DNA of 64,000 nt, taken from the NCBI GenBank assembly GCA_051599415.1, contig AP039691.1:620001-684000 (forward strand), written 5' to 3'. Under the pieces are notes generated by a model, which was not told the DNA's origin, ran no database searches, and was given only the letters and a program-made list of their open reading frames with translations. Source of the DNA: Savitreella phatthalungensis (lineage: Eukaryota). Position 1 is the stretch's first letter. Every line of letters begins with the position of its first letter. Made by a program: the position numbers and the translations under genes. This document shows positions 1 to 64,000 of this stretch, one piece after another.

Positions 1-534
1 GGCGTAGACGAGCTCGTGGGCGGCGGCATATAGGTCTGTGATATCGCCGACGCCGTGCTTGCCGACCACTCGCTTGTACCACGCGTGGCCTGCGGCGGCC
101 CGGCCCTGGACGTACAGCTCGTGACCAGCAGAGACGACGAGCATGCCGGTCTCACTCACCAGCCGGATACTCGGCATCGCTGGAAGTTTCCAGTCCAGTA
201 AAGAGCCCAGCACTGCTTGTCGATGTGCCAGGCCAGCTGCTGCACGCCGGTGGCGCACTAGCGCGATGTGAGAGGAACAGTGCTTTGGGAGCGGATAGAC
301 GTCTCGGAGACGGTAGTTGTGTAGGTCTGTGGTGCAGGCGGTGATATGACGTCTTGAGAAGTCGCCGACTCTTCGCCTGAGCGTGCATGATGCGGCAGCG
401 AGTGACAGGAGTGCGATCCCATGGTCGTCAATGCTCGCGAGACAGCACACCTGGTCGAAGATCACGTCAGGCACGACTTCAAGTCGAGCGTGCGGTCGCG
501 GAGCAAATACCCGCGCACACGGATCCAGGCGCAT
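1..534 (-). CDS. F-box-like protein (partial, 3' end beyond the left edge of the window), with a PAM2-like N-terminal motif
   Basis: Not in the ORF track because there is no stop in the window. Hand translation from ATG 534 is open to base 1: MRLDPCARVFAPRPHARLEVVPDVIFDQVCCLASIDDHGIALLSLAAASCTLRRRV... The LxxxPxxIxxxV...LLSLAAASCTLRR pattern resembles an F-box, and beta-rich sequence follows. Confidence 0.65.
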   Translation of the reverse strand, partial: MRLDPCARVFAPRPHARLEVVPDVIFDQVCCLASIDDHGIALLSLAAASCTLRRRVGDFSRRHITACTTDLHNYRLRDVYPLPKHCSSHIALVRHRRAAAGLAHRQAVLGSLLDWKLPAMPSIRLVSETGMLVVSAGHELYVQGRAAAGHAWYKRVVGKHGVGDITDLYAAAHELVYA

Positions 535-783
535 GGAGCAGCACGTCGGACGACGTGTCGACGCGCCTGAAGGACCAGACACAGGAGGTCGTGTGCGCAG
601 ATAAGTTCACTGTCAAGAAACTCTAGGCGTGCATTCGGGCATGATCTTTGCCCATTGAGACGTCATAGTGCTCATATTATCACATGCACATGTATGGATG
701 CTCGGAAGTGGAAGCAGCTCTACGCAATATTGTACAGGGGAATGCATACGCTACTTCTCTTGTCTTCGACTCTGACTCTGCCC

Positions 784-3000
784 CTACTTCTGAGCTACCA
801 ATCGACGTATCTGCGCGCCTGCGAGCTCGATGTCGTCGGCACGAAGTTCTTGAGGCATGCCGGCGATTCTGGCGATGAGTTGTGCTAGTTCTGTACGGGC
901 AACTCGCTGATGGAACGTCTGTGTGTGCATGGCGGGGATGGCGGCTACGACGCGTGAGATAAGAGTGCGGTCGACTTGCTTGGAAGAGGTGACAAGCTTG
1001 ACGACGTCGCTGTAGAGTTGTCCGCAAGTCGACCAGCCGCGAACACCCTGCGTGTGGCCGTCGAAGCGAGCTAGCAGTGTGCTGAGCTCATCGAATCGGC
1101 CGGAGATCACGGCCGCTGGACCGATATGCTGGTCAATTGTCCTGTGTGCTTCGTTGTAGAGGCCTGCATCGAGCAGGAGAGACGCAACGCGCGCATGCTG
1201 TCCCTGAGAGCGCGCCTGCAGAGCGGCAGCCTCGAGAACCCATTGCCGAGGCAGGTCTAGTGTGAGCAGTCTCTCCATCTCGACAGGACAACGTGCCAAA
1301 ACTGCCTTGACGCCTGACTCGTTCGCAGTCTTGCTTCCGATACACGATGCGACTGCAAGCGCCTCCAGCCACAATCCGGCATCAGCGAGCTGGGCGGAGA
1401 AGGCTAGAGAGAGCTGATCGTAAGTGAGCTGTGCCGCTGCGTCAAGGCTGCCAGACGTCCTGGCCGCGAGGTAGGTGGCAAGGAGCCAAGGTTGGGTGGC
1501 ATCGAGGAGATTTGCTCCGCCTGCTCGAGGGTCTGCGAGTTCTGCAAGCGATTTGTCGGCCGTACATGCGTGCCGCAAGAGCAGATAGTCGATGTCATGA
1601 ATGCCGAGTTCACCTCTCATCGGAGCGGCACTGCCTGCTGCCCGCTCGTAAAGGTCAAACGCTTCATCAAGTCCGTCGGCAAGGCTGGCGCCGTACCATA
1701 ACTTCAGGCCAAAGCAGCGCCGCCAATCAAGTCCGTTGCAGAGCTGCAGATCTTTGCCTGCAAGGCCGTCTGATGACCTGCCCGTGCCGCGCGAGACGGT
1801 CGTGTTTCCCGAGAGGAGTTCGTAGATCATGCGATAGGAGGTGCCAACGTGAGGGAGGGAGGAGGAATCTGCAAAGTCCGCCAGCTGATCAGCCATGGCG
1901 CCGCGGAAGTCACTGTCACCGCCAGCTTGCGCTAGCAATGTAGCAAGACGAAGATCGCGGTTCTTTAGAGCCAGTGCACACGCCTCGACGATCTGCCCGC
2001 CGGTCAAACGGGCGAAGACGCGCTCAGAGGTGTCCAGCGCCCTCTGCTCGTCTGTACGCACGCTGTCGGCCACGCGCTTCCTGAGCCAGTCGCCAACAGC
2101 TGTTTTACGATTTGTTACAGCGTCGTCAAAGAGTGCGCTGGTAAGCAGCCAAGTCTGCTTGGCGTCGCCTGAGAAGGTCTCTGCTACGTGCGCTGCTGTT
2201 GTGCGTGGCGTGCGTCGCAAGTCTGCGGCTAGTGATGTGATGATGCTCGATGGGCACCGAACGGCAGGACAAGTTGAGATCAATGAGATTCTGTTGCCGG
2301 ATGCTTTGATACCTCTGCCGCCTCTCCCCCAACCGAAGATGAATCGTCTCTCTTCGACTTTAGTCTGAGCGCGTCGACGGCCGAAGAGGTCTTGCTGCAG
2401 ATCCGCCAGGTCATATTTGTGCTGCTGCTCTCTCCTTGGCCGCTTCCGGGCTTGTGAGCGAGCAAGCAATATTGATCGACTCTGTAGATCCTGTAGCTGA
2501 GCAGGCCAGTCTTCTGGAATCGAGTCCTCATCTGCCATCATACCCGTTTCGTCACCGAAATTGATCTCTTCTTCGTAGGAGATCCGGCTGATTTGTGAGC
2601 CGTCTGCCATGATGTCCTGGCGAGTGGCTTCTGCATTCGTCTCGTCATCATGCATGATCATTGTGGCATCTTGAATGGTGTTGTCTCCGCGGTACGCTGG
2701 TGCTGCTGAATGCTCTGCTGCCTGTGGTGACTTGTTGTTTTGGACGTTGTCACTGCTACTGCTTTCTGGCTCATCTGCCCTGTTCACTAGACGGCTGCCT
2801 TGTCGTGCATGACCCGGCCGTGCTGGCGTGTACTGCTGAGACTGATAGTTTGAGCGAGCAGTCCCCCTGTGCTGCAAAGGGCTAGGCACGTAGGCGCCTG
2901 GCATACGAAGAAATAAATCATCTGAGACCTTGTCTGGAGCTGGAGACGACTTTGCGTCTTGTGCGTCACCAGTGACACCTGCCAGACCGAAGCGAACCAT
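784..3000 (-). CDS. NUP96: Nucleoporin Nup96 (Nup145C/Nup189C-like), encoded without the Nup98 half
   Basis: 738 aa ORF with Nup96 motifs FIFGWGRGG, LTGGQIVEACALALKNRDLRLATLLAQAGG, IYELLSGN and LDWRRCFGLKLWYG. In-frame stop at 3016-3018, just upstream of the ATG. Confidence 0.9.
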   Translation of the reverse strand: MVRFGLAGVTGDAQDAKSSPAPDKVSDDLFLRMPGAYVPSPLQHRGTARSNYQSQQYTPARPGHARQGSRLVNRADEPESSSSDNVQNNKSPQAAEHSAAPAYRGDNTIQDATMIMHDDETNAEATRQDIMADGSQISRISYEEEINFGDETGMMADEDSIPEDWPAQLQDLQSRSILLARSQARKRPRREQQHKYDLADLQQDLFGRRRAQTKVEERRFIFGWGRGGRGIKASGNRISLISTCPAVRCPSSIITSLAADLRRTPRTTAAHVAETFSGDAKQTWLLTSALFDDAVTNRKTAVGDWLRKRVADSVRTDEQRALDTSERVFARLTGGQIVEACALALKNRDLRLATLLAQAGGDSDFRGAMADQLADFADSSSLPHVGTSYRMIYELLSGNTTVSRGTGRSSDGLAGKDLQLCNGLDWRRCFGLKLWYGASLADGLDEAFDLYERAAGSAAPMRGELGIHDIDYLLLRHACTADKSLAELADPRAGGANLLDATQPWLLATYLAARTSGSLDAAAQLTYDQLSLAFSAQLADAGLWLEALAVASCIGSKTANESGVKAVLARCPVEMERLLTLDLPRQWVLEAAALQARSQGQHARVASLLLDAGLYNEAHRTIDQHIGPAAVISGRFDELSTLLARFDGHTQGVRGWSTCGQLYSDVVKLVTSSKQVDRTLISRVVAAIPAMHTQTFHQRVARTELAQLIARIAGMPQELRADDIELAGAQIRRLVAQK

Positions 3001-3437
3001 TCCAAGGTTCTCTTCTCAATCCTCGTGAACCAGGTGGACAATCAGTCCGACTGCTTATGTGTACTTGAACGTATCTGTAGTAGATGACTGGCGATGGGGA
3101 TGTTGCTGAGAGGTAGTAACGTTGGTTGGCAGTTGATGTTTGTGCATTCTGATGCTTGTGTGCACGTGCTTGATTCAAGTCAGTCATGTCATTCCTAATT
3201 CGACCCGAGTCATAACTTTTTCTATTTCAGGGTGTCCAGTCATCTCGAGGACATCCTCAAGGTCAAAGGCTTGACAAAGACAGGTAGAACTGAAGAAGAC
3301 CTTCTTGCTGTCAAAGGGTCAGACTCTCTTCTATCTACACATCATCTTTTTCTAGCAACTTCACTTGCTGTCTCGTGAAGTATATTTATCCATCTTCTCA
3401 CCTCCGCTCTCTCACTGGGATACTCCTATCATCAGTC

Positions 3438-4760
3438 ATGTCCTCGTTTGGTACAATCTTCAAGGTGATGACAGCAGGCGAGTCGCACTGCAAGTCAGTC
3501 TCGTGCATTGTCGAGGGAGTTCCTCCTGGCATGCGTCTGGTGGAATCTGATATCCAGACGCAGCTTTCTCGACGCCGTCCAGGACAATCGCGCTTGACGA
3601 CGCCGCGTGACGAGAAGGATGCTGTCGAGATTCACTCTGGCACGGAATTTGGCGTCACGCTCGGTACGCCAATCATGATGCTCGTGAGGAACCAAGACCA
3701 ACGTCCGCACGACTACTCCGAGACGGACCTGTACCCTCGGCCCTCCCACGCGGACTGGACGTACCTTCAGAAGTACGGCGTCAAGGCGTCCTCGGGAGGT
3801 GGCAGGTCGTCAGCTCGTGAGACGATCGGTCGTGTAGCTGCTGGAGCGCTGGCTGAGAAGTACCTCCGTGAGGCGTACGGGGTGGAGATCGTGGCTTTCG
3901 TGTCGTCAGTGGGAAGGGTCAAGGTGCCCAGCGTGGTGGCTTCGACGGATGCGGATGATGTTGATGACATCGAGTCGCCCGTCTCAAAGGAGTATCTCGA
4001 CATGCTGAACGCCATCACGCGCGACAAGGTCGACGAGTCGCTTGTCCGGTGCCCTCACGAGGAAACGGCGACCAAGATGATCTCCCGAATCGAGCGCGCC
4101 AAGGCTTCTCAGGACTCGATTGGCGGCACGGTCACCTGCGTGATTCGGAACTGTCCCGTGGGTCTGGGTGAGCCTTGCTTCGACAAGTTCGAGGCTGCGC
4201 TCGGCCACGCCATGCTGAGCATTCCGTCGACAAAGGCTTTCGAGATTGGTTCAGGCTTCGCCGGCACAGAGGTCTCCGGGTCGAAGCACAACGACGCCTT
4301 CCTCCACAAGACTAACCCGCAGACGGGAAAGACCTACCTCGCCACCGCGACAAACAACTCTGGCGGTGTCCAGGGCGGAATCACCAACGGCGAGCACATC
4401 TTCTTCCGCGTTGGGTTCAAGTCGCCTGCGACCATCGGCCAGGGTCAAAAGACGTCGACTTATGAGGGTGTGGCGGGTGAGCTTGCCGCTCGAGGCCGCC
4501 ACGATCCGTGTGTCGTGCCTAGAGCAGTACCGATCGTCGAGTCGATGGCTGCGTTGGTAGTCATGGATCAGCTACTCATCCAGCTATCCCGCCAAGCCTC
4601 CAGGTCCGTTCTCCCGCCGCTCGCAGCACAGAAAGGTCAGCCAGAGCACGTCGACGATGGCCGTGGCGCTCTACGTGTCCTCAAGCCTTCTCAGACCGTC
4701 GTCGGTGGCACGGCAGCAGTCGAGCGCGTGCAGGCAAATGAGCGTGGTGATGCTGCGTAG
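3438..4760 (+). CDS. ARO2: Chorismate synthase
   Basis: Starts MSSFG...TAGESH; motifs RPSHAD, GGGRSSARETIGRVAAG, TNNSGGVQGGITNGE and RGRHDPCVVPRAVPIVE. First ATG is at 3438; the track start at 3375 is GTG. Confidence 0.97.
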   Translation: MSSFGTIFKVMTAGESHCKSVSCIVEGVPPGMRLVESDIQTQLSRRRPGQSRLTTPRDEKDAVEIHSGTEFGVTLGTPIMMLVRNQDQRPHDYSETDLYPRPSHADWTYLQKYGVKASSGGGRSSARETIGRVAAGALAEKYLREAYGVEIVAFVSSVGRVKVPSVVASTDADDVDDIESPVSKEYLDMLNAITRDKVDESLVRCPHEETATKMISRIERAKASQDSIGGTVTCVIRNCPVGLGEPCFDKFEAALGHAMLSIPSTKAFEIGSGFAGTEVSGSKHNDAFLHKTNPQTGKTYLATATNNSGGVQGGITNGEHIFFRVGFKSPATIGQGQKTSTYEGVAGELAARGRHDPCVVPRAVPIVESMAALVVMDQLLIQLSRQASRSVLPPLAAQKGQPEHVDDGRGALRVLKPSQTVVGGTAAVERVQANERGDAA

Positions 4761-5564
4761 ACTATAATTACTATTGCAATTAGGTCGGAAACATAGACAT
4801 TCGTGATGAGTGTGATACTGATGTGAGCCGATCCCTCATGGGTTACAGACCGACTTTATATGTTCGATCACTGCTACGGACGTGTCTTCACTAGCAGACA
4901 TATCCCTGGCTGAACTGCTTGGCAGTCCCTCTGAAAGCATGCACTTCATCCGTGCCACATACGCCGTGCGTTAAACCCTCTCGACACTTAGAGGAGTTTG
5001 ACCATGATTTTGTAATTCACAGCACGGGTGGCCATTAGTGCTAGTCAGAAGACTATATTATATCTGATCAGTGCACAGGTAACTGACTGACCTTCGGGAT
5101 TAATGGAAGGTAGATGCACGAATTCAAGGATTTTCTTCTCGGGGACAATATATTCACCGAGGCCGCGAAAGCAGTGAGGCTGCCGCTTTGATTGACCGCA
5201 ACAGGAAATCATGGAGTGCAAGTCGATTCCGACTGATTGATCGACTGGTTGATTGATAATCTTCGGATAATCTTTCTCCCAAACTTACCGATGCAGTATA
5301 GGCATGCCGGACACCGAGAATCTGGTCAGTCGAGTCGGAGTGAAGGGAGATTATTTTTTTTTCCTCTACATTATGGATCTATCATTATCGTCGTCGGGGA
5401 TTCATCCTTCGTACTTCGTGAATCGTCTCTTTCTCGTTACTCATGTCTCGTGTCTGGCATTTACGTTTTCTCGTGTGTCCCTGCGGACTGTCTCGTGAAT
5501 CGTGATTCATTGATTCGTGATGGGCGGAAGTCATTTGTCATGAGGGTGTCGTAGGATATCGCAC

Positions 5565-6113
5565 TTAGCAGACGGCGACGCGAGTGCCGGCAAATGCGCA
5601 CGAGGTGTCGAGTGATGGTCGCCAGGGCTCGTCGCTCGAGAGTGCCGGCAGGCCTGCAAAGACAATCATGTCTGCGCAAGCCAGGTCAGACGGTCTCCGA
5701 GGAGATCGACCTGCAGCCAGGTCCGAATCCACTGAGCTGCCACGGCGACCGGAGAAAGAGGCGTCAGAAGCACGCGAGCGAGAGATCGAGCGCTCGGCTG
5801 ATGGGTTGTACTGGAGCGTGCGCCCACGTGGCTCAGGCTGAAACGATGCTGCGGATGAGGAGGATCCGTTGCGTCGCTTTGTGATGTTGATGGAATCCAT
5901 CGAGGCCTGGCGGGAGATTCCTGCCGACGAAGCAGAGGAGGAGTTCGACTTGGCAGATCCGCGGCGGCTTGGGTGAGTATGCGAGTGCTTCGATGACGAG
6001 CGGCTCGATGATTTTTTTGATGATTTTGATTCTGTTTTGGAGGAAGAGCTTGCACCGAGCTTGAGCTTACGGTCAATGTAGCTCTCGACAATGGAGACAA
6101 AGATGTTCTGCAT
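5565..6113 (-). CDS. Hypothetical Ser/Arg-rich low-complexity protein (182 aa)
   Basis: True ATG in a good context (ACTATGC), A/C-rich leader and TATA-like TATAAG at about 6244-6249 on the minus strand. Several RRxS motifs. No recognisable domain. Confidence 0.55.
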   Translation of the reverse strand: MQNIFVSIVESYIDRKLKLGASSSSKTESKSSKKSSSRSSSKHSHTHPSRRGSAKSNSSSASSAGISRQASMDSINITKRRNGSSSSAASFQPEPRGRTLQYNPSAERSISRSRASDASFSGRRGSSVDSDLAAGRSPRRPSDLACADMIVFAGLPALSSDEPWRPSLDTSCAFAGTRVAVC

Positions 6114-7695
6114 AGTGATGATTGTTCGTGTTGAAGGTTGTGGTTATCGATGTGAATGGGTGGATGGCGGTGACTATTGGCACTGGAGTTGTTTTGTTAG
6201 GTTGTTCGTTGAGTTCTTCACAGATAGCGGGGTCAGGCATGTACTTATAGACCTATAGGGACATCAGGGACTGAGAGTGAGCTATGTTGCCGATTACACA
6301 TCTTCGGTATTCGCGTGAAGCATGATTTGTTTTCCACCCGCATGCTGACAGTCAGCAAGCTTAGCAAGAACCGATGGCGAGCTTGTCTAAGCGACCCTCA
6401 TAGAATAAAAGATAGAGCTGGTCGCCGTGGAATTCATTTTTCCTACCGTCACGAGGGCGACTACTGCTTTTGAGACTCTTCTGCTCCCGGACTCGTTCCT
6501 CATAGGCGGATGGCAGAATAATCAAGCTTCCTCGACTGTTGGGACATGCAGGGGATTCGCGGCGAATTTGTCAATCAATGTAGAAGTTCAGATGGATTTG
6601 TAACGCGCAACTTCATCTCAGTGGACGCCACATGAAAAAGATTACTGTCCGAGAATCGTGACCTTGATCAGAACCACAAAGCGTATGGACAATGTGGACG
6701 AGGTGTAGTTACACAGATCACCCTCGGAGATGATAACGATTGGATGCCGATACCCATGAGATCGACATCGGACCTCTGCCAGATGGAACACATGCTTGAC
6801 AATCGACATCAGAAAGCTTAGCATGAATGAGTTGAGGGATTCCACACAGATGATCGCGTCACTTCGGTGACTCAGCTTACCCGGGGCTAGCATTCCTCTA
6901 TGCTCTGCAAACAGTAATCACACAGTCGACCACAAGTTGGATTTCTAAACAATTGAAGTGATCTGATCGATCAGATGCAAACTGGGAATGCATGTACAAG
7001 GCTGAGGTATCAATCGATGCAGATTCTCTCTCATGAATTCTAATGATCTTTTGATTGTGGAGCACCCACCTGGATCTGGACATTACATTTACAATCCCCA
7101 CCTGTCGTGACGTCTTTTGCAAGGGTTTGAGATGACTGAAAATCTCACGTGAGCGTGTGGCTACGAAGCGTGTTTGGCCACACTGCCACCGCAGTGACTG
7201 CATACTGGTACCATTGCGACAGAACCACAATCCCTGCATGTGCTTTTCAACCTGACTGCAGCCACATGTTTTTGAATAAACTTTAGAGTGATGAGTCTTC
7301 CATGAAAGTTTCAGTCGCTTCCACAGGTCAGAGGGTCAACCACGCCGGACATGGCCAATCTTGTACCACATCCGCGTCGATCACGCCTCGCCGCTTTCGT
7401 TCCCCACTGAAAAGCTGCTTCAAAATGAAACTTGATGCACAAAACCAACCACAGTCAAATCGATGTCACCGGTAGCTGGCCTGCTCGTCAATCATATCTT
7501 TTAGTGGCGAGATAAGTGCTATTGTGTGACTCGACTTTCCCCAATGCACGACGTCAACGGCAGAGGCAAGATGGCTTCCTTTGGTCGCTCCATCAAGATC
7601 ATGCGTCGTTGCATCCTTGCCATATGCCTTCCGTCTCTCCTGGTCCTCTTTTGCATCCACTTGCCACTCTCTTCACCGAGATCTCCAAGGGAAGA

Positions 7696-8310
7696 TCACT
7701 CCTTTGATAGGAAAGCGGTGATGGCCATGCCACCGAGCAGGAGCACTCTCAAGAACGGGTAGTCGTTCATCGCAAGCGTCACCATCCCTACATAAGGCAT
7801 AAACCCACGGACGATCCCCACCACATCCTCGTCCCGCTCGAGGTAAGACTGACCACGGTGGTAGAGTGACTTGTCGTCATCGTCGTTGTTGTCTCCCTTT
7901 GTGAGGAGGTACTGCTTCTGGAGAGGTGGGTTCGGCTGGGCGAATGGGTTCACTCTCGCACCTTTGTTCGACTCTCCTCGCCGGTAGTTGGCATTGCCGA
8001 TCTTGACGCTGACGTCTGCTGTTTTGAATGATTGGATGACGCGGTGGACGATAGGGATCTTGCGTTCTTGAACGTTGTAAACGACGACGTCGCCTATGCC
8101 GGCGTACGTCGGCAGATTTGTGAGGAAGAGCAGGTCGCCACGTTGGAAGGCAGGTTCCATCGAGCCTGAAAGTACCACCACAACGGGTGACTCGCAGTCA
8201 ACGGCAAGTGAGAGAGCCTTCCATGACATAAATGCGCCTGTACCGACAAGGCATAGGTTTAAGAATTGCAGCAAGGTGCTCCGAATCGAGAGCGTGCTGA
8301 AATCGAGCAT
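7696..8310 (-). CDS. SEC11: Signal peptidase complex catalytic subunit Sec11
   Basis: Motifs SPVVVVLSGSMEPAFQRGDLLFL, IPIVHRV, LLTKGDNN and PYVGMVT. Confidence 0.96.
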   Translation of the reverse strand: MLDFSTLSIRSTLLQFLNLCLVGTGAFMSWKALSLAVDCESPVVVVLSGSMEPAFQRGDLLFLTNLPTYAGIGDVVVYNVQERKIPIVHRVIQSFKTADVSVKIGNANYRRGESNKGARVNPFAQPNPPLQKQYLLTKGDNNDDDDKSLYHRGQSYLERDEDVVGIVRGFMPYVGMVTLAMNDYPFLRVLLLGGMAITAFLSKE

Positions 8311-8620
8311 CTCTGTGAGTATTTGAGTGTGAGAATGGAGCTACTGATTGATGGGCTATGAACTCGTGACGGAGAGATGCTGGTAGTTGATAGAAGCTGA
8401 TGACAAGATGGTATGGGCTGTGTAGACGTGCACTGCTCCAAGTCGCGTTTTGACTTGCTGGCTGCATTGAGGGTCCGATCCACAGTCCAGACTCAATGGG
8501 TTGATCATAAAGTCGAAACACGTGCTGGATGAGAGTTGATGGATTTGATGGATCTGACCCTGTGGATGAAGCCCCACAGGAGAATGCACAAACTTCAATG
8601 GAGGTACTGCATGAATCTCA

Positions 8621-8686
8621 GATACAGTATATACATACGTTCACATACGTACAACGATACAGTATACACGTTCACATACGTACAAC
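8621..8686. repeat. Imperfect tandem duplication (35 bp + 31 bp)
   Basis: GATACAGTATATACATACGTTCACATACGTACAAC (8621-8655) is followed directly by GATACAGTATACACGTTCACATACGTACAAC (8656-8686). Confidence 0.85.
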
Positions 8687-9310
8687 ACTATAGAACGCTG
8701 GAGCCAGTGTATCTGACCTATTATAGCCTGCGACGATCTGAAACGAATTCGAATGACTAGATTACTAAAACTTAAAATTGCACTTTTATGCTTTACCTAA
8801 TTTTGGAAATCTGTTTTGATTTCTTCTGTTATTTGATTGAAAGCGTGCACGTGTTGAAGGACATTTGTTATCTGAGCAAGGTTTACGTGTATATCAAATT
8901 GCGTTGCTATGTACATGCACGGTTTACGTGGACGAGCAGTGTGTATGTGAGTGAGCGAGTGATTGGAGACTTGCTTGACTTTGTGTCACTCTTCCTTTAA
9001 CGGACGTATCCAGTAATAACCCTACAAGGACAAAGCTGCATAGCCAGTCAACAGCTAGGACAACGGCGTGCGCTCTACGCCCCAGGGCCTACGTATCTGC
9101 GCCTTTATCCTGACCTGCCTCTTATCACAAACACTAGAAGCTGAATCATTTCAAGCTTTGTCCTTTCGAGTCAAGTCAATCTAGGCAATCCTAGGCAATC
9201 CTTCTTTCACTCCGCTCCACTCCACTCACTCAACCAGCACTCCGCGCCTACCAGTGCTTAAGCAGCATTCCAAATCCCCCTATAAAGTCAGATCCCGTCC
9301 TCCGTGCATC

Positions 9311-11233
9311 ATGTCAGACACGGCAAGTGACCTGAGAAGGCGCCAGAACAAGCGAGACGAAAGTATCAGGCTAAAAATGGAGAAAGACCTAGCTAAGAAG
9401 CGTCCTACTGCAGCCAGACAGCGCTCGTCACGTAGCAAGGCTGCACCAGGCACAGTCTCTGCCCTCAGACCGTCTCCGCCCATGACAGTCCCACAGGACA
9501 TGACAGTCCACGAAGCAGCACAGCTCATGGCTGCCAAGCGTGAAGATTGTGTCCTTGTCATCTCTGACGAATCTCACCTTTCGGGCATTTTCACAGCCAA
9601 GGATCTCGCCTTCAGAGTCATCGCTGCCGGACTCAAGCCATCTGCTACAAGTGTACAGGACATCATGACGCCAAATCCCATGTGCACCCGGATCGACACA
9701 TCAGCCACCGAAGCCCTCGATCTCATGGTCACCAGGGGTTTCCGTCACTTGCCTGTCGTCGACGAGGAAGGCGATGTGTCAGGAGTGCTCGACATCACAA
9801 AGTGCTTTTACGAAGCCATGTCGAAACTCGAACGTGCGTACGACTCGTCTAAGAAGCTGTACGAAGCTCTCGAGGGCGTCCAGACCGAGATGGGTACCGC
9901 CCACCACCAGCCAGCACCAATCATCGAGTACGTCGAGTCGCTGAAAAAGCGCATGGCAGGACCAGATCTCGCCAGTGTGCTCGACGGCCGTCCGCCTGCG
10001 TGGGTCACTGTCAAGACGAGTGTACGTGAGGCGACTCAGCTGATGAAGGACAACCACACGACCGCTGTCCTCGTCATGGACGGACAAAATCTTGCAGGTA
10101 TCTTCACATCCAAGGACGTCGTCCTCCGCGTCGTCGCACCTGGACTCGATGCTGCCAACTGCTCCGTTGTTCGCGTCATGACCCCGCATCCGGACTGCGC
10201 GCCATCCACCCTGTCCATCCAACAGGCACTCCGGAAGATGAACGACGGACACTACCTCAACTTGCCCGTGACTGACGAGGAGGATACAATTGTCGGTATG
10301 GTCGATGTGCTCAAACTGACCTACGCCACCCTCAACCAGGTGAATTCGATGGGTGGTGCTAATGGCAGCACAGATGAGGTGGTCGAAGAGGAAGGGCCAA
10401 TGTGGAACAAGTTCTGGGGAGCGGCAAATGACGATGGCGAGGACACGGGAAGCGTCATCTCTGGGTCGGACACGCCATCACGCTCCTTCACAGGTCCAGC
10501 GACCACGAATCCAACCGCACCCACACCATCGACCTCAGTCATCAACCCATTCTCAGATCACATCCCTCCGCTACCAGTTCACCAGGCATCCAACACGCCC
10601 AACCGCGAGGAGGACTCACCAGTCAAGCCGGGAGACTCCGTGTCGGCGCTCGAGTCTGGAGACGTGTTCAGCTTCAAGTTCAAGGCGCCTGGAGTGTTGG
10701 GCGGCAGTGGTGGTCGTATCCACCGATTTGCATGTGCACCTGATCGCGGGATCGACCACGTGAAATCGGTCGTGAAGGATCGATTGTCTGCAGACGAGCT
10801 TTCAGAGGTAAGTAATGATTTCGGTGTGTCGTACGTGGACGACGACGGTGACGTCGTCCTTCTAGCGACGGACGACGACCTCGCTGAAGCAGTCGTCGTC
10901 GCTCGACGCGCCTCCAAGGACAAACTCCAACTGTACATCCACCACCCAAGGACACGCGCCTCCCTCGGCACCCGTCCAAATAAGTCACTCCTGCCGGAGA
11001 TGCCTTCTACCCCATCCCCAGCCGCTCAGACAAAGCACGCCGACAGTCCGACCCTAAAGGCACCTGCCGGCACCAACGCCGCTGAAAAACGTCGGGCTGA
11101 ATCGAGCTCGTCTGCTGCCGCATCATCGAAACAGCCGCTAGACGTCTCCACTTTGCTCTTGCCAGGAGCGATCGCACTGCTCGCCGTCGCTGTCGTTGGC
11201 GTCTTCGTCGCAAGTCGGAGTTCAAAGTCGTAG
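9311..11233 (+). CDS. mug70: CBS-CBS-PB1 domain protein with C-terminal transmembrane anchor (Mug70-like)
   Basis: Two CBS pairs (GIFTAKDLAFRV, GFRHLPVV; GIFTSKDVVLRV, GHYLNLPV), a PB1 acidic motif YVDDDGDVVLLATDDDL and a hydrophobic C-terminal helix. First ATG at 9311. Confidence 0.88.
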   Translation: MSDTASDLRRRQNKRDESIRLKMEKDLAKKRPTAARQRSSRSKAAPGTVSALRPSPPMTVPQDMTVHEAAQLMAAKREDCVLVISDESHLSGIFTAKDLAFRVIAAGLKPSATSVQDIMTPNPMCTRIDTSATEALDLMVTRGFRHLPVVDEEGDVSGVLDITKCFYEAMSKLERAYDSSKKLYEALEGVQTEMGTAHHQPAPIIEYVESLKKRMAGPDLASVLDGRPPAWVTVKTSVREATQLMKDNHTTAVLVMDGQNLAGIFTSKDVVLRVVAPGLDAANCSVVRVMTPHPDCAPSTLSIQQALRKMNDGHYLNLPVTDEEDTIVGMVDVLKLTYATLNQVNSMGGANGSTDEVVEEEGPMWNKFWGAANDDGEDTGSVISGSDTPSRSFTGPATTNPTAPTPSTSVINPFSDHIPPLPVHQASNTPNREEDSPVKPGDSVSALESGDVFSFKFKAPGVLGGSGGRIHRFACAPDRGIDHVKSVVKDRLSADELSEVSNDFGVSYVDDDGDVVLLATDDDLAEAVVVARRASKDKLQLYIHHPRTRASLGTRPNKSLLPEMPSTPSPAAQTKHADSPTLKAPAGTNAAEKRRAESSSSAAASSKQPLDVSTLLLPGAIALLAVAVVGVFVASRSSKS

Positions 11234-11402
11234 AACGCACATACGTGCAACTCGGGCGCACTTGCCATGATCGGGGATTTTACAGTGCATTTGTGAGGCG
11301 CATGACATCACAGACTCCCTGCCCCTTTTTTTCCCTTAATTCTATCACGTCGCTATGCTATGAGATGTATGCGATTGAACTGGTCTGATCGGGGTTGTTT
11401 GT

Positions 11403-13496
11403 TTATGCCTGTGTTGTAGCTGCAGTGTCTGCCTGTGAGGTGAATTCGCCGAATTTGGCGAGGACTTGTGGCCAGGTGGTTCTGCCACGGACGAGTGCGT
11501 CAATGGTGGCTAGGATTTCTGACTCTGAGGCTCTGACTTGCTGAGTGGAGTCGCGCTCACGCAGCGTCAGACTGCCGTCCTGGACGGTGACAAAGTCGAT
11601 CGTCAGGCCGTAGGGAGTTCCCATCTCGTCGTTTCGGGCGTAACGACGACCGATCGCAGCACCAGAGTCGTCAACCTTGTTCGACACCTCGAGCTCACGC
11701 AGCTTACGCGACAGCGCCGGTACTCGTGCCATCAGCTCTGGATTGTTTGACAGCGGAACCAAGAGCACCTTTGTCGGTGCCACCGCTGGCAGGAAAGAGA
11801 GGACGCCACGCTCGACTGCCTCAGGACGCGTCCAGAACGAGTGCTCGATCAGGGCGTACAGGATCCGGCCGAGACCGAATGAGGGCTCGATCACGTTTGG
11901 CGTGTATTCGCGCGTGTGCACGGTCACCTCCTTTTGGGCGAACGAGACCAGGTCCGCAGGCAGCTCGAGCGAGGGTGTGGATGTGATCAAGTCGGCCGAG
12001 ACGTCGGGAATTTCCGCGGTCTTGAGAACGAGCTTACCCTTGGAGGCGGCCTGCGATTTTTGAGCGTCCGACAGGTTGGCAAGGTATGCCTCAACGGGCT
12101 TGGCGTCCCGCTTGAGTTGCATGCCAAACACCTTTTTGTTGACAGTCGTGATCCACCGCGTCTCGACAACGGGCGACTCGAGCATCTCACGCACGATGAG
12201 TGGGTGTCCAGTCTTACGAGCGTGGACCGTCAAGTCGTAAGCGGAACGGTCAGCACAGCCGACGCATTCGATCCATCCGTACGTCGTCTCGATCTCCGCG
12301 TCCCAGCAGTCGCAAGCGTAGTGAGCCATTTCGTTGTCCATGTGCTGGCGGAAGCGCAGACGCTGTGGGTCAATGCCGATCTTCTCAAGGAACAGGTAGA
12401 TGCGGGCGAGGTAATAGCCGAGGGTCTCGTTGTCGACCATACCGGAGCTGACAGCTTCACCGATCGTCTTCTCCGTCAAGCTTGTCTGTCCACCAAGCTG
12501 TGTGCCCTTGGAGAGGAACCTGAGCTTGACGTCTCGCACCTCGTCGAAGCGCTCGTGTGACTTGCGATCCGGGTCGACAAAGTACTCGACCTCAGCCATT
12601 AGGAACTCACGGACACGCAAAAGTCCGGACTTTGGAGAGATCTCGTTGCGGAAGGACTTGCCGATGGAAGCAGATGCAAACGGCATCTTCTGGTTGTTGA
12701 ACTCGAGTAGCTTGGAGAAATTGAGGAATTGTCCTTGTGCTGTCTCTGGGCGAAGATATGCTTTTGCCTGTCCCGTTGGGCCGATTTGCGTGTCAAACAT
12801 GAGGTTGAAGGCCTGGGGTGGGTCGAGCACGCCGCCCGTTCCGCCAGGGTTACGGATATCGTACTTGGTGATCAGGCCACCGAGCTCATCGCCATCGTAG
12901 TTGTCGATCTTTGCGAGTACCTCTTCGTACTCCTTGAGCACCTCTGGCTCGAGCTTGACGGCCTTGATTGACTTGACCTTCTTCTTCCGCTTCTTCTTGT
13001 CGTCGGATTCCTCCTCAACCACATCCGACTTGGCACCAATCGCCTCCAGATGACCTTTTATCCGGGACTCGAGCACCTCCTCCACGAGATGATCGGCACG
13101 GAAGATCTCACCTGTCGCACGATCTTTGCACATGAAATCTGCGAATTTGTCGACGTGGCCAGACGTCTTCAGGACCTCTGCAGGTGTAAGGATCGTCGTG
13201 TCAACTTCGAGCATGGAGTCGTTAATGATGAAGTGCTTGCGCCAGAGATCGACAATGTTAGCCTGGAGGGCGCAGCCTGCGGGACCGTAGTCGTACAGAC
13301 CGGCTACTGCATTGTAGATGTCGAATGCTGGGCCATAGAAGAATCTCTTCTTGACCACCTCATCGACCTGTGATCGCTCAAACTGGAGTGATTGTGCTGG
13401 ACGACCGCCGTTAGGTGTTGTCATTCTATAGAGAGTGCTGGTGGTAGATAGGGTTCGGCCAAAGTGTTTATGAGCTCTTGTCAGGCTCAATCTCAT
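11403..13496 (-). CDS. GRS1: Glycyl-tRNA synthetase (dimeric eukaryotic type); likely mitochondrial and cytosolic isoforms
   Basis: Motifs GLYDYGP, LRPETAQGQF, FRNEISP, GLLRVREF, IEPSFGLGRI and IGRRYARNDE. An N-terminal presequence precedes a second ATG at 13424. Confidence 0.97.
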   Translation of the reverse strand: MRLSLTRAHKHFGRTLSTTSTLYRMTTPNGGRPAQSLQFERSQVDEVVKKRFFYGPAFDIYNAVAGLYDYGPAGCALQANIVDLWRKHFIINDSMLEVDTTILTPAEVLKTSGHVDKFADFMCKDRATGEIFRADHLVEEVLESRIKGHLEAIGAKSDVVEEESDDKKKRKKKVKSIKAVKLEPEVLKEYEEVLAKIDNYDGDELGGLITKYDIRNPGGTGGVLDPPQAFNLMFDTQIGPTGQAKAYLRPETAQGQFLNFSKLLEFNNQKMPFASASIGKSFRNEISPKSGLLRVREFLMAEVEYFVDPDRKSHERFDEVRDVKLRFLSKGTQLGGQTSLTEKTIGEAVSSGMVDNETLGYYLARIYLFLEKIGIDPQRLRFRQHMDNEMAHYACDCWDAEIETTYGWIECVGCADRSAYDLTVHARKTGHPLIVREMLESPVVETRWITTVNKKVFGMQLKRDAKPVEAYLANLSDAQKSQAASKGKLVLKTAEIPDVSADLITSTPSLELPADLVSFAQKEVTVHTREYTPNVIEPSFGLGRILYALIEHSFWTRPEAVERGVLSFLPAVAPTKVLLVPLSNNPELMARVPALSRKLRELEVSNKVDDSGAAIGRRYARNDEMGTPYGLTIDFVTVQDGSLTLRERDSTQQVRASESEILATIDALVRGRTTWPQVLAKFGEFTSQADTAATTQA

Positions 13497-13968
13497 GCAC
13501 TCCGAATGAGGTGAAGCGTGGTGAGGTTTCTCTAGATAAACTTTCGATGCTCGTGAGGATCAAGAGCAGCCTCGAACAGAGAGTGAGACCTGTATAAGAT
13601 GGAGCAGACGCTGAAGTTGACGTTCGATGTCTTCTGGATGGCTGTCCTTGTGCTCGGTGGATATCTCAGAAGCAGAGTGAAGCACGTGCAGATGGCCGAT
13701 TCTGAGTCAAGAAATCCCGTCTCAAATAATATTATATATTATATATAAATAGAAATTTGTAGCTGTTCCGACGAATTGCCCAATGAAGTTTTACGGCAGG
13801 ACGAAAAATCGAGGTCTTCAACAGCAACTTGTAGAAGCACACGTGCACTCGTCTGGCAGTTCTTGTGCACGGTGATTCTCTCCTGTCTGTTACTCTCTGT
13901 CAAGGATGACAAGGACATGTAGAATGATATGAATGTTCTAGTGTACAATCGATTCTGCAATGGATACA

Positions 13969-15840
13969 CTAAGCTGCAGCCGCTACAGTAGCACCGGCTA
14001 CTTTCCTGGATGATTGTGCTTTCGCATCTGCATCCGCCTGCGCCTGTTGTAGTGGCGAGACCGGTAATTGCTCACCTTGAGAATTTGTGGCGGCAAGATA
14101 GGTTCGACGCAGTGCACTAGATGCCCACCACTCGCCGAAGTAGAGATACATAGCCATCGGGTAGTACCGCGTCGCCCCCGACAGCCACAAGGCTAGAGCC
14201 CGCAGAGGAGAGTTCTGCCGAAGAGCCTGCCGCGCTAGTGATCGTTCCTCGTCCCATACGACTCGCGTGCAGAATTGTGCAAGGATGATGAATGGTCTCT
14301 GGGGAGCAGACGTGGTGTGAAGTGATTCGTCCAAATGTCTCGTCAAGTCGTTAGTCTTCAGGAGAAGCAGAAGGATTCGTGGTATATCTGCAAGGAGATG
14401 TACGAGCTGTTGAAGCAAACCCTGACCGACGGCTGTGTTGATGCGCTTCAGCTCATCGTCTCCTCGTGGCACAGAAGATACGCCGCGTTGGAGCGCGGTA
14501 AAGTCCCGTCCGGTGATGGCCGAAGCGAACAGCGGATATCGATCGTCTCCGACGCCGGCCACTTCGTACGACCACTTCCGCATTCCTTCGTCATCCGAAC
14601 GAATGATGGCTAACCAGAGCTTGGCATAAGACCTCCGCAGATCCAGCGGGATCTCCCTGTACAGTCCGTGATCGAGCAGCACGATCTCAAAGTTGTGTCT
14701 GGACCGGGAGCCTCGTGGCGCAGGCCGAACGAAGACATTGCCTGCGTGCGGGTCGCAGTGTAGAGCTGGTGCGCGGAAGATCATTTCGTTGAATGCCCGA
14801 GCCAATTCTGCTGAGACCTCGTTCCTGTCCATATTGTGCTTGGCCAAGTAGTCCAGATCGTCTATCCGTGCGCCGCGGATGTATTCCATCACAAGATATC
14901 TTGTGTCGGCTGCAATCATCTCTGGCACCACCAAGCTCGATCCCCGAAGGTCTGAAAAGTGTGCAGCTGTGTCGCGTGCATTGCGAGCTTCGACAGCGAA
15001 GTTGAGTTCTTGTGGAAGGGAGATGTCCATCTCATCAGATAGCCATGTCAAGGAGAAGTCCGGGAAGATCCGCTTGATCAAAGAAAAGGTGAAGCGGGTC
15101 GTGTCGAGATCGACCTTGACGAATTCGCGCAACGATGGATGTTGGAACTTGACGGCCACCTCTCTTCCGTCCTCACGCAGCCGTGCGCGATGAACTTGGG
15201 CTAAGGATGCCACACCAAGCGGCTCTGGGTCCATCTCCGAAAAAACGTCGTCGAACCTCAGCCCAGAGTCGGCCTCGAACATTTCTCGAAGCTCCGCAAC
15301 AGACGATGAAGGGCACTTGTCCTGCAATACCGTCATGGTCGTTGTCCATTCAGTCGGCAATAAGTATGACATGGCTGAAACGTGTTGACCGAGCTTGATG
15401 TAGATTCCTCCGTTCTTCTCCAGCACAGCGAGTGTTCGCTTTGCGCACTTGAGGTGACAGTCACTCATCACGAGAGGGTCTTCACTTTGCATGGCTGTGC
15501 GATAGTCATTGAAGCACAGCAGTGCGCAGACGACTACGCGTGACGACCGGGAGGTCGCAATGAGCGAATGGCGGAAGGGCTCTGTGTACGAGTCGAGGCG
15601 CAAAGGATCGAAAGCTGGACTGCTCGACAAATCCAGTTGTTTAACTCGCGACTCAAGGTCCTGTGTCGGAAGAGTAGATGAAGACGCAATGCCGAGGACA
15701 CCGATTGCAGCAAACAGAACGACTCCTCCTCGCCGCCGTGTCCTTCTCCATGAGTGTGATTGCGCTCGAGATGAGAATGGCCGAGCACGGTGTAGTGTGT
15801 GTCCAAAAGACAGCCGCGCACCTATTCCCGATCTGAACAT
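13969..15840 (-). CDS. MCP2: ABC1/UbiB-family atypical kinase (ADCK1/Mcp2-like), mitochondrial
   Basis: Motifs GGIYIKLGQH, LGVASLAQVHRA, VAVKFQH, LHCDPHAGN and LLDHGLY, with an Arg-rich presequence. First ATG at 15840. Confidence 0.85.
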   Translation of the reverse strand: MFRSGIGARLSFGHTLHRARPFSSRAQSHSWRRTRRRGGVVLFAAIGVLGIASSSTLPTQDLESRVKQLDLSSSPAFDPLRLDSYTEPFRHSLIATSRSSRVVVCALLCFNDYRTAMQSEDPLVMSDCHLKCAKRTLAVLEKNGGIYIKLGQHVSAMSYLLPTEWTTTMTVLQDKCPSSSVAELREMFEADSGLRFDDVFSEMDPEPLGVASLAQVHRARLREDGREVAVKFQHPSLREFVKVDLDTTRFTFSLIKRIFPDFSLTWLSDEMDISLPQELNFAVEARNARDTAAHFSDLRGSSLVVPEMIAADTRYLVMEYIRGARIDDLDYLAKHNMDRNEVSAELARAFNEMIFRAPALHCDPHAGNVFVRPAPRGSRSRHNFEIVLLDHGLYREIPLDLRRSYAKLWLAIIRSDDEGMRKWSYEVAGVGDDRYPLFASAITGRDFTALQRGVSSVPRGDDELKRINTAVGQGLLQQLVHLLADIPRILLLLLKTNDLTRHLDESLHTTSAPQRPFIILAQFCTRVVWDEERSLARQALRQNSPLRALALWLSGATRYYPMAMYLYFGEWWASSALRRTYLAATNSQGEQLPVSPLQQAQADADAKAQSSRKVAGATVAAAA

Positions 15841-16232
15841 CGTAGGATGCTCCGGCAGGAGTGCAAGCGCAGTCAAGAACCCAGTCTGTTTATCCTGATA
15901 CTGTTGACGTGCCCACTAAAAGCTTGCAGCTTTTGTGCATGCATGCTGAATTAGTACGCTGGCTACCCATGCATATATGACTTCGGTTCCGCGAGCGTCA
16001 TCAAATTGTGTCTTCACACTCTTTTTGTAGCTCCTTTGTGATGAGCGGCAAGCGGATTTGCACGTCTGTTGTTGCAGCAGTGTGGCACACTGAAGTCCGG
16101 TCCAAGACAAGTTCACGTAGTGTCAGCTTTTGAAGAACGATTTAGCTATCGATATTCACGTCCATATGTGTTGGTTGTTACGGTAATGTTGTTTGACTAT
16201 ACGTCTCAATGAGAGACTCTACAGGGGCTGTA

Positions 16233-16573
16233 TTAGTGTGTGCTGCTGCCCGGAGCAGTCGTCGCGCCGGAGTTACTGCTGTTGCTCTCGAGCGCTGACA
16301 GGCCACGCGCCCTCTCTTCCTCGCCTCGCTTCAAGATCGCCTTGTTCTCTGCAGCAGCCTTGGCGTCAACCTCCGGCTGCTCGCCAAACAATTGCTTGCC
16401 GAGGTCGTCCGCACCGGTTTTGACAGCGCCGCGGCTGATTCTTGTCAGTTTGAGTTTAGACGGAGTTGCTGGACAGCTTACATTGACTCGCCGATCCCAT
16501 GAATGCCGCGGAAGGCGTCGCCGATTGACTGCGCAGCAGACTCTGATCCCTGGGATACTTTCTCAGCAGACAT
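16233..16573 (-). CDS. Small hydrophilic fungal protein (97 aa), two exons: 16573-16482 and 16434-16233
   Basis: Not in the ORF track. Intron 16481-16435 (GTAAGC...CTGAC...CAG, 47 nt) joins the exons in frame: MSAEKVSQGSESAAQSIGDAFRGIHGIGESIRGAVKTGADDLGKQLFGEQPEVDAKAAAENKAILKRGEEERARGLSALESNSSNSGATTAPGSSTH*. Confidence 0.85.
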
Positions 16574-16689
16574 CTTATGTGGTCAGGATATTCAGCTCAT
16601 TTCTTGCTCTTCACTGATGACTGGTGTGTGGTCTGGCGCACAAGCACATGGACGACACTGGAAACTCGAGGATTATGCGCAATAAATTG

Positions 16690-16697
16690 TGACGTCA
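16690..16697. promoter_or_regulatory. CRE (ATF/CREB, Atf1-Pcr1-type) site
   Basis: Perfect palindrome TGACGTCA about 117 bp upstream of the ATG of the small minus-strand gene at 16573. Confidence 0.45.
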
Positions 16698-16847
16698 TCC
16701 ACGAGCGGCACCGAGAAGCTCTTAACAAGCTCTCTAAATGCCGTGAGAGTCGCTGTCCCCGATTCAATAGTGCGTATATACTACATAGCCAGTTTGTCCA
16801 GCCCTTCCCTCATGCCTAAATCATTCCTCGAAGTGATCCCTCTCGAT

Positions 16848-17825
16848 TCAAGTGCTCAGCAACGAGCGCTCACCTTCATCTTCTTCATCGTCGTCGAGTG
16901 GATCCGCGTTTCTGTAGAGCAGGAATTGTCCGAGAATGACGAAATCGAACACCAGTGTACCGAGTGAACCAAGAAGCCAGGGTACGTTGGTGAGAAGGTA
17001 ATTCCGTCCACTTGAGTAGACGAGAATTGATGCTGCGTACGTCAAATTGCCCATCACACTGAAGATAAAGAACAGCAGTGCGAGTCCATCGGTGCGCCGC
17101 TTCCGATAGTTCTTCACAATCTGTGGCACACGCGCAAGTAGATAGAGCGCAGCACTGGTGTAGCCCAGGATTTGTGGGCCAACGGCGACGTGCTTCTTGT
17201 CCTTTGTATGCTTCAGCAGCTGGATCATCACATCTGCAGTGGGACGTGACGTCTGCCGACCGCCTAACCATGTCGACGCATACCAACCGACCACGCCAAG
17301 TAGGGCAACGCCGATACATGCCGCGGTATTCGTCACGATCTCGCGCAGCACAGTCCTGGAAGCTGACCCTGAGTCATTTTCGAGGTTGTAAAGCTCCGCA
17401 GGACCTGCCGAGACAATGAGAGGCGTTTGCTCATCCATGGTGCGTCGGCGTGGTCGTGTGAGCGGCGAGATGTCTGCAGGCGGAACATCGACGATCTGCT
17501 CAAAGTCATCGCTGGCCCCAGCCAGGGTTTTAAGTGTCATAGGTTCTTCTGAACCGAAATACAATGCCTCGCCTAGAATGACAAGATCACTGAGGATGTA
17601 ATAGCAAGCGACAAAGATGACGCCGGGAACGAGACCAGCCCAGATGCTACCGGCCAGGTTGAGGACATCGCCAATGGTCCACAGAAGGACAAACCCTAGA
17701 GCAACGCCGTCTGCTGAGCCGCGCTTGTAAATCTCCAGCACGAGTGGGATGCCGTTGCATAGCCAGAAGCTGAGAGAGACTGCGCCGATAAGGTTGCTCA
17801 AATCGACGCGGTCCATATGAAGCAT
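16848..17825 (-). CDS. PQ-loop vacuolar membrane transporter (Ypq/PQLC2/Stm1-like)
   Basis: Multiple hydrophobic helices in two repeats. Second repeat LGYTSAALYLLARVPQIVKNY...GL...GNLTY; EQTPLI dileucine-type sorting motif in the loop. Confidence 0.88.
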   Translation of the reverse strand: MLHMDRVDLSNLIGAVSLSFWLCNGIPLVLEIYKRGSADGVALGFVLLWTIGDVLNLAGSIWAGLVPGVIFVACYYILSDLVILGEALYFGSEEPMTLKTLAGASDDFEQIVDVPPADISPLTRPRRRTMDEQTPLIVSAGPAELYNLENDSGSASRTVLREIVTNTAACIGVALLGVVGWYASTWLGGRQTSRPTADVMIQLLKHTKDKKHVAVGPQILGYTSAALYLLARVPQIVKNYRKRRTDGLALLFFIFSVMGNLTYAASILVYSSGRNYLLTNVPWLLGSLGTLVFDFVILGQFLLYRNADPLDDDEEDEGERSLLST

Positions 17826-19536
17826 CGGTCCTGGTCAGGAGCTACAGTGACCAAAGCTGCGTTGATCAATGCGATCAGCTGAAAGGAATCCGTGACAGCG
17901 TGGTATATGCCGATGGAGAGGCAGCCGTATTGATCACTCGAGTGCGAACGAGTTTGCCTGTGAAAGCCTGTTGCTCGGGTTAGGCCGTCAACGAGGATTT
18001 TATTGCCAATCACCCCGATCGTTGATGGCGATAGCTGCTGACTTGAGTTGTGACGCTGGTGCCTGAGCAAACCCGGGGTCGTGTGCAGGGTAGTTTACGG
18101 CAGTGTCGTCGTGTCACAGTCAAGTACGACCAGGGGAATGACGACCCACTTAAGATAAGCTCTTCAGGCTGAAGTCTCTCAATAGATGGTCTTTGAGAGG
18201 GACTGTGCTTCGTTGCTCAGGCAGTGCAATCATGGCAATATGTATCACGGCTTGTCTCGACGGTCAAGTTAGACTTCCCATGTTGCTCTCACTGCTTGTA
18301 CATCGTCAACTTCATTCAGTGACGCGGGTGAAAGACTTTACTGTCCCATCTGTATTACACAGCACTGAGATTTCGGCAAAAATACTTCAATCTGCACGCC
18401 GTCAATGAATTGGGTTTTCGATCTTAAACAAGCTTAAACCCAGCATCTGTTCCCTTAACGGTCGTCTGATGCGAACTATATAGTATACTGTATAAATCCA
18501 GAATTCCTCATTAGTCGATTGGTTCTGGAATTGATGGCAGCGCTGCTAGCCATGAGTTCAGATTGGCTCAGGAAGGGCAGAAGTGACAGAAGCGAAACTT
18601 TCATTCAATTTAATCAAGGCGCATTTACCTTCTCCATCAGCGAGCTCTCCAGACGGGAATGACGCATCGACAAGTAAAGGGAATGATTCCAAACGTTCTT
18701 CGACGCCATTTCTAGCTAAATCAAGTCGAGTTGAAAAAAGAAGAGTCGTGAAGGAAGGATTCAAGAGTTGTTCACCACAGAAAGCGTTCTGACTATAATC
18801 TACTACCGTAGTAAATGGTCGATCTTGCCTGATGTTGGCCAAATCAGGTCCGCACTGGTTCATAGAGCTTCATAGCCCGGGCTCATCATTAAGTGTGAGT
18901 ACGTTTGTAGCATACAGACTCAGGCACAGCATAGCCCCACCTACACTAGCATTTCTACGAAGCCAGTGCATTAGCGACCAAGTACAAGCTCAAAATGCAC
19001 GATGCCGATGTGGACCATGGTCAGACCATCAGATTTGACTGATGCAGAAGATCTTCCGCAAGCTAATTTGAACTGCTCACTATGAGCAACTTCTGGGTCC
19101 TCGAACAGGTGCATGCAACGGACTGAAGATCGCCCTATCGTAATGCTATGAACACCTACTTGCACGTCGTCGCTTTGTCCGATACTTGAGGCTGCGGCCT
19201 TTGCAAAGAAGCAAGCCTGTCTGAAGCCCCAGCCTGGTTCGATGATTCGGACTGCATTGTCGTTCACTGCATGAGCAATTGTTGTGTATCATCCAGCACG
19301 TGAATCGATCAATCATGATGTAGCACATATAAGTATATATGCATATATGGCTGATCACGCATCACGAAAGTCATGGCAACATATGGCCAAATTCAGCTAT
19401 AACAGCCATGATTGTGATGGACACAAAGATGCATGTCCAGAACGATCCATGACTCCATTGAGAAGATCAATGGCATCTTGAAGACAAATCTTCCTCATTA
19501 TTGGAGTGTCAAAATACCGCTGTGAATTGTTCCAGC

Positions 19537-21399
19537 ATGCTCTGGTCTCGGCACAGGCGGAGAGCCGGTCAGAAAGCGTCACGCGATCATGAGCTGGAAT
19601 GCTTCTACTGCGGTGCGCGTGCTACGTTGCGAGTTACAGGGCGAGTTGAGGATTGGCGCTGCGCTTCCTGCGAAGCATTGAATATCTTGGACGACGATGG
19701 CCGGCAGTGCGACTTTGTTCCGGTCAAGTACCAGCATAATTCGTCAAGCGGTCAAGCAAGAAACGATCTCGCACACCCGTCACTTTCATCTCCTTTCTGT
19801 TCTGTATGCATCAGCAATCATGCGCTGTTGACAAAGACGCTTGCGAGTTACCTGCCGGACGAGGACGACCCGGACTATCATGTCTACGAACAGGCCCTGC
19901 CAGCCTATCGGACTGCTTTAGAGGAACGTTACCCGCCGGTCTGCACAGCTTGCACTCCCGGGGTGAGGGCTAGGCTTGAGCGCAATAACTATGTCGCAAA
20001 ATCCTCGGCTCTCGGACAATGGCTATCACGTGCAAAGGCCGTTCAGATGAAAGGCAGCACTGGTTTGAGTCAGTCTCTTCGGAAGGCTGCTTGGGCGGTT
20101 AGAGGGCTGCTTTGGTTCGGCGGTGCTATACTATTTACGCTCATCGTCCTGAGCGACATGGCAAGCAGGCGGAAAGTCCCATCAGTGCTGTATATCAGAC
20201 CCGGACGCCTTCAGCGGCTACTTTTCGTCACTATTTTTGGAGCATTCTGGTCACCTCAGTCACGAACCCTGATTCGCCGACCTGATACACATCTCAGTGG
20301 CAAGGGCGACCATATCAGGCTACAGATACTAGCACAAACCGTTCGGTTTTGCCGGATCTATGTGATCCCCAGGCTTGCAATCTTGCCCAATGTCGCTGAC
20401 CAGATCGACGTCCTTGCGCTCGTCTTCACCATTGTACAGCTTGTGATCAGCCTTCGGCTAGTCCGGATTCAGGATCAAGCGCAGCAGATCACTTTACACG
20501 ATCGCAGTGCGGAGCTAATCGCGAGCATAGTACCTGCTGAAGAGCGCCCGGAAACGCTGGAGGCCGATGATTCCCATCACAATCTCTCACCGTTTGAGCC
20601 ACGAGATCACAGGCCAAGGGCCATGCTAGACAATGCTGCCGCTCCAGTGGCGGAAGCAGATGCGATGGATTGGCAGCCTTCCCCGAAGCAGGATACTACT
20701 CAGATCGCAGCTCTTCCGGCTGGCATGCAGGCATCACCATTCTCTCTGTTTGGCAACTCAACAAAGTCCGATGCGATTCACCATTCGGCAGCTGTAAGAC
20801 CATTGGCGCCACAGAGACTGTATCCGCCTGAAAAGCCCACAGGTTTGGAATCGCTGTTCTCTGCCGCAGTCAGACTCGACGATGAGCCGTTATTGGTACG
20901 AAGTCTCAAGCAAGTCAACGGCGGATCTTGGGAGGTGTCATTGACCCATGTCAGCCTGACAATCGTGCTGCTCGGACTGCTTGCGGGTCTGAAATTTTGC
21001 GACCTAAATCCGCGGGAATTTCTGATCGCATGCGCACTCGGCGGCGTGCTTCATGCACTGACGCTCGACAGACTGGAGCGTAAGCTGATCAAGAGCAAAT
21101 CGATGGGCATCGCGGTTGCGCTGTTGCTATGGGCAGGATTTGCAGCTGCGAAGAGCTCCAGGGCCTGGCTAGAGTCGCATCATCTGCTCCTTGCAGGCGA
21201 TCCAATAGCCGCCATGATTGCCGTCTTGGTCGTACTTGCCGTCACGAATGGCATACGCTGTGTTCAGCCCCGCCGGAGACATCAACGAGGACAATCTCCA
21301 CGAAAGGGAAACCCGACATCGACGGCTGCAGGGCGCTGGCAACAGGCCGGAATTCACGATCGTATGGGTTCGCCGCTATCGAGCAGAGCACGGGGATGA
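19537..21399 (+). CDS. ima1: Inner nuclear membrane protein Ima1 (Samp1/NET5-like)
   Basis: N-terminal CFYC...CASCEALN, FCSVCISNH, YLPDEDDPDY and YPPVCTAC (Ima1_N-type); transmembrane segments; PTGLESLF motif. First ATG at 19537. Confidence 0.88.
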   Translation: MLWSRHRRRAGQKASRDHELECFYCGARATLRVTGRVEDWRCASCEALNILDDDGRQCDFVPVKYQHNSSSGQARNDLAHPSLSSPFCSVCISNHALLTKTLASYLPDEDDPDYHVYEQALPAYRTALEERYPPVCTACTPGVRARLERNNYVAKSSALGQWLSRAKAVQMKGSTGLSQSLRKAAWAVRGLLWFGGAILFTLIVLSDMASRRKVPSVLYIRPGRLQRLLFVTIFGAFWSPQSRTLIRRPDTHLSGKGDHIRLQILAQTVRFCRIYVIPRLAILPNVADQIDVLALVFTIVQLVISLRLVRIQDQAQQITLHDRSAELIASIVPAEERPETLEADDSHHNLSPFEPRDHRPRAMLDNAAAPVAEADAMDWQPSPKQDTTQIAALPAGMQASPFSLFGNSTKSDAIHHSAAVRPLAPQRLYPPEKPTGLESLFSAAVRLDDEPLLVRSLKQVNGGSWEVSLTHVSLTIVLLGLLAGLKFCDLNPREFLIACALGGVLHALTLDRLERKLIKSKSMGIAVALLLWAGFAAAKSSRAWLESHHLLLAGDPIAAMIAVLVVLAVTNGIRCVQPRRRHQRGQSPRKGNPTSTAAGRWQQAGIHDRMGSPLSSRARG

Positions 21400-22693
21400 T
21401 CAAGCAAGAGACCTCGTATGTCTATTGTCCAAACGAAGTGTAGTACTTGTGCTCCGCGGTGGCAAGTAACAGTGGCATAGATTCAATTGCATAGCAATGC
21501 AGGTGCATCACATGCTTCATGAAATGCACAATTCGCCTCACATATCACACGTACATACTGGCACCGTGTATAGGGTGAAGCCACAGAATCCACGTCATTC
21601 AGTAGATGAGGTACTCGTTAAGGTGGGCTGACATCTGGATCGCTCGAATGGTGCGCCATCAAAGCACCAGAGTCGCTGGCTTTCCATCAAGATCAGATGG
21701 TCCTTTGGACAGCCTTCGATACTGCGTGGTCAGTCTAGCTAAGACGTTGCTAGGGTCTGACAGAGTAGATATGACGTGAATGGCAGTGATATTATGAAGT
21801 CCAAATTAGAGTATTCAAATGAAATTCAAAGAGGTCTCAATTACCCGACATTAAACAACGCGCCGATCCCGGAAGAATGCACACCAGATTCGAGAAAGGC
21901 AAAGGCCAGATCTGCTCTGACCCCTGCCATTAGCAAGGTGCATTGTCATTCCAAGTTCGGGCGCGGCGATAGCGATGATACAGCTATACTTGTGGCATAG
22001 ATGAGAGAAGAATCAAGTGTCGCGCGACGCCCAGACTCGATTTGAGCATCAAAGTCGAAGCTTTTGCCCCTGACAGTCTGTGTCGCCGCAATCGTCACCA
22101 ACTGTAAACTACTAATGTCACAACATCTGTAGCAATTTGAATTTATCTTCTCTATCACAATTAATGCACAGTCAAGAGCTCCAAAGTCACCAAACCTTTG
22201 CTCAGATCTCAGATCAGTCAGAAATCCGATCGAGCAGTCGACTTGGCATGGGTTATAGCTATATCTAGGACGGCGGAAATGCCATAAAATGTGTAAATGG
22301 ACGAATACTCATAAGCCTCCCCTGCTACATATAACTCATTAATCTTAGAGAGGGAAAGTTTCAGTAAAATTCAATGAAAATGAACTAGACTTCAATCACT
22401 ACCAAATATTATTGCACCCGCACGGAATCGATCGACCTATAGCCAGTGCCGGTCAAGTGAGGCAAAGCAGACATTCGACAGTCAACTTGATTGGAGTGAA
22501 TAAAGTAAAGCACTAATTAAACTGTTCGCCATCTAGCTCAAAATGCACTTGGAGTCTTGTCTGATTTGACTACAGCTCGATTAGTATACTACAGCTCTGT
22601 TGACTTCATCACCTACTTACTTCCCTTCTTGAACCTCTCATACGCTAGCTCATTCGCTCACAATCGAGCTCTCGCGCACCCATACGCAATAGC

Positions 22694-22830
22694 TCACACA
22701 CACACACCCACCCACCTTCACACCCACCTGCACAACCACACCCACACACATACGCACGCACGCACGCACGCACGCAAGCCAGCTGCTTGCACACCTGCCA
22801 ACCCATACACACAGAGCACACACAGACACA
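22694..22830 (+). repeat. CA/CACG-rich microsatellite-like tract upstream of the PP2C gene
   Basis: CACACACACACCCACCCACC...CACACACATACGCACGCACGCACGCACGCACGCA...ACACACAGAGCACACACAGACACA. Confidence 0.8.
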
Positions 22831-23230
22831 TTCTCACAGAGAGTTTCCGCACCATCTTCCTCTCACTACTCACATTCCCACTGCGAGTTACCGAATCACT
22901 ATCTTCGCTCCGTACATACCACACAGTCACAGTTCATCAAATTCTCCCTGTTCGTCGGGTCACAGAACGACGTCTAGCACTCTCCTTGCAAGATCTGTCG
23001 GGACTGCGCACGCGCGACCTTCGTATTCAGCGCGAAAGCCGACGACGAGGAGCAGCAGGTGACAAAGCCTAGCAGCGGCCAGAAAAACTCTGATCGCATA
23101 GTCAAATTCACGCGTCCTTGCAAGTGACTTTACAAATAAGCACTTCCACACTCTCTCTAAATCTTACCTCGACAAGATCAATCGACAGCAGTCTTGACCA
23201 TCACGAGGTCTTAATCACCTATTGATCGAC

Positions 23231-24490
23231 ATGGGACAAACTCTTTCGGAGCCTGTCATCGACAAGCACTCGTCTTCGGGCGGCGATGACTTCTTCATTT
23301 TCGGATTGAGTGAGATGCAGGGGTGGCGTATCTCGATGGAAGACGCACATACGGCAGAGCTACAGCTCAAGACGTCAGAAGGAAAAGACGCTGCTCACCC
23401 GGTCGCAGTCTTTGCTGTCTATGATGGACACGGTGGCGAGCGAGTGGCTAAATTCACAGGCGACGCCCTACACAAGATCGTTGCTGACGAGGATGCATTC
23501 GCGTCGGGAGATTTTGAGGCAGCTCTCAAGGCAGGCTTCCTGTCCACAGATAAGGCAATCCTGGCAGATCGACGCTTCAACGAGGATCCTTCTGGCTGCA
23601 CAGCAACAGTCTCATTGGTCACTCACGATGGCAGAATCTTTTGTGCAAACGCTGGTGACTCACGTACTGTACTCGGTATCAAGGGCACTGCCAAGCCTCT
23701 GAGCTACGACCACAAACCTCAGAACGAAGAAGAGAAGGCGAGAATCTGTGCGGCCGGCGGATTTGTCGATTTCGGCCGCGTCAACGGCAACCTAGCGCTC
23801 TCTCGTGCGATCGGAGACTTTGAATTCAAGAAGAATAAGGATCTGCCTGCAGAAGAGCAGATCGTCACCGCTTCACCTGACGTGACGGTGCACGATATCA
23901 CGGAAGACGACGAATTCCTTGTGGTGGCGTGCGACGGTATCTGGGACTGCAAGTCGTCACAGGCCGTTGTTGAATTTGTGCGTCGAGGCATTGCTGCTGG
24001 CCATGAACTCGACCGCATCTGTGAGAACGTCATGGATAACTGTCTGGCAGTGTCGAGCGAAGGCGGTGGCATCGGCTGCGATAACATGACCATCATGATT
24101 GTCGGCCTGTTGCAAGGCAAGACGAAAGAGGAGTGGTACAAGATGATTCAGGACCGCGTGGAGGCGAACGACGGTCCGTGTGCGCCAGAGTCTTATGCAG
24201 ATCTAAAGGGACCTGCAATCGAACACTTCATGCGGAGAGATCGTGGCACAAGTCGTGGCAACAACACGGCTGGTTTCGACGAGGATGATGAGGACGAAGA
24301 GTCGACAGGCGCTGCACCTGGAGGCGCACGGAATGGGCGGATCATTGTGCTAGGCGACGGGTCGGAACTTCTGAAAGAGGACGACAGCATCGCAGCAGAG
24401 GTGCGCAACGGAGCGGCCGGCAAGCCTGCATCAGAAGACACGCCCATGGAGGACACTGATGCGGACGAAGCGATCGAAGATTCAAAGTAG
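23231..24490 (+). CDS. PTC2: Protein phosphatase 2C (Ptc2/Ptc3 type)
   Basis: MGQTLSEP N-terminus; motifs MQGWRISMEDAH, VYDGHGG, ANAGDSR, GNLALSRAIGD, ACDGIWD and GCDNMT; acidic tail. Confidence 0.95.
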   Translation: MGQTLSEPVIDKHSSSGGDDFFIFGLSEMQGWRISMEDAHTAELQLKTSEGKDAAHPVAVFAVYDGHGGERVAKFTGDALHKIVADEDAFASGDFEAALKAGFLSTDKAILADRRFNEDPSGCTATVSLVTHDGRIFCANAGDSRTVLGIKGTAKPLSYDHKPQNEEEKARICAAGGFVDFGRVNGNLALSRAIGDFEFKKNKDLPAEEQIVTASPDVTVHDITEDDEFLVVACDGIWDCKSSQAVVEFVRRGIAAGHELDRICENVMDNCLAVSSEGGGIGCDNMTIMIVGLLQGKTKEEWYKMIQDRVEANDGPCAPESYADLKGPAIEHFMRRDRGTSRGNNTAGFDEDDEDEESTGAAPGGARNGRIIVLGDGSELLKEDDSIAAEVRNGAAGKPASEDTPMEDTDADEAIEDSK

Positions 24491-25760
24491 AAAAAGAGTC
24501 GTGTATCTTGGCCTAATTCTCTCTCCACTCCTCATCACACCACGTCAACTCGATCAAGCCCACCTGCCATTCATCTACTACAATCAAACGAGTCACACAC
24601 CTAAATCTAGCACAGCGAGAGTCAAGAGACAGCAGAAGCTCCCCTTAAACAATGTAGTTGCACAGCGAGCGCGTCGATGGTCTGTGTGCATGCTTGTGTC
24701 AGCTGCTGATGGCCTGCAACCAAGAAAGAAGCAGCCGTCACTCGAATAGTGCACCTCGAGACCAATCTTCACTGAAGCGTGGTCATGCCGCCCAGAGGCT
24801 CTCTCATCATCGATCGTGCACGTGTACGTGTATTTATCGAAAGGCTAGCATCGTCTGTTGTTTAACTCGATGCAGTCCATACACTGCATGCATGCTATAT
24901 CCGCTCAATCAATTGCAAATATCTGCATATGTATGCATGTATTCAAAACCCGTATACGCATATGCGTGCAGTTTCCAAATTTGGAATCAATAAATCACTC
25001 CTTGACCTGGATATGCTATAACTGAACGATCAAAATGAGTTGGATCGGAAGCAAGGAGGCGCTGACATCCTTCTTCTCCTGTCTAACGACAGACTCTACA
25101 TGACCTCCTGTGTCGGAGTGTCTGCAGCCACTACCATGCGGCTACTACAGTCGTCAGTCAGGCTGCGCTGAGAGACTGCCAGACAATGCAAGAACAAGTG
25201 CTATGATGTTCAGCTAGACTACTGTGGGTAAGACAGTCTCTGTCATCCCCAATACAGGGTACTACCCCTTTCAGTCTTCCACCCCATCGACTGCATCTGT
25301 CCATCCACATCCCAGTAACTCCTTGCAACGGGTACAGTCATACCCCTCGCCTGGACTGGCCAATCCTTGCCAGATCTTCCCATCTCGAGCTCTCATGATG
25401 CACCCTCGACATCTGCATTCGTCCATCGAGTTGAGGTTTCACGATGGAAAGTGCTTGTTTCCCCTGGTCCCGGCAGCCATCAGAGTCCGAGAGCGGTTGG
25501 TGACTGCGTTGCTCGAACCCGCAGAGTGCATGTCGAACCGAGCATGACGACCGGGCACATCCTTCCCTGGACGTCCACTTCCATTTCACGAAGACAGCTG
25601 TTTCGATGACAAGCGCGTCCAAGCTGTGCACAAGACGCGCTTCTTCTTGACGTGCCGACACCACGATCGTGCACCACCTGACACACTTCCCCCACGGCCT
25701 CACATTCTCTTGTACATCGTCCTGTTTTCTGACATCGGATAGAGAGCGCGACGGTCCAGG

Positions 25761-28652
25761 ATGCTTGTATCGCTGCTGACCTTTGCGCAACTTGCGCTCG
25801 GTGCGCCAACACTAGGCTATCCATTCAACTCGCAAGTGCCACCAGTTGCTCGCATCAACACGGCCTATTCGTATCAACTGCCTACCAACACATTCTCCAA
25901 TGTGGCCGCAGATGTGAAGTACACGCTTAGCGGTGCACCAGGGTGGCTTTCACTGGACAGCGCCACACTGACGCTCCGAGGCACGCCGGCCACCACAGAT
26001 GCTGGCGCACCGAGCTTCAACATCATCGCCACAGATTCGACCGGTTCGGCGTCAGATCCGTGCGTCCTTGTAGTCTCTGCAAACCCAGCGCCGGTTCTCA
26101 GCATCCCGCTTGCCGAGCAGTTGAGAAGCATTGGCACGGTCGATGGACGTGGCGGACTCATTGTGACCCCGGGCATGTCCTTTCATATCCCTTTTTCAAG
26201 CAAGACGTTCACCGAAGTTGGCACTCAGCTGTCGGCCTTCTATGGCACCTCGGACAGCTTCAACCCCCTGCCCACCTGGGTATCTTTCGACAGCTCGACC
26301 TTGACCTTCTCCGGGACAGCACCTCCAGTTCGATCGGCCATCGCACCGCCGCAGTACTTTCAATTTGTCCTCGTCGGCAGCGACTACGCAGGATTCTCAG
26401 CCATCAGCGCGTCTTTCGATATCGTCGTTGGAGCTCATTCGCTTGCTTTCTCCACCGTTTCATACGAACGCAATGCCACTGCAGGCAGTCCTTTCTCTTT
26501 CCAGATCCCATCATCCACGTTGCTTCTCGATGGCGCCACCATCGGATCTGCTAATATCTCGTCCATTGTTGCCAAAGCGAACGCATCATGGGTCAATTTT
26601 GACCCTACGACGTTGACACTGTCGGGAACTCCACCATCTGGATCGACCTCCCAGGTATCGGTCGTCGTGACCGCGACAGATGTCTTCTCTGACGTAGCAT
26701 CTACAACTGTGGACATCGTCTTTGGGGGCTCACAATCAGCGACAGATCAGCTCTTCACCGCTACACTTCCATCGGCTCTCAACGCAACGGCGGGAACATT
26801 CTTCTCTTACACCTTCAACTCCTCTATCGTGCCGGCATCGGTCGACCTCCAAGTCTCGATTTCGGGTCTTTCTTGGCTGACGTACAATTCGAACAACAGG
26901 ACTCTCTACGGCACCGTGCCAACGAGCTCAAACTCAAAGGCTAAGCGACAGAGTTCGGGCACGATCACGGTGACAGCGTCTGCTAATGGGCAGTCCAGCA
27001 CGCAAAGCATCGGGATCAACATCCTCCCCTCTTCCGCAGACAGCTCGTCAACTTCCGCCACGACCACATCCACATCAGCCACAGCAACAAGTGCTACACG
27101 ATCCTCGAGTGCCGTTCGTTCGGCATCTACGACCTTATCCAACACCACACGTCCGTCTGCTTCCGCGAGCGCATCCAATTCTGCAGCCTCTGTCGCTTCA
27201 GCAGGGGCGAGCAATTCGAATACAGATGATGCCGGAAAGCGTCTCAGCAAGGGCGCGATCGTTGGTATAGCTCTTGGCGTTGCTGCGGGCGTGCTCGCCA
27301 TCATCGCAGCCATCGTTTTCTTTTGCTGCTGCGCGCGAAGGCGTCGCGGTGGCGGCGACTCCGTGCATAGCGCATCCTCAGTCAACATCTCACGACCTGT
27401 CGGCGATAAGGATCAGTGGCCCTCGGCTGCCAACCCTGGCGATGGCGCTTATGACAAGCCTAGACAGCTCGGAGCTTTCGATATATTCAAGAGCGCGTCG
27501 GATGGACGGATGTCTGCCTATGTCGCACACGTACAATCCGACGTCTCTCTTGCGCCTCCACTTGCACCAGAACTGCCACCTCTACCTCATTCTCCAGCGC
27601 TTGCAAAGTCCATCTCAGACGAGGACAACTCCCTGATGACCAGCACAGAACCTGCTGCTGGGCCTGTAAACAAATCAGCTGGAGCTGCTCCGTCGCCCAC
27701 GCCGTCGCGTATCGCTCAGCCGCAAGCTAAGAATGTGCGCAACCGGCTCTCGGTACTCTACTCGTCTGCCGACCACCGCGAATCCGCGGCCAGCATGGAC
27801 ACCGTTGATACAAACGAGATGTTTGGTGGCGTGCGCGTGGTCAACAATCGGGACTTGGCTCCACCGATCGCAAGGGCTGTGTCAGATGAGCCGGCTAGTG
27901 CATCTTCCGGTCAATTACCATCGTCGAACACACAGAGCTCGAACGAAACCGGCCGCAGCATCGGCACATATTCCTCATCTGAGGGCGGCTACATCGAGCG
28001 ATATGGGTCGCGGGACGAGTCTCTCTCGTCCGGGCACATCACACAGGCAAGCGCAGCGACTCGTCCGACTCGAAACTATTCGCATCAGACGCACGCATCG
28101 CTACAGCGTCAGGATTCGACGACTCAGCCATGGCGCGTAACGAGGTCGCAACAGTCCTACGGCAGCTTTGGCTCGTATGCAACGACCTCGAGCGGCGTAT
28201 CCGATGAGTTCAGCTTTGACGAAGACTCTGCCGCTTCAGAGCGCGATGGTTCAAGCTATGATGCTGGCGACGCCAACAACACCTCCCTTCATCCGCACTA
28301 CGCCGGCGCGACCCGCGTCTTCGAACCGTTGGCAGAAGAGACGGAAGATGAGGACGAGGGTGCATATGGTGTAGCTCCGCCTCTGGCCTCCCCCATCACG
28401 ACGGTTGCGACGCGGCGCGGCCCCGGCGCTGTTTCTCAGGTCATCCTTGACGCACCTTACTCGCCAGACTGGCGCAACACGGACTCCCTGTCGCCAGCTG
28501 CAGCCGCCGGATCGCGGACAGCAATTCGTAACCTCGATGAGCGTCTCGCTCGTCACAACGCTGCCAACTCCAGAGACACAACCCCGTCTGCGTCCTCAGG
28601 CAACGTTCGCCGTGATGACACGATGAGCTCCGGAGAGATGGCCTTCGTGTGA
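25761..28652 (+). CDS. AXL2: Axl2-like type I membrane glycoprotein (dystroglycan-type cadherin-like repeats)
   Basis: Signal peptide; YPFNSQVPPVAR; repeated PxW(L/V)xFD...TL(R/S)GTP units; Ser/Thr stalk; single TM followed by CCCARRRR; disordered tail ending MAFV. Confidence 0.85.
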   Translation: MLVSLLTFAQLALGAPTLGYPFNSQVPPVARINTAYSYQLPTNTFSNVAADVKYTLSGAPGWLSLDSATLTLRGTPATTDAGAPSFNIIATDSTGSASDPCVLVVSANPAPVLSIPLAEQLRSIGTVDGRGGLIVTPGMSFHIPFSSKTFTEVGTQLSAFYGTSDSFNPLPTWVSFDSSTLTFSGTAPPVRSAIAPPQYFQFVLVGSDYAGFSAISASFDIVVGAHSLAFSTVSYERNATAGSPFSFQIPSSTLLLDGATIGSANISSIVAKANASWVNFDPTTLTLSGTPPSGSTSQVSVVVTATDVFSDVASTTVDIVFGGSQSATDQLFTATLPSALNATAGTFFSYTFNSSIVPASVDLQVSISGLSWLTYNSNNRTLYGTVPTSSNSKAKRQSSGTITVTASANGQSSTQSIGINILPSSADSSSTSATTTSTSATATSATRSSSAVRSASTTLSNTTRPSASASASNSAASVASAGASNSNTDDAGKRLSKGAIVGIALGVAAGVLAIIAAIVFFCCCARRRRGGGDSVHSASSVNISRPVGDKDQWPSAANPGDGAYDKPRQLGAFDIFKSASDGRMSAYVAHVQSDVSLAPPLAPELPPLPHSPALAKSISDEDNSLMTSTEPAAGPVNKSAGAAPSPTPSRIAQPQAKNVRNRLSVLYSSADHRESAASMDTVDTNEMFGGVRVVNNRDLAPPIARAVSDEPASASSGQLPSSNTQSSNETGRSIGTYSSSEGGYIERYGSRDESLSSGHITQASAATRPTRNYSHQTHASLQRQDSTTQPWRVTRSQQSYGSFGSYATTSSGVSDEFSFDEDSAASERDGSSYDAGDANNTSLHPHYAGATRVFEPLAEETEDEDEGAYGVAPPLASPITTVATRRGPGAVSQVILDAPYSPDWRNTDSLSPAAAAGSRTAIRNLDERLARHNAANSRDTTPSASSGNVRRDDTMSSGEMAFV

Positions 28653-28854
28653 GCACAGATTGCCATTTCAGCTATTTGTACCTTCTAGTATTGTAGTGAT
28701 GCCATTGACGACCCTTATACAACTCGAAAAATGCGTGCTCATCGGGGACTGCTCGGGCAGCGGAATCACTCAGCATCAATCCGCAGACTCATTCGACAGC
28801 CTCGAAGAATGAATAGTGGAACATCTGACGTAAACTCAAGGACACTGCAAAATT

Positions 28855-28864
28855 GTCACGTGAC
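28855..28864. promoter_or_regulatory. Palindromic E-box (Cbf1/bHLH-type) upstream of MAP2
   Basis: GTCACGTGAC about 97 bp upstream of ATG 28961. Confidence 0.35.
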
Positions 28865-28960
28865 GGGCAATATATGCAGGAAGGTACTTGGTCAAGCATA
28901 GTTGGAGGTGATAAGTGTCAGCCAAAGTGAAGCTGCAGGACTGAGGCAGTGTCGAAAGTC

Positions 28961-30403
28961 ATGGCGGCTGCGATCCAAGACAAGCTCACGGATTTGAGCA
29001 TGACAAGCGGCAAAACCAACGACGGCGACCTGAACTCCGATCGACCTCTTAAAAGCTCAGGTGAAAACCCTGCAGTCGATGGTCATGACTCTGACTCCAG
29101 CTCAGATGATGAAGTGTCAGGCACAGCCGACGGCGTAGCAGGAGCAGCGAAAAAGAAGAAAAAGAACAAGAAGAAGAAGAAGTCGAAGAAGAAGTCCGGT
29201 GCCGCCCAAACGCAGACAGACCCGCCTACAGTCGGGCTCACCAAGATCTTCACCTCTGGAGTCTTCCCAGAGGGCCCTACGCGGAAGCGCTATATCCGTA
29301 CAGACGATCTTGGAGCCGATGCAGATGAGGATACGACAGTCAACGTGAAGAGGACATCGGACGCTGAGAGTGCAGCCGTAGAGAGGGAGAAGACCTATGC
29401 CAGCCGCTACAACGACCTCCGGCGAGCAGCAGAGGTACACCGCCAAGTACGCTCGTATGCACGCCGGACGATTCGACCAGGCATGACGACAACGGCTATC
29501 GCAGAACTTATAGAGAATGGAACGCGTGCTTTGGTGGAAGCCGACGGAATGGCTTCCGGCATCGCTTTCCCCACAGGTCTATCGATCGATGACTGTGCAG
29601 CCCACTACACACCCAACAAAGGCGATACGACAGTCGTGCGGGAAGACAACGTCCTCAAAGTCGACTTTGGCGTCCACGTGAATGGGTTCATCGTCGACAG
29701 CGCCTTCACACTCGCATGGCAGCCGAAATACGATCCATTGCTGGCAGCCGTCCGCGCAGCCACAGAAGCGGGTATCAAGGCGTCCGGGGCGGATGTCATC
29801 CTCGCGGAAGTTGGTGAGGCTGTGCAGGAGGTGATGGAGTCGTATGAGGTGGAATTGAACGGCAAGACCTATGGCGTCAAGAGCATTCGCAATCTGAATG
29901 GACACGACATCGCACCGTACTCTATCCACGGCGGCAAGTCTGTTCCAATCGTCAAGCCTGATCCTGACGAAGCCATGTACCAGAAGCGGATGGAGGAAGG
30001 AGAGACATTCGCGATCGAGACTTTCGGATCCACAGGTCGCGGATATGTGGTCGATTCAGGCGTGTGTTCTCACTACGCACTCGCCACCGACACCCGTGTG
30101 CTCGATCCGGGCACGAGAGGGAGGATGTTGTCCGGGGTGAGCAAGTTCCCCGCGGCAAAATCTGTGCTCGAGACGATCGAGAACAATTTCGGCACCTTGC
30201 CCTTCTGCAGGCGCTACCTCGACCGGATCCCGACCTTACAACAGAGCTACTTACTCGGCCTCAACAGACTCGTCAAGGCCGGCATCGTCCAAGACTATCC
30301 GCCACTGAATGACGAAAAGGGCTCGTACACGGCCCAATTCGAGCACACAATCATGATCAAGCCTACAGGTGTCGAGGTCGTCTCCCGCGGTGATGACTAC
30401 TAA
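28961..30403 (+). CDS. MAP2: Methionine aminopeptidase 2
   Basis: Poly-Lys N-terminal region; motifs [44 protein letters not shown] and AQFEHT; ends SRGDDY. Confidence 0.97.
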
Positions 30404-30487
30404 GAGTTCGAGGAGCACAGTCACTTTCGATGAGCATTCGCAGACGGCGATCAACAAGTCGAAATACAATATTCATGCATGCGTGGT

Positions 30488-32602
30488 CTACGATGTCCAT
30501 GGGTTGACGACGTGCTCGTGATCATGACCCAATAAGCGATCTTTGAGATCGAGACTATCTGCATCATCTCCGTCGTTGTTGTCGTCGCCTGAATCGTCAG
30601 TGATGCCAGTCCGATTGCTGTCAACAGCTGCGAGTGCGGATGCGTCCTCGCGCTTGCCGTGGGTCGCTCGTGCTTTACCTCTCTCCTTTTGCTTTCCCTT
30701 GCCACCGCTCTGCTTTGCATTCTCGGTGTCAACCGAATCAGCTGTTATGCCTTGTCCCTCAGCGTCCGCCTGAATCTCTGCCTCATCAACGTGGCGCTCT
30801 CTGATATCGATGTGTCGCTCGTCTTCAGAACCACCAGTCGTAGACTCCCGTCGCTCTGAAGCTTGCTTTGACTTGTCGCCACGTTGTGCCGAGTCATCCG
30901 CGTGCGGCGATACGACACTTTCGAGATGAACGAACCGCTGAAAAGCGTCCGCGTGAGTGGCAAACCCAGGCGCTGGCCCCTCTCGGCGTATCCGCATCCT
31001 CTCTCGCTCTTCCCAAAGCGGATCTTCCACCACGAGATCTCGGACTTCTTCTATACGTGAAGGATGTGATTGGAGCGGTATGCGTGTAGCAGACTTCTTG
31101 CCGTGTAACGACGATGAAGCATCAAATCCTTGCTCGCGAAGACGCGCAGCAGTCTCTTCCAGGGTCGGCGGCTCGCGAAGCAGCTTCTGATGAGAAGACG
31201 TCGAGATATTTGCATGGCCACGCCGCGCACGTGAGAGATCCCCATGCAGTCGTACCTCGATAGACGGAGAGTTGTAATCGCCAAACTCCATCGTCCGAGC
31301 CTTCTTGAAGAGCTCCTCGTCTTGATCATCGAGATCGAATCCGACAGGAGGCTCTGCGTTGTAGCTTGCAATCCGACGCATATCCTCAAAGCGCTTGCCC
31401 GAAGCTGATGAGTGCGAGCCCAATAAGGTGTCCAGCCCATGCTTCGCACTGTCCAAGAGTGGAGTCCGATCGTTTACACGACCCGGCTGAGGTACCCAGT
31501 GGCGACCACGTCCACCATTCTTGTATCGCATCCCTTCCTTGATTCGGGACATACGAGCGTGCTCGTCAGCAGGGGCGACGAGATTTTCTCCAGGGTCAAA
31601 CAGCCGGTAGCCATAGTTCTTGCCGAAGAGGGTGTCTCGCGAATCGACTATGAGGTCCAAGGCGCCGAAACTGTCCCTTGCCGCGTAAGCGATTGGCATA
31701 CGTGCAGAGGCAATCGTGGGATCCGTGTAATCAATGACGTCGAATGCGTACCAGTGAGCGACGGCGAAAATGGGCATTTCTAGGCATGTAAGTAGATCTT
31801 GTATTGCCAGGGAGATGTTGTCAGATGAGTAGCCTGGGGAATCCTTGATCAGGCCGGCATAGACCAGAAGCGAGAGCAGGAACCCCTGCCAATACGAGGC
31901 GAAAATAACGAGCTTGATGACGAGAAACTTCGGAACCGGCCTGAAGGGGACAAGATCCTCGTGCAAGCAGACCCAGAACATCGCAAGACAATACAGTGAT
32001 ACTGTGATTGAGATGTTGTAGATGATACCACTCCACATATATCCTGAGGTAAGACCAATGTATCCCTCCTGGAAGGTGCCAGTTGCTTTCATGATGACAG
32101 TGGCAAGAGCGAGTAGTGGCTTGAGCCATGCATACTGTAAGATTCCTCGTTTGATGGTGAGGAAAGTGTAAGGGTCGCTGATATCGCACGGGCTCAAGAG
32201 GTAGTTCATGGGCCATGGATGGTCCTTAGGTAGACGACCATGTGTGGATATGATGATAGATCGCTCACCGCCCAGGTAGTTCACCAGAAGTTGGAAGAAG
32301 CAGTAGATGACGAAAGCCTCGTAAACGTCACGAATTGGGTCAATGAAAGAAGCAGCAGTGAACGAAAGAAGAGAGAGCCATGATGCTATTGAATATAGTG
32401 GGACCATGAGCATAATGCGGACAACGTAGCGTTGCATTATTGGCTTTCGGTACTGCTTCAAATGCGTCCATAACGAACCGAGAGATACAACTGTCGCAAA
32501 GCCAGAGGCGATGCCTGCGACAACAATGGGCCAGCTAGAATCGCCTCCGAGGCGTCCTCCAGAACCGCCATTTGAACTGCTCGCCGCAGCTTGGAAGGCC
32601 AT
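30488..32602 (-). CDS. HFL1: TMEM184/OST-alpha family vacuolar membrane protein Hfl1
   Basis: Motifs YRKPIMQRYVVRIMLMVPLY, RDVYEAFVIY, KRGILQY, PKFLVIKLVIFASYWQG and HWYAF; cytosolic FDLDDQDEELFKKARTMEFGDY segment. Confidence 0.9.
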   Translation of the reverse strand: MAFQAAASSSNGGSGGRLGGDSSWPIVVAGIASGFATVVSLGSLWTHLKQYRKPIMQRYVVRIMLMVPLYSIASWLSLLSFTAASFIDPIRDVYEAFVIYCFFQLLVNYLGGERSIIISTHGRLPKDHPWPMNYLLSPCDISDPYTFLTIKRGILQYAWLKPLLALATVIMKATGTFQEGYIGLTSGYMWSGIIYNISITVSLYCLAMFWVCLHEDLVPFRPVPKFLVIKLVIFASYWQGFLLSLLVYAGLIKDSPGYSSDNISLAIQDLLTCLEMPIFAVAHWYAFDVIDYTDPTIASARMPIAYAARDSFGALDLIVDSRDTLFGKNYGYRLFDPGENLVAPADEHARMSRIKEGMRYKNGGRGRHWVPQPGRVNDRTPLLDSAKHGLDTLLGSHSSASGKRFEDMRRIASYNAEPPVGFDLDDQDEELFKKARTMEFGDYNSPSIEVRLHGDLSRARRGHANISTSSHQKLLREPPTLEETAARLREQGFDASSSLHGKKSATRIPLQSHPSRIEEVRDLVVEDPLWEERERMRIRREGPAPGFATHADAFQRFVHLESVVSPHADDSAQRGDKSKQASERRESTTGGSEDERHIDIRERHVDEAEIQADAEGQGITADSVDTENAKQSGGKGKQKERGKARATHGKREDASALAAVDSNRTGITDDSGDDNNDGDDADSLDLKDRLLGHDHEHVVNPWTS

Positions 32603-33073
32603 GTACGGCCGGATGACAGTGTCAATGTATGTGCGCAGGGAGTCAAGGCATCTTGGACATTCGCGCTACACACTCGTGAGCTTCAAACTACCTTTTGCTG
32701 TCGGAGCGCTTGTTGGAAGTCAGTCACTGCCTGCTTGTTCTCGAAGATGACGACGTAACCGCTTTACAGACCTGCTTGCTGGAATGAATGGAAATTGATT
32801 TGCAGTATAGCGCACATACGCACGTACATCCATCCATCCACACGACCATGCCGGCCAAAGTCAACTGAATGCACAATTGACTGGATGAAGAAAAAATTAA
32901 AGGGGAGATAGAACAGAGTAGACGTTGTTAGAACGACGACAAGGTCAACCACACAGTCCAAGTCAACTCTAGCTCTATATCATCCGTAGTGAGAACCCAG
33001 AAGGGACTCATCACCGAGACGCCTCGCTTGTAGATCTCGATCGGCGCGCTTCAGCATATGCTTATGCTTCATT

Positions 33074-36000
33074 ATGGCGCCTAAGAAAGGAAAGAAGTCA
33101 AAGGCTATCGATGACGATTGGGAGGCAGAGCTAGGTGAAGACATCACCGGACAGCAAGCTGTTGTCGAAGACACCTCTGAGTCCGCTCCTGCGCCGACCG
33201 CGGGGTTTGCCATCGCAGGAGATGAAGAAGATGATGGAGGCGGTCTCATGTCTCAGCTCGGTCGAGCAAGCGGCAAGAAGGGCAAGAAGAATAAGAAGAA
33301 GCAACAGCAAGAAGATGATTGGGAGGCAGAGCTCGGCGAGGACTTGACTAAGCGTCAGGATAATTCTACTGCCGCTCCAGAAGAGGAGGATGACGTGTTC
33401 TCTGCGCCTATTAAGGACAAGAAAGCCGCAGCAACCCATGCTGTACCGTCTAAGGACGATCAGGATAATGCTGACGTCGACGAAGATAAAGAGCCTGCAG
33501 GAGAGGTCCGTATAAAAACTAAAGCAGAAAAGGAACGAGAAAAGAAGGAGCGCGAAAAGGCCAAGAAGAAGGCCCAGGCTGACAAAAAGAAAGCAGCCAG
33601 CAAGGGCGGTGCTGCGAGCTCATCAGTAGCTGAGCGGGAGACGAAGGATCAAGACCCTACCAGAGACTCAAAGCATGAGCCCGCTGCCAGTGTCGCGACG
33701 CCCTCCGGCAAGGGCAAGAAGGTTGATGCACGTATTGCTGCAATTCAGAAGCAACAAGAGCTGCGGCGGCAAGAGGAGGAACGACTCAGAGAGGAGCGTG
33801 AGGCTGAAGAAGCACGCATTGCTGCCGAGGAAGCTGCAGCTGCAGAGGAAGAGCGCAAAAAGGAGGAAGCCAAACTGAAAAAGAAGGAGCGCGAGAAGCA
33901 GAAAATTGCCGAGCAGAAAGCCGCTGGCACTTTCATGACCAAGAAACAGAAAGAAGCCGCAGCGCTCGCAGAAAAACGAAAGCAAGAGATGCTCGCCGCC
34001 GGTATGACCGTTGCGGGTTTGCAGGATGGTGATTCACCGAAACCGAAAAGGCCTGTGTATGATAATCGACGCAATAAGAAGAAAGGGCCGCAACAGACAC
34101 AGTCTCGCCCGGAGACAGCACCGGCTTCGCCACAGCCGGCAGCTTCTCCCGCGATAGATGCTCTCAAGAAGCTTTCTTTGAGCAAATCAAAGACATCGAG
34201 CGGAGCGTCTACACCAGCAGTCGAGACAGAGGAAGAGCAGGAGGGCGATGAGCCATTAGACTCCTGGGAAGCTGCTCTGGAGTCCGATACCGACGTCAAG
34301 AAGGATGAGGATGTGAAGGACTCTTGGGATCAGGAATCTGAGGAGGAACATGAGGTTGAGCCAGCTCAAAAGTCCTTCGTCACTGGCATTTCGAGTGCGA
34401 AAGAGCTCGCCGCAAAACGGCAGCAGCAGAAGCAAAATGGTGAGGCTGCGAAGGGTCATGAGAGCGGTCAAGACGACGAAGATGACTCGGCCGAGACAGA
34501 CTCTGGTTCCGACTCAGATTCAGATTCAGATTCAGACTCAGACTCAGACCCCGGCCCCGGAAAATCCGCCGCTAGGGTCGCTGCAGCAAAACGCAAGGCA
34601 GAAGCACACGCCGCGAAGGAGCAAAGAATCGCACAGGCAAAGGCTGCCAGGTCAAGCGATGACTTGCGATCTCCAATCTGCTGCATCATGGGTCACGTCG
34701 ACACAGGCAAGACTTCGCTGCTCGACAAGGTCCGACAGACCAACGTACAGGGTGGCGAGGCTGGTGGCATCACCCAGCAGATCGGCGCTACCTACTTCCC
34801 CATGGAAAACATTGTCAAGAAGACCAAAGTTCTTAAAGCTGCAAAGGGCTTTGACTACAAGTTGCCCGGTCTGTTGGTGATCGATACGCCTGGCCACGAG
34901 TCTTTCAGCAATCTTCGGTCACGTGGATCTTCATTGTGCAACATCGCCATCCTCGTCATTGATATCATGCACGGACTCGAGCCACAGACGATCGAGTCTA
35001 TCAAGATGCTACGCGACAAGAAAACGCCTTTTATCGTCGCCCTCAACAAGATCGACAGACTTTATGGTTGGCAATCCACCCCGGACAACGGCTTCCGCGA
35101 GTCGCTCGACAAGCAGAAGAAATCTGTAAAGAATGAGTTTGAGGATCGCTTAGCCAAGACAAAGCTTGCGCTGGCTGAACAAGGTCTCAATTCCGAGCTC
35201 TACTACGACAACAAGAATCTGGGACGATACGTGTCTCTCGTTCCTACGTCGGCTCACACCGGCGAAGGTATTCCAGACCTTCTACACCTTCTTGTCTCGC
35301 TGACGCAGCAGCGTATGACGGAAAAGCTCATGTATGTTTCGGAGCTCGAGTGCACGGTGCTGGAGGTGAAGGTGATTGAAGGACTCGGTACGACCATCGA
35401 TGTCGTCGTGGTCAACGGCGTTCTGCGCGAAGGTGACCGCATCGTCGTCGCTGGTATCAATGGTCCGATTGTCACTACGATTCGTGCCATATTGACGCCC
35501 CAGCCGCTCAAGGAGTTGCGCATCAAGGGCACATACGTCCACCATAAGGAGGTCAAAGCTGCACTCGGTGTCAAGATTGCTGCCAACGATCTCGAAAAGG
35601 CGATCGCTGGCTCGCGGATGCTGCGCGTCGAACCTGGCGATGACGAGGAGGATCTCAAGGACGATGTCATGGACGATATTACAGAGATGCTTGAGTCGAT
35701 CGACAGGTCACAGACTGGTGTCCATGTCCAGGCTTCGACTCTGGGAGCACTTGAGGCTCTGCTCGAGTTCCTGAAGACATCCAAGATCCCGGTTTCGTCG
35801 ATCGAGATAGGTCCTGTGTACAAAAAGCACGTGATGCGAGCGGCGACCATGCTGGACAAGGCGCGAGAGTACGCAGTCATGCTTTGCTTTGACGTCGAGG
35901 TCGATCGAGACGCACAACAGCTGGCAGATTCGCTTGGAGTAACGATCTTCAGCGCCGACATCATCTACCATCTGTTCGACAGTTTCACAGCACATAGAGC

Positions 36001-36454
36001 CGCCGCTCTTGAGCAGAAACGGACAGAGGGCGCTGCTACGGCCGTATTCCCGTGTGTGCTCCGCACAATCGCCGTCTTCAACAAGCGCGATCCAATCATT
36101 CTCGGCATCGATGTCGTGGAAGGATCCTTGCGTCCAGGAACGCCAATCTGTGCTGTAAAACTCGACGCCGCAGCCAACACGCGCACTGTCGTCGAGCTGG
36201 GCAAGGTGGCGACGATGGAGAAGGAGCACAAACAGGTCGACATTGCACGAAAGGGTGCCGGTGGCCAGGCCATCGCCGTCAAGCTTGAGGGTTCCGAGCA
36301 GTTGTTCGGCCGCCACGTCGATCAGCAGGACCTGCTCTACTCCCACATCTCGCGCAAGTCCATCGACATCCTCAAGAGTGAGGCATTCAGGGAGTCTGTG
36401 ACAAAGGAGGAGTGGGCTTTGATTGTCAAGCTCAAAAAGACATTCGGCATCTAA
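33074..36454 (+). CDS. FUN12: Translation initiation factor eIF5B
   Basis: Charged N-terminal region; G-domain [35 protein letters not shown] and NKID. Confidence 0.97.
34511..34549 (+). repeat. (GAYTCA)n hexamer repeat encoding poly(Asp-Ser) in eIF5B
   Basis: GACTCA GATTCA GATTCA GATTCA GACTCA GACTCA GAC. Confidence 0.85.
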
Positions 36455-38674
36455 TCTTCATTACGAGGTACGGAAGGGCTTTAGCATACTACCTTCTACT
36501 TATAGGCAAGACTTCACTTAGAAACATTATCATGACCGCAATTTCTGTGTCAAGCTCGGTCTTTCGATACGGTCTAAATTCTGTCTGGACTTCGCTAAAG
36601 GGGTAGGTATGAACTTCATCGAATTCCGCGGATCTAACCTGCCGCGGCGGTGGTGCTACTGGAAAGGCTGTCCGTCAAAGCTCCGAAGGGCTCGGTGAGC
36701 AGCAGCCGAGAAAGTGGCTTCGCCGGCTAGTTCTCGTCCCTGATGACGTTCAAGACTACTTGATTCATTCTCGCATAAGCGGCGCATGTATAATTGGTAG
36801 GTCAGGCTCTGTCAAATGCCGTGGAGCGGTCGGAAATCAATTGCCGGCGTCTAAGAGCTACCCATTGTACCTGTGCTAGATTGTGAGTTCAGCTCCTCTG
36901 TCCAGACCTTGTGACTCCCGGCTGCATGGTCTATCTCGGCAATTCGGAGATTATTGAAGCGCCGCGTGCATTACTATTCAAGAATCAAAACGGCTAAAGA
37001 TGCACATTGCATTGACCTAGGACAGGAGTCTGCTGGACGCGCTGCTGACTTGACTAGACCCAACAACACGTCATACTCGCTAGAATCACAATCCTACATA
37101 ATCCTGGGCTCGAAAGATCTGGTACATCATGCATAAAACATCCGCATCAACCGCGCGTTTCACGCTCGTACATTGGCAAGCAGATGGTCATGCCTAGAAC
37201 CAAGAACCTTGTCAACCTGAATCAAGCTCGATCGGCGAAACTACCAGCTCTATAGAGAACATAGACACAATACGCTATCCATGCGTAGATCGACGGATAC
37301 GCATTAGTGTGGATTCTGTCTGGTCGAGCTCGGGTTGATTGCCATCCCTGCCGAGTTGCCTGATTCATATCTGCGCCAGGAGCAGAAACATGTAAAATAC
37401 GGAGCCGTACAAGGCCATGGCGAGGCGCGTGTCTCTAATCCTAGTCCAAATAGTGTCAATATTCAGGGGGTTTTGAAGCTTCCGGTCGGTACATTTTTGT
37501 TTTGATTCCTGCCGAGGAGGTCACGGATTGTATCTGAAGGAAGTCATGTCAGAATTGTCAGGGAAGAGATACTTCCCGCATGGGAAAGAAATCAGACCAC
37601 GGTCAAGCTAACTGCTGATGAGTCTCATACTCAAACGGGTATGAAAAAGCAGAAGGCAGTCAATCAAGGCTTTATTTAGATTATTCATCCAGGATCTCAA
37701 GGGGTCAAAGAGTCATAGTACATTAGCATCGTACATCGTATCCAAATCAGCTGATTCAAAATTTCGAGATTCATCTAAAGGATCTTAAGCAAGGCAGCTC
37801 AGGTTCTCAAGTAGGAGCCAGAAGTTTCTAGTCAATGTGATACAGGCGAAAGCCAGTTTAGAAATTTGTGACAACCTGCAGCAAGTCGAGTCCATGTTCT
37901 TCGTAGCAGATTTCGGGTAGAAAATTGTCTGAGAAGTGAATGGTCTTTTCTAGGGTCGATTTAGTCTTAACAGAATCCGAAGATGTTTTGATCGGGATTT
38001 CAAATCATTGAGACGCGCTTAAGCGTGCTCTTGTTAATCAGCCAATCTACCCTCCCTCATTCGAAACCAAAAGCAGAAATGTAGCGTAGGCAAAGATAAA
38101 CTGTCATAGGCGGGGAGAAAGTAGAAGAGCCACAATCCGCAGCGAGGATAATCTGGTTCCAGGAGCTTACTCAATTGTGTGATTCACCCGATGGACCGCT
38201 CAATCACCGATCTCACTGGTGAGTGATCTACAGGTGATTCTTCTCCTCCGTAAACACGTCGTGCGTCGTCCATGCTGAAGCACCATTTGACAACATCCCT
38301 GCCGCCTTCTGAAGACGTCTCACAAGCGTCTATATCGCCAGTCATAGGCTTTGATCCATCGCAGTAACGGGAATCTTTTTAAGGCCGAGAGCACCAGACA
38401 GTTCACGCCTACATCTTTCATAAAGTCAGCTACTCTCTTTCCTCGGAGCTCGGTCTCGCTAGATTCCGAGCCATTGCCACAATCCCTCAACAAGCATTAT
38501 AACCACTTGATCTCCAGGTCCGGACTGTTCCTGAATATCTGGAGAGCTGGACGCCATCCTCTCGCAACGGTGAGGCAGACTGTACAACAACGTCACTGTG
38601 TGGGCGCTCAATATTACTCCTCCTGCGGCGACTATAATTGATTGCCAGGCGAGCGATCGATTCACGGGCTGGTG

Positions 38675-39898
38675 ATGGGGGAGTTGTCCGAACAGACAGA
38701 TGAATCCACCCAACGCGCGCTTGGTCAGACTTACACAGGACTGCTCTCTGCACTGATCATCTGGGTATGCGTCGCTCATCGCGCGACCTGGTCACAGGTC
38801 TTCGTCGTCTCGTTCCTGGCACTCAGTGTTCCGTATGCAGCTGTCTATGCTCCGACACACATGATTCCCATAGCCGCGCCGATCGAAACTAATTCGTCCG
38901 CAGGCGTGCAATCTGCTGGCTCTGTCAGCGCTTTCAAGAGGAAGAAGCTGCACACGTCTCGGAAGTCCAAAGGTCGATCGCCGACTGACAGCGTGCGGAA
39001 TAAAAGGTCTAACTCATCCGCCAAGTCCGGCAAAACTGGAAGATCGTCGCGAAACTCGAGCAGTTCCTTGCCACCCGGGAGGGAACATCGCCCTACGACA
39101 CAAAGTTTGCTGTTCAGGACCAACCAAGCGTCTCAAGTCAACGCACCACATGACAACAGAGGCTCTCTTTCCGTCAAGACACCGTCACCAACAGCGATGC
39201 GAGAGCGTCGGTATTCACATGATTCAATTCGTTCCGAGTCGCCCCGTCGCACTTTCAAAAATGTAGTGGCACAGCTAAAATCGCGCATGCCTGCCGTACA
39301 TGAAAGACTGCATTTACCTCACGCAGGCGTCCATCGACCGCCAAGTAGGTCACCGACCCCCACTACGCTGACATCGCAGCAGAGCGATCCTTGCGTTGCC
39401 ACGAGAAAATCGCTCTGCTCGTTACGGAATACACGGGCCGAGAGCGATTCCAACCTTCACAAACCCCTGGCGATACGTCCCATCGACACGAACATATCGG
39501 GTCCTATCCAAAAGAAGCCTGTACCCGGCACCACGACCTCCCCAACAGGCACGAAAAGCACAGATGTTTCGAATTACTCTCCTGTCAGCTTGCTTGGTCT
39601 GCCGTTACGTAGGCACTCACACAAGGATGTCTCGAAGAACGACTCGCCGCATTACGAGGCTGTTGCATCCGTACGCGAGCTCTTGGAAACGGAGACTGGC
39701 TCGTACCCTTCTTCAAAGTCGACGTCGCCTGTCGCTCCAGCTCGAGTCCCTACCGCATTCACGACTCCGCGCAGCCTCTCGCTTGGACCTGCTCCGCCAA
39801 GCGTGCATTCCAATACTAGCACGGGGCGCAGGGTGAGCTTGAAGCTCGGGCGTGTCTTCAGCCTTCGCAAATCGCCGGCACAGGTTGCGCCATTGTAG
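38675..39898 (+). CDS. Hypothetical protein with two N-terminal hydrophobic helices and a long Ser/Arg/Pro-rich tail
   Basis: About 407 aa ORF from ATG 38675. Hydrophobic segments TYTGLLSALIIWVCVAH and WSQVFVVSFLALSVPYAAVY, then disordered sequence. Confidence 0.6.
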   Translation: MGELSEQTDESTQRALGQTYTGLLSALIIWVCVAHRATWSQVFVVSFLALSVPYAAVYAPTHMIPIAAPIETNSSAGVQSAGSVSAFKRKKLHTSRKSKGRSPTDSVRNKRSNSSAKSGKTGRSSRNSSSSLPPGREHRPTTQSLLFRTNQASQVNAPHDNRGSLSVKTPSPTAMRERRYSHDSIRSESPRRTFKNVVAQLKSRMPAVHERLHLPHAGVHRPPSRSPTPTTLTSQQSDPCVATRKSLCSLRNTRAESDSNLHKPLAIRPIDTNISGPIQKKPVPGTTTSPTGTKSTDVSNYSPVSLLGLPLRRHSHKDVSKNDSPHYEAVASVRELLETETGSYPSSKSTSPVAPARVPTAFTTPRSLSLGPAPPSVHSNTSTGRRVSLKLGRVFSLRKSPAQVAPL

Positions 39899-40226
39899 TC
39901 CGAGGCGTGCAGCCGCAGCGCCTTGATTGCGACTTTCCTGTTGACGACTTACACGACAATTCACGATGATGCTCTTACTCTTGATCCTTTATCTACCGAA
40001 CCAATCCCCATTCCCATTATTCTGCCGCCTCAATTGTCTGCATATCACTGGTTCTCGGAAGTGCACACAACCTCATATGATATTTAGCCCTTAGGCCCGC
40101 ACGTGCATATTGAAACAGTAAACACAAAAACTGGTCATCAAACTCCAAGGAAAAGCCAAGGGGATATCAGACTACAAAGTCATTCTTGTGTAGGATATCG
40201 GCAGAGTTTCTAACAAGCGATTGGCC

Positions 40227-41429
40227 ATGACAGTACTGCGGGCGACGGCGACAGCGCCTGTCAATATCGCAGTGGTGAAGTATTGGGGCAAGAGGGATGT
40301 CAAGCTTAATCTGGCGACAAACGATTCCCTTTCCGTGACGCTCGACCAGGACGATCTTCGCGCTCTGACCACGGCCTCGTGCAGCGAGAGCTTCGACGGG
40401 CGGGATCGGATGTGGCTGAATGGTTCAGAGAAGGAGGTGGCAGCAGACACTCGCCTGACAGCATGCCTGAAAGAGCTCCGTGCCCTGCGATCCGAACTCG
40501 AGTCATCGGACTCAAGCCTACCGAAGGCATCGTCCTGGCCTCTCAGAATCGCTTCGGAGAACAACTTTCCGACTGCTGCAGGTCTCGCATCTTCTGCTGC
40601 AGGCTTCGCCGCGCTTGTCCGCGCGGTCGCTGATCTCTATTCGCTTCCACATTCCGCGGAACAGCTTTCAATTATTGCACGCCAGGGCAGCGGCTCTGCT
40701 TGCAGGTCTTTGATGGGTGGGTATGTTGCATGGACGTGTGGCTTTGCGGAAGATGGTACCGATTCACGGGCGGAGCTTATTGCTGACCGCGACCACTGGC
40801 CAGAAATGCGCGGAGCCATTCTTGTAGCCAGTGCTCGCAAGAAGGATGTCTCATCAACGGCCGGGATGCAGGCCACAGTGGCAACTTCGACCTTATTTGC
40901 TGGTCGTGTGAGAGAGGTCGTGCCAGCTCATATGGCTGCTATGCGCCGGGCAGTGCAGACACGCGATTTCACCACTTTTGCCGAGGTCACCATGCGAGAC
41001 TCCAATTCGTTTCACTCGACCTGTTCGGACACCTACCCGCCCATTTTCTACATGAATGACACCTCCCGACTCGTCTGCAGGATCGTCGAGCGCCTCAACC
41101 AGACGGCCGGAAGGACAGTGGCTGCATACACATTCGATGCAGGGCCCAACGCAGTGCTCTACTACCTTGCCGCAGACGCAGCAGTCGTCCTCGGCTTCCT
41201 GCAGAATGTGTGTCAGGGAGTCAGTGGCTATGCTGATTATGTGAGCAAGATTGGCATTGATCTCGGCCAAGCGCCAACGGAAGATCAGCTGCCCGAAAGC
41301 CTTGCATCGGCGGTTAATGCCGGCATTACTCGCTTCATCGGCACGCAAGTCGGCGATGGGCCTCGTCAGATTGACGATTCGCAGTCTTTGCTGAATGACG
41401 ACGGTCTACCAAAGAAAGTGGACGCTTGA
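40227..41429 (+). CDS. MVD1: Diphosphomevalonate decarboxylase
   Basis: Motifs APVNIAVVKYWGKRD, NNFPTAAGLASSAAG, ARQGSGSACRS and AYTFDAGPNAV. Confidence 0.97.
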   Translation: MTVLRATATAPVNIAVVKYWGKRDVKLNLATNDSLSVTLDQDDLRALTTASCSESFDGRDRMWLNGSEKEVAADTRLTACLKELRALRSELESSDSSLPKASSWPLRIASENNFPTAAGLASSAAGFAALVRAVADLYSLPHSAEQLSIIARQGSGSACRSLMGGYVAWTCGFAEDGTDSRAELIADRDHWPEMRGAILVASARKKDVSSTAGMQATVATSTLFAGRVREVVPAHMAAMRRAVQTRDFTTFAEVTMRDSNSFHSTCSDTYPPIFYMNDTSRLVCRIVERLNQTAGRTVAAYTFDAGPNAVLYYLAADAAVVLGFLQNVCQGVSGYADYVSKIGIDLGQAPTEDQLPESLASAVNAGITRFIGTQVGDGPRQIDDSQSLLNDDGLPKKVDA

Positions 41430-41646
41430 GCCTGCACGTCTCGCCGTGTATCATGCAGATCACTCGAGTCGATCAATACGCCTACTGTCGTAACGTCTTA
41501 GGCACGTTGTAGAATAAAAATATATTTTCGACCGCCGTCCCAAATAGGGTTTTAGTGATGTCATGGAGACAAGGATAGCTCTCCACACTCGCCCCGGTAG
41601 TTCTTCTTAATAACCACCCGACCACAAACCCTTGACCTATACAACA

Positions 41647-41995
41647 ATGCTTTCCCGAACAGCTGCATTCATCGGACGAAGCACTGGCCGCCGTGGTTAT
41701 TCTGCTGGCGTCGGTTCTCGAGTCACATTAACAGACGCGAATTCAGGCAATGGCCCCCACACGAAGAGCAAAGTGAGAACGCAAAACACCGGGACCAAGG
41801 GAGACGGTGATATGCCACACCCGACAGAGTATGTCGATGGCCTAGAACCGAAGAAAGGACCAGAGAATGCGTCTCCGACCATCAAGCCGACAAGATCGAC
41901 GGGAATCAAGCAAGGTAAGTTTAGCAGTCAGATCAGGGTTTGAGACGTATACTGATGAAACAGAGCATGACGGCGACAGTGACCACCACAAGTAG
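41647..41995 (+). CDS. Small putative mitochondrial protein (99 aa), two exons: 41647-41914 and 41964-41995
   Basis: Presequence-like MLSRTAAFIGRSTGRRGYS. Intron 41915-41963 (GTAAGT...CTGAT...CAG, 49 nt) gives the C-terminus ...IKQEHDGDSDHHK*. Confidence 0.75.
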
Positions 41996-42984
41996 ATTCA
42001 AATCGGACGTGGAATCTTGTAAGTTGAACAGTCGACGTACCCGAATCTTGGGAAGGGTTCATCAACGGCCAGTACATTATTTGCTCGATCAGCGAAGCAA
42101 TGCCCGCCGGTTATGCAGAGACTACCAAAGGAGAATTGTACTGGGTCGAAGTCAACTGTACCGACCTAAACTCGTGTTCGGAGGTGTACACGGGTCGAAG
42201 TTGACCTATAACAAGGAGAGGTAGTATATATGTCTAAGAATATGTGGTTGAATCGATATCGCTCGTGAGTAAGAAGACGGGAAATGCAGCATTGTGGACT
42301 CTTCCGTTGGTATCCTGCACATGCAGCGGGCACCTTGACTGATCAGCAGGCCTTTTGAGTGACTCGCTACTCGATGACACAGTCGGCCGGACAGACACAA
42401 GAGTGGCGTGTTATGGCAATTGTCCACCTGCCACCCGCCAGACAGAGTGATATGGGTGTATATATGTGATCGAGCGAATGTCAATGCACGAAATGTGAGC
42501 CAGGCGTGTGATGGCGAGCAGTACTACATCGCGTGCTATATCAGCATACATATCTTGACGGAGTTCTTAATATCTGGAGTCTATCATATGTGAATTTATA
42601 AATTAAATTTATATTTAGATAGTCAGCCGTTAACAATTGTGCATTATGATGGTGCACGCGCGCGCGCACACGCGCACGTGATTTCTTCCAATATGCTCTG
42701 TGAAAAGATGCAGGTCAAGCCAGCGACGTACGCGATTGAGTATAACTCTCTCTCCATCAAGTCATCTATACAACTTCCGACCACAGGTCAACACACAGCA
42801 TCACCGTCTCCCATTCTCTAAAGTACAAATCCGTCCAGGAGCCGCATCAGCCCATCCAGACACCCTGAAAGCCAGCAATCCGTTAGCAGAGCGAGCCATT
42901 TGACTTGCAGGGGACGACTGGAAGAAGTGAGTCCTGTAAGGTGATCGTGACGCGGCTTGAGAGCCATCACAAAGCCATCACGTT

Positions 42985-44058
42985 ATGAGTCTCTTCGGAT
43001 CTCAGCCCGCAGCTGCGGCAGCAAGCACAACGCAGGGGGATCTCTCGAAGGACATCGAGGTCCAATCGCCTCCAGAGGATTCGATCTCCGCCCTCAGCTT
43101 TTCTCCGACGGCTGAGCTCCTCGCGGCAGCTTCATGGGACAAGAAAGTCCGTATCTATGAGGTCTCTCAGACTGGACAGACCCAGGGCAAGGCCCTCTTT
43201 GAGCATCAGGGACCGGCCCTGTGTGTGAGTTGGTCCAAGGATGGCACAAAGCTCGCATCAGGAGGCACGGACAAAGCTGGCCGGGTGTTCGATCTCGGAT
43301 CAGGACAGACACAGCAGGTGGCAGCCCATGACGCGACCGTCAAGGCATGCGAGTTCATCGAGGTGAATGGGCAGCCTATTCTTGCGACCGGATCATGGGA
43401 CAAGACTGTCAAGTACTGGGATCTGCGTCAGCAGACTCCTGTCGCCCAACTACAGCTACCAGAACGCTGCTATACAATGTCTGCAAAGGACCAGCTGATG
43501 GTGGTCGGCACAGCGGAACGGCATATCTGCGTCGTGAACCTCAGCAATCCGACAGCTATATTCAAAACATCCCAATCACCGCTCAAGTTTCAGACCAGGG
43601 TGGTGTCGTGCTTCATAAAGGGCAACGGTTACGCAATCGGCTCGGTCGAAGGTCGCTGTGCGATTCAGTATGTTGAGGAGAAGGATGCTTCCCTCAACTT
43701 CAGCTTCAGATGTCATCGCGATACCAATAATGCGCCGGCCAACGCAACCAATGTCTATGCAGTAAACGCCATCTCGTTCCACCCGCAGCATGGCACCTTC
43801 TCGACCGCAGGCTCTGACGGGACCTTCCACTTCTGGGACAAGGACTCGAAACATAGACTCAAGGGTTTCCCGTCCGCGGGTGGCAGCATCTCAAGCACTG
43901 CATTGTCGCGGACTGGAGATATCATGGCATACGCTGTCTCCTATGACTGGTCAAAGGGTCACGCTGGTAACTCGCCTCAATATCCGAACAAGATCATGCT
44001 GCATCCTGTCCCGCCGGATGAGATGAAGCCCAAGAATCGCAAGCCTGGGCAGCGATAA
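42985..44058 (+). CDS. rae1: mRNA export factor Rae1/Gle2 (WD40)
   Basis: Motifs PPEDSISALSFSP, TGSWDKTVKYWDLR, SPLKFQTR, GSVEGRC, FSFRCHR, GTFSTAGSDG and YAVSYDWSKG. Confidence 0.96.
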   Translation: MSLFGSQPAAAAASTTQGDLSKDIEVQSPPEDSISALSFSPTAELLAAASWDKKVRIYEVSQTGQTQGKALFEHQGPALCVSWSKDGTKLASGGTDKAGRVFDLGSGQTQQVAAHDATVKACEFIEVNGQPILATGSWDKTVKYWDLRQQTPVAQLQLPERCYTMSAKDQLMVVGTAERHICVVNLSNPTAIFKTSQSPLKFQTRVVSCFIKGNGYAIGSVEGRCAIQYVEEKDASLNFSFRCHRDTNNAPANATNVYAVNAISFHPQHGTFSTAGSDGTFHFWDKDSKHRLKGFPSAGGSISSTALSRTGDIMAYAVSYDWSKGHAGNSPQYPNKIMLHPVPPDEMKPKNRKPGQR

Positions 44059-44562
44059 GAGCTGTGTGCAGGAGGCAATGTCGCAAGTCCCGGAGAATAC
44101 TATCTACCCTCTGATCCAATAGTGGTAGATATGGCTGTACAACTGTAGCTGTTAGACGAGATTCGAATCGACGTTGATTCCAGCTGGCCGAAGCCCCGAG
44201 TAAGCTGCGTCTGTGTGTACAAATTGACTATCCCCTTGGAACCTCAGCCGCCAGTCAAGAGGCAAGATTTCTGGCATCATTTGGCTTGCGCGGCAACTGT
44301 TGGGCTATTTGCTATCATCATGCCCTGATGCCAAGCCTCGGTCAAAATATCCAAATTAGAGTTGTGCATGTGCAAAAAGGGCAGTTACTGTAGCGGCAAT
44401 TACCCGACAAGCCCTAGGCCGACGTGACCGACGGGCTGCTGGCTTCGGCATAAACGAGTTCGCCACTACCGAGCTGAGTTCCCAGATCCTGAGCGCCATC
44501 GAGCACGTTCCAGTACAAGAGTCACAGCTGCTCTTGCAGTGTCGCATAACCGCATTGACACC

Positions 44563-45942
44563 ATGCAACTGCCATTCGGATGGGCTTGTACGCTAGAGAC
44601 GGTGTCACAGAACGTTGACCCTGATTTAAGGTCTCTGCTTGGTTCTCTGCAGAGCTTACAGCGGCTTGGACTCGACAATGCCGGCGGACAGGGCGGTGGC
44701 TCGTTTCCGTTGTCGCTATTACTGTCGAATGGCCATGCGTCGACCATGTACTCAGCAGCCGGGAATTTCGAGGACATCTACCGCGTCTACTACCGCAGAT
44801 ATACACTGGTTCATGAAGATGGCGGTAACAATACGCTTGACTTCGCCGTTCCGGTATTGCGCGAAGGCGAGGATGCAGAAATCGCTTCACAGGAAGCCGG
44901 AAGCGCCTTCCCGCACGTCACCGAGAAGGACGAAGCCGCCCGTGACCGTGCCAAAACTGAGACCAGTTTGCCTCCAAGAACCACCCATATGACCGACGGT
45001 GAAGCGTCTTCTTGGGGCGACGATCGCGAAGGTGTCCTTCTGGTCCTGTTCCATGGTCTTTCAGGTGGTTCTCATGAATCCTACGTTCGCGCGACGGTCG
45101 AAGGCGCTCTCGACATGCACCGAGCATGGACACGCGCAGGTGATGGTGCGGGTCAGAGGCCCCTAGACGTCGTTGCTTTCAACGCTCGCGGATGTGCTAG
45201 GTCAAAAGTCACCTCGTCTCAATTCTGGTCGGCTTTGAGGACTGAGGACGTGTCTGCTGCTCTTCGAGCACTGCGTCAACGCTTCCCGCGGCGCAAGATC
45301 ATCTGTGTTGGATATTCGCTCGGCGCAAATATCCTCGTCAACTACCTTGGCCTGCACGCGGACGAATCACGAGAAACAGTTGACCTTGCTGTCAGCGTCA
45401 GCAATCCATGGACTCTGCCTGTCAGCAACCATTACTTAAATGGGTCTTATATCGGAGCATTCTACTCTCGCGCCATGACTGGCAATCTGAAAAAGCTACT
45501 TCGGCGCCATGCGTCCATGCTGAAGGACATTCCAAATGTCTCAGTAGAGCGCGCGCTCAAGGCACGCGACTTACCCGGGTTTGACGACGCATTCACGAGC
45601 AGAAGCGCCGGTTTCAAGAATGCTCTGGAGTACTACGATGCCTCGTCCTCTTCCCGCAGACTACCTTCAGTTGTCCGACCCTTGATCGTTCTGAACGCGG
45701 TCGATGATCCCATCACAGGGCCGCTCATCATCCCACGAGAGGCGTGTGATGCGAATCCACGAACGGCGCTTCTTGCGACAAGCAGAGGCGGTCATATCGG
45801 CTGGTATGGCAGCGAAGCTATGCACACCCCGAAGGGTACACCTGCGCAACCTCGCAGGCTGTTCGTCGATCTCGTCGTTGATCTTTGTAAAGCAGCGCTT
45901 GCGGACAAACTTCCGGCAAAGTTCGCAAGCTCTTCATCATGA
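44563..45942 (+). CDS. Alpha/beta hydrolase, ABHD1-3 / Eht1-Eeb1-Mgl2-like
   Basis: HGLSGGSHESYVR, nucleophile motif GYSLGAN, NAVDDP (Asp) and GGHIGW (His). First ATG at 44563. Confidence 0.88.
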   Translation: MQLPFGWACTLETVSQNVDPDLRSLLGSLQSLQRLGLDNAGGQGGGSFPLSLLLSNGHASTMYSAAGNFEDIYRVYYRRYTLVHEDGGNNTLDFAVPVLREGEDAEIASQEAGSAFPHVTEKDEAARDRAKTETSLPPRTTHMTDGEASSWGDDREGVLLVLFHGLSGGSHESYVRATVEGALDMHRAWTRAGDGAGQRPLDVVAFNARGCARSKVTSSQFWSALRTEDVSAALRALRQRFPRRKIICVGYSLGANILVNYLGLHADESRETVDLAVSVSNPWTLPVSNHYLNGSYIGAFYSRAMTGNLKKLLRRHASMLKDIPNVSVERALKARDLPGFDDAFTSRSAGFKNALEYYDASSSSRRLPSVVRPLIVLNAVDDPITGPLIIPREACDANPRTALLATSRGGHIGWYGSEAMHTPKGTPAQPRRLFVDLVVDLCKAALADKLPAKFASSSS

Positions 45943-46151
45943 GGAACCTATCTCCTCAACGCTCTTAATTTTGTCAGGTTGCATCTAGTCGAGCTGGGCT
46001 ACACCCTGGAGATGAGCATGTGACTTTCTCGATCCCTTAGTACCCGTATTAATGCATGCATGACACTCAAGAGCCTAGCTAGGGATGTATCGTATCCATG
46101 AGATCATTCGTATCAATTTGAGAGATTAACAGTGCCTGGAGACCTACAATC

Positions 46152-48554
46152 TCAAACATGTCGGGTGGCGTTGAATGCTGCAGCATAACGATGTTCATGA
46201 ACTCGGAAGTGGAAGCGAGCTGTGGCGAGCAACTTCGTGAATGCTTGGGCAATGTCCTGATGTGTGTCTTGAAGAGCAGCATTAGCGGTGGCCTCCTGCG
46301 GAGAGAGCTTGAGGACTGTGTGTACCAGGTGCGTTGGATCTGGCATGGCTTTATGAGCTAGCTCGGCAGCCTCATCAACAGTCATGGTCGCAAGAACTTG
46401 TCCATTGTGGGAGGCGTCACCGAGCAGCAAGTGACGAGCCAGGCGACTCGACAAAAGCGTTGCCAGTCGCGTCTGTACCATGCGGAAGATCGGCGAGGTA
46501 GAAGATAGGTGCTGCGTCAACCACGATCTGGCAAAGTCGACCTTTTCCTTGCATCCACTCCTCACAGCCACCTGAACAGCGATGCTGTCGATGGCGTCAT
46601 CGCGCGTTACCCCGAGCGGATCAGAAAGGACCGCTAGCATAGATTCCGATTGTTCCATGCTTCCGATTTCGCCTGCAGCAATTTCATCGGATCGCAATAG
46701 GACACGGACCTCGTCCGCGATCGTTGTGAAGGCAGCATCATCCAGCTTGATCAGCGTGGCTAACTGGCGGACTAGTAGCAGAACGATCTGCAGATGTACG
46801 ATTCGTCGTAGCTCACGAGAAATGCCGGTCAGCCGCGCAGCGTCGAAAGTCCACGAGTGAGGGAGGTCAGCACGCGAGACCGAACCTGTTGCTGACGATT
46901 GGCGTGCCGATGCGCAACCAAGCATGAGGTCGATTGTGCGTTGAGCAAAAAGGATCTCAATGAATCTTGCTGGCTCTGTGGCGTCGTCTGGCTTGACAAG
47001 CCATGAGACTGCGTTCACCTCGCACAACACGCCCGTAGCGAATTTCCGTGTAAACCATGCTTGCTGGAACTCGAGTGCCGAGGCGAGTAGTTGAGGTCGT
47101 CGCATTACCAGCTCGTGGTTAGCCACGTCGAGCTTCATCATCTCCAGTGCATCGAATGCTGAGCGAAGCAGGTCTGCTAGCTCATAGGCACTGTTTAGAG
47201 AAGAAGCGGGCGTGCATCTCAGGTGCTGCGCCCGCTGGACGAGATGATCCAGAACGAGGTCACGCTTAGGCGCACAATATCTGCGCATGACATCTGTCAC
47301 AACAATGGTGAAAGCGTGGACGTCGAACACCCCGTAATGCATCATCTGCATGATGAGATGGACATCAAAGTGCTCATCTGCCATACGACGGTCGGAAGCA
47401 TGCATAAATGAGCGCAAAATATCGCGAAGCTCACGCAGTACCAGATACAGCTTCGTGTGACGGCGTTGTTGGGGTAGAAAAAGCGAAGATATGCGTTCAA
47501 GCTCGCGTGCCACGGATTTCCAGTAACGATCGCTTTCGTAACGCTTGCGCAGACCGCGCTCACCGTCCGTGTTTGGGCGGAATTGTAAGTTTGGATCGTG
47601 AACTGCATCATGTCGGAGTTGCGCATTGAGCTCAATCTCTGACCAGTCAAGCTCATGCAAGGTCGCCATGCAGACCGGAGGAGGTACAAGCGACGTTGAG
47701 CGTCGACTGCTGCTGCGATGATACGACTGGTGCCGTAGCTGATGGTTATTCGAGTCGACTGCGTAACTCGGGAAGGTGAACAGTACAGGCTCGAGTGGTC
47801 TAGTCAGGCGTTCCCTCAATCTCTCTATCGACTCGCGGGGCGTTGTCGTTTCTGAAAGGTCACTGTGACATCGATGCAAATCCGGCAAGGATCGGGATCG
47901 ACGTTTCGTCGGATCCCGCTCACGCATGCGAGAGCGCCCGGCTGATTTGGCCACGCGGGTCAGGGCCTCGAACGGGACCGTCGTACCCGGTCGCACGAAT
48001 GGACCGGTAGTTTCCGATGTCGTCTGCGTATGTCTGGCAATGATGATGTTGTTCGTCGGACATCCAGGATGGAGACGATGGTGGTGATGCTTGCCGTCGA
48101 GTCGCAACCGTTTCATGCCGTCGACAGGATTGACATGGTGAAGCAGGTCGTCTGCTCCCACATACTCGGGTGGTCGCTTTCCTGGCGAAGTGCAGCGTAC
48201 AAGTGGTGAGCCAGCAGAGTGCATAAGGATGCCGTCATCCGTGCCCAACGTAGGGCTACCTACGACGATGACCGAGGCAGCAACAGCTGCTGCTGCAGCA
48301 GCTACAGCAGCTGACTGCGCGGGGACTTCTGCAGGAGGACCCATAGCGCTCCAGGTCGATGGAGAGGATGGCGTACCGACCATTTGCTGCTGCGTTGTAG
48401 TGACAGATGTACTGGGGCCCGGCTGTGGTGGCTGCTGATGTTGCTGATCATGGTGATTCTGTTCGCGAGATGGCTGATTTTGTTGTTGCATGGAGAACCG
48501 TTCCTGCCTGGCTAAATCGTCTTGTCCGAGCGTGGAAGTGCGCCTATGATCCAT
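46152..48554 (-). CDS. SOK1: Sok1 / T-complex protein 11 family protein
   Basis: Motifs TLHELDWSEIELNAQLRHD, DPNLQFRPN, YCAPKRD, LEMMKLDVANH and PHSWTFD; Q/A/H-rich N-terminus. First ATG at 48554; the track start at 48572 is TTG. Confidence 0.88.
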   Translation of the reverse strand: MDHRRTSTLGQDDLARQERFSMQQQNQPSREQNHHDQQHQQPPQPGPSTSVTTTQQQMVGTPSSPSTWSAMGPPAEVPAQSAAVAAAAAAVAASVIVVGSPTLGTDDGILMHSAGSPLVRCTSPGKRPPEYVGADDLLHHVNPVDGMKRLRLDGKHHHHRLHPGCPTNNIIIARHTQTTSETTGPFVRPGTTVPFEALTRVAKSAGRSRMRERDPTKRRSRSLPDLHRCHSDLSETTTPRESIERLRERLTRPLEPVLFTFPSYAVDSNNHQLRHQSYHRSSSRRSTSLVPPPVCMATLHELDWSEIELNAQLRHDAVHDPNLQFRPNTDGERGLRKRYESDRYWKSVARELERISSLFLPQQRRHTKLYLVLRELRDILRSFMHASDRRMADEHFDVHLIMQMMHYGVFDVHAFTIVVTDVMRRYCAPKRDLVLDHLVQRAQHLRCTPASSLNSAYELADLLRSAFDALEMMKLDVANHELVMRRPQLLASALEFQQAWFTRKFATGVLCEVNAVSWLVKPDDATEPARFIEILFAQRTIDLMLGCASARQSSATGSVSRADLPHSWTFDAARLTGISRELRRIVHLQIVLLLVRQLATLIKLDDAAFTTIADEVRVLLRSDEIAAGEIGSMEQSESMLAVLSDPLGVTRDDAIDSIAVQVAVRSGCKEKVDFARSWLTQHLSSTSPIFRMVQTRLATLLSSRLARHLLLGDASHNGQVLATMTVDEAAELAHKAMPDPTHLVHTVLKLSPQEATANAALQDTHQDIAQAFTKLLATARFHFRVHEHRYAAAFNATRHV

Positions 48555-50864
48555 TATGTCCTCAGATGACAAATACTAAGGGCGCTGATGGTTGTTGGTG
48601 TCTCCTGTGACTGCTTGTGCGATGGGCGCCGCTCTTGCTTGTAACCACCACGATGCCAAACCAGGCGTGAAACTCGTGTCGCGCTTGGACTGTGGCGATG
48701 ATGATGCTCGTTCGAAACACGAGAATCGTGTGAGTTGCGCGCCTCGCCGGGATGTTGGTATACACACAGAGCAGAACCGAAGGAGAGGGTTCTCTGAAGG
48801 AGTGATGTGTCTTATTGTGTATTCTGAAGATGCCAGCCGTGTGGTTGGTCACAAACAGAGAAAGCTGTGCGCGCGCGCTTTAGATATAGGAGATGCTATT
48901 CCCGGTTGTGTGATTCAACTGAGGCTGTTCAATCCTCCCTAGTCCGGCTCGTCAGGCAGAGATGAACTGATGCGATGATGACGGCGTGTGGTCGCGTGAA
49001 CGTCCGCGCTTGTGTCGGATGACCTGCTCCTGGCAAATTAGACGCTTCTGCCGGGTCGAATGTCTGAGGAATGAATGTTTGAGGAGAGAGAGTCGCACGA
49101 TCTCGCCGATATGTATGAGATGGAGAAGACCAAAACCTGTTGCGCGCAGTCCGGATGTTATGTAATTCAAGACTTGTGCGCGCGCTCTTGGAGCTTTCCA
49201 CCACTCGTCGTAAATCAGAGATCAGGCGAGAAGATGATTCGGCGCGCAGAGGAGATGTGCAAAGCAAGCAAGAAATAAGGTGTCGAGAAATGTCGGAGTC
49301 AGCCCGCTCCTCCGGAATGTTCAGGTCCGTGGTGGATATGAGCTGAGTAGGGCGCTCGCGTCGTGAGACACCGAGTCGTGCGTAGTCGAAGGCACGTATG
49401 CCGTTGATCGAGTGTTTTAGCCTATGCGCAGATTTGGAAAGCTCTTGTGCAAGAGTCAAACGAGGCAGACACGCGCCTGTGCGTCAGATAGAACAACCAG
49501 GCGCGCTGCGCGATGTGCCAGGCGTTTATTTCCCCGGGTCGTAAGACAAGATGATGTTTCGGCGGTCGTGGCCAGGCCTTCTGGACGAAGCCAGCACAGG
49601 TAAGACCTTTTGCTAGAACGTCTTCGGAGTCTTGTGCGTCTTCATGGAAGACAAGATGCGAGTCCATAAGCCATAACTGCGAGGCCTGCTAAGGGATGAT
49701 TCCAAGAGAGCGCAGAAATCCTTGCTTGCGCAAAACCACCTTGAATTACTTGCTCGCCAGGACCAAGCTTAAGGAACTGAGTCACAGGCTAAACAGGGAG
49801 GACGGCTTTGTGGACGGCGTTGATGCCAAGTCGTAGTACTCAGACACTGTCAAAACAGTGATTCGGCAAGCCAAATAACTGGACGCCTCATGAGCGCCTC
49901 TGACATCTCTAATTAAGAATAAGCCAAACTGAGAGTATTCAGGACCAGATCGCTAAAGCATCCTTATACGTCTATTATGGATCCCCGTACTGTCAACCGT
50001 AGAATCAGCCTTTTAAAAAAAATCTCCCTTTCGCAAAAGGACGGTACCGCGAAAGGAGAAAAGTCGACTCATCATACAGCGGACAAAGTGCTTCGCATGC
50101 AAACTAAATAAGGCATCGCTACGTGTAAGACCCAAAGTTTGAGACGTTCGACCTTGGGATCCTTGTCGTGATTGTCGCCATCAGTCGGGATCAATTGATA
50201 CCTAATGAGTGTCATCGTCATATCCGGCAGGCAGCAAGCTCATCTCATCAATCAAAACGAAGCAGAATAATCTAATTACGAACGGATAATGATAGAATTA
50301 TTGAATGGCAACAATTACCTCAAGCAGCACAAGGCATGAGACATGGATTGGGCAAAGTGAATCGTTCTTTCTTCCGGACACGTTCCCCGTCCTCGGACAG
50401 CGAGACACAATCTCACTTCCATGCAATTCGAAAGGATAGAAAAAGTGAGACTTTTCCTTCTAAAGCATACTTTGAGCAGCGTGTCCACAAGGGCCTGGAT
50501 CCGGCATGACTCGCTCTGTTATTCAGCTACTTTATCAATAAGATTTTCCAAGACCAAATTAGATCTGTTTGCGGCCTCTGAATCAAAACCTGCCCTTCTC
50601 CTCATTCACATTTTCACCTGTGGTAAATTCGTTCCGCTACGACAGTGAGATTTTTGATCTCTTTGCCAAGGCAGAATGACCGTTTGAAGCGCTCAATTTG
50701 AGTTGATCAAGGTAGGTTTGAGCCCTTGGTATTTAGAGCCCAGAAAGCCACAGCGGCATGTTTGAATCAGTCGCTCATACAATGTGGCTTCCGTCAGGGC
50801 TTGCTATCAATGCATGGAGCAACCATCTGCCAAATCTACAGAGGTTCGAATCCTGACTTGAAGA

Positions 50865-50918
50865 AAGCAAAAGCACAAGCACAAGCACAAGCCTAAGCAC
50901 AAGCCTAAGCACAAGAAC
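50865..50918. repeat. Hexamer tandem repeat (AAGCAC/AAGCCT), about 9 units
   Basis: AAGCAA AAGCAC AAGCAC AAGCAC AAGCCT AAGCAC AAGCCT AAGCAC AAGAAC. Confidence 0.85.
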
Positions 50919-53105
50919 AGTTTGTAGCATAGACCCATACAACCATCCAAGCAAAATAAGTTTAATTCACTTCAACTCCTCAGATTCCTGGCCTGACCTA
51001 GATACGATTCCTTGATTAGGAGCTAACGTTACATTTCAGAACGCCGAATGCCGTATTCTGAGACCCTTGGGCATTTGGCCGGGCCGGCAAAGGAGTGAGC
51101 ATACCGTTTCTCAAGTCAAACAGATAGCTGTGACGTGTTCATGCACAGCCCTCGCTTGCAGCACAACATCATCACATGTCCGGGTAATACTGCTCGGAGC
51201 AAAATGCAGATCTATCGATGAAGATTCTTTAATCGTCCGCAGCTTGTGGGTTCGCGGAAGAATTTCGGACGATTGTCCTCCACATCTGCGCCGACGCCTT
51301 CCTTGAAGCTGCGTCATGGCGTTCTATATGCTCGTGATGCTCTTTGTAGTCTTGATCGGCGTGTCTGTACTTCGACCAAAACACATACAGTCCAGAGAGA
51401 TCCCTTTGTCGTGCCGGTAGATCCATTAGGTCATGGCGATGCTCCGAATTTTGCAGCCATCAACGGCCGTAGTCCACACGATAGGCGTCATCAGACACCT
51501 CGACTTTGAACGGCAATATTGAGGTCTCACAAAGTTTCGACTCACTTGGCCGTGAAGTGCACCCTGCAAGCCTAGTAACGGGTATCATCGAGTCTACCGG
51601 GGACAGCAAATTCCGACACGCATCCGGAGTGGACAGGGTTCCAGCATATATCGAGTCGGGCATTGAAAACGACCCTTTCCGTGCCGACGTCAGAGTAGAG
51701 CGGCCAAGGTTTGACCGTCGTCCCGCATTCCGCGCGCTTCTGAAACATGATCTCTGGTGGCACGGAAATGATTTCACCTTGGCTTCCATGCATTCTCTCG
51801 GAGACTTTTAGGCCGGCGGGGGTTAAATCATCGGATCGCGACCTATACCCAATTCGAGAATTTTGGTCCGGCTGCCAGTAGCTTGGCAGCACCTTTTGAA
51901 GACCGGGGTTTGGTTGTGACTATCACTTCCCTCCTGGACTCTTGCGATGCACGATGTATGATATCGCAAAGGCATTGATGTAATCCTTGGTAATTTGCCC
52001 ACCGGTAGAGATCAAGGAATGAACTAGCCGGCGATCTGCGTCCACAAGCCGGCGTCAAACGGCTGTCCCTGAGCAGAGATCCGCTCGTTTTTCCCCACGC
52101 TGACGAGAGCGTTTCGCAATTACTTGCAACAATCATGCGAGAACGATAGACAGTCTGGCGACGTCGAGTTGATTTGCATCCTGTGATTCGCTTGTGTGCT
52201 GATATTGTCGGCCTGCTCGGCTGAGTTGCCCTGAAATAGAGCTCACTTCGTTACGAAGTGCTTCATCTCAAGGACGCGTCGCAAGGCAAGGCTGAGACCG
52301 AATCGCACATATGTCAGCCCTGAGCTCATCTATCTGCCGGCTCCGTCTCACTCTTAAATCCTTGATCACTTGACCTGCGTATCGTCAACGTTTCAACGAA
52401 TTGCAGCGCCGATATAAGGTTCGTATAATGAGTAGTTCAGTGTAGGGGAAATACTCCTTACTGTCTTTCGTAGCGGCAACCCTTAAAACTGAATTACTCC
52501 ACTCCTCCAGTGATTGCTTAATACACGCAGATACCACGGAAAGTCTGCTGAAGTGCTTCGCCAGTCTACCCAAGCAGCTTTCGACCTTCAATCATGGCTC
52601 AGCAAGGATACAAGCATTACATCTGCTGAGCAGGACTATGGAGAGTAATTCGCATCTCGCGGCAGGAAAGACACGTTTATCGACGAAACGGTAGTGTATC
52701 TGTTGTCCGCCAAGCCATCACGATCATCAGCACACAAATGCAGTTCAGATCAAATGAATCCCATGGAATAGGCGTCCGAGAGCGATTTTGTAATTCTCTT
52801 CGGTCGAGTTTGACATACACGGCCTCTGTCAAATCTGAAAAGTAGATCACTCGATTCATAAGATGTCATTGGCCACATAGACGCCATGGACGTCATCGGA
52901 ACGGATGGGCCACACTGAACACTCGTAGGTTATGACGATTCAGGGCGATTCAGACCGCATGCCGTCTTTAGTGGGGAGGCAGGGAACAATTGACTGTCAA
53001 GCTTCGCGAAATGTCCCCCGTGTAGTTCATAAGAGTCGTGATTTGTAACCTTGTTGGTACCACATCACTCGTCCGATCTCTTCAGCCAAGGTGAAGCCGT
53101 TTGCC

Positions 53106-53519
53106 ATGGTCAAGGGTTCCTGCCTGTGCGGTGAGACGACTTACGAATACAATGGTATCCCTCAAGCCGTTGTGACATGTCATTGCCTGCCATGCAGGAA
53201 ATCATCCGGCACTCCATCAAGCTACAACATGATGATTCCCGATGATGATTTCAATTTCAAGTCTTCCAAGCCACTCGCCACCTGGTCTCGCAAGGGTGAT
53301 AGTGGCAAGCAGCTGACATATAACTACTGTCCGACCTGTCACAACCTCATCTTTGCACAAGCGGAGGCGATTCCGGGAGTCAAGATTCTAAAGGCGGGAA
53401 CGCTCGACGATGCGGACGCCTTGAATGACGGCAAGCCCCAGCAGGAGATCTACTGCCGGAATATGCTCTCTTGGGAACAACCGATCGACGGCGCTAAGCA
53501 GGCACAGGCAGCCGAGTAA
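53106..53519 (+). CDS. GFA / CENP-V family Zn-binding protein
   Basis: MVKGSCLCG...CHCLPCRK...GDSGK...YCPTC...KAGTLD. First ATG at 53106. Confidence 0.9.
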   Translation: MVKGSCLCGETTYEYNGIPQAVVTCHCLPCRKSSGTPSSYNMMIPDDDFNFKSSKPLATWSRKGDSGKQLTYNYCPTCHNLIFAQAEAIPGVKILKAGTLDDADALNDGKPQQEIYCRNMLSWEQPIDGAKQAQAAE

Positions 53520-53610
53520 GCTCTACCTGCGCCTTGCATGCATTAAGCAACTCCTTTCTGATCTGGGGGCGTCTAGCAGAATTCATTTATGATAAAGCTT
53601 CTCTGTGTGT

Positions 53611-55473
53611 TCATGCGAACTCGAATGTGGCCGTGGCGTCAGGAGACGTGGACTTATCGGATCGCAGCATCTTTATAGTACGTGTGCTGCCAGCGATTCG
53701 TTCGAGACGAAGGGCATCCCACCTGGTAAATAAAGAGCGACTTGAAGGCAACGAGCCCTGCGTACGTGCAGCGTCGCGCAAAAGCTCAATGTAGAGAAGC
53801 TGATGTTCTGGCAGCTGGTAAAATAGCACATGTGAGATTCCCTTGTACGCGAAGCGGCGGAAGTGCTGCAAGCGCTCCGTGATTAGCAGCAATTTGCAAC
53901 GACCCTGTGCCACAAGGTGTCGAGCTCGTGTTGTCTCTGACGTTGTAGAATATTCCGAAAGCGTTTCGCACTCTATCTCCTGCTCTTTGATGTGATTACG
54001 CACACGAGTGAAGTCGAAGTAGCTCGGCACAAAGAGTAGCGTTGCGTCTTGGGCGCCACTCATGGTCATCTTGAGTCGTGGCAACACGGCGTTCTTGAAA
54101 AACTCGAAACGTGCATCGGGCTCATCAGCGGGCGTCTGTCCACCGTAAACCTTCACGAAGGTCTGTGCGATCGAAACACCGACCCGATCTATGGCGCCAT
54201 TGTCATACTGAACGGCTGACCGGATGCTTCCGGCACAGTTGACGCCCTTTGCAAACAGGCTGCGCAATTCCGGAAAATCGTACTGTGACAGCAGAAACGT
54301 TTGTCGCAAATTTGCGCTCTTTCCCTCAAGCGCCCACTGACGCACTCGGCCAAAGTCGCACCCGTGCTGCTCAAGCGGTATGCGATTTAGGTGGTCGAAG
54401 ATGTGCTCGACGTGCTGCCAGTTCTGCATGTGCATCTGGTCAGCCGACTCGACGACCACGACGTTGATCGAGGACAGAAAGTCGAAATCGCGCTTCTTTT
54501 TGTTTTTTGTCGCCTCATCGCCAATCGCCATACGTAAGCCAAGAGGCGATGCGAGGATGACATCGCTATTGTAAAACTGTGCGAAGAGCTTGACAGTCTT
54601 ACGAGTGACCTTGAGTCCGACCCGAAAGGCGTCGTCCGTGTTGCCCTTGAATGCAGCCCTAAAGTCTGCAGGTTTATTTGAGCCAGCGAGCGGATCGTCC
54701 TCGACGCCGAAACTATCCTCAAATCGCTTTCTGTTTTCGACCTGCTCGGCTCCCAGCCTTGCAATGAATTCGTTGACGACCTCAAGGCAGGCGTGGCGAG
54801 TAGGCAGAAGCACCAGAACGCTGGGACGCGTGAATCCTTGATCTCGTAGCTCGATTGTTGGAGCCAGGCGAAGCTTCGCATTATTCTTGAGAACCTTATC
54901 ACGTGCCTTGAGAACATGATTGGCGATGTGAAGTGTGTAAATTCGCCTCAACGCTGGCCAAGATGGGTGAGCGGCATCCGTGAAGCACACATCAGCATAG
55001 CTGAATAGACTATTAGACAAGATGGTTTTATTCACGTTCAATCGAGTCAGGTGCTCTTTTCCTCGCAGTCGTGATTTGAGATGTTTCGATGTGAAGTTGC
55101 GTGGAACCGTATTCTGCGGGAGACGTTGCACATATCGCATCTTCTCACCAGCTAGTATTACCTCATCGAATGCTTGTGATCCAACGGCATCCATGGACGA
55201 GTCGAGCCATGCGGACTCTGGCTGGAATTGTAGCTCGAAAGGATCATCCGCATGAACTTCTTCTTCTTCAGCTTCTGCAGCACCTTCAGACAATTGCGTT
55301 CGGTGCATAGCTGACGTTTGGCCGAGGGTCGACTCCATGTGTGGTAGACTCCGTTGCTCTTCTGAATCATGCTCCAAGCGTCTTCTCTTGACTGCACGCT
55401 TGCTGCCGGGCACCTTGATGAGCGCCATGAGGGCGTCGTATGCCATTGGCGCCGCGTCCGCCAGGTCGTTCAT
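53611..55473 (-). CDS. UTP25: U3 snoRNA-associated protein Utp25 (DUF1253/Def)
   Basis: Motifs RDQGFTRPSVLVLLPTR, FKGNTDDAFRVG, DVILASPLGLR, DFLSSI, MQNWQH, FVPSYFDFTRVRN and LITER. Confidence 0.93.
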   Translation of the reverse strand: MNDLADAAPMAYDALMALIKVPGSKRAVKRRRLEHDSEEQRSLPHMESTLGQTSAMHRTQLSEGAAEAEEEEVHADDPFELQFQPESAWLDSSMDAVGSQAFDEVILAGEKMRYVQRLPQNTVPRNFTSKHLKSRLRGKEHLTRLNVNKTILSNSLFSYADVCFTDAAHPSWPALRRIYTLHIANHVLKARDKVLKNNAKLRLAPTIELRDQGFTRPSVLVLLPTRHACLEVVNEFIARLGAEQVENRKRFEDSFGVEDDPLAGSNKPADFRAAFKGNTDDAFRVGLKVTRKTVKLFAQFYNSDVILASPLGLRMAIGDEATKNKKKRDFDFLSSINVVVVESADQMHMQNWQHVEHIFDHLNRIPLEQHGCDFGRVRQWALEGKSANLRQTFLLSQYDFPELRSLFAKGVNCAGSIRSAVQYDNGAIDRVGVSIAQTFVKVYGGQTPADEPDARFEFFKNAVLPRLKMTMSGAQDATLLFVPSYFDFTRVRNHIKEQEIECETLSEYSTTSETTRARHLVAQGRCKLLLITERLQHFRRFAYKGISHVLFYQLPEHQLLYIELLRDAARTQGSLPSSRSLFTRWDALRLERIAGSTRTIKMLRSDKSTSPDATATFEFA

Positions 55474-56399
55474 ATTGTTTCAGTGTGAAGCAGATCCTAA
55501 CGTATCATGTGTGCTCATAGCGAGACCCAGATGCAGGCTATGATGTTTTTGTAAAGTCCTTTACAAAGGGACTTGTCGTGATTCCAGTGTTGCTTACTGT
55601 GCTCCTCCACAAAATGCTGTGCACGAGCACTCGGTGCTGCCAACACCGCGTAAGGTCTGCTCTGTTACTCTCGAGTCCACAGGCACAAACCATCACTAGC
55701 TACGTATGTTTGAGTAGTATCGATCAATCTTGACGGGGCTGATCGATATCCATGACCTGCATTCTGATTATAGCAGCAGCTTGTGCATTCATACGTACGT
55801 CCTAGAACGTAAGTATTCAAAAATGATTTAATCTCGACACAGCTAGTAAGGAGTAAGTTTAATATACTCAGCAGCCTGACATTTGGACTCAATCATTTAA
55901 TTAGATTGGATTTATTGAAATAGTGCTATTGAGCGCTGTTGTGTATATATCAATATAAAAGCTGCCTGCAAGCATCACGACAACCGCCATCCAGTCAGTG
56001 CCATATATGCATGCATGTACACGTATCCGTACGTACGTACGTACGTGCATGTTTACGTATAGAATATGCATATCAGGTCGACTTTCTAACACAGATCAAC
56101 GTACGCTATAGCATGAAATATTAATTTCTCCCCTTGTTGACTGAGGAATCGAAAGGAATTCTCACGAAGACCGTATCCTGACAGGAGAAAAGCCTACAAA
56201 CGCATACACCCACAAGGCGTAAAAGTTCAGCGGCTAAGCAAACGAGCGAGCAAGCAAGTGAGCGGGCGGACGGACTAAGAGATCATCAGTCTTAAGGGGC
56301 GGCTACATTTGGGAGTGCTATATTCGCTTTCGCTTTGGATCAGAAAGATCGTAATTTCGCAGACAAGCAGACAGGTCTAAAAGAAAAGGAGCTTCAATC

Positions 56400-57344
56400 A
56401 TGGCTTCTCGCTCCGATCCACACGTCACGATTGACCCGGTTGTGCTCTTTAGCATCCTCGATCATGCTCAGCGACGGCAGCAGGGCCAAGAACGCGTCAT
56501 TGGAACATTGCTAGGTTCACGTAGCGCTGACGGTCTGGAGCTCGAGATCAAGTCTAGCTTCGCCGTCCCTCACAATGAATCGAGCGAGGGAGTAGAAGTT
56601 GACATGCAGTATCACAAGGCCATGTACGCACTCCACCTCCGCACAAACCCTCGCGAGGTGCTTGTGGGTTGGTATGCAACAACTTCCGAGCTCGACGCCT
56701 TTTCCGCCCTCATTCAGAATTTCTACTCTTCCCAGGGCGACGGAACTTTCCCACATCCGGCCGTTCATCTGACTATGCAGGCAGATCCTGCAAAGGGCAT
56801 CGCTGTGCACACGTATACGTCCGCTCAGGTCGGCGTGACGCCAGAGCGCATCGCAGATTCATGCGCATTTGTTCCCGTCCAGCATGAGGTCCGCCATCAG
56901 CATGGACTTGCTGGGCTTGGACTAGACGCACGCCGCGCAGCGACACAGGCTCGTCAGCTCAAGGGAGGTGCATCTGGCGAGCGGGCAGCTCTAGACGCTG
57001 TGGTGGGCGCAAAAGATTCAGAGGCACGCATGACAGCTTTGCCGAATGACCTCGACTCGCTGCGCAATGCTCTTGCTTCCACCCTGGAGATGCTCGATCG
57101 TGTAAGCAAATATGTCGAAGCGACGAGAAACGATTCAAATGCCAGATCTGACCCTCAAAACATTGCTGTCGGTCGCTTCCTGCTGGATACGCTAAATGCA
57201 CGACCATCGCTTGACGCTGAAGAGATCGAGCGTCTGTTCAACACGCAGCTTCAAGACGTCATGATGGTCTCGTACCTTGCGCGTACTGTGCGTGATCAGC
57301 TTGACCTCAATGCCCAATTGCAAATGCTGAGCGCTGCACCCTGA
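56400..57344 (+). CDS. eIF3f: Translation initiation factor eIF3 subunit F (MPN domain)
   Basis: Motifs PVVLFSILDH, RVIGTLLG, FAVPHNE, NPREVLVGWYAT, FSALIQNFY and FNTQLQDVMMVSYLA. Confidence 0.92.
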   Translation: MASRSDPHVTIDPVVLFSILDHAQRRQQGQERVIGTLLGSRSADGLELEIKSSFAVPHNESSEGVEVDMQYHKAMYALHLRTNPREVLVGWYATTSELDAFSALIQNFYSSQGDGTFPHPAVHLTMQADPAKGIAVHTYTSAQVGVTPERIADSCAFVPVQHEVRHQHGLAGLGLDARRAATQARQLKGGASGERAALDAVVGAKDSEARMTALPNDLDSLRNALASTLEMLDRVSKYVEATRNDSNARSDPQNIAVGRFLLDTLNARPSLDAEEIERLFNTQLQDVMMVSYLARTVRDQLDLNAQLQMLSAAP

Positions 57345-57475
57345 TATCGCTTCACAAGGAGACACAACGGGTCGGATGGGAGACGACATAGCATACGTTC
57401 TGTGAATATACAACTTCAATTGACTAAGAAATTTCCTTGAGTTTCCGATCTGCCGCACGCGTAGAGCACATGCTC

Positions 57476-57796
57476 CTAGAGTAATCGCAGACTGTATCTG
57501 ACCACGGCAGCGAGCGACAATGCTGCCATGATGCCGCCGGGCATGATCTTGCCGGACTTACGGAAGCGCTGAGCGAAGAAGACGGTCAGCAGGACTGACA
57601 CGCCCAGAATGAACTTGACGTCTTTCGGGTCGCGCGATACTCGATCAGTGCCCAAGAAGATGAGAAAGGCGCAAATGGACGATGCGACGAGGGAAGGCAC
57701 GCTTCCAGCCTTGACAAGGCCAATTATACCGCCGAGGAGAGTAATGCCCGCATACGCAAGTCCAAAGGTATCGCGTTCGGTGACAGCGGGAGCCAT
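57476..57796 (-). CDS. TMEM14 family small membrane protein
   Basis: YAGITLLGGIIGLVKAGSVPSLVAS...RFRKSGKIMPGGI. Likely start at ATG 57796 (MAPAVTERD); an upstream in-frame ATG at 57961 is possible but adds non-homologous-looking sequence. Confidence 0.88.
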   Translation of the reverse strand: MAPAVTERDTFGLAYAGITLLGGIIGLVKAGSVPSLVASSICAFLIFLGTDRVSRDPKDVKFILGVSVLLTVFFAQRFRKSGKIMPGGIMAALSLAAVVRYSLRLL

Positions 57797-58260
57797 TGAA
57801 GTGATTGTATCCGGTCCTTGGTTAGATTTCGGTGTCGTGCGATCGGGACCGTATGGTGGATATGTCGTCAGTGGCCGGCAAATGAACACTGCCGAGAAGG
57901 AAGCGATGCAAAGCGGCAACTTTTTGGCGGGAAACGCGGGGAAATGCAGGTCGTCACCCATGAATGCATAAATTCAGAAAGCGTGTTGTCTTTTAATATC
58001 ATTCATCAAAGCATTCTAGCTACAATGCAGTACAGGCGAGACTTGAACTCATGGGTTCGTTCGCGTTCTTGATTTGCTCCAATGTACACAAGCACTCGGT
58101 CGACAGACTCTGTCGAGATCGTCAGATCGAAGGATCGCATGCATCAACCGTCGTGCCGCGGCGCGTGCTGTGTGTTGCTAATGCAAGTGATTAGCTGCCG
58201 CTTGCCGTTCGCAATCGATTTATACGACGCAGATAGACTAGCACGCAATCGTCGTGTTGC

Positions 58261-59448
58261 TCAGTCAATCCATTCTGGAAACGGGCCCTCAGCTCCAGTC
58301 ATGCCGTTGAAAAGCTGTCCGTAGCATGCCAGGCTTTTATCCGAAAAATGAGCATATGGATTCAGCTTGGAGATTGACGCTCCGCAATTGAAGCACCAGT
58401 GGGTACCACATCGGCAGGTCATATGTGCACACCCCATCGATCGTTCGACAGCGGTCTCGCATTCCGGACAGCGCATCGCATTGGCATCGACCCATTTCCG
58501 CGCCAACTCGTCGTGCTCGAGATCCAGCAGAAGGCGTTGAATATTGCGCGGACCGTAGAGTCGGTCAAGCTTTCGCTGTTCGTCCGTTGTAGCGGCGAGA
58601 TAGTGTCGCGCAAATTCGGCAGAAAGCGTCGAGCGACGGCAGGGTTCCTGTACACCGTGCCAACCGCGCAGACAATCGGCGCAGAAAGCATACTCACATT
58701 CGCCGCAGACCGCAAGCTTGTCATCGGGATCCGGCCGTTCGACTGCTGCAGCGCAGAACTCGCGAGGACACCGAGTTGAAGATGGTAGCGCCTCGATCCT
58801 CCGTCGGATTACGAGCTTCGCGTACCGATTATACTCCTCAGTCGTGACAAGCGAGCGCAGTAGGGGGCGAGGTAGCTCTTCCGCACACAATGGACATACC
58901 ACCTTTTCTATCAAGCCCTCACGGATGTAGAGTGCGAACATTTCATGCAGACAAGCGCTGCAGAAGCAGTGTTTGCAGGGTAGCTCGGCACATTCCACCC
59001 CAGGCTTATAGTCTAGGCAGATCTCACAGGCATACGCCCGCCGGTTGAAATGCGCTCGCCGCTCGAGGGCGTCATGATGCGCAATCAATGGCGACAGCGA
59101 ATCTGGCAGGAGTCGTAGTTCTAGGTCGAAAGCTACTTGAGCTTGCGTGCTGACGTGATCGATCGCTGACAAGGGGTCGAGTCCAGCGCATTCATGTATG
59201 ACTTGCTTCCTTTGGGCCTCCGGTAGCCATGAGGCTGATATTCTGATCTCGTTGGCAGCGATTTCGAGTCTAACAGGAGGGAGGAAGCGCACTTTCTGCT
59301 TTGGCGCCTTTGCAAAGCTTATTTCTTTCGCGTCGTCATCTGAAACTGCGAGGACGACGGGAACATCTAGTATGATAGTCCCGTTATCGCTGACGCACGC
59401 TTCTGGATAAATCGCTTTGAGAACATCTATATCCACCTCTTCCGCCAT
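58261..59448 (-). CDS. ITT1: RBR E3 ubiquitin ligase Itt1/RNF14-like (RWD-RING-IBR-RING)
   Basis: EEVDIDVLKAIYP (RWD-like), FLPPVRL, RING1 CEIC...CKHCFCSAC, IBR CPREFC...CEYAFCADCLRGWHG and RING2 CPEC...GCAHMTCRCGTHWCFNCG. Confidence 0.87.
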   Translation of the reverse strand: MAEEVDIDVLKAIYPEACVSDNGTIILDVPVVLAVSDDDAKEISFAKAPKQKVRFLPPVRLEIAANEIRISASWLPEAQRKQVIHECAGLDPLSAIDHVSTQAQVAFDLELRLLPDSLSPLIAHHDALERRAHFNRRAYACEICLDYKPGVECAELPCKHCFCSACLHEMFALYIREGLIEKVVCPLCAEELPRPLLRSLVTTEEYNRYAKLVIRRRIEALPSSTRCPREFCAAAVERPDPDDKLAVCGECEYAFCADCLRGWHGVQEPCRRSTLSAEFARHYLAATTDEQRKLDRLYGPRNIQRLLLDLEHDELARKWVDANAMRCPECETAVERSMGCAHMTCRCGTHWCFNCGASISKLNPYAHFSDKSLACYGQLFNGMTGAEGPFPEWID

Positions 59449-59775
59449 CTATGGCAGTGTTCCCCGAGGTCGTGTCACCTTCCTTCCGATCGGTTCTGCC
59501 GGGAACTATAGTTTGCCATCCCAGTCGCACATGATACTGTGCACTAATCACCTAATACGAGCTGTCAGAAATTTGGACCTCAAGCAGATTGACCCCAAAG
59601 CTTACATAGCCGCGCCAGGCGTATGACAAAATCGGTTGTTTGTGGAATACGTGGGGCTGGATTGATGTGAGAATACATTCGGGCTCTACGAGGCAAATTG
59701 ACGGACACAAGCATGCTATGGTCGAGGTTGGGTAAATAGTACAAAAAGGAGATATTGTGGACTAGAGAACAGCTC

Positions 59776-62436
59776 TCATCCTGAACACATCTCGCAGGCT
59801 TCCGGGTTGTCGATCGAACAGGCCAGAACGCGTTCGTCGTAAATGTCCTGCTCATCTTGCGACATGCCGGCTTTCTTACGGTCGTGATGATCTCCTTGCG
59901 CGACGAACTTCTTCACCGGCGTCGCCTGGGTGGAGGGAATTGCCGAGGCGTCCTCGTCGGAATCGACAATCTCAGATTCCTTCTTCATGTCTGGCGAGGA
60001 GGCCGAAAGGGTCGGAGTCATGGGCGTAGCGTTGAAACCGCCGTTTGGATTATACTTCTTGGCAGACAATGGACGCTTCTGGCGGGCAACAGCGGTATCC
60101 ACGACCTGTAGTGCTGCCTGATCGACAGTGAACTGGATCGGTGCCGATGCAGCCATCGTCCGAAGGTAGTACATGCCTGTCTTCAGCCCTTTTTTCCAGG
60201 CGTAAAAGTGCATGGATGTCACCTTACCGAAGGTCGGCGCCTTCAAATGCAAGTTGAGCGACTGCGATTGGTCGATGAAGGCGCCTCGATCTGCGGCCAT
60301 GTCGATAATGACCTTCTGTGAGAGTTCCCAGACAGTCTTGTAGAGTGCTTTCGTCTCTGCTGGGATATTCGGGATGTTCTGGACACTTCCACCCTCAGCG
60401 ATGATGCGGTTTTTCATGTTCTCCGACCATAGGCCCATCTCGACCAGGTCTTTCAACAACCATGGGTTGACCACCTGGAATTCGCCCGCGAGCACGCGGC
60501 GTGAATAGATATTGGAGGTGTAAGGCTCGAAGCATTCGTTGAATCCAAGAATCTGGGACGTCGATGCTGTTGGCATTGGTGCCACAAGAAGTGAGTTCCG
60601 AAGACCGTGCTGAGCGATCTTCTCTTTGAGCTCCTCCCAGTTCCATCTCTTCGTTGGTGTCACGTTCCACATATCGTATTGTAGAATGCCTTTCGAAGCG
60701 GGCGAGCCCTCATAAGTCTCATATCGACCTTCCTCCTGAGCGAGCTCACACGACGCTTCCAGCGCTGCATGGTAGATCGTCTCGAAGATCTCTATGTTTA
60801 GAAGCTTCGCTTCAGGCGAATCGAACGGCATTCGCAGGGCAAGGAAGGCATCGGCGAGACCTTGGACGCCTAGGCCGATCGGTCGATGGCGCATGTTGCT
60901 GCGGTGAGCTTCCTCGACTGGATAGTAGTTGACGTCGATGATCTTGTTCAGATTACGGGCGACCACCTTCGTCACGTCATGCAGGCGCTGGAAGTCGTAG
61001 TACGACTCCTCCCCTCGTGTGTCCACAAATGTGGGAAGCGCAATGGAGGCCAAGTTGCACACTGCAACTTCATCAGGCGCAGAGTATTCGACGATCTCTG
61101 TGCAGAGATTGCTGCATTTGATTGTTCCGAGATTCTTCTGATTAGACTTGCGGTTGCACGCGTCCTTGTAAAGCATGAAAGGAGTGCCGGTCTCGGTCTG
61201 AGCTTCAAGTATAGCATACCATAGCTTTTGTGCTTTGATCTGCTTCATGAACTTGCCCTCGGCTTCGTACTTTGTGTATAGTGACTCAAATTCGTCACCG
61301 TATACCTCGTGCAAGCCTGGACATTCATTCGGGCACATGAGAGACCATTCGCCATTGGATTCCACGCGCTTCATGAACAGATCGGGAATCCACAATGCAT
61401 AGAACAGATCGCGAGCGCGCACCTCTTCCTTGCCGTGGTTCTTGCGCAGGTCGAGAAAGCTGAAGATGTCTGCGTGCCACGGCTCAATGTACATGGCAAA
61501 TGCGCCAGGACGCTTATTGCCGCCCTGATCGACGTATCGAGCCGTGTTGTTGAAGACCCGGAGCATAGGGACTATGCCATTGGAGGTTCCATTTGTGCCG
61601 GCAATGTACGAGCCTGTGGCGCGAATGCAATGCACATTCAATCCGATACCTCCGGCAGTCTTGGAGATCATTGCACAAGTCTTGAGCGTGTCATAGATCC
61701 CCTCGATGGAGTCATCCTTCATCGTCACGAGGAAGCACGAAGAGAGTTGAGGCTGTGGAGTGCCTGCATTGAAGAGAGTTGGTGAAGCATGCGTGAAATG
61801 CTTCGAGGACATGAGATTGTATGTTTCGATCGCCTTCTCGATGTTGTTGCCATGAATACCGACTGCGACACGCATGATTAGGTGCTGAGGGCGCTCGGCA
61901 ATCTTGCCGTTAATCCTGAGTAGATAGGATCGCTCAAGCGTCTTGAACCCGAAATAATTGTAGCCGAAATCACGATCATAGATGATGGCGCTATCGAGCT
62001 CATCACGATGCGTCATGATGATTTTGTAGGTCTCGTCAGAGATCATCGGGCTAGGCTTGTTGTTCTTCGGGTTGACATAGGTGTATAAGTCATGCACGAC
62101 CGCTGAGAATGATTTCTTGGTCTGCTTGTGCAGGTTTGACACGGCGATGCGTGCTGCGAGAATGGCATAGTCAGGATGCTGAGTGGTCATGTACGCTGCC
62201 GTCTCCGCGGCGAGGTTGTCGAGTTCAACGGTCGTGACACCTTTGTATACGCCAGAAATCACCTTCTGGGTGATCGCCTCCGCGAAAACGTGCTCGCCAT
62301 CGAGATTGTAGCACAGTCTGGCGACGCGCGAAGTGATTTTGTCGAATTGGACGCGCTCCTTGCGGCCGTCACGCTTACTATAAAGAGGTCAGTCAACAGA
62401 TTTCGAGAGGTATGGATTGACGTACATGACAAACAT
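59776..62436 (-). CDS. RNR1: Ribonucleoside-diphosphate reductase large subunit (class Ia); exons 62436-62426 and 62377-59776
   Basis: Intron 62425-62378 (GTACGT...CTGAC...TAG, 48 nt) restores [21 protein letters not shown] (ATP cone). Motifs [30 protein letters not shown] and KTGMYYLR; ends CEMCSG. Confidence 0.98.
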
Positions 62437-62623
62437 GCCTCAGGGCGACTTCGTAAGGATAGACTGCTTGTGGACGAGGCGGACCGTACCTTTTATGGAA
62501 GTGTCTGTCTGGCTGTCTGTGGTCGGGCGATTGCGTCTGAGGTGACACGCTATACCCAACACGTACTCGAGGAATGTGGTTGGATGGCTGAATGACAAAT
62601 TAGAATGGAAAAAATTAATCAAA

Positions 62624-62825
62624 ACGCGTCTGATCCGATATATGTCACGCGTATGATACTTAGCTAGCTAGCTATGGACCTGATAAATGCAATTAATTGC
62701 TCTAAAGATTGAACGCGTCTCATCAGAATCAACTAGACAAGCAAAATCCGCGTCAAAATTAGCTAGCCATTTGACCGCGTCTCCTGTGTGAGCAGAGTTT
62801 GGAGAATGACGCGACTAGATCGCGT
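62624..62825. promoter_or_regulatory. Cluster of MluI cell-cycle boxes (MCB) upstream of RNR1
   Basis: Perfect ACGCGT at 62624, 62647 and 62713; near matches CCGCGT at 62748 and 62775, ACGCGA at 62809 and TCGCGT at 62820. Confidence 0.8.
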
Positions 62826-63763
62826 TTGGTCCACAGTGGACAGGAATTGAGAATCAGGTATGTAGTCCCACTGTTGCCCTAGCAAGCTAATGCTTGATTA
62901 AAGTCACATCCAAGGGAAATACACATATCAGATGAAGAACCCGGAAAACAATGCATCTGCCATCATTCATACGCTCCCGGCGGTGTTTCATCAACAGTTC
63001 ACAAACGCCAGCTGTGTGATCCAGGAGTCTTGTGAGTGTGAAACATGTGCTGGCAGTGCTAGCAAAGAAACCATACAAATGATGTCCATCTTGTCCCTGC
63101 TCAACCACGCGAGAAGTCTATGGGCGCTGCTCGTGTGTACGATTCAATACAGATGGAACGCCCGGGCTCTTCGACAAGCGACCGCTTATGTCGCGAGCGG
63201 ATAGAGACGAAGTCAAATTCCCTCCAAGGACGCTCGCCTCGGAATGTGTAGCTAGATGCCTTTCACTCAAGGCGAATTGGAATAGAGCGGATTGCAGACG
63301 GGGTGGAATGTCTTGTATAGAGAGGTCCGTGCAAGCCACCGTCACAAGAAGGTGATCAGTCGACGGAGATCGTTGCAGTTGAAAGCGCTCTTCACCTGAT
63401 TTGCATGCTTTTTGCTCAACGTACGTAGCGCCATTGAATTATTTTCCTTCAGTTCATCCTGAGCTTTACATGATCAGCACGTGCACCATTGTCTGACTAC
63501 TGCCGCAACTCGGAAATTTGAGCGTGCAACTAGAGCGATGATTTTTCGATATCGATCAGGTCTTCGCTCGAATTGATCGAGCTGATTTGGTTGCTACCAC
63601 CACGCTGGCTTTGCATTGTGGTAAACAAGGTGAGCTATTGAACATGATATCCTGTGTGCCTTTGAATGCGCCCTATATTGTAAGGCGTCCTTGAGCTTGT
63701 GCGATCTGCAAACTCGCTACTACGGGAGATACGTGGTTCCTCTCTGGGCGGGCCTCCATCAAC

Positions 63764-64000
63764 ATGGCATCGAATCTGTGGTCAATGGCGAAATCGTCAG
63801 AAGGACAGCGGCCTCTGCTGATATTGACGCTCGCAGCAATGCCAGATCCAGAATTCACTGCACCGGACCTGCTCGTCGAAGAGGCTATCCACATCATCGA
63901 AGAGGCTACTCAGCATACGGACGACCGCAGATATGACCTAATCGTCTTTTGCGCAGGCGTGAGTCGCGAGTCTCGGCCGTCACTTGCCTGGATAGTGCGG
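63764..64000 (+). CDS. BCH / CRAL-TRIO-like domain protein (Ecm25/RhoGAP-like), partial, runs off the right edge
   Basis: Not in the ORF track. Frame open from ATG 63764 to the end: MASNLWSMAKSSEGQRPLLILTLAAMPDPEFTAPDLLVEEAIHIIEEATQHTDDRRYDLIVFCAGVSRESRPSLAWIVR. The PLLILxxAAMPD...YDLIVF...PSLAW pattern resembles the start of a BCH domain. Confidence 0.6.
   Translation, partial: MASNLWSMAKSSEGQRPLLILTLAAMPDPEFTAPDLLVEEAIHIIEEATQHTDDRRYDLIVFCAGVSRESRPSLAWIVR

What the first reader, a model, noticed from the sequence alone, without database searches (positions are those of the whole stretch)
784..3200. Stand-alone Nup96: apparent fission of the Nup98-Nup96 polyprotein at the autocleavage site
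Seen: a full Nup96 ORF starts at ATG 3000 with an in-frame stop 5 codons upstream. The divergent ARO2 ATG is only 437 bp away, so there is no room for FG repeats, GLEBS or the autoprotease domain. The protein begins M-V-R-F-G-L. Known: human Nup98-96, S. cerevisiae Nup145 and S. pombe Nup189 are single precursors cleaved at HF|S, and the released N-terminus (SKYGL in human) stays docked on the Nup98 autoprotease domain. Inference: the gene has split at that junction. Removal of Met before Val would give VRFGL in register with S[KR]YGL, so the docking peptide is kept while autoproteolysis is dispensed with. I do not know of a description of this arrangement in fungi.
Basis: partly seen in the sequence, partly recalled or inferred. 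Interest (0 to 1): 0.8.

Follow-up and report, generated by a model that had tools for sequence, protein, structure and literature searches.

The report
Stand-alone Nup96 gene in a fungus
This fungus encodes the nuclear-pore protein Nup96 as its own gene, starting exactly where the usual Nup98-Nup96 precursor cuts itself, and the same split has arisen several times in fungi, a tidy evolutionary case rather than new biology.

Summary
Window 784-3000 (-) is an unbroken 738-aa ORF with a Pfam Nup96 domain (E 2.7e-55). It starts MVRFGL. A TGA lies in frame six codons upstream of the ATG, with five sense codons between. The ARO2 ATG lies 437 bp away. No Nup98 autoprotease domain is found anywhere in the 64 kb.

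The split reading is supported by comparison. Four deep, unnamed relatives begin MV[RK]FG and form a clade with the window protein. Named basidiomycetes (Microbotryum, Meredithblackwellia, Jaapia, Tephrocybe) begin MA[RK]F, while their relatives (Mixia, Atractiella, Ustilago, Tremellomycetes, Auricularia) are fused. One origin for all the splits is rejected (AU p 4.4e-7). Stand-alone Nup98 proteins that end exactly at ...HF also exist.

Three things are not shown. This genome's own Nup98 gene was not seen, because no genome is held. The transcript 5' end is unknown, because no RNA run is listed. Docking of the peptide has only weak support.

Separate Nup98 and Nup96 genes are already known in plants, and an engineered split works in S. 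pombe. I found no description of a natural split in fungi. I file it as a new member of a known kind, of moderate interest.

The parts
784..3000 (-). Complete stand-alone Nup96/Nup145C coding sequence, 738 aa, no intron needed
   Evidence: ORF. Pfam PF12110, E 2.7e-55. PDB sequence hits to Nup96, 7tdz_F, E 4e-31. AF2 model with Foldseek top hits to Nup96/Nup145C chains.
2983..3000 (-). Codons for M-V-R-F-G-L, the N-terminal peptide in register with the S-[KR]-Y-G-L that follows the HF|S cleavage bond in fused precursors
   Evidence: Same start in P0004, P0076, P0149 and P0150. Junction statistics.
3016..3018 (-). In-frame TGA stop, five sense codons upstream of the ATG
3001..3437 (.). 437-bp divergent intergenic spacer between Nup96 and ARO2. 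It has no open frame and no autoprotease-like coding.
   Evidence: Difference density is 8.1% here against 1.7% in the coding part in the X3 relative.
3438..4760 (+). Chorismate synthase (ARO2), the divergent neighbour
   Evidence: PF01264, E 8.5e-129.
2890..2922 (-). Residues 27-37, DDLFLRMPGAY. This is an ascomycete-type motif of the N-terminal extension (GPDDTFxY ... R.PGG[FY] in relatives).
2383..2508 (-). Two predicted helices in the otherwise disordered N-terminal extension (residues 165-182 and 198-206). They may be the equivalent of the Nup145C N-terminal assembly sensor. This is an inference.
   Evidence: AF2 model. Passages of bioRxiv 10.1101/2021.10.26.465790.
2260..2340 (-). Residues about 221-247 (RRFIFGWG... 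plus predicted strands). This is the likely Sec13-insertion blade region.
   Evidence: The alignment column W224 is invariant in 8 of 8 sequences. Strands are predicted at 238-241 and 244-247. Not tested with Sec13.
1219..2025 (-). Pfam Nup96 domain, residues 326-594

Best explanation
Window 784-3000 (-) is a functional, stand-alone gene for the coat nucleoporin Nup96 (Nup145C). It arose by fission of the ancestral Nup98-Nup96 gene exactly at the autocleavage bond. Translation starts at ATG 3000. Removal of the initiator Met before Val would leave V-R-F-G-L. That is the same N-terminal register that autoproteolysis (HF|S-[KR]-Y-G-L) gives in fused species. In effect, ribosomal initiation plus Met aminopeptidase replace the self-cleaving step. 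The Nup98 half (FG repeats, GLEBS, autoprotease fold) must then be encoded elsewhere and probably ends at or near ...HF. This is inferred, not seen. The retained [RK]-F-G-[LIVF] peptide most likely still docks non-covalently in the groove of the Nup98 C-terminal domain. This too is inferred, with weak support. The split is old in this lineage. The lineage is ascomycete-like and sits nearest Schizosaccharomyces on the Nup96 tree. Its split arose independently of at least two splits in Basidiomycota.
For: Shown directly: the ORF, the upstream in-frame stop, the 437-bp spacer to ARO2, and no autoprotease domain in the 64 kb.

Family: Pfam Nup96, E 2.7e-55; PDB Nup96 hit, E 4e-31; the model's helical domain has pLDDT mostly above 85, and Foldseek's top hits are Nup96/Nup145C chains (7tdz_F, E 1.6e-19; 4xmm_B; 3iko_B).

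Start site: an about 95%-identical relative has 5 differences in 294 coding bases, 4 of them at third positions, against 22 in the 271 bases upstream.

Comparison: 9 of 9 distinct stand-alone Nup96 proteins begin M-[VA]-[RK]-F. The 96 genuine fused junctions read HF/Y-[ST]-x-[Y69/W26/V1]-G-L followed by an acidic run.

Clade: the window, P0010 and the four MV[RK]FG proteins form a clade (SH-aLRT 93) inside the ascomycete-type clade (94). They share the motif GPDDTFxY...PGG[FY] with Neolecta, Peziza and S. pombe fused forms. Named basidiomycetes lack it.

Independent origins: holding all 9 split rows as one clade is rejected (p-AU 4.4e-7, delta lnL 117). Holding the 4 basidiomycete split rows as one clade gives p-AU 0.025.

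Complementary halves: P0159/P0188, P0160 and P0177/P0189/P0190 end ...HF. The two Mycena citricolor proteins, P0173 and P0174, end ...EWF. P0172 ends ...SGF.

Feasibility: in S. pombe, Nup98 and Nup96 expressed from two loci rescue the nup189 deletion (PMC4483485, passages and section 4.2 read).

Predicted complex: window residues 1-60 with the last 150 residues of the stand-in P0188 gave weak support, score 0.41 against a best control of 0.02. The mark was reached by 51 of 78 solved complexes and 2 of 108 mismatched pairs. At 0.60 or under it was reached by only 5 of those 78 and by all 4 mismatches that passed (of 180). The runs agree in at least 27% of contacts, and the partner's pLDDT is at least 34. 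A like complex has been solved, so the pass may come from memory.
Against: The genome's own Nup98 gene was not seen, because no whole genome is held. So neither a fused paralogue elsewhere nor a missing Nup98 can be excluded directly.

There is no RNA evidence for the 5' end.

In run X2 (same sample as the likely source) the two contigs stop at 3090 and 3376, inside the spacer. Only X1, which may be the source, spans the spacer in one piece. X3 covers 2707-3271 and 3340-3586.

The acidic run that normally follows the peptide is degenerate here. The window has 2 acidic residues in P6'-P17', against a mean of 7.05 in the 100 fused junctions counted, 98 of which have 5 or more.

The phylum placement is not firm. 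The link to Schizosaccharomyces has support of only 80. The ESM Atlas neighbour cluster of ARO2 is 'commonest Basidiomycota'.

The split groups were named after the first tree had been seen, which weakens the AU p-values.

The stand-alone status of the unnamed Logan and JGI proteins rests on gene calls. One such 'short' protein (P0022) turned out to be the second exon of a fused gene.
Confidence: 0.8

Rival explanations
1. This is a partial duplicate. The genome still has an intact, self-cleaving Nup98-Nup96 gene elsewhere, and this ORF is an extra Nup96-only paralogue.
For: It cannot be excluded, because no genome is held. Fungi do keep extra copies of halves of this gene: S. cerevisiae Nup100 and Nup116 are Nup98-only paralogues (PMC6371224 passage; Nup116 C-terminal-domain chains).
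Against: The collection searched holds this genome's own protein (P0001, on a 742,713-bp contig). No other listed hit exceeds 43% identity, so no close fused paralogue surfaced among 1.84 billion representatives. Four deep relatives keep the same stand-alone start and form a clade with the window. Stand-alone Nup98 proteins ending at HF with S. pombe-like sequence exist (P0159/P0188).
Confidence: 0.07
2. This is an artefact. Either a mis-assembly in the spacer or an unseen upstream exon (a long intron across ARO2) hides a normal fused gene.
For: The X2 contigs end at 3090 and 3376, inside the spacer. There are no RNA data.
Against: The X1 contig spans 1-6000 with no differences, and the X3 contig of a relative spans 2707-3271 across the ATG. 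The first residues MVRFG are conserved as the protein start in four relatives of only 28-30% identity. In a fused gene this position reads HF[ST]x[YW]G and has no Met. An in-frame stop lies 18 bases upstream. An intron would have to span the whole ARO2 gene.
Confidence: 0.03
3. The split is real, but the conserved M-[VA]-[RK]-F-G start is kept for a reason other than docking on Nup98. Candidate reasons are N-terminal processing, acetylation or stability, the translation start context, or binding to another partner.
For: Phe replaces Tyr/Trp in 9 of 9 split forms against 0 of 96 genuine fused junctions. Simple retention of the old docking peptide does not predict this. The acidic run is lost in the window protein. 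The complex prediction is only a weak pass, and it may come from memory of solved structures.
Against: The positions kept (basic, aromatic, Gly, aliphatic) are those conserved after the cleavage site in fused forms. A non-covalent contact between the Nup98 C-terminus and the Nup96 N-terminus is stated in the literature (PMC4483485 section 4.1 passage). The three controls of the complex test scored 0.00-0.02.
Confidence: 0.25

Closest known systems
Fused, self-cleaving Nup98-Nup96 precursors (S. pombe Nup189, S. cerevisiae Nup145, animal Nup98-96; peptidase S59 / PF04096 plus PF12110)
   Same: The Nup96 domain, fold and N-terminal extension motifs are the same. The window protein begins at the position of the P1' residue of the HF|S bond.
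   Different: There is no FG, GLEBS or autoprotease part upstream or in the window. The Ser/Thr nucleophile is replaced by Val after an initiator Met. The aromatic residue is Phe instead of Tyr/Trp. The acidic run is degenerate.
Plant-type arrangement: Nup98 and Nup96 encoded by separate genes (Arabidopsis, rice)
   Same: Nup96 is a gene of its own. The review states that Nup98 and Nup96 are separate genes in plants except Chlamydomonas and Physcomitrella (PMC8685260, passage read).
   Different: It is a different kingdom and an independent event. The same review says that fungi and animals use one gene. I did not compare the plant N-termini.
Engineered split in S. pombe (nup98 and nup96 expressed from two loci)
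   Same: It shows that the two halves work when made separately in an ascomycete (PMC4483485).
   Different: It is a laboratory construct, whereas the window shows a natural, old, fixed version.
Stand-alone Nup96 of Basidiomycota in public records (Microbotryum saponariae SCZ98321.1, Meredithblackwellia eburnea KAM0749545.1, Jaapia argillacea, Tephrocybe rancida KAG6908251.1). All are annotated as hypothetical or unnamed proteins.
   Same: The fission point is the same, and the start is M-A-[RK]-F.
   Different: They belong to different clades on the tree, and one origin is rejected. They carry a different N-terminal extension motif, DD.[LFA]PPP instead of GPDDTFxY...PGGF.
Nup98-Nup96 split in Cyanidiales red algae
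   Same: The break is at the F|S site, with loss of the catalytic His in the Nup98 half, as in Mycena (EWF) and P0172 (SGF) here.
   Different: There the two genes are divergent neighbours. Here the neighbour is ARO2 and the window holds no Nup98. I did not re-test that note.

Membership tests
Nup96 / Nup145C coat nucleoporin | Pfam Nup96 domain (PF12110) above the gathering score | tested here: met
   187.9 bits against a cut-off of 25, E 2.7e-55, residues 326-594, profile positions 1-294 of 295.
Nup96 / Nup145C coat nucleoporin | Helical (ACE1-type) fold like solved Nup96/Nup145C | tested here: met
   AF2 model with mean pLDDT 73.7; residues 280-720 score mostly above 85. The Foldseek PDB top hits are Nup96 chains (7tdz_F, E 1.6e-19) and Nup145C (4xmm_B, 3iko_B, 3bg0_B).
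Nup96 / Nup145C coat nucleoporin | Sec13-insertion blade just before the helical domain | tested here: inconclusive
   The conserved F.F.W pattern (W224 is invariant in 8 of 8 sequences) and short predicted strands at 238-247 are present, but confidence is low to moderate. No test with Sec13 was done.
Nup96 / Nup145C coat nucleoporin | N-terminal peptide that docks on the Nup98 C-terminal domain | tested here: inconclusive
   The sequence register is kept. The predicted complex with a stand-in Nup98 gave weak support, 0.41 against a best control of 0.02.
Self-cleaving Nup98-Nup96 precursor (peptidase S59 arrangement) | Autoprotease domain (PF04096) directly upstream, with an HF|S/T junction | tested here: not met
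   There is a stop 18 bases upstream and a 437-bp spacer to ARO2. No autoprotease-like segment was found in the 64 kb (best E 2). Residue 2 is Val, not Ser/Thr.
Split Nup98 / Nup96 arrangement (as in plants) | Nup96 encoded as a separate gene with its own start | tested here: met
   The start is conserved in relatives.
Split Nup98 / Nup96 arrangement (as in plants) | A separate Nup98 gene in the same genome | not testable with these tools
   No whole genome is held. Only stand-alone Nup98 proteins of other, mostly unnamed organisms were seen.

The most novel reading that the evidence does not exclude
The Nup98-Nup96 gene has broken at exactly the same peptide bond at least three separate times in fungi: in the window's ascomycete-like clade, in Microbotryomycetes, and in a subset of Agaricomycetes. 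Each time it converged on the same new N-terminus, M-[AV]-[RK]-F-G. The small second residue lets the initiator Met be removed, so the mature end matches the autoproteolytic product. The Tyr/Trp-to-Phe switch (9 of 9 split against 0 of 96 fused) would mean that the P3' hydroxyl or indole serves the cleavage chemistry or the precursor strain, and that Phe is preferred once only docking matters. If so, the exact N-terminal register of Nup96, and not autoproteolysis itself, is the selected trait.
Probability: 0.35. Interest if true: 0.6.

Novelty: new member of a known kind. Interest (0 to 1): 0.42.

Why it matters
Textbook and review statements say that fungi and animals make Nup98 and Nup96 from one self-cleaving precursor (PMC8685260; PMC8421043). 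Natural, old, repeated fissions in fungi give a ready-made comparative experiment on two questions. The first is what autoproteolysis is for. The second is which residues around the junction serve cleavage and which serve docking. The split also matters for annotation in two ways. Short 'Nup96' and 'Nup98' models in fungi need not be errors. Conversely, some short models are errors (P0022). The finding does not open a new kind of biology.

Tried and rejected
- Whole-genome search for PF04096 in the window's assembly: no genome is held.
- RNA evidence: no RNA holder is listed, so the 5' end stays unknown.
- Earlier notes of this scan on this genome, its relatives, or by sequence: nothing found.
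- DNA of a stand-alone Nup98 that ends at HF (P0159) in metagenome contigs: 131 pattern matches, none confirmed.
- P0022 as a supposed short relative: rejected. Locus L001 shows a fused ORF (4403-7939, with ...VEHFTRYGL...), then an intron, then the ORF 7974-9803.
- First guess that the window is a basidiomycete, made because the first named split forms were basidiomycetes and the ARO2 Atlas cluster is 'commonest Basidiomycota': set aside after the tree and the extension motif, but not excluded.
- The sigma-70 and terminator scan of the spacer is not meaningful for a eukaryote and found nothing.
- Literature searches that found no description of a fungal split. Those returned papers, of which I read only the listings, apart from the papers named in the full report; two searches returned none. 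Sun & Guo 2008 (PMC2248301) is not held, so the role of the P3' Tyr in cleavage is not sourced here.
- Supplements of the papers were not opened.
Full report
OBSERVATION. The minus strand of window 784-3000 holds one unbroken ORF of 738 aa that begins MVRFGLAGV. Reading upstream in the same frame gives ...HED*EENLG-MVRFG: a TGA at 3016-3018, then five sense codons, then the ATG at 3000. All three minus-strand frames of 3001-3437 carry several stops. Chorismate synthase (PF01264, E 8.5e-129) starts at 3438 on the plus strand, so the spacer is 437 bp. The ORF has a full Pfam Nup96 domain (PF12110, residues 326-594, E 2.7e-55). It matches solved Nup96 chains by sequence (7tdz_F, E 4e-31). The AlphaFold2 model has mean pLDDT 73.7. 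Residues 1-160 are disordered, and a helical domain runs from about 250 to 738, mostly above pLDDT 85. Foldseek ranks Nup96 and Nup145C chains first for this model (7tdz_F, E 1.6e-19; 4xmm_B; 3iko_B). I built a profile from 107 autoprotease-domain segments of the homologues fetched here. It found nothing in 1641 six-frame segments of the whole 64-kb window (best E = 2).

IS THE START REAL? No RNA run is listed for this DNA, so I used DNA comparison. A contig of a relative that is roughly 95% identical (run X3) spans 2707-3271. It has 5 differences in the 294 coding bases, 4 of them at third codon positions. It has 22 differences in the 271 bases upstream of the ATG. This is the pattern expected if coding starts at 3000. 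Contiguity is less clean. X1 spans 1-6000 without a difference, but X1 may be the source of the assembly. The two contigs of X2 (same sample) end at 3090 and 3376, inside the spacer. X3 covers 2707-3271 and 3340-3586. I regard a mis-join as unlikely, but this check is not independent.

RELATIVES. The protein is isolated. Among 1.84 billion representatives, 930 score E <= 0.001, but no listed hit exceeds 43% identity. Fused homologues carry a very regular junction. In 98 distinct motif matches, 2 are not real junctions (a second site in P0092 and the linker of P0158). The remaining 96 read H-[F/Y] | [S/T]-x-[Y 69, W 26, V 1]-G-L, followed by an acidic run. Nine distinct proteins instead start M-[V5/A4]-[R/K]-F, with Gly next in 7 of the 9. 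They are the window protein, four unnamed Logan proteins (P0004, P0076, P0149, P0150; MV[RK]FG), Meredithblackwellia eburnea and Microbotryum saponariae (MA[RK]FGL), and Jaapia argillacea and Tephrocybe rancida (MARFK/MARFR). If the initiator Met is removed, the mature end [VA]-[RK]-F-G-L is in register with S-[KR]-Y-G-L. The rule that Met aminopeptidase acts before small residues such as Ala and Val is recalled, not tested. The nucleophilic Ser/Thr is gone in all nine.

THE OTHER HALF. I searched with the autoprotease region of S. pombe Nup189, and 30 proteins scored among 187 candidates. Several stand-alone Nup98 proteins stop exactly at the cleavage position. P0159/P0188, P0160 and P0177/P0189/P0190 end ...W.F.V.HF. 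The two Mycena citricolor proteins end ...TVEWF. P0172 ends ...GVSGF. The catalytic His is thus lost in the last two. P0159/P0188 and P0172 resemble S. pombe at the C-terminus, and the others resemble Mycena. I could not obtain DNA for any of them. None can be assigned to the window's genome.

HOW MANY TIMES? Names obtained for the fused forms show a patchy pattern. Fused among basidiomycetes are Auricularia, Vanrija, a Tremellales species, Kockovaella, Naganishia, Ustilago trichophora, Tilletiopsis, Mixia and Atractiella. Fused among other fungi are Neolecta, two Schizosaccharomyces species, Peziza and Mortierella. I built an IQ-TREE (quick, LG+C20) of 40 Nup96 domains. It recovers a basidiomycete clade (95*) and an ascomycete-type clade (94). 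The window, P0010 and the four MV[RK]FG proteins form one clade (93). That clade sits beside Schizosaccharomyces and the fused metagenomic gene of L001 (80, weak). Starred branches force at least 3 changes of the split label. Holding all 9 split rows together costs 117 lnL units (p-AU 4.4e-7). Holding the 4 basidiomycete split rows together costs 27 units (p-AU 0.025). These groups were defined by a trait, but I named them after seeing a first tree.

An independent character agrees with the tree. The window group shares GPDDTFxY...R.PGG[FY] (DDLFLRMPGAY in the window) with the fused forms of Neolecta, Peziza, S. pombe and L001. The named basidiomycetes have DD.[LFA]PPP instead. Against this, the ESM Atlas neighbour cluster of the window's ARO2 is 'commonest Basidiomycota'. 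The phylum is therefore probable, not settled. Path lengths between the window and its split relatives (about 2.4) are similar to S. pombe-Neolecta (about 2.5). The split in this clade therefore looks old.

A CAUTION ON SHORT MODELS. P0022 looked like a short Nup96 close to the window. Its locus L001 shows a fused ORF (4403-7939) with ...VEHFTRYGL..., followed by an intron and then the ORF 7974-9803. Prokaryote-style gene calls therefore cut fused genes. I count a protein as split only if it starts with the M-[VA]-[RK]-F signature, which a fused gene does not contain.

MECHANISM. Shown: a stand-alone Nup96 gene that starts at the old cleavage position. Inferred: a separate Nup98 elsewhere, removal of the initiator Met, and continued docking of the N-terminal peptide on the Nup98 C-terminal domain. 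The literature states a non-covalent contact between the Nup98 C-terminus and the Nup96 N-terminus. It also shows that Nup98 and Nup96 expressed from two loci rescue the S. pombe nup189 deletion (PMC4483485; passages and section 4.2 read).

I ran a predicted complex of window residues 1-60 with the last 150 residues of the stand-in P0188. It gave weak support, with a score of 0.41 against a best control of 0.02. The mark was reached by 51 of 78 solved complexes and 2 of 108 mismatched pairs. At 0.60 or under it was reached by only 5 of those 78 and by all 4 mismatches that passed (of 180). The runs agree in at least 27% of contacts, and the partner's pLDDT is at least 34. Like complexes are solved, so the pass may be memory.

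The N-terminal extension may also carry the assembly-sensor helices described for C. thermophilum Nup145C (bioRxiv 10.1101/2021.10.26.465790, passages). The model predicts helices at 165-182 and 198-206. This link is an inference.

Two features do not fit simple retention of the old peptide. Phe replaces Tyr/Trp in 9 of 9 split forms, against 0 of 96 fused forms. The window has lost the acidic run: 2 acidic residues in P6'-P17', against a mean of 7.05 in the 100 fused junctions counted.

WHAT IS KNOWN. Separate Nup98 and Nup96 genes are described for most plants. The same review says that animals and fungi use one gene (PMC8685260, passage). A review of nuclear-pore evolution mentions only fused, self-cleaving forms and the uncleaved trypanosome form (PMC8421043, passages). 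My searches for a fungal split found no description; I saw listings only, except for the papers named above. The basidiomycete proteins are in public records, but as hypothetical proteins.

VERDICT. The finding is real and the reading is right. The arrangement is not unique to this genome, and it is a known kind of arrangement outside fungi. The recurrent, convergent fission is the most interesting part. It needs named genomes and bench work to confirm.

Noticed in passing
window 3090-3376: Both Logan contigs of run X2 (same sample as the likely source) end inside the Nup96-ARO2 spacer, at 3090 and 3376. X1 spans the spacer. The cause is unknown; it could be low complexity, a coverage step from 658 to 846, or heterogeneity.
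   Followed up: partly
P0173, P0174 (Mycena citricolor) and P0172 (unnamed): These stand-alone Nup98 proteins end ...EWF and ...SGF instead of ...HF. The catalytic His of the autoprotease motif is lost once the gene is split, as the earlier scan note reported for Cyanidiales.
   Followed up: partly
split Nup96 N-termini compared with fused junctions: The aromatic residue two places after the cleavage position is Phe in 9 of 9 split forms. In 96 genuine fused junctions it is Tyr (69), Trp (26) or Val (1), and never Phe. No explanation was tested.
   Followed up: partly
P0158 (unnamed, 583 aa): This Nup98-like protein has two tandem autoprotease domains. The first is followed by HF-RYFKT...RYGL and the second ends ...EHFR.
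   Followed up: no
L001 4403-9803: A metagenomic fungal Nup98-Nup96 gene is fused (HFTRYGL) but interrupted by an intron after ...KRENKVWV. Gene callers report its second exon as a 600-aa 'protein' (the P0022 cluster, 8 members).
   Followed up: yes
P0004, P0076, P0149, P0150, P0052 (alignment A1, columns about 700-720): All five unnamed relatives end at the same alignment position (G.W.W..FV.LH...). This suggests a shared intron there, which the window's gene lacks.
   Followed up: no
P0126 (unnamed, 686 aa): This protein begins MHSYGLDDDSDEE. It is either another kind of start at the junction or a gene-call artefact.
   Followed up: no
window 7696-62190: The rest of the window is ordinary fungal housekeeping, mostly as long intron-free ORFs. 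It includes a CBS/PB1 protein, a class II tRNA synthetase, an ABC1 kinase, a PQ-loop protein, an Ima1-like inner nuclear membrane protein (19537-21399), PP2C, eIF5B-like GTPase, mevalonate diphosphate decarboxylase, Utp25, and the ribonucleotide reductase large subunit.
   Followed up: partly
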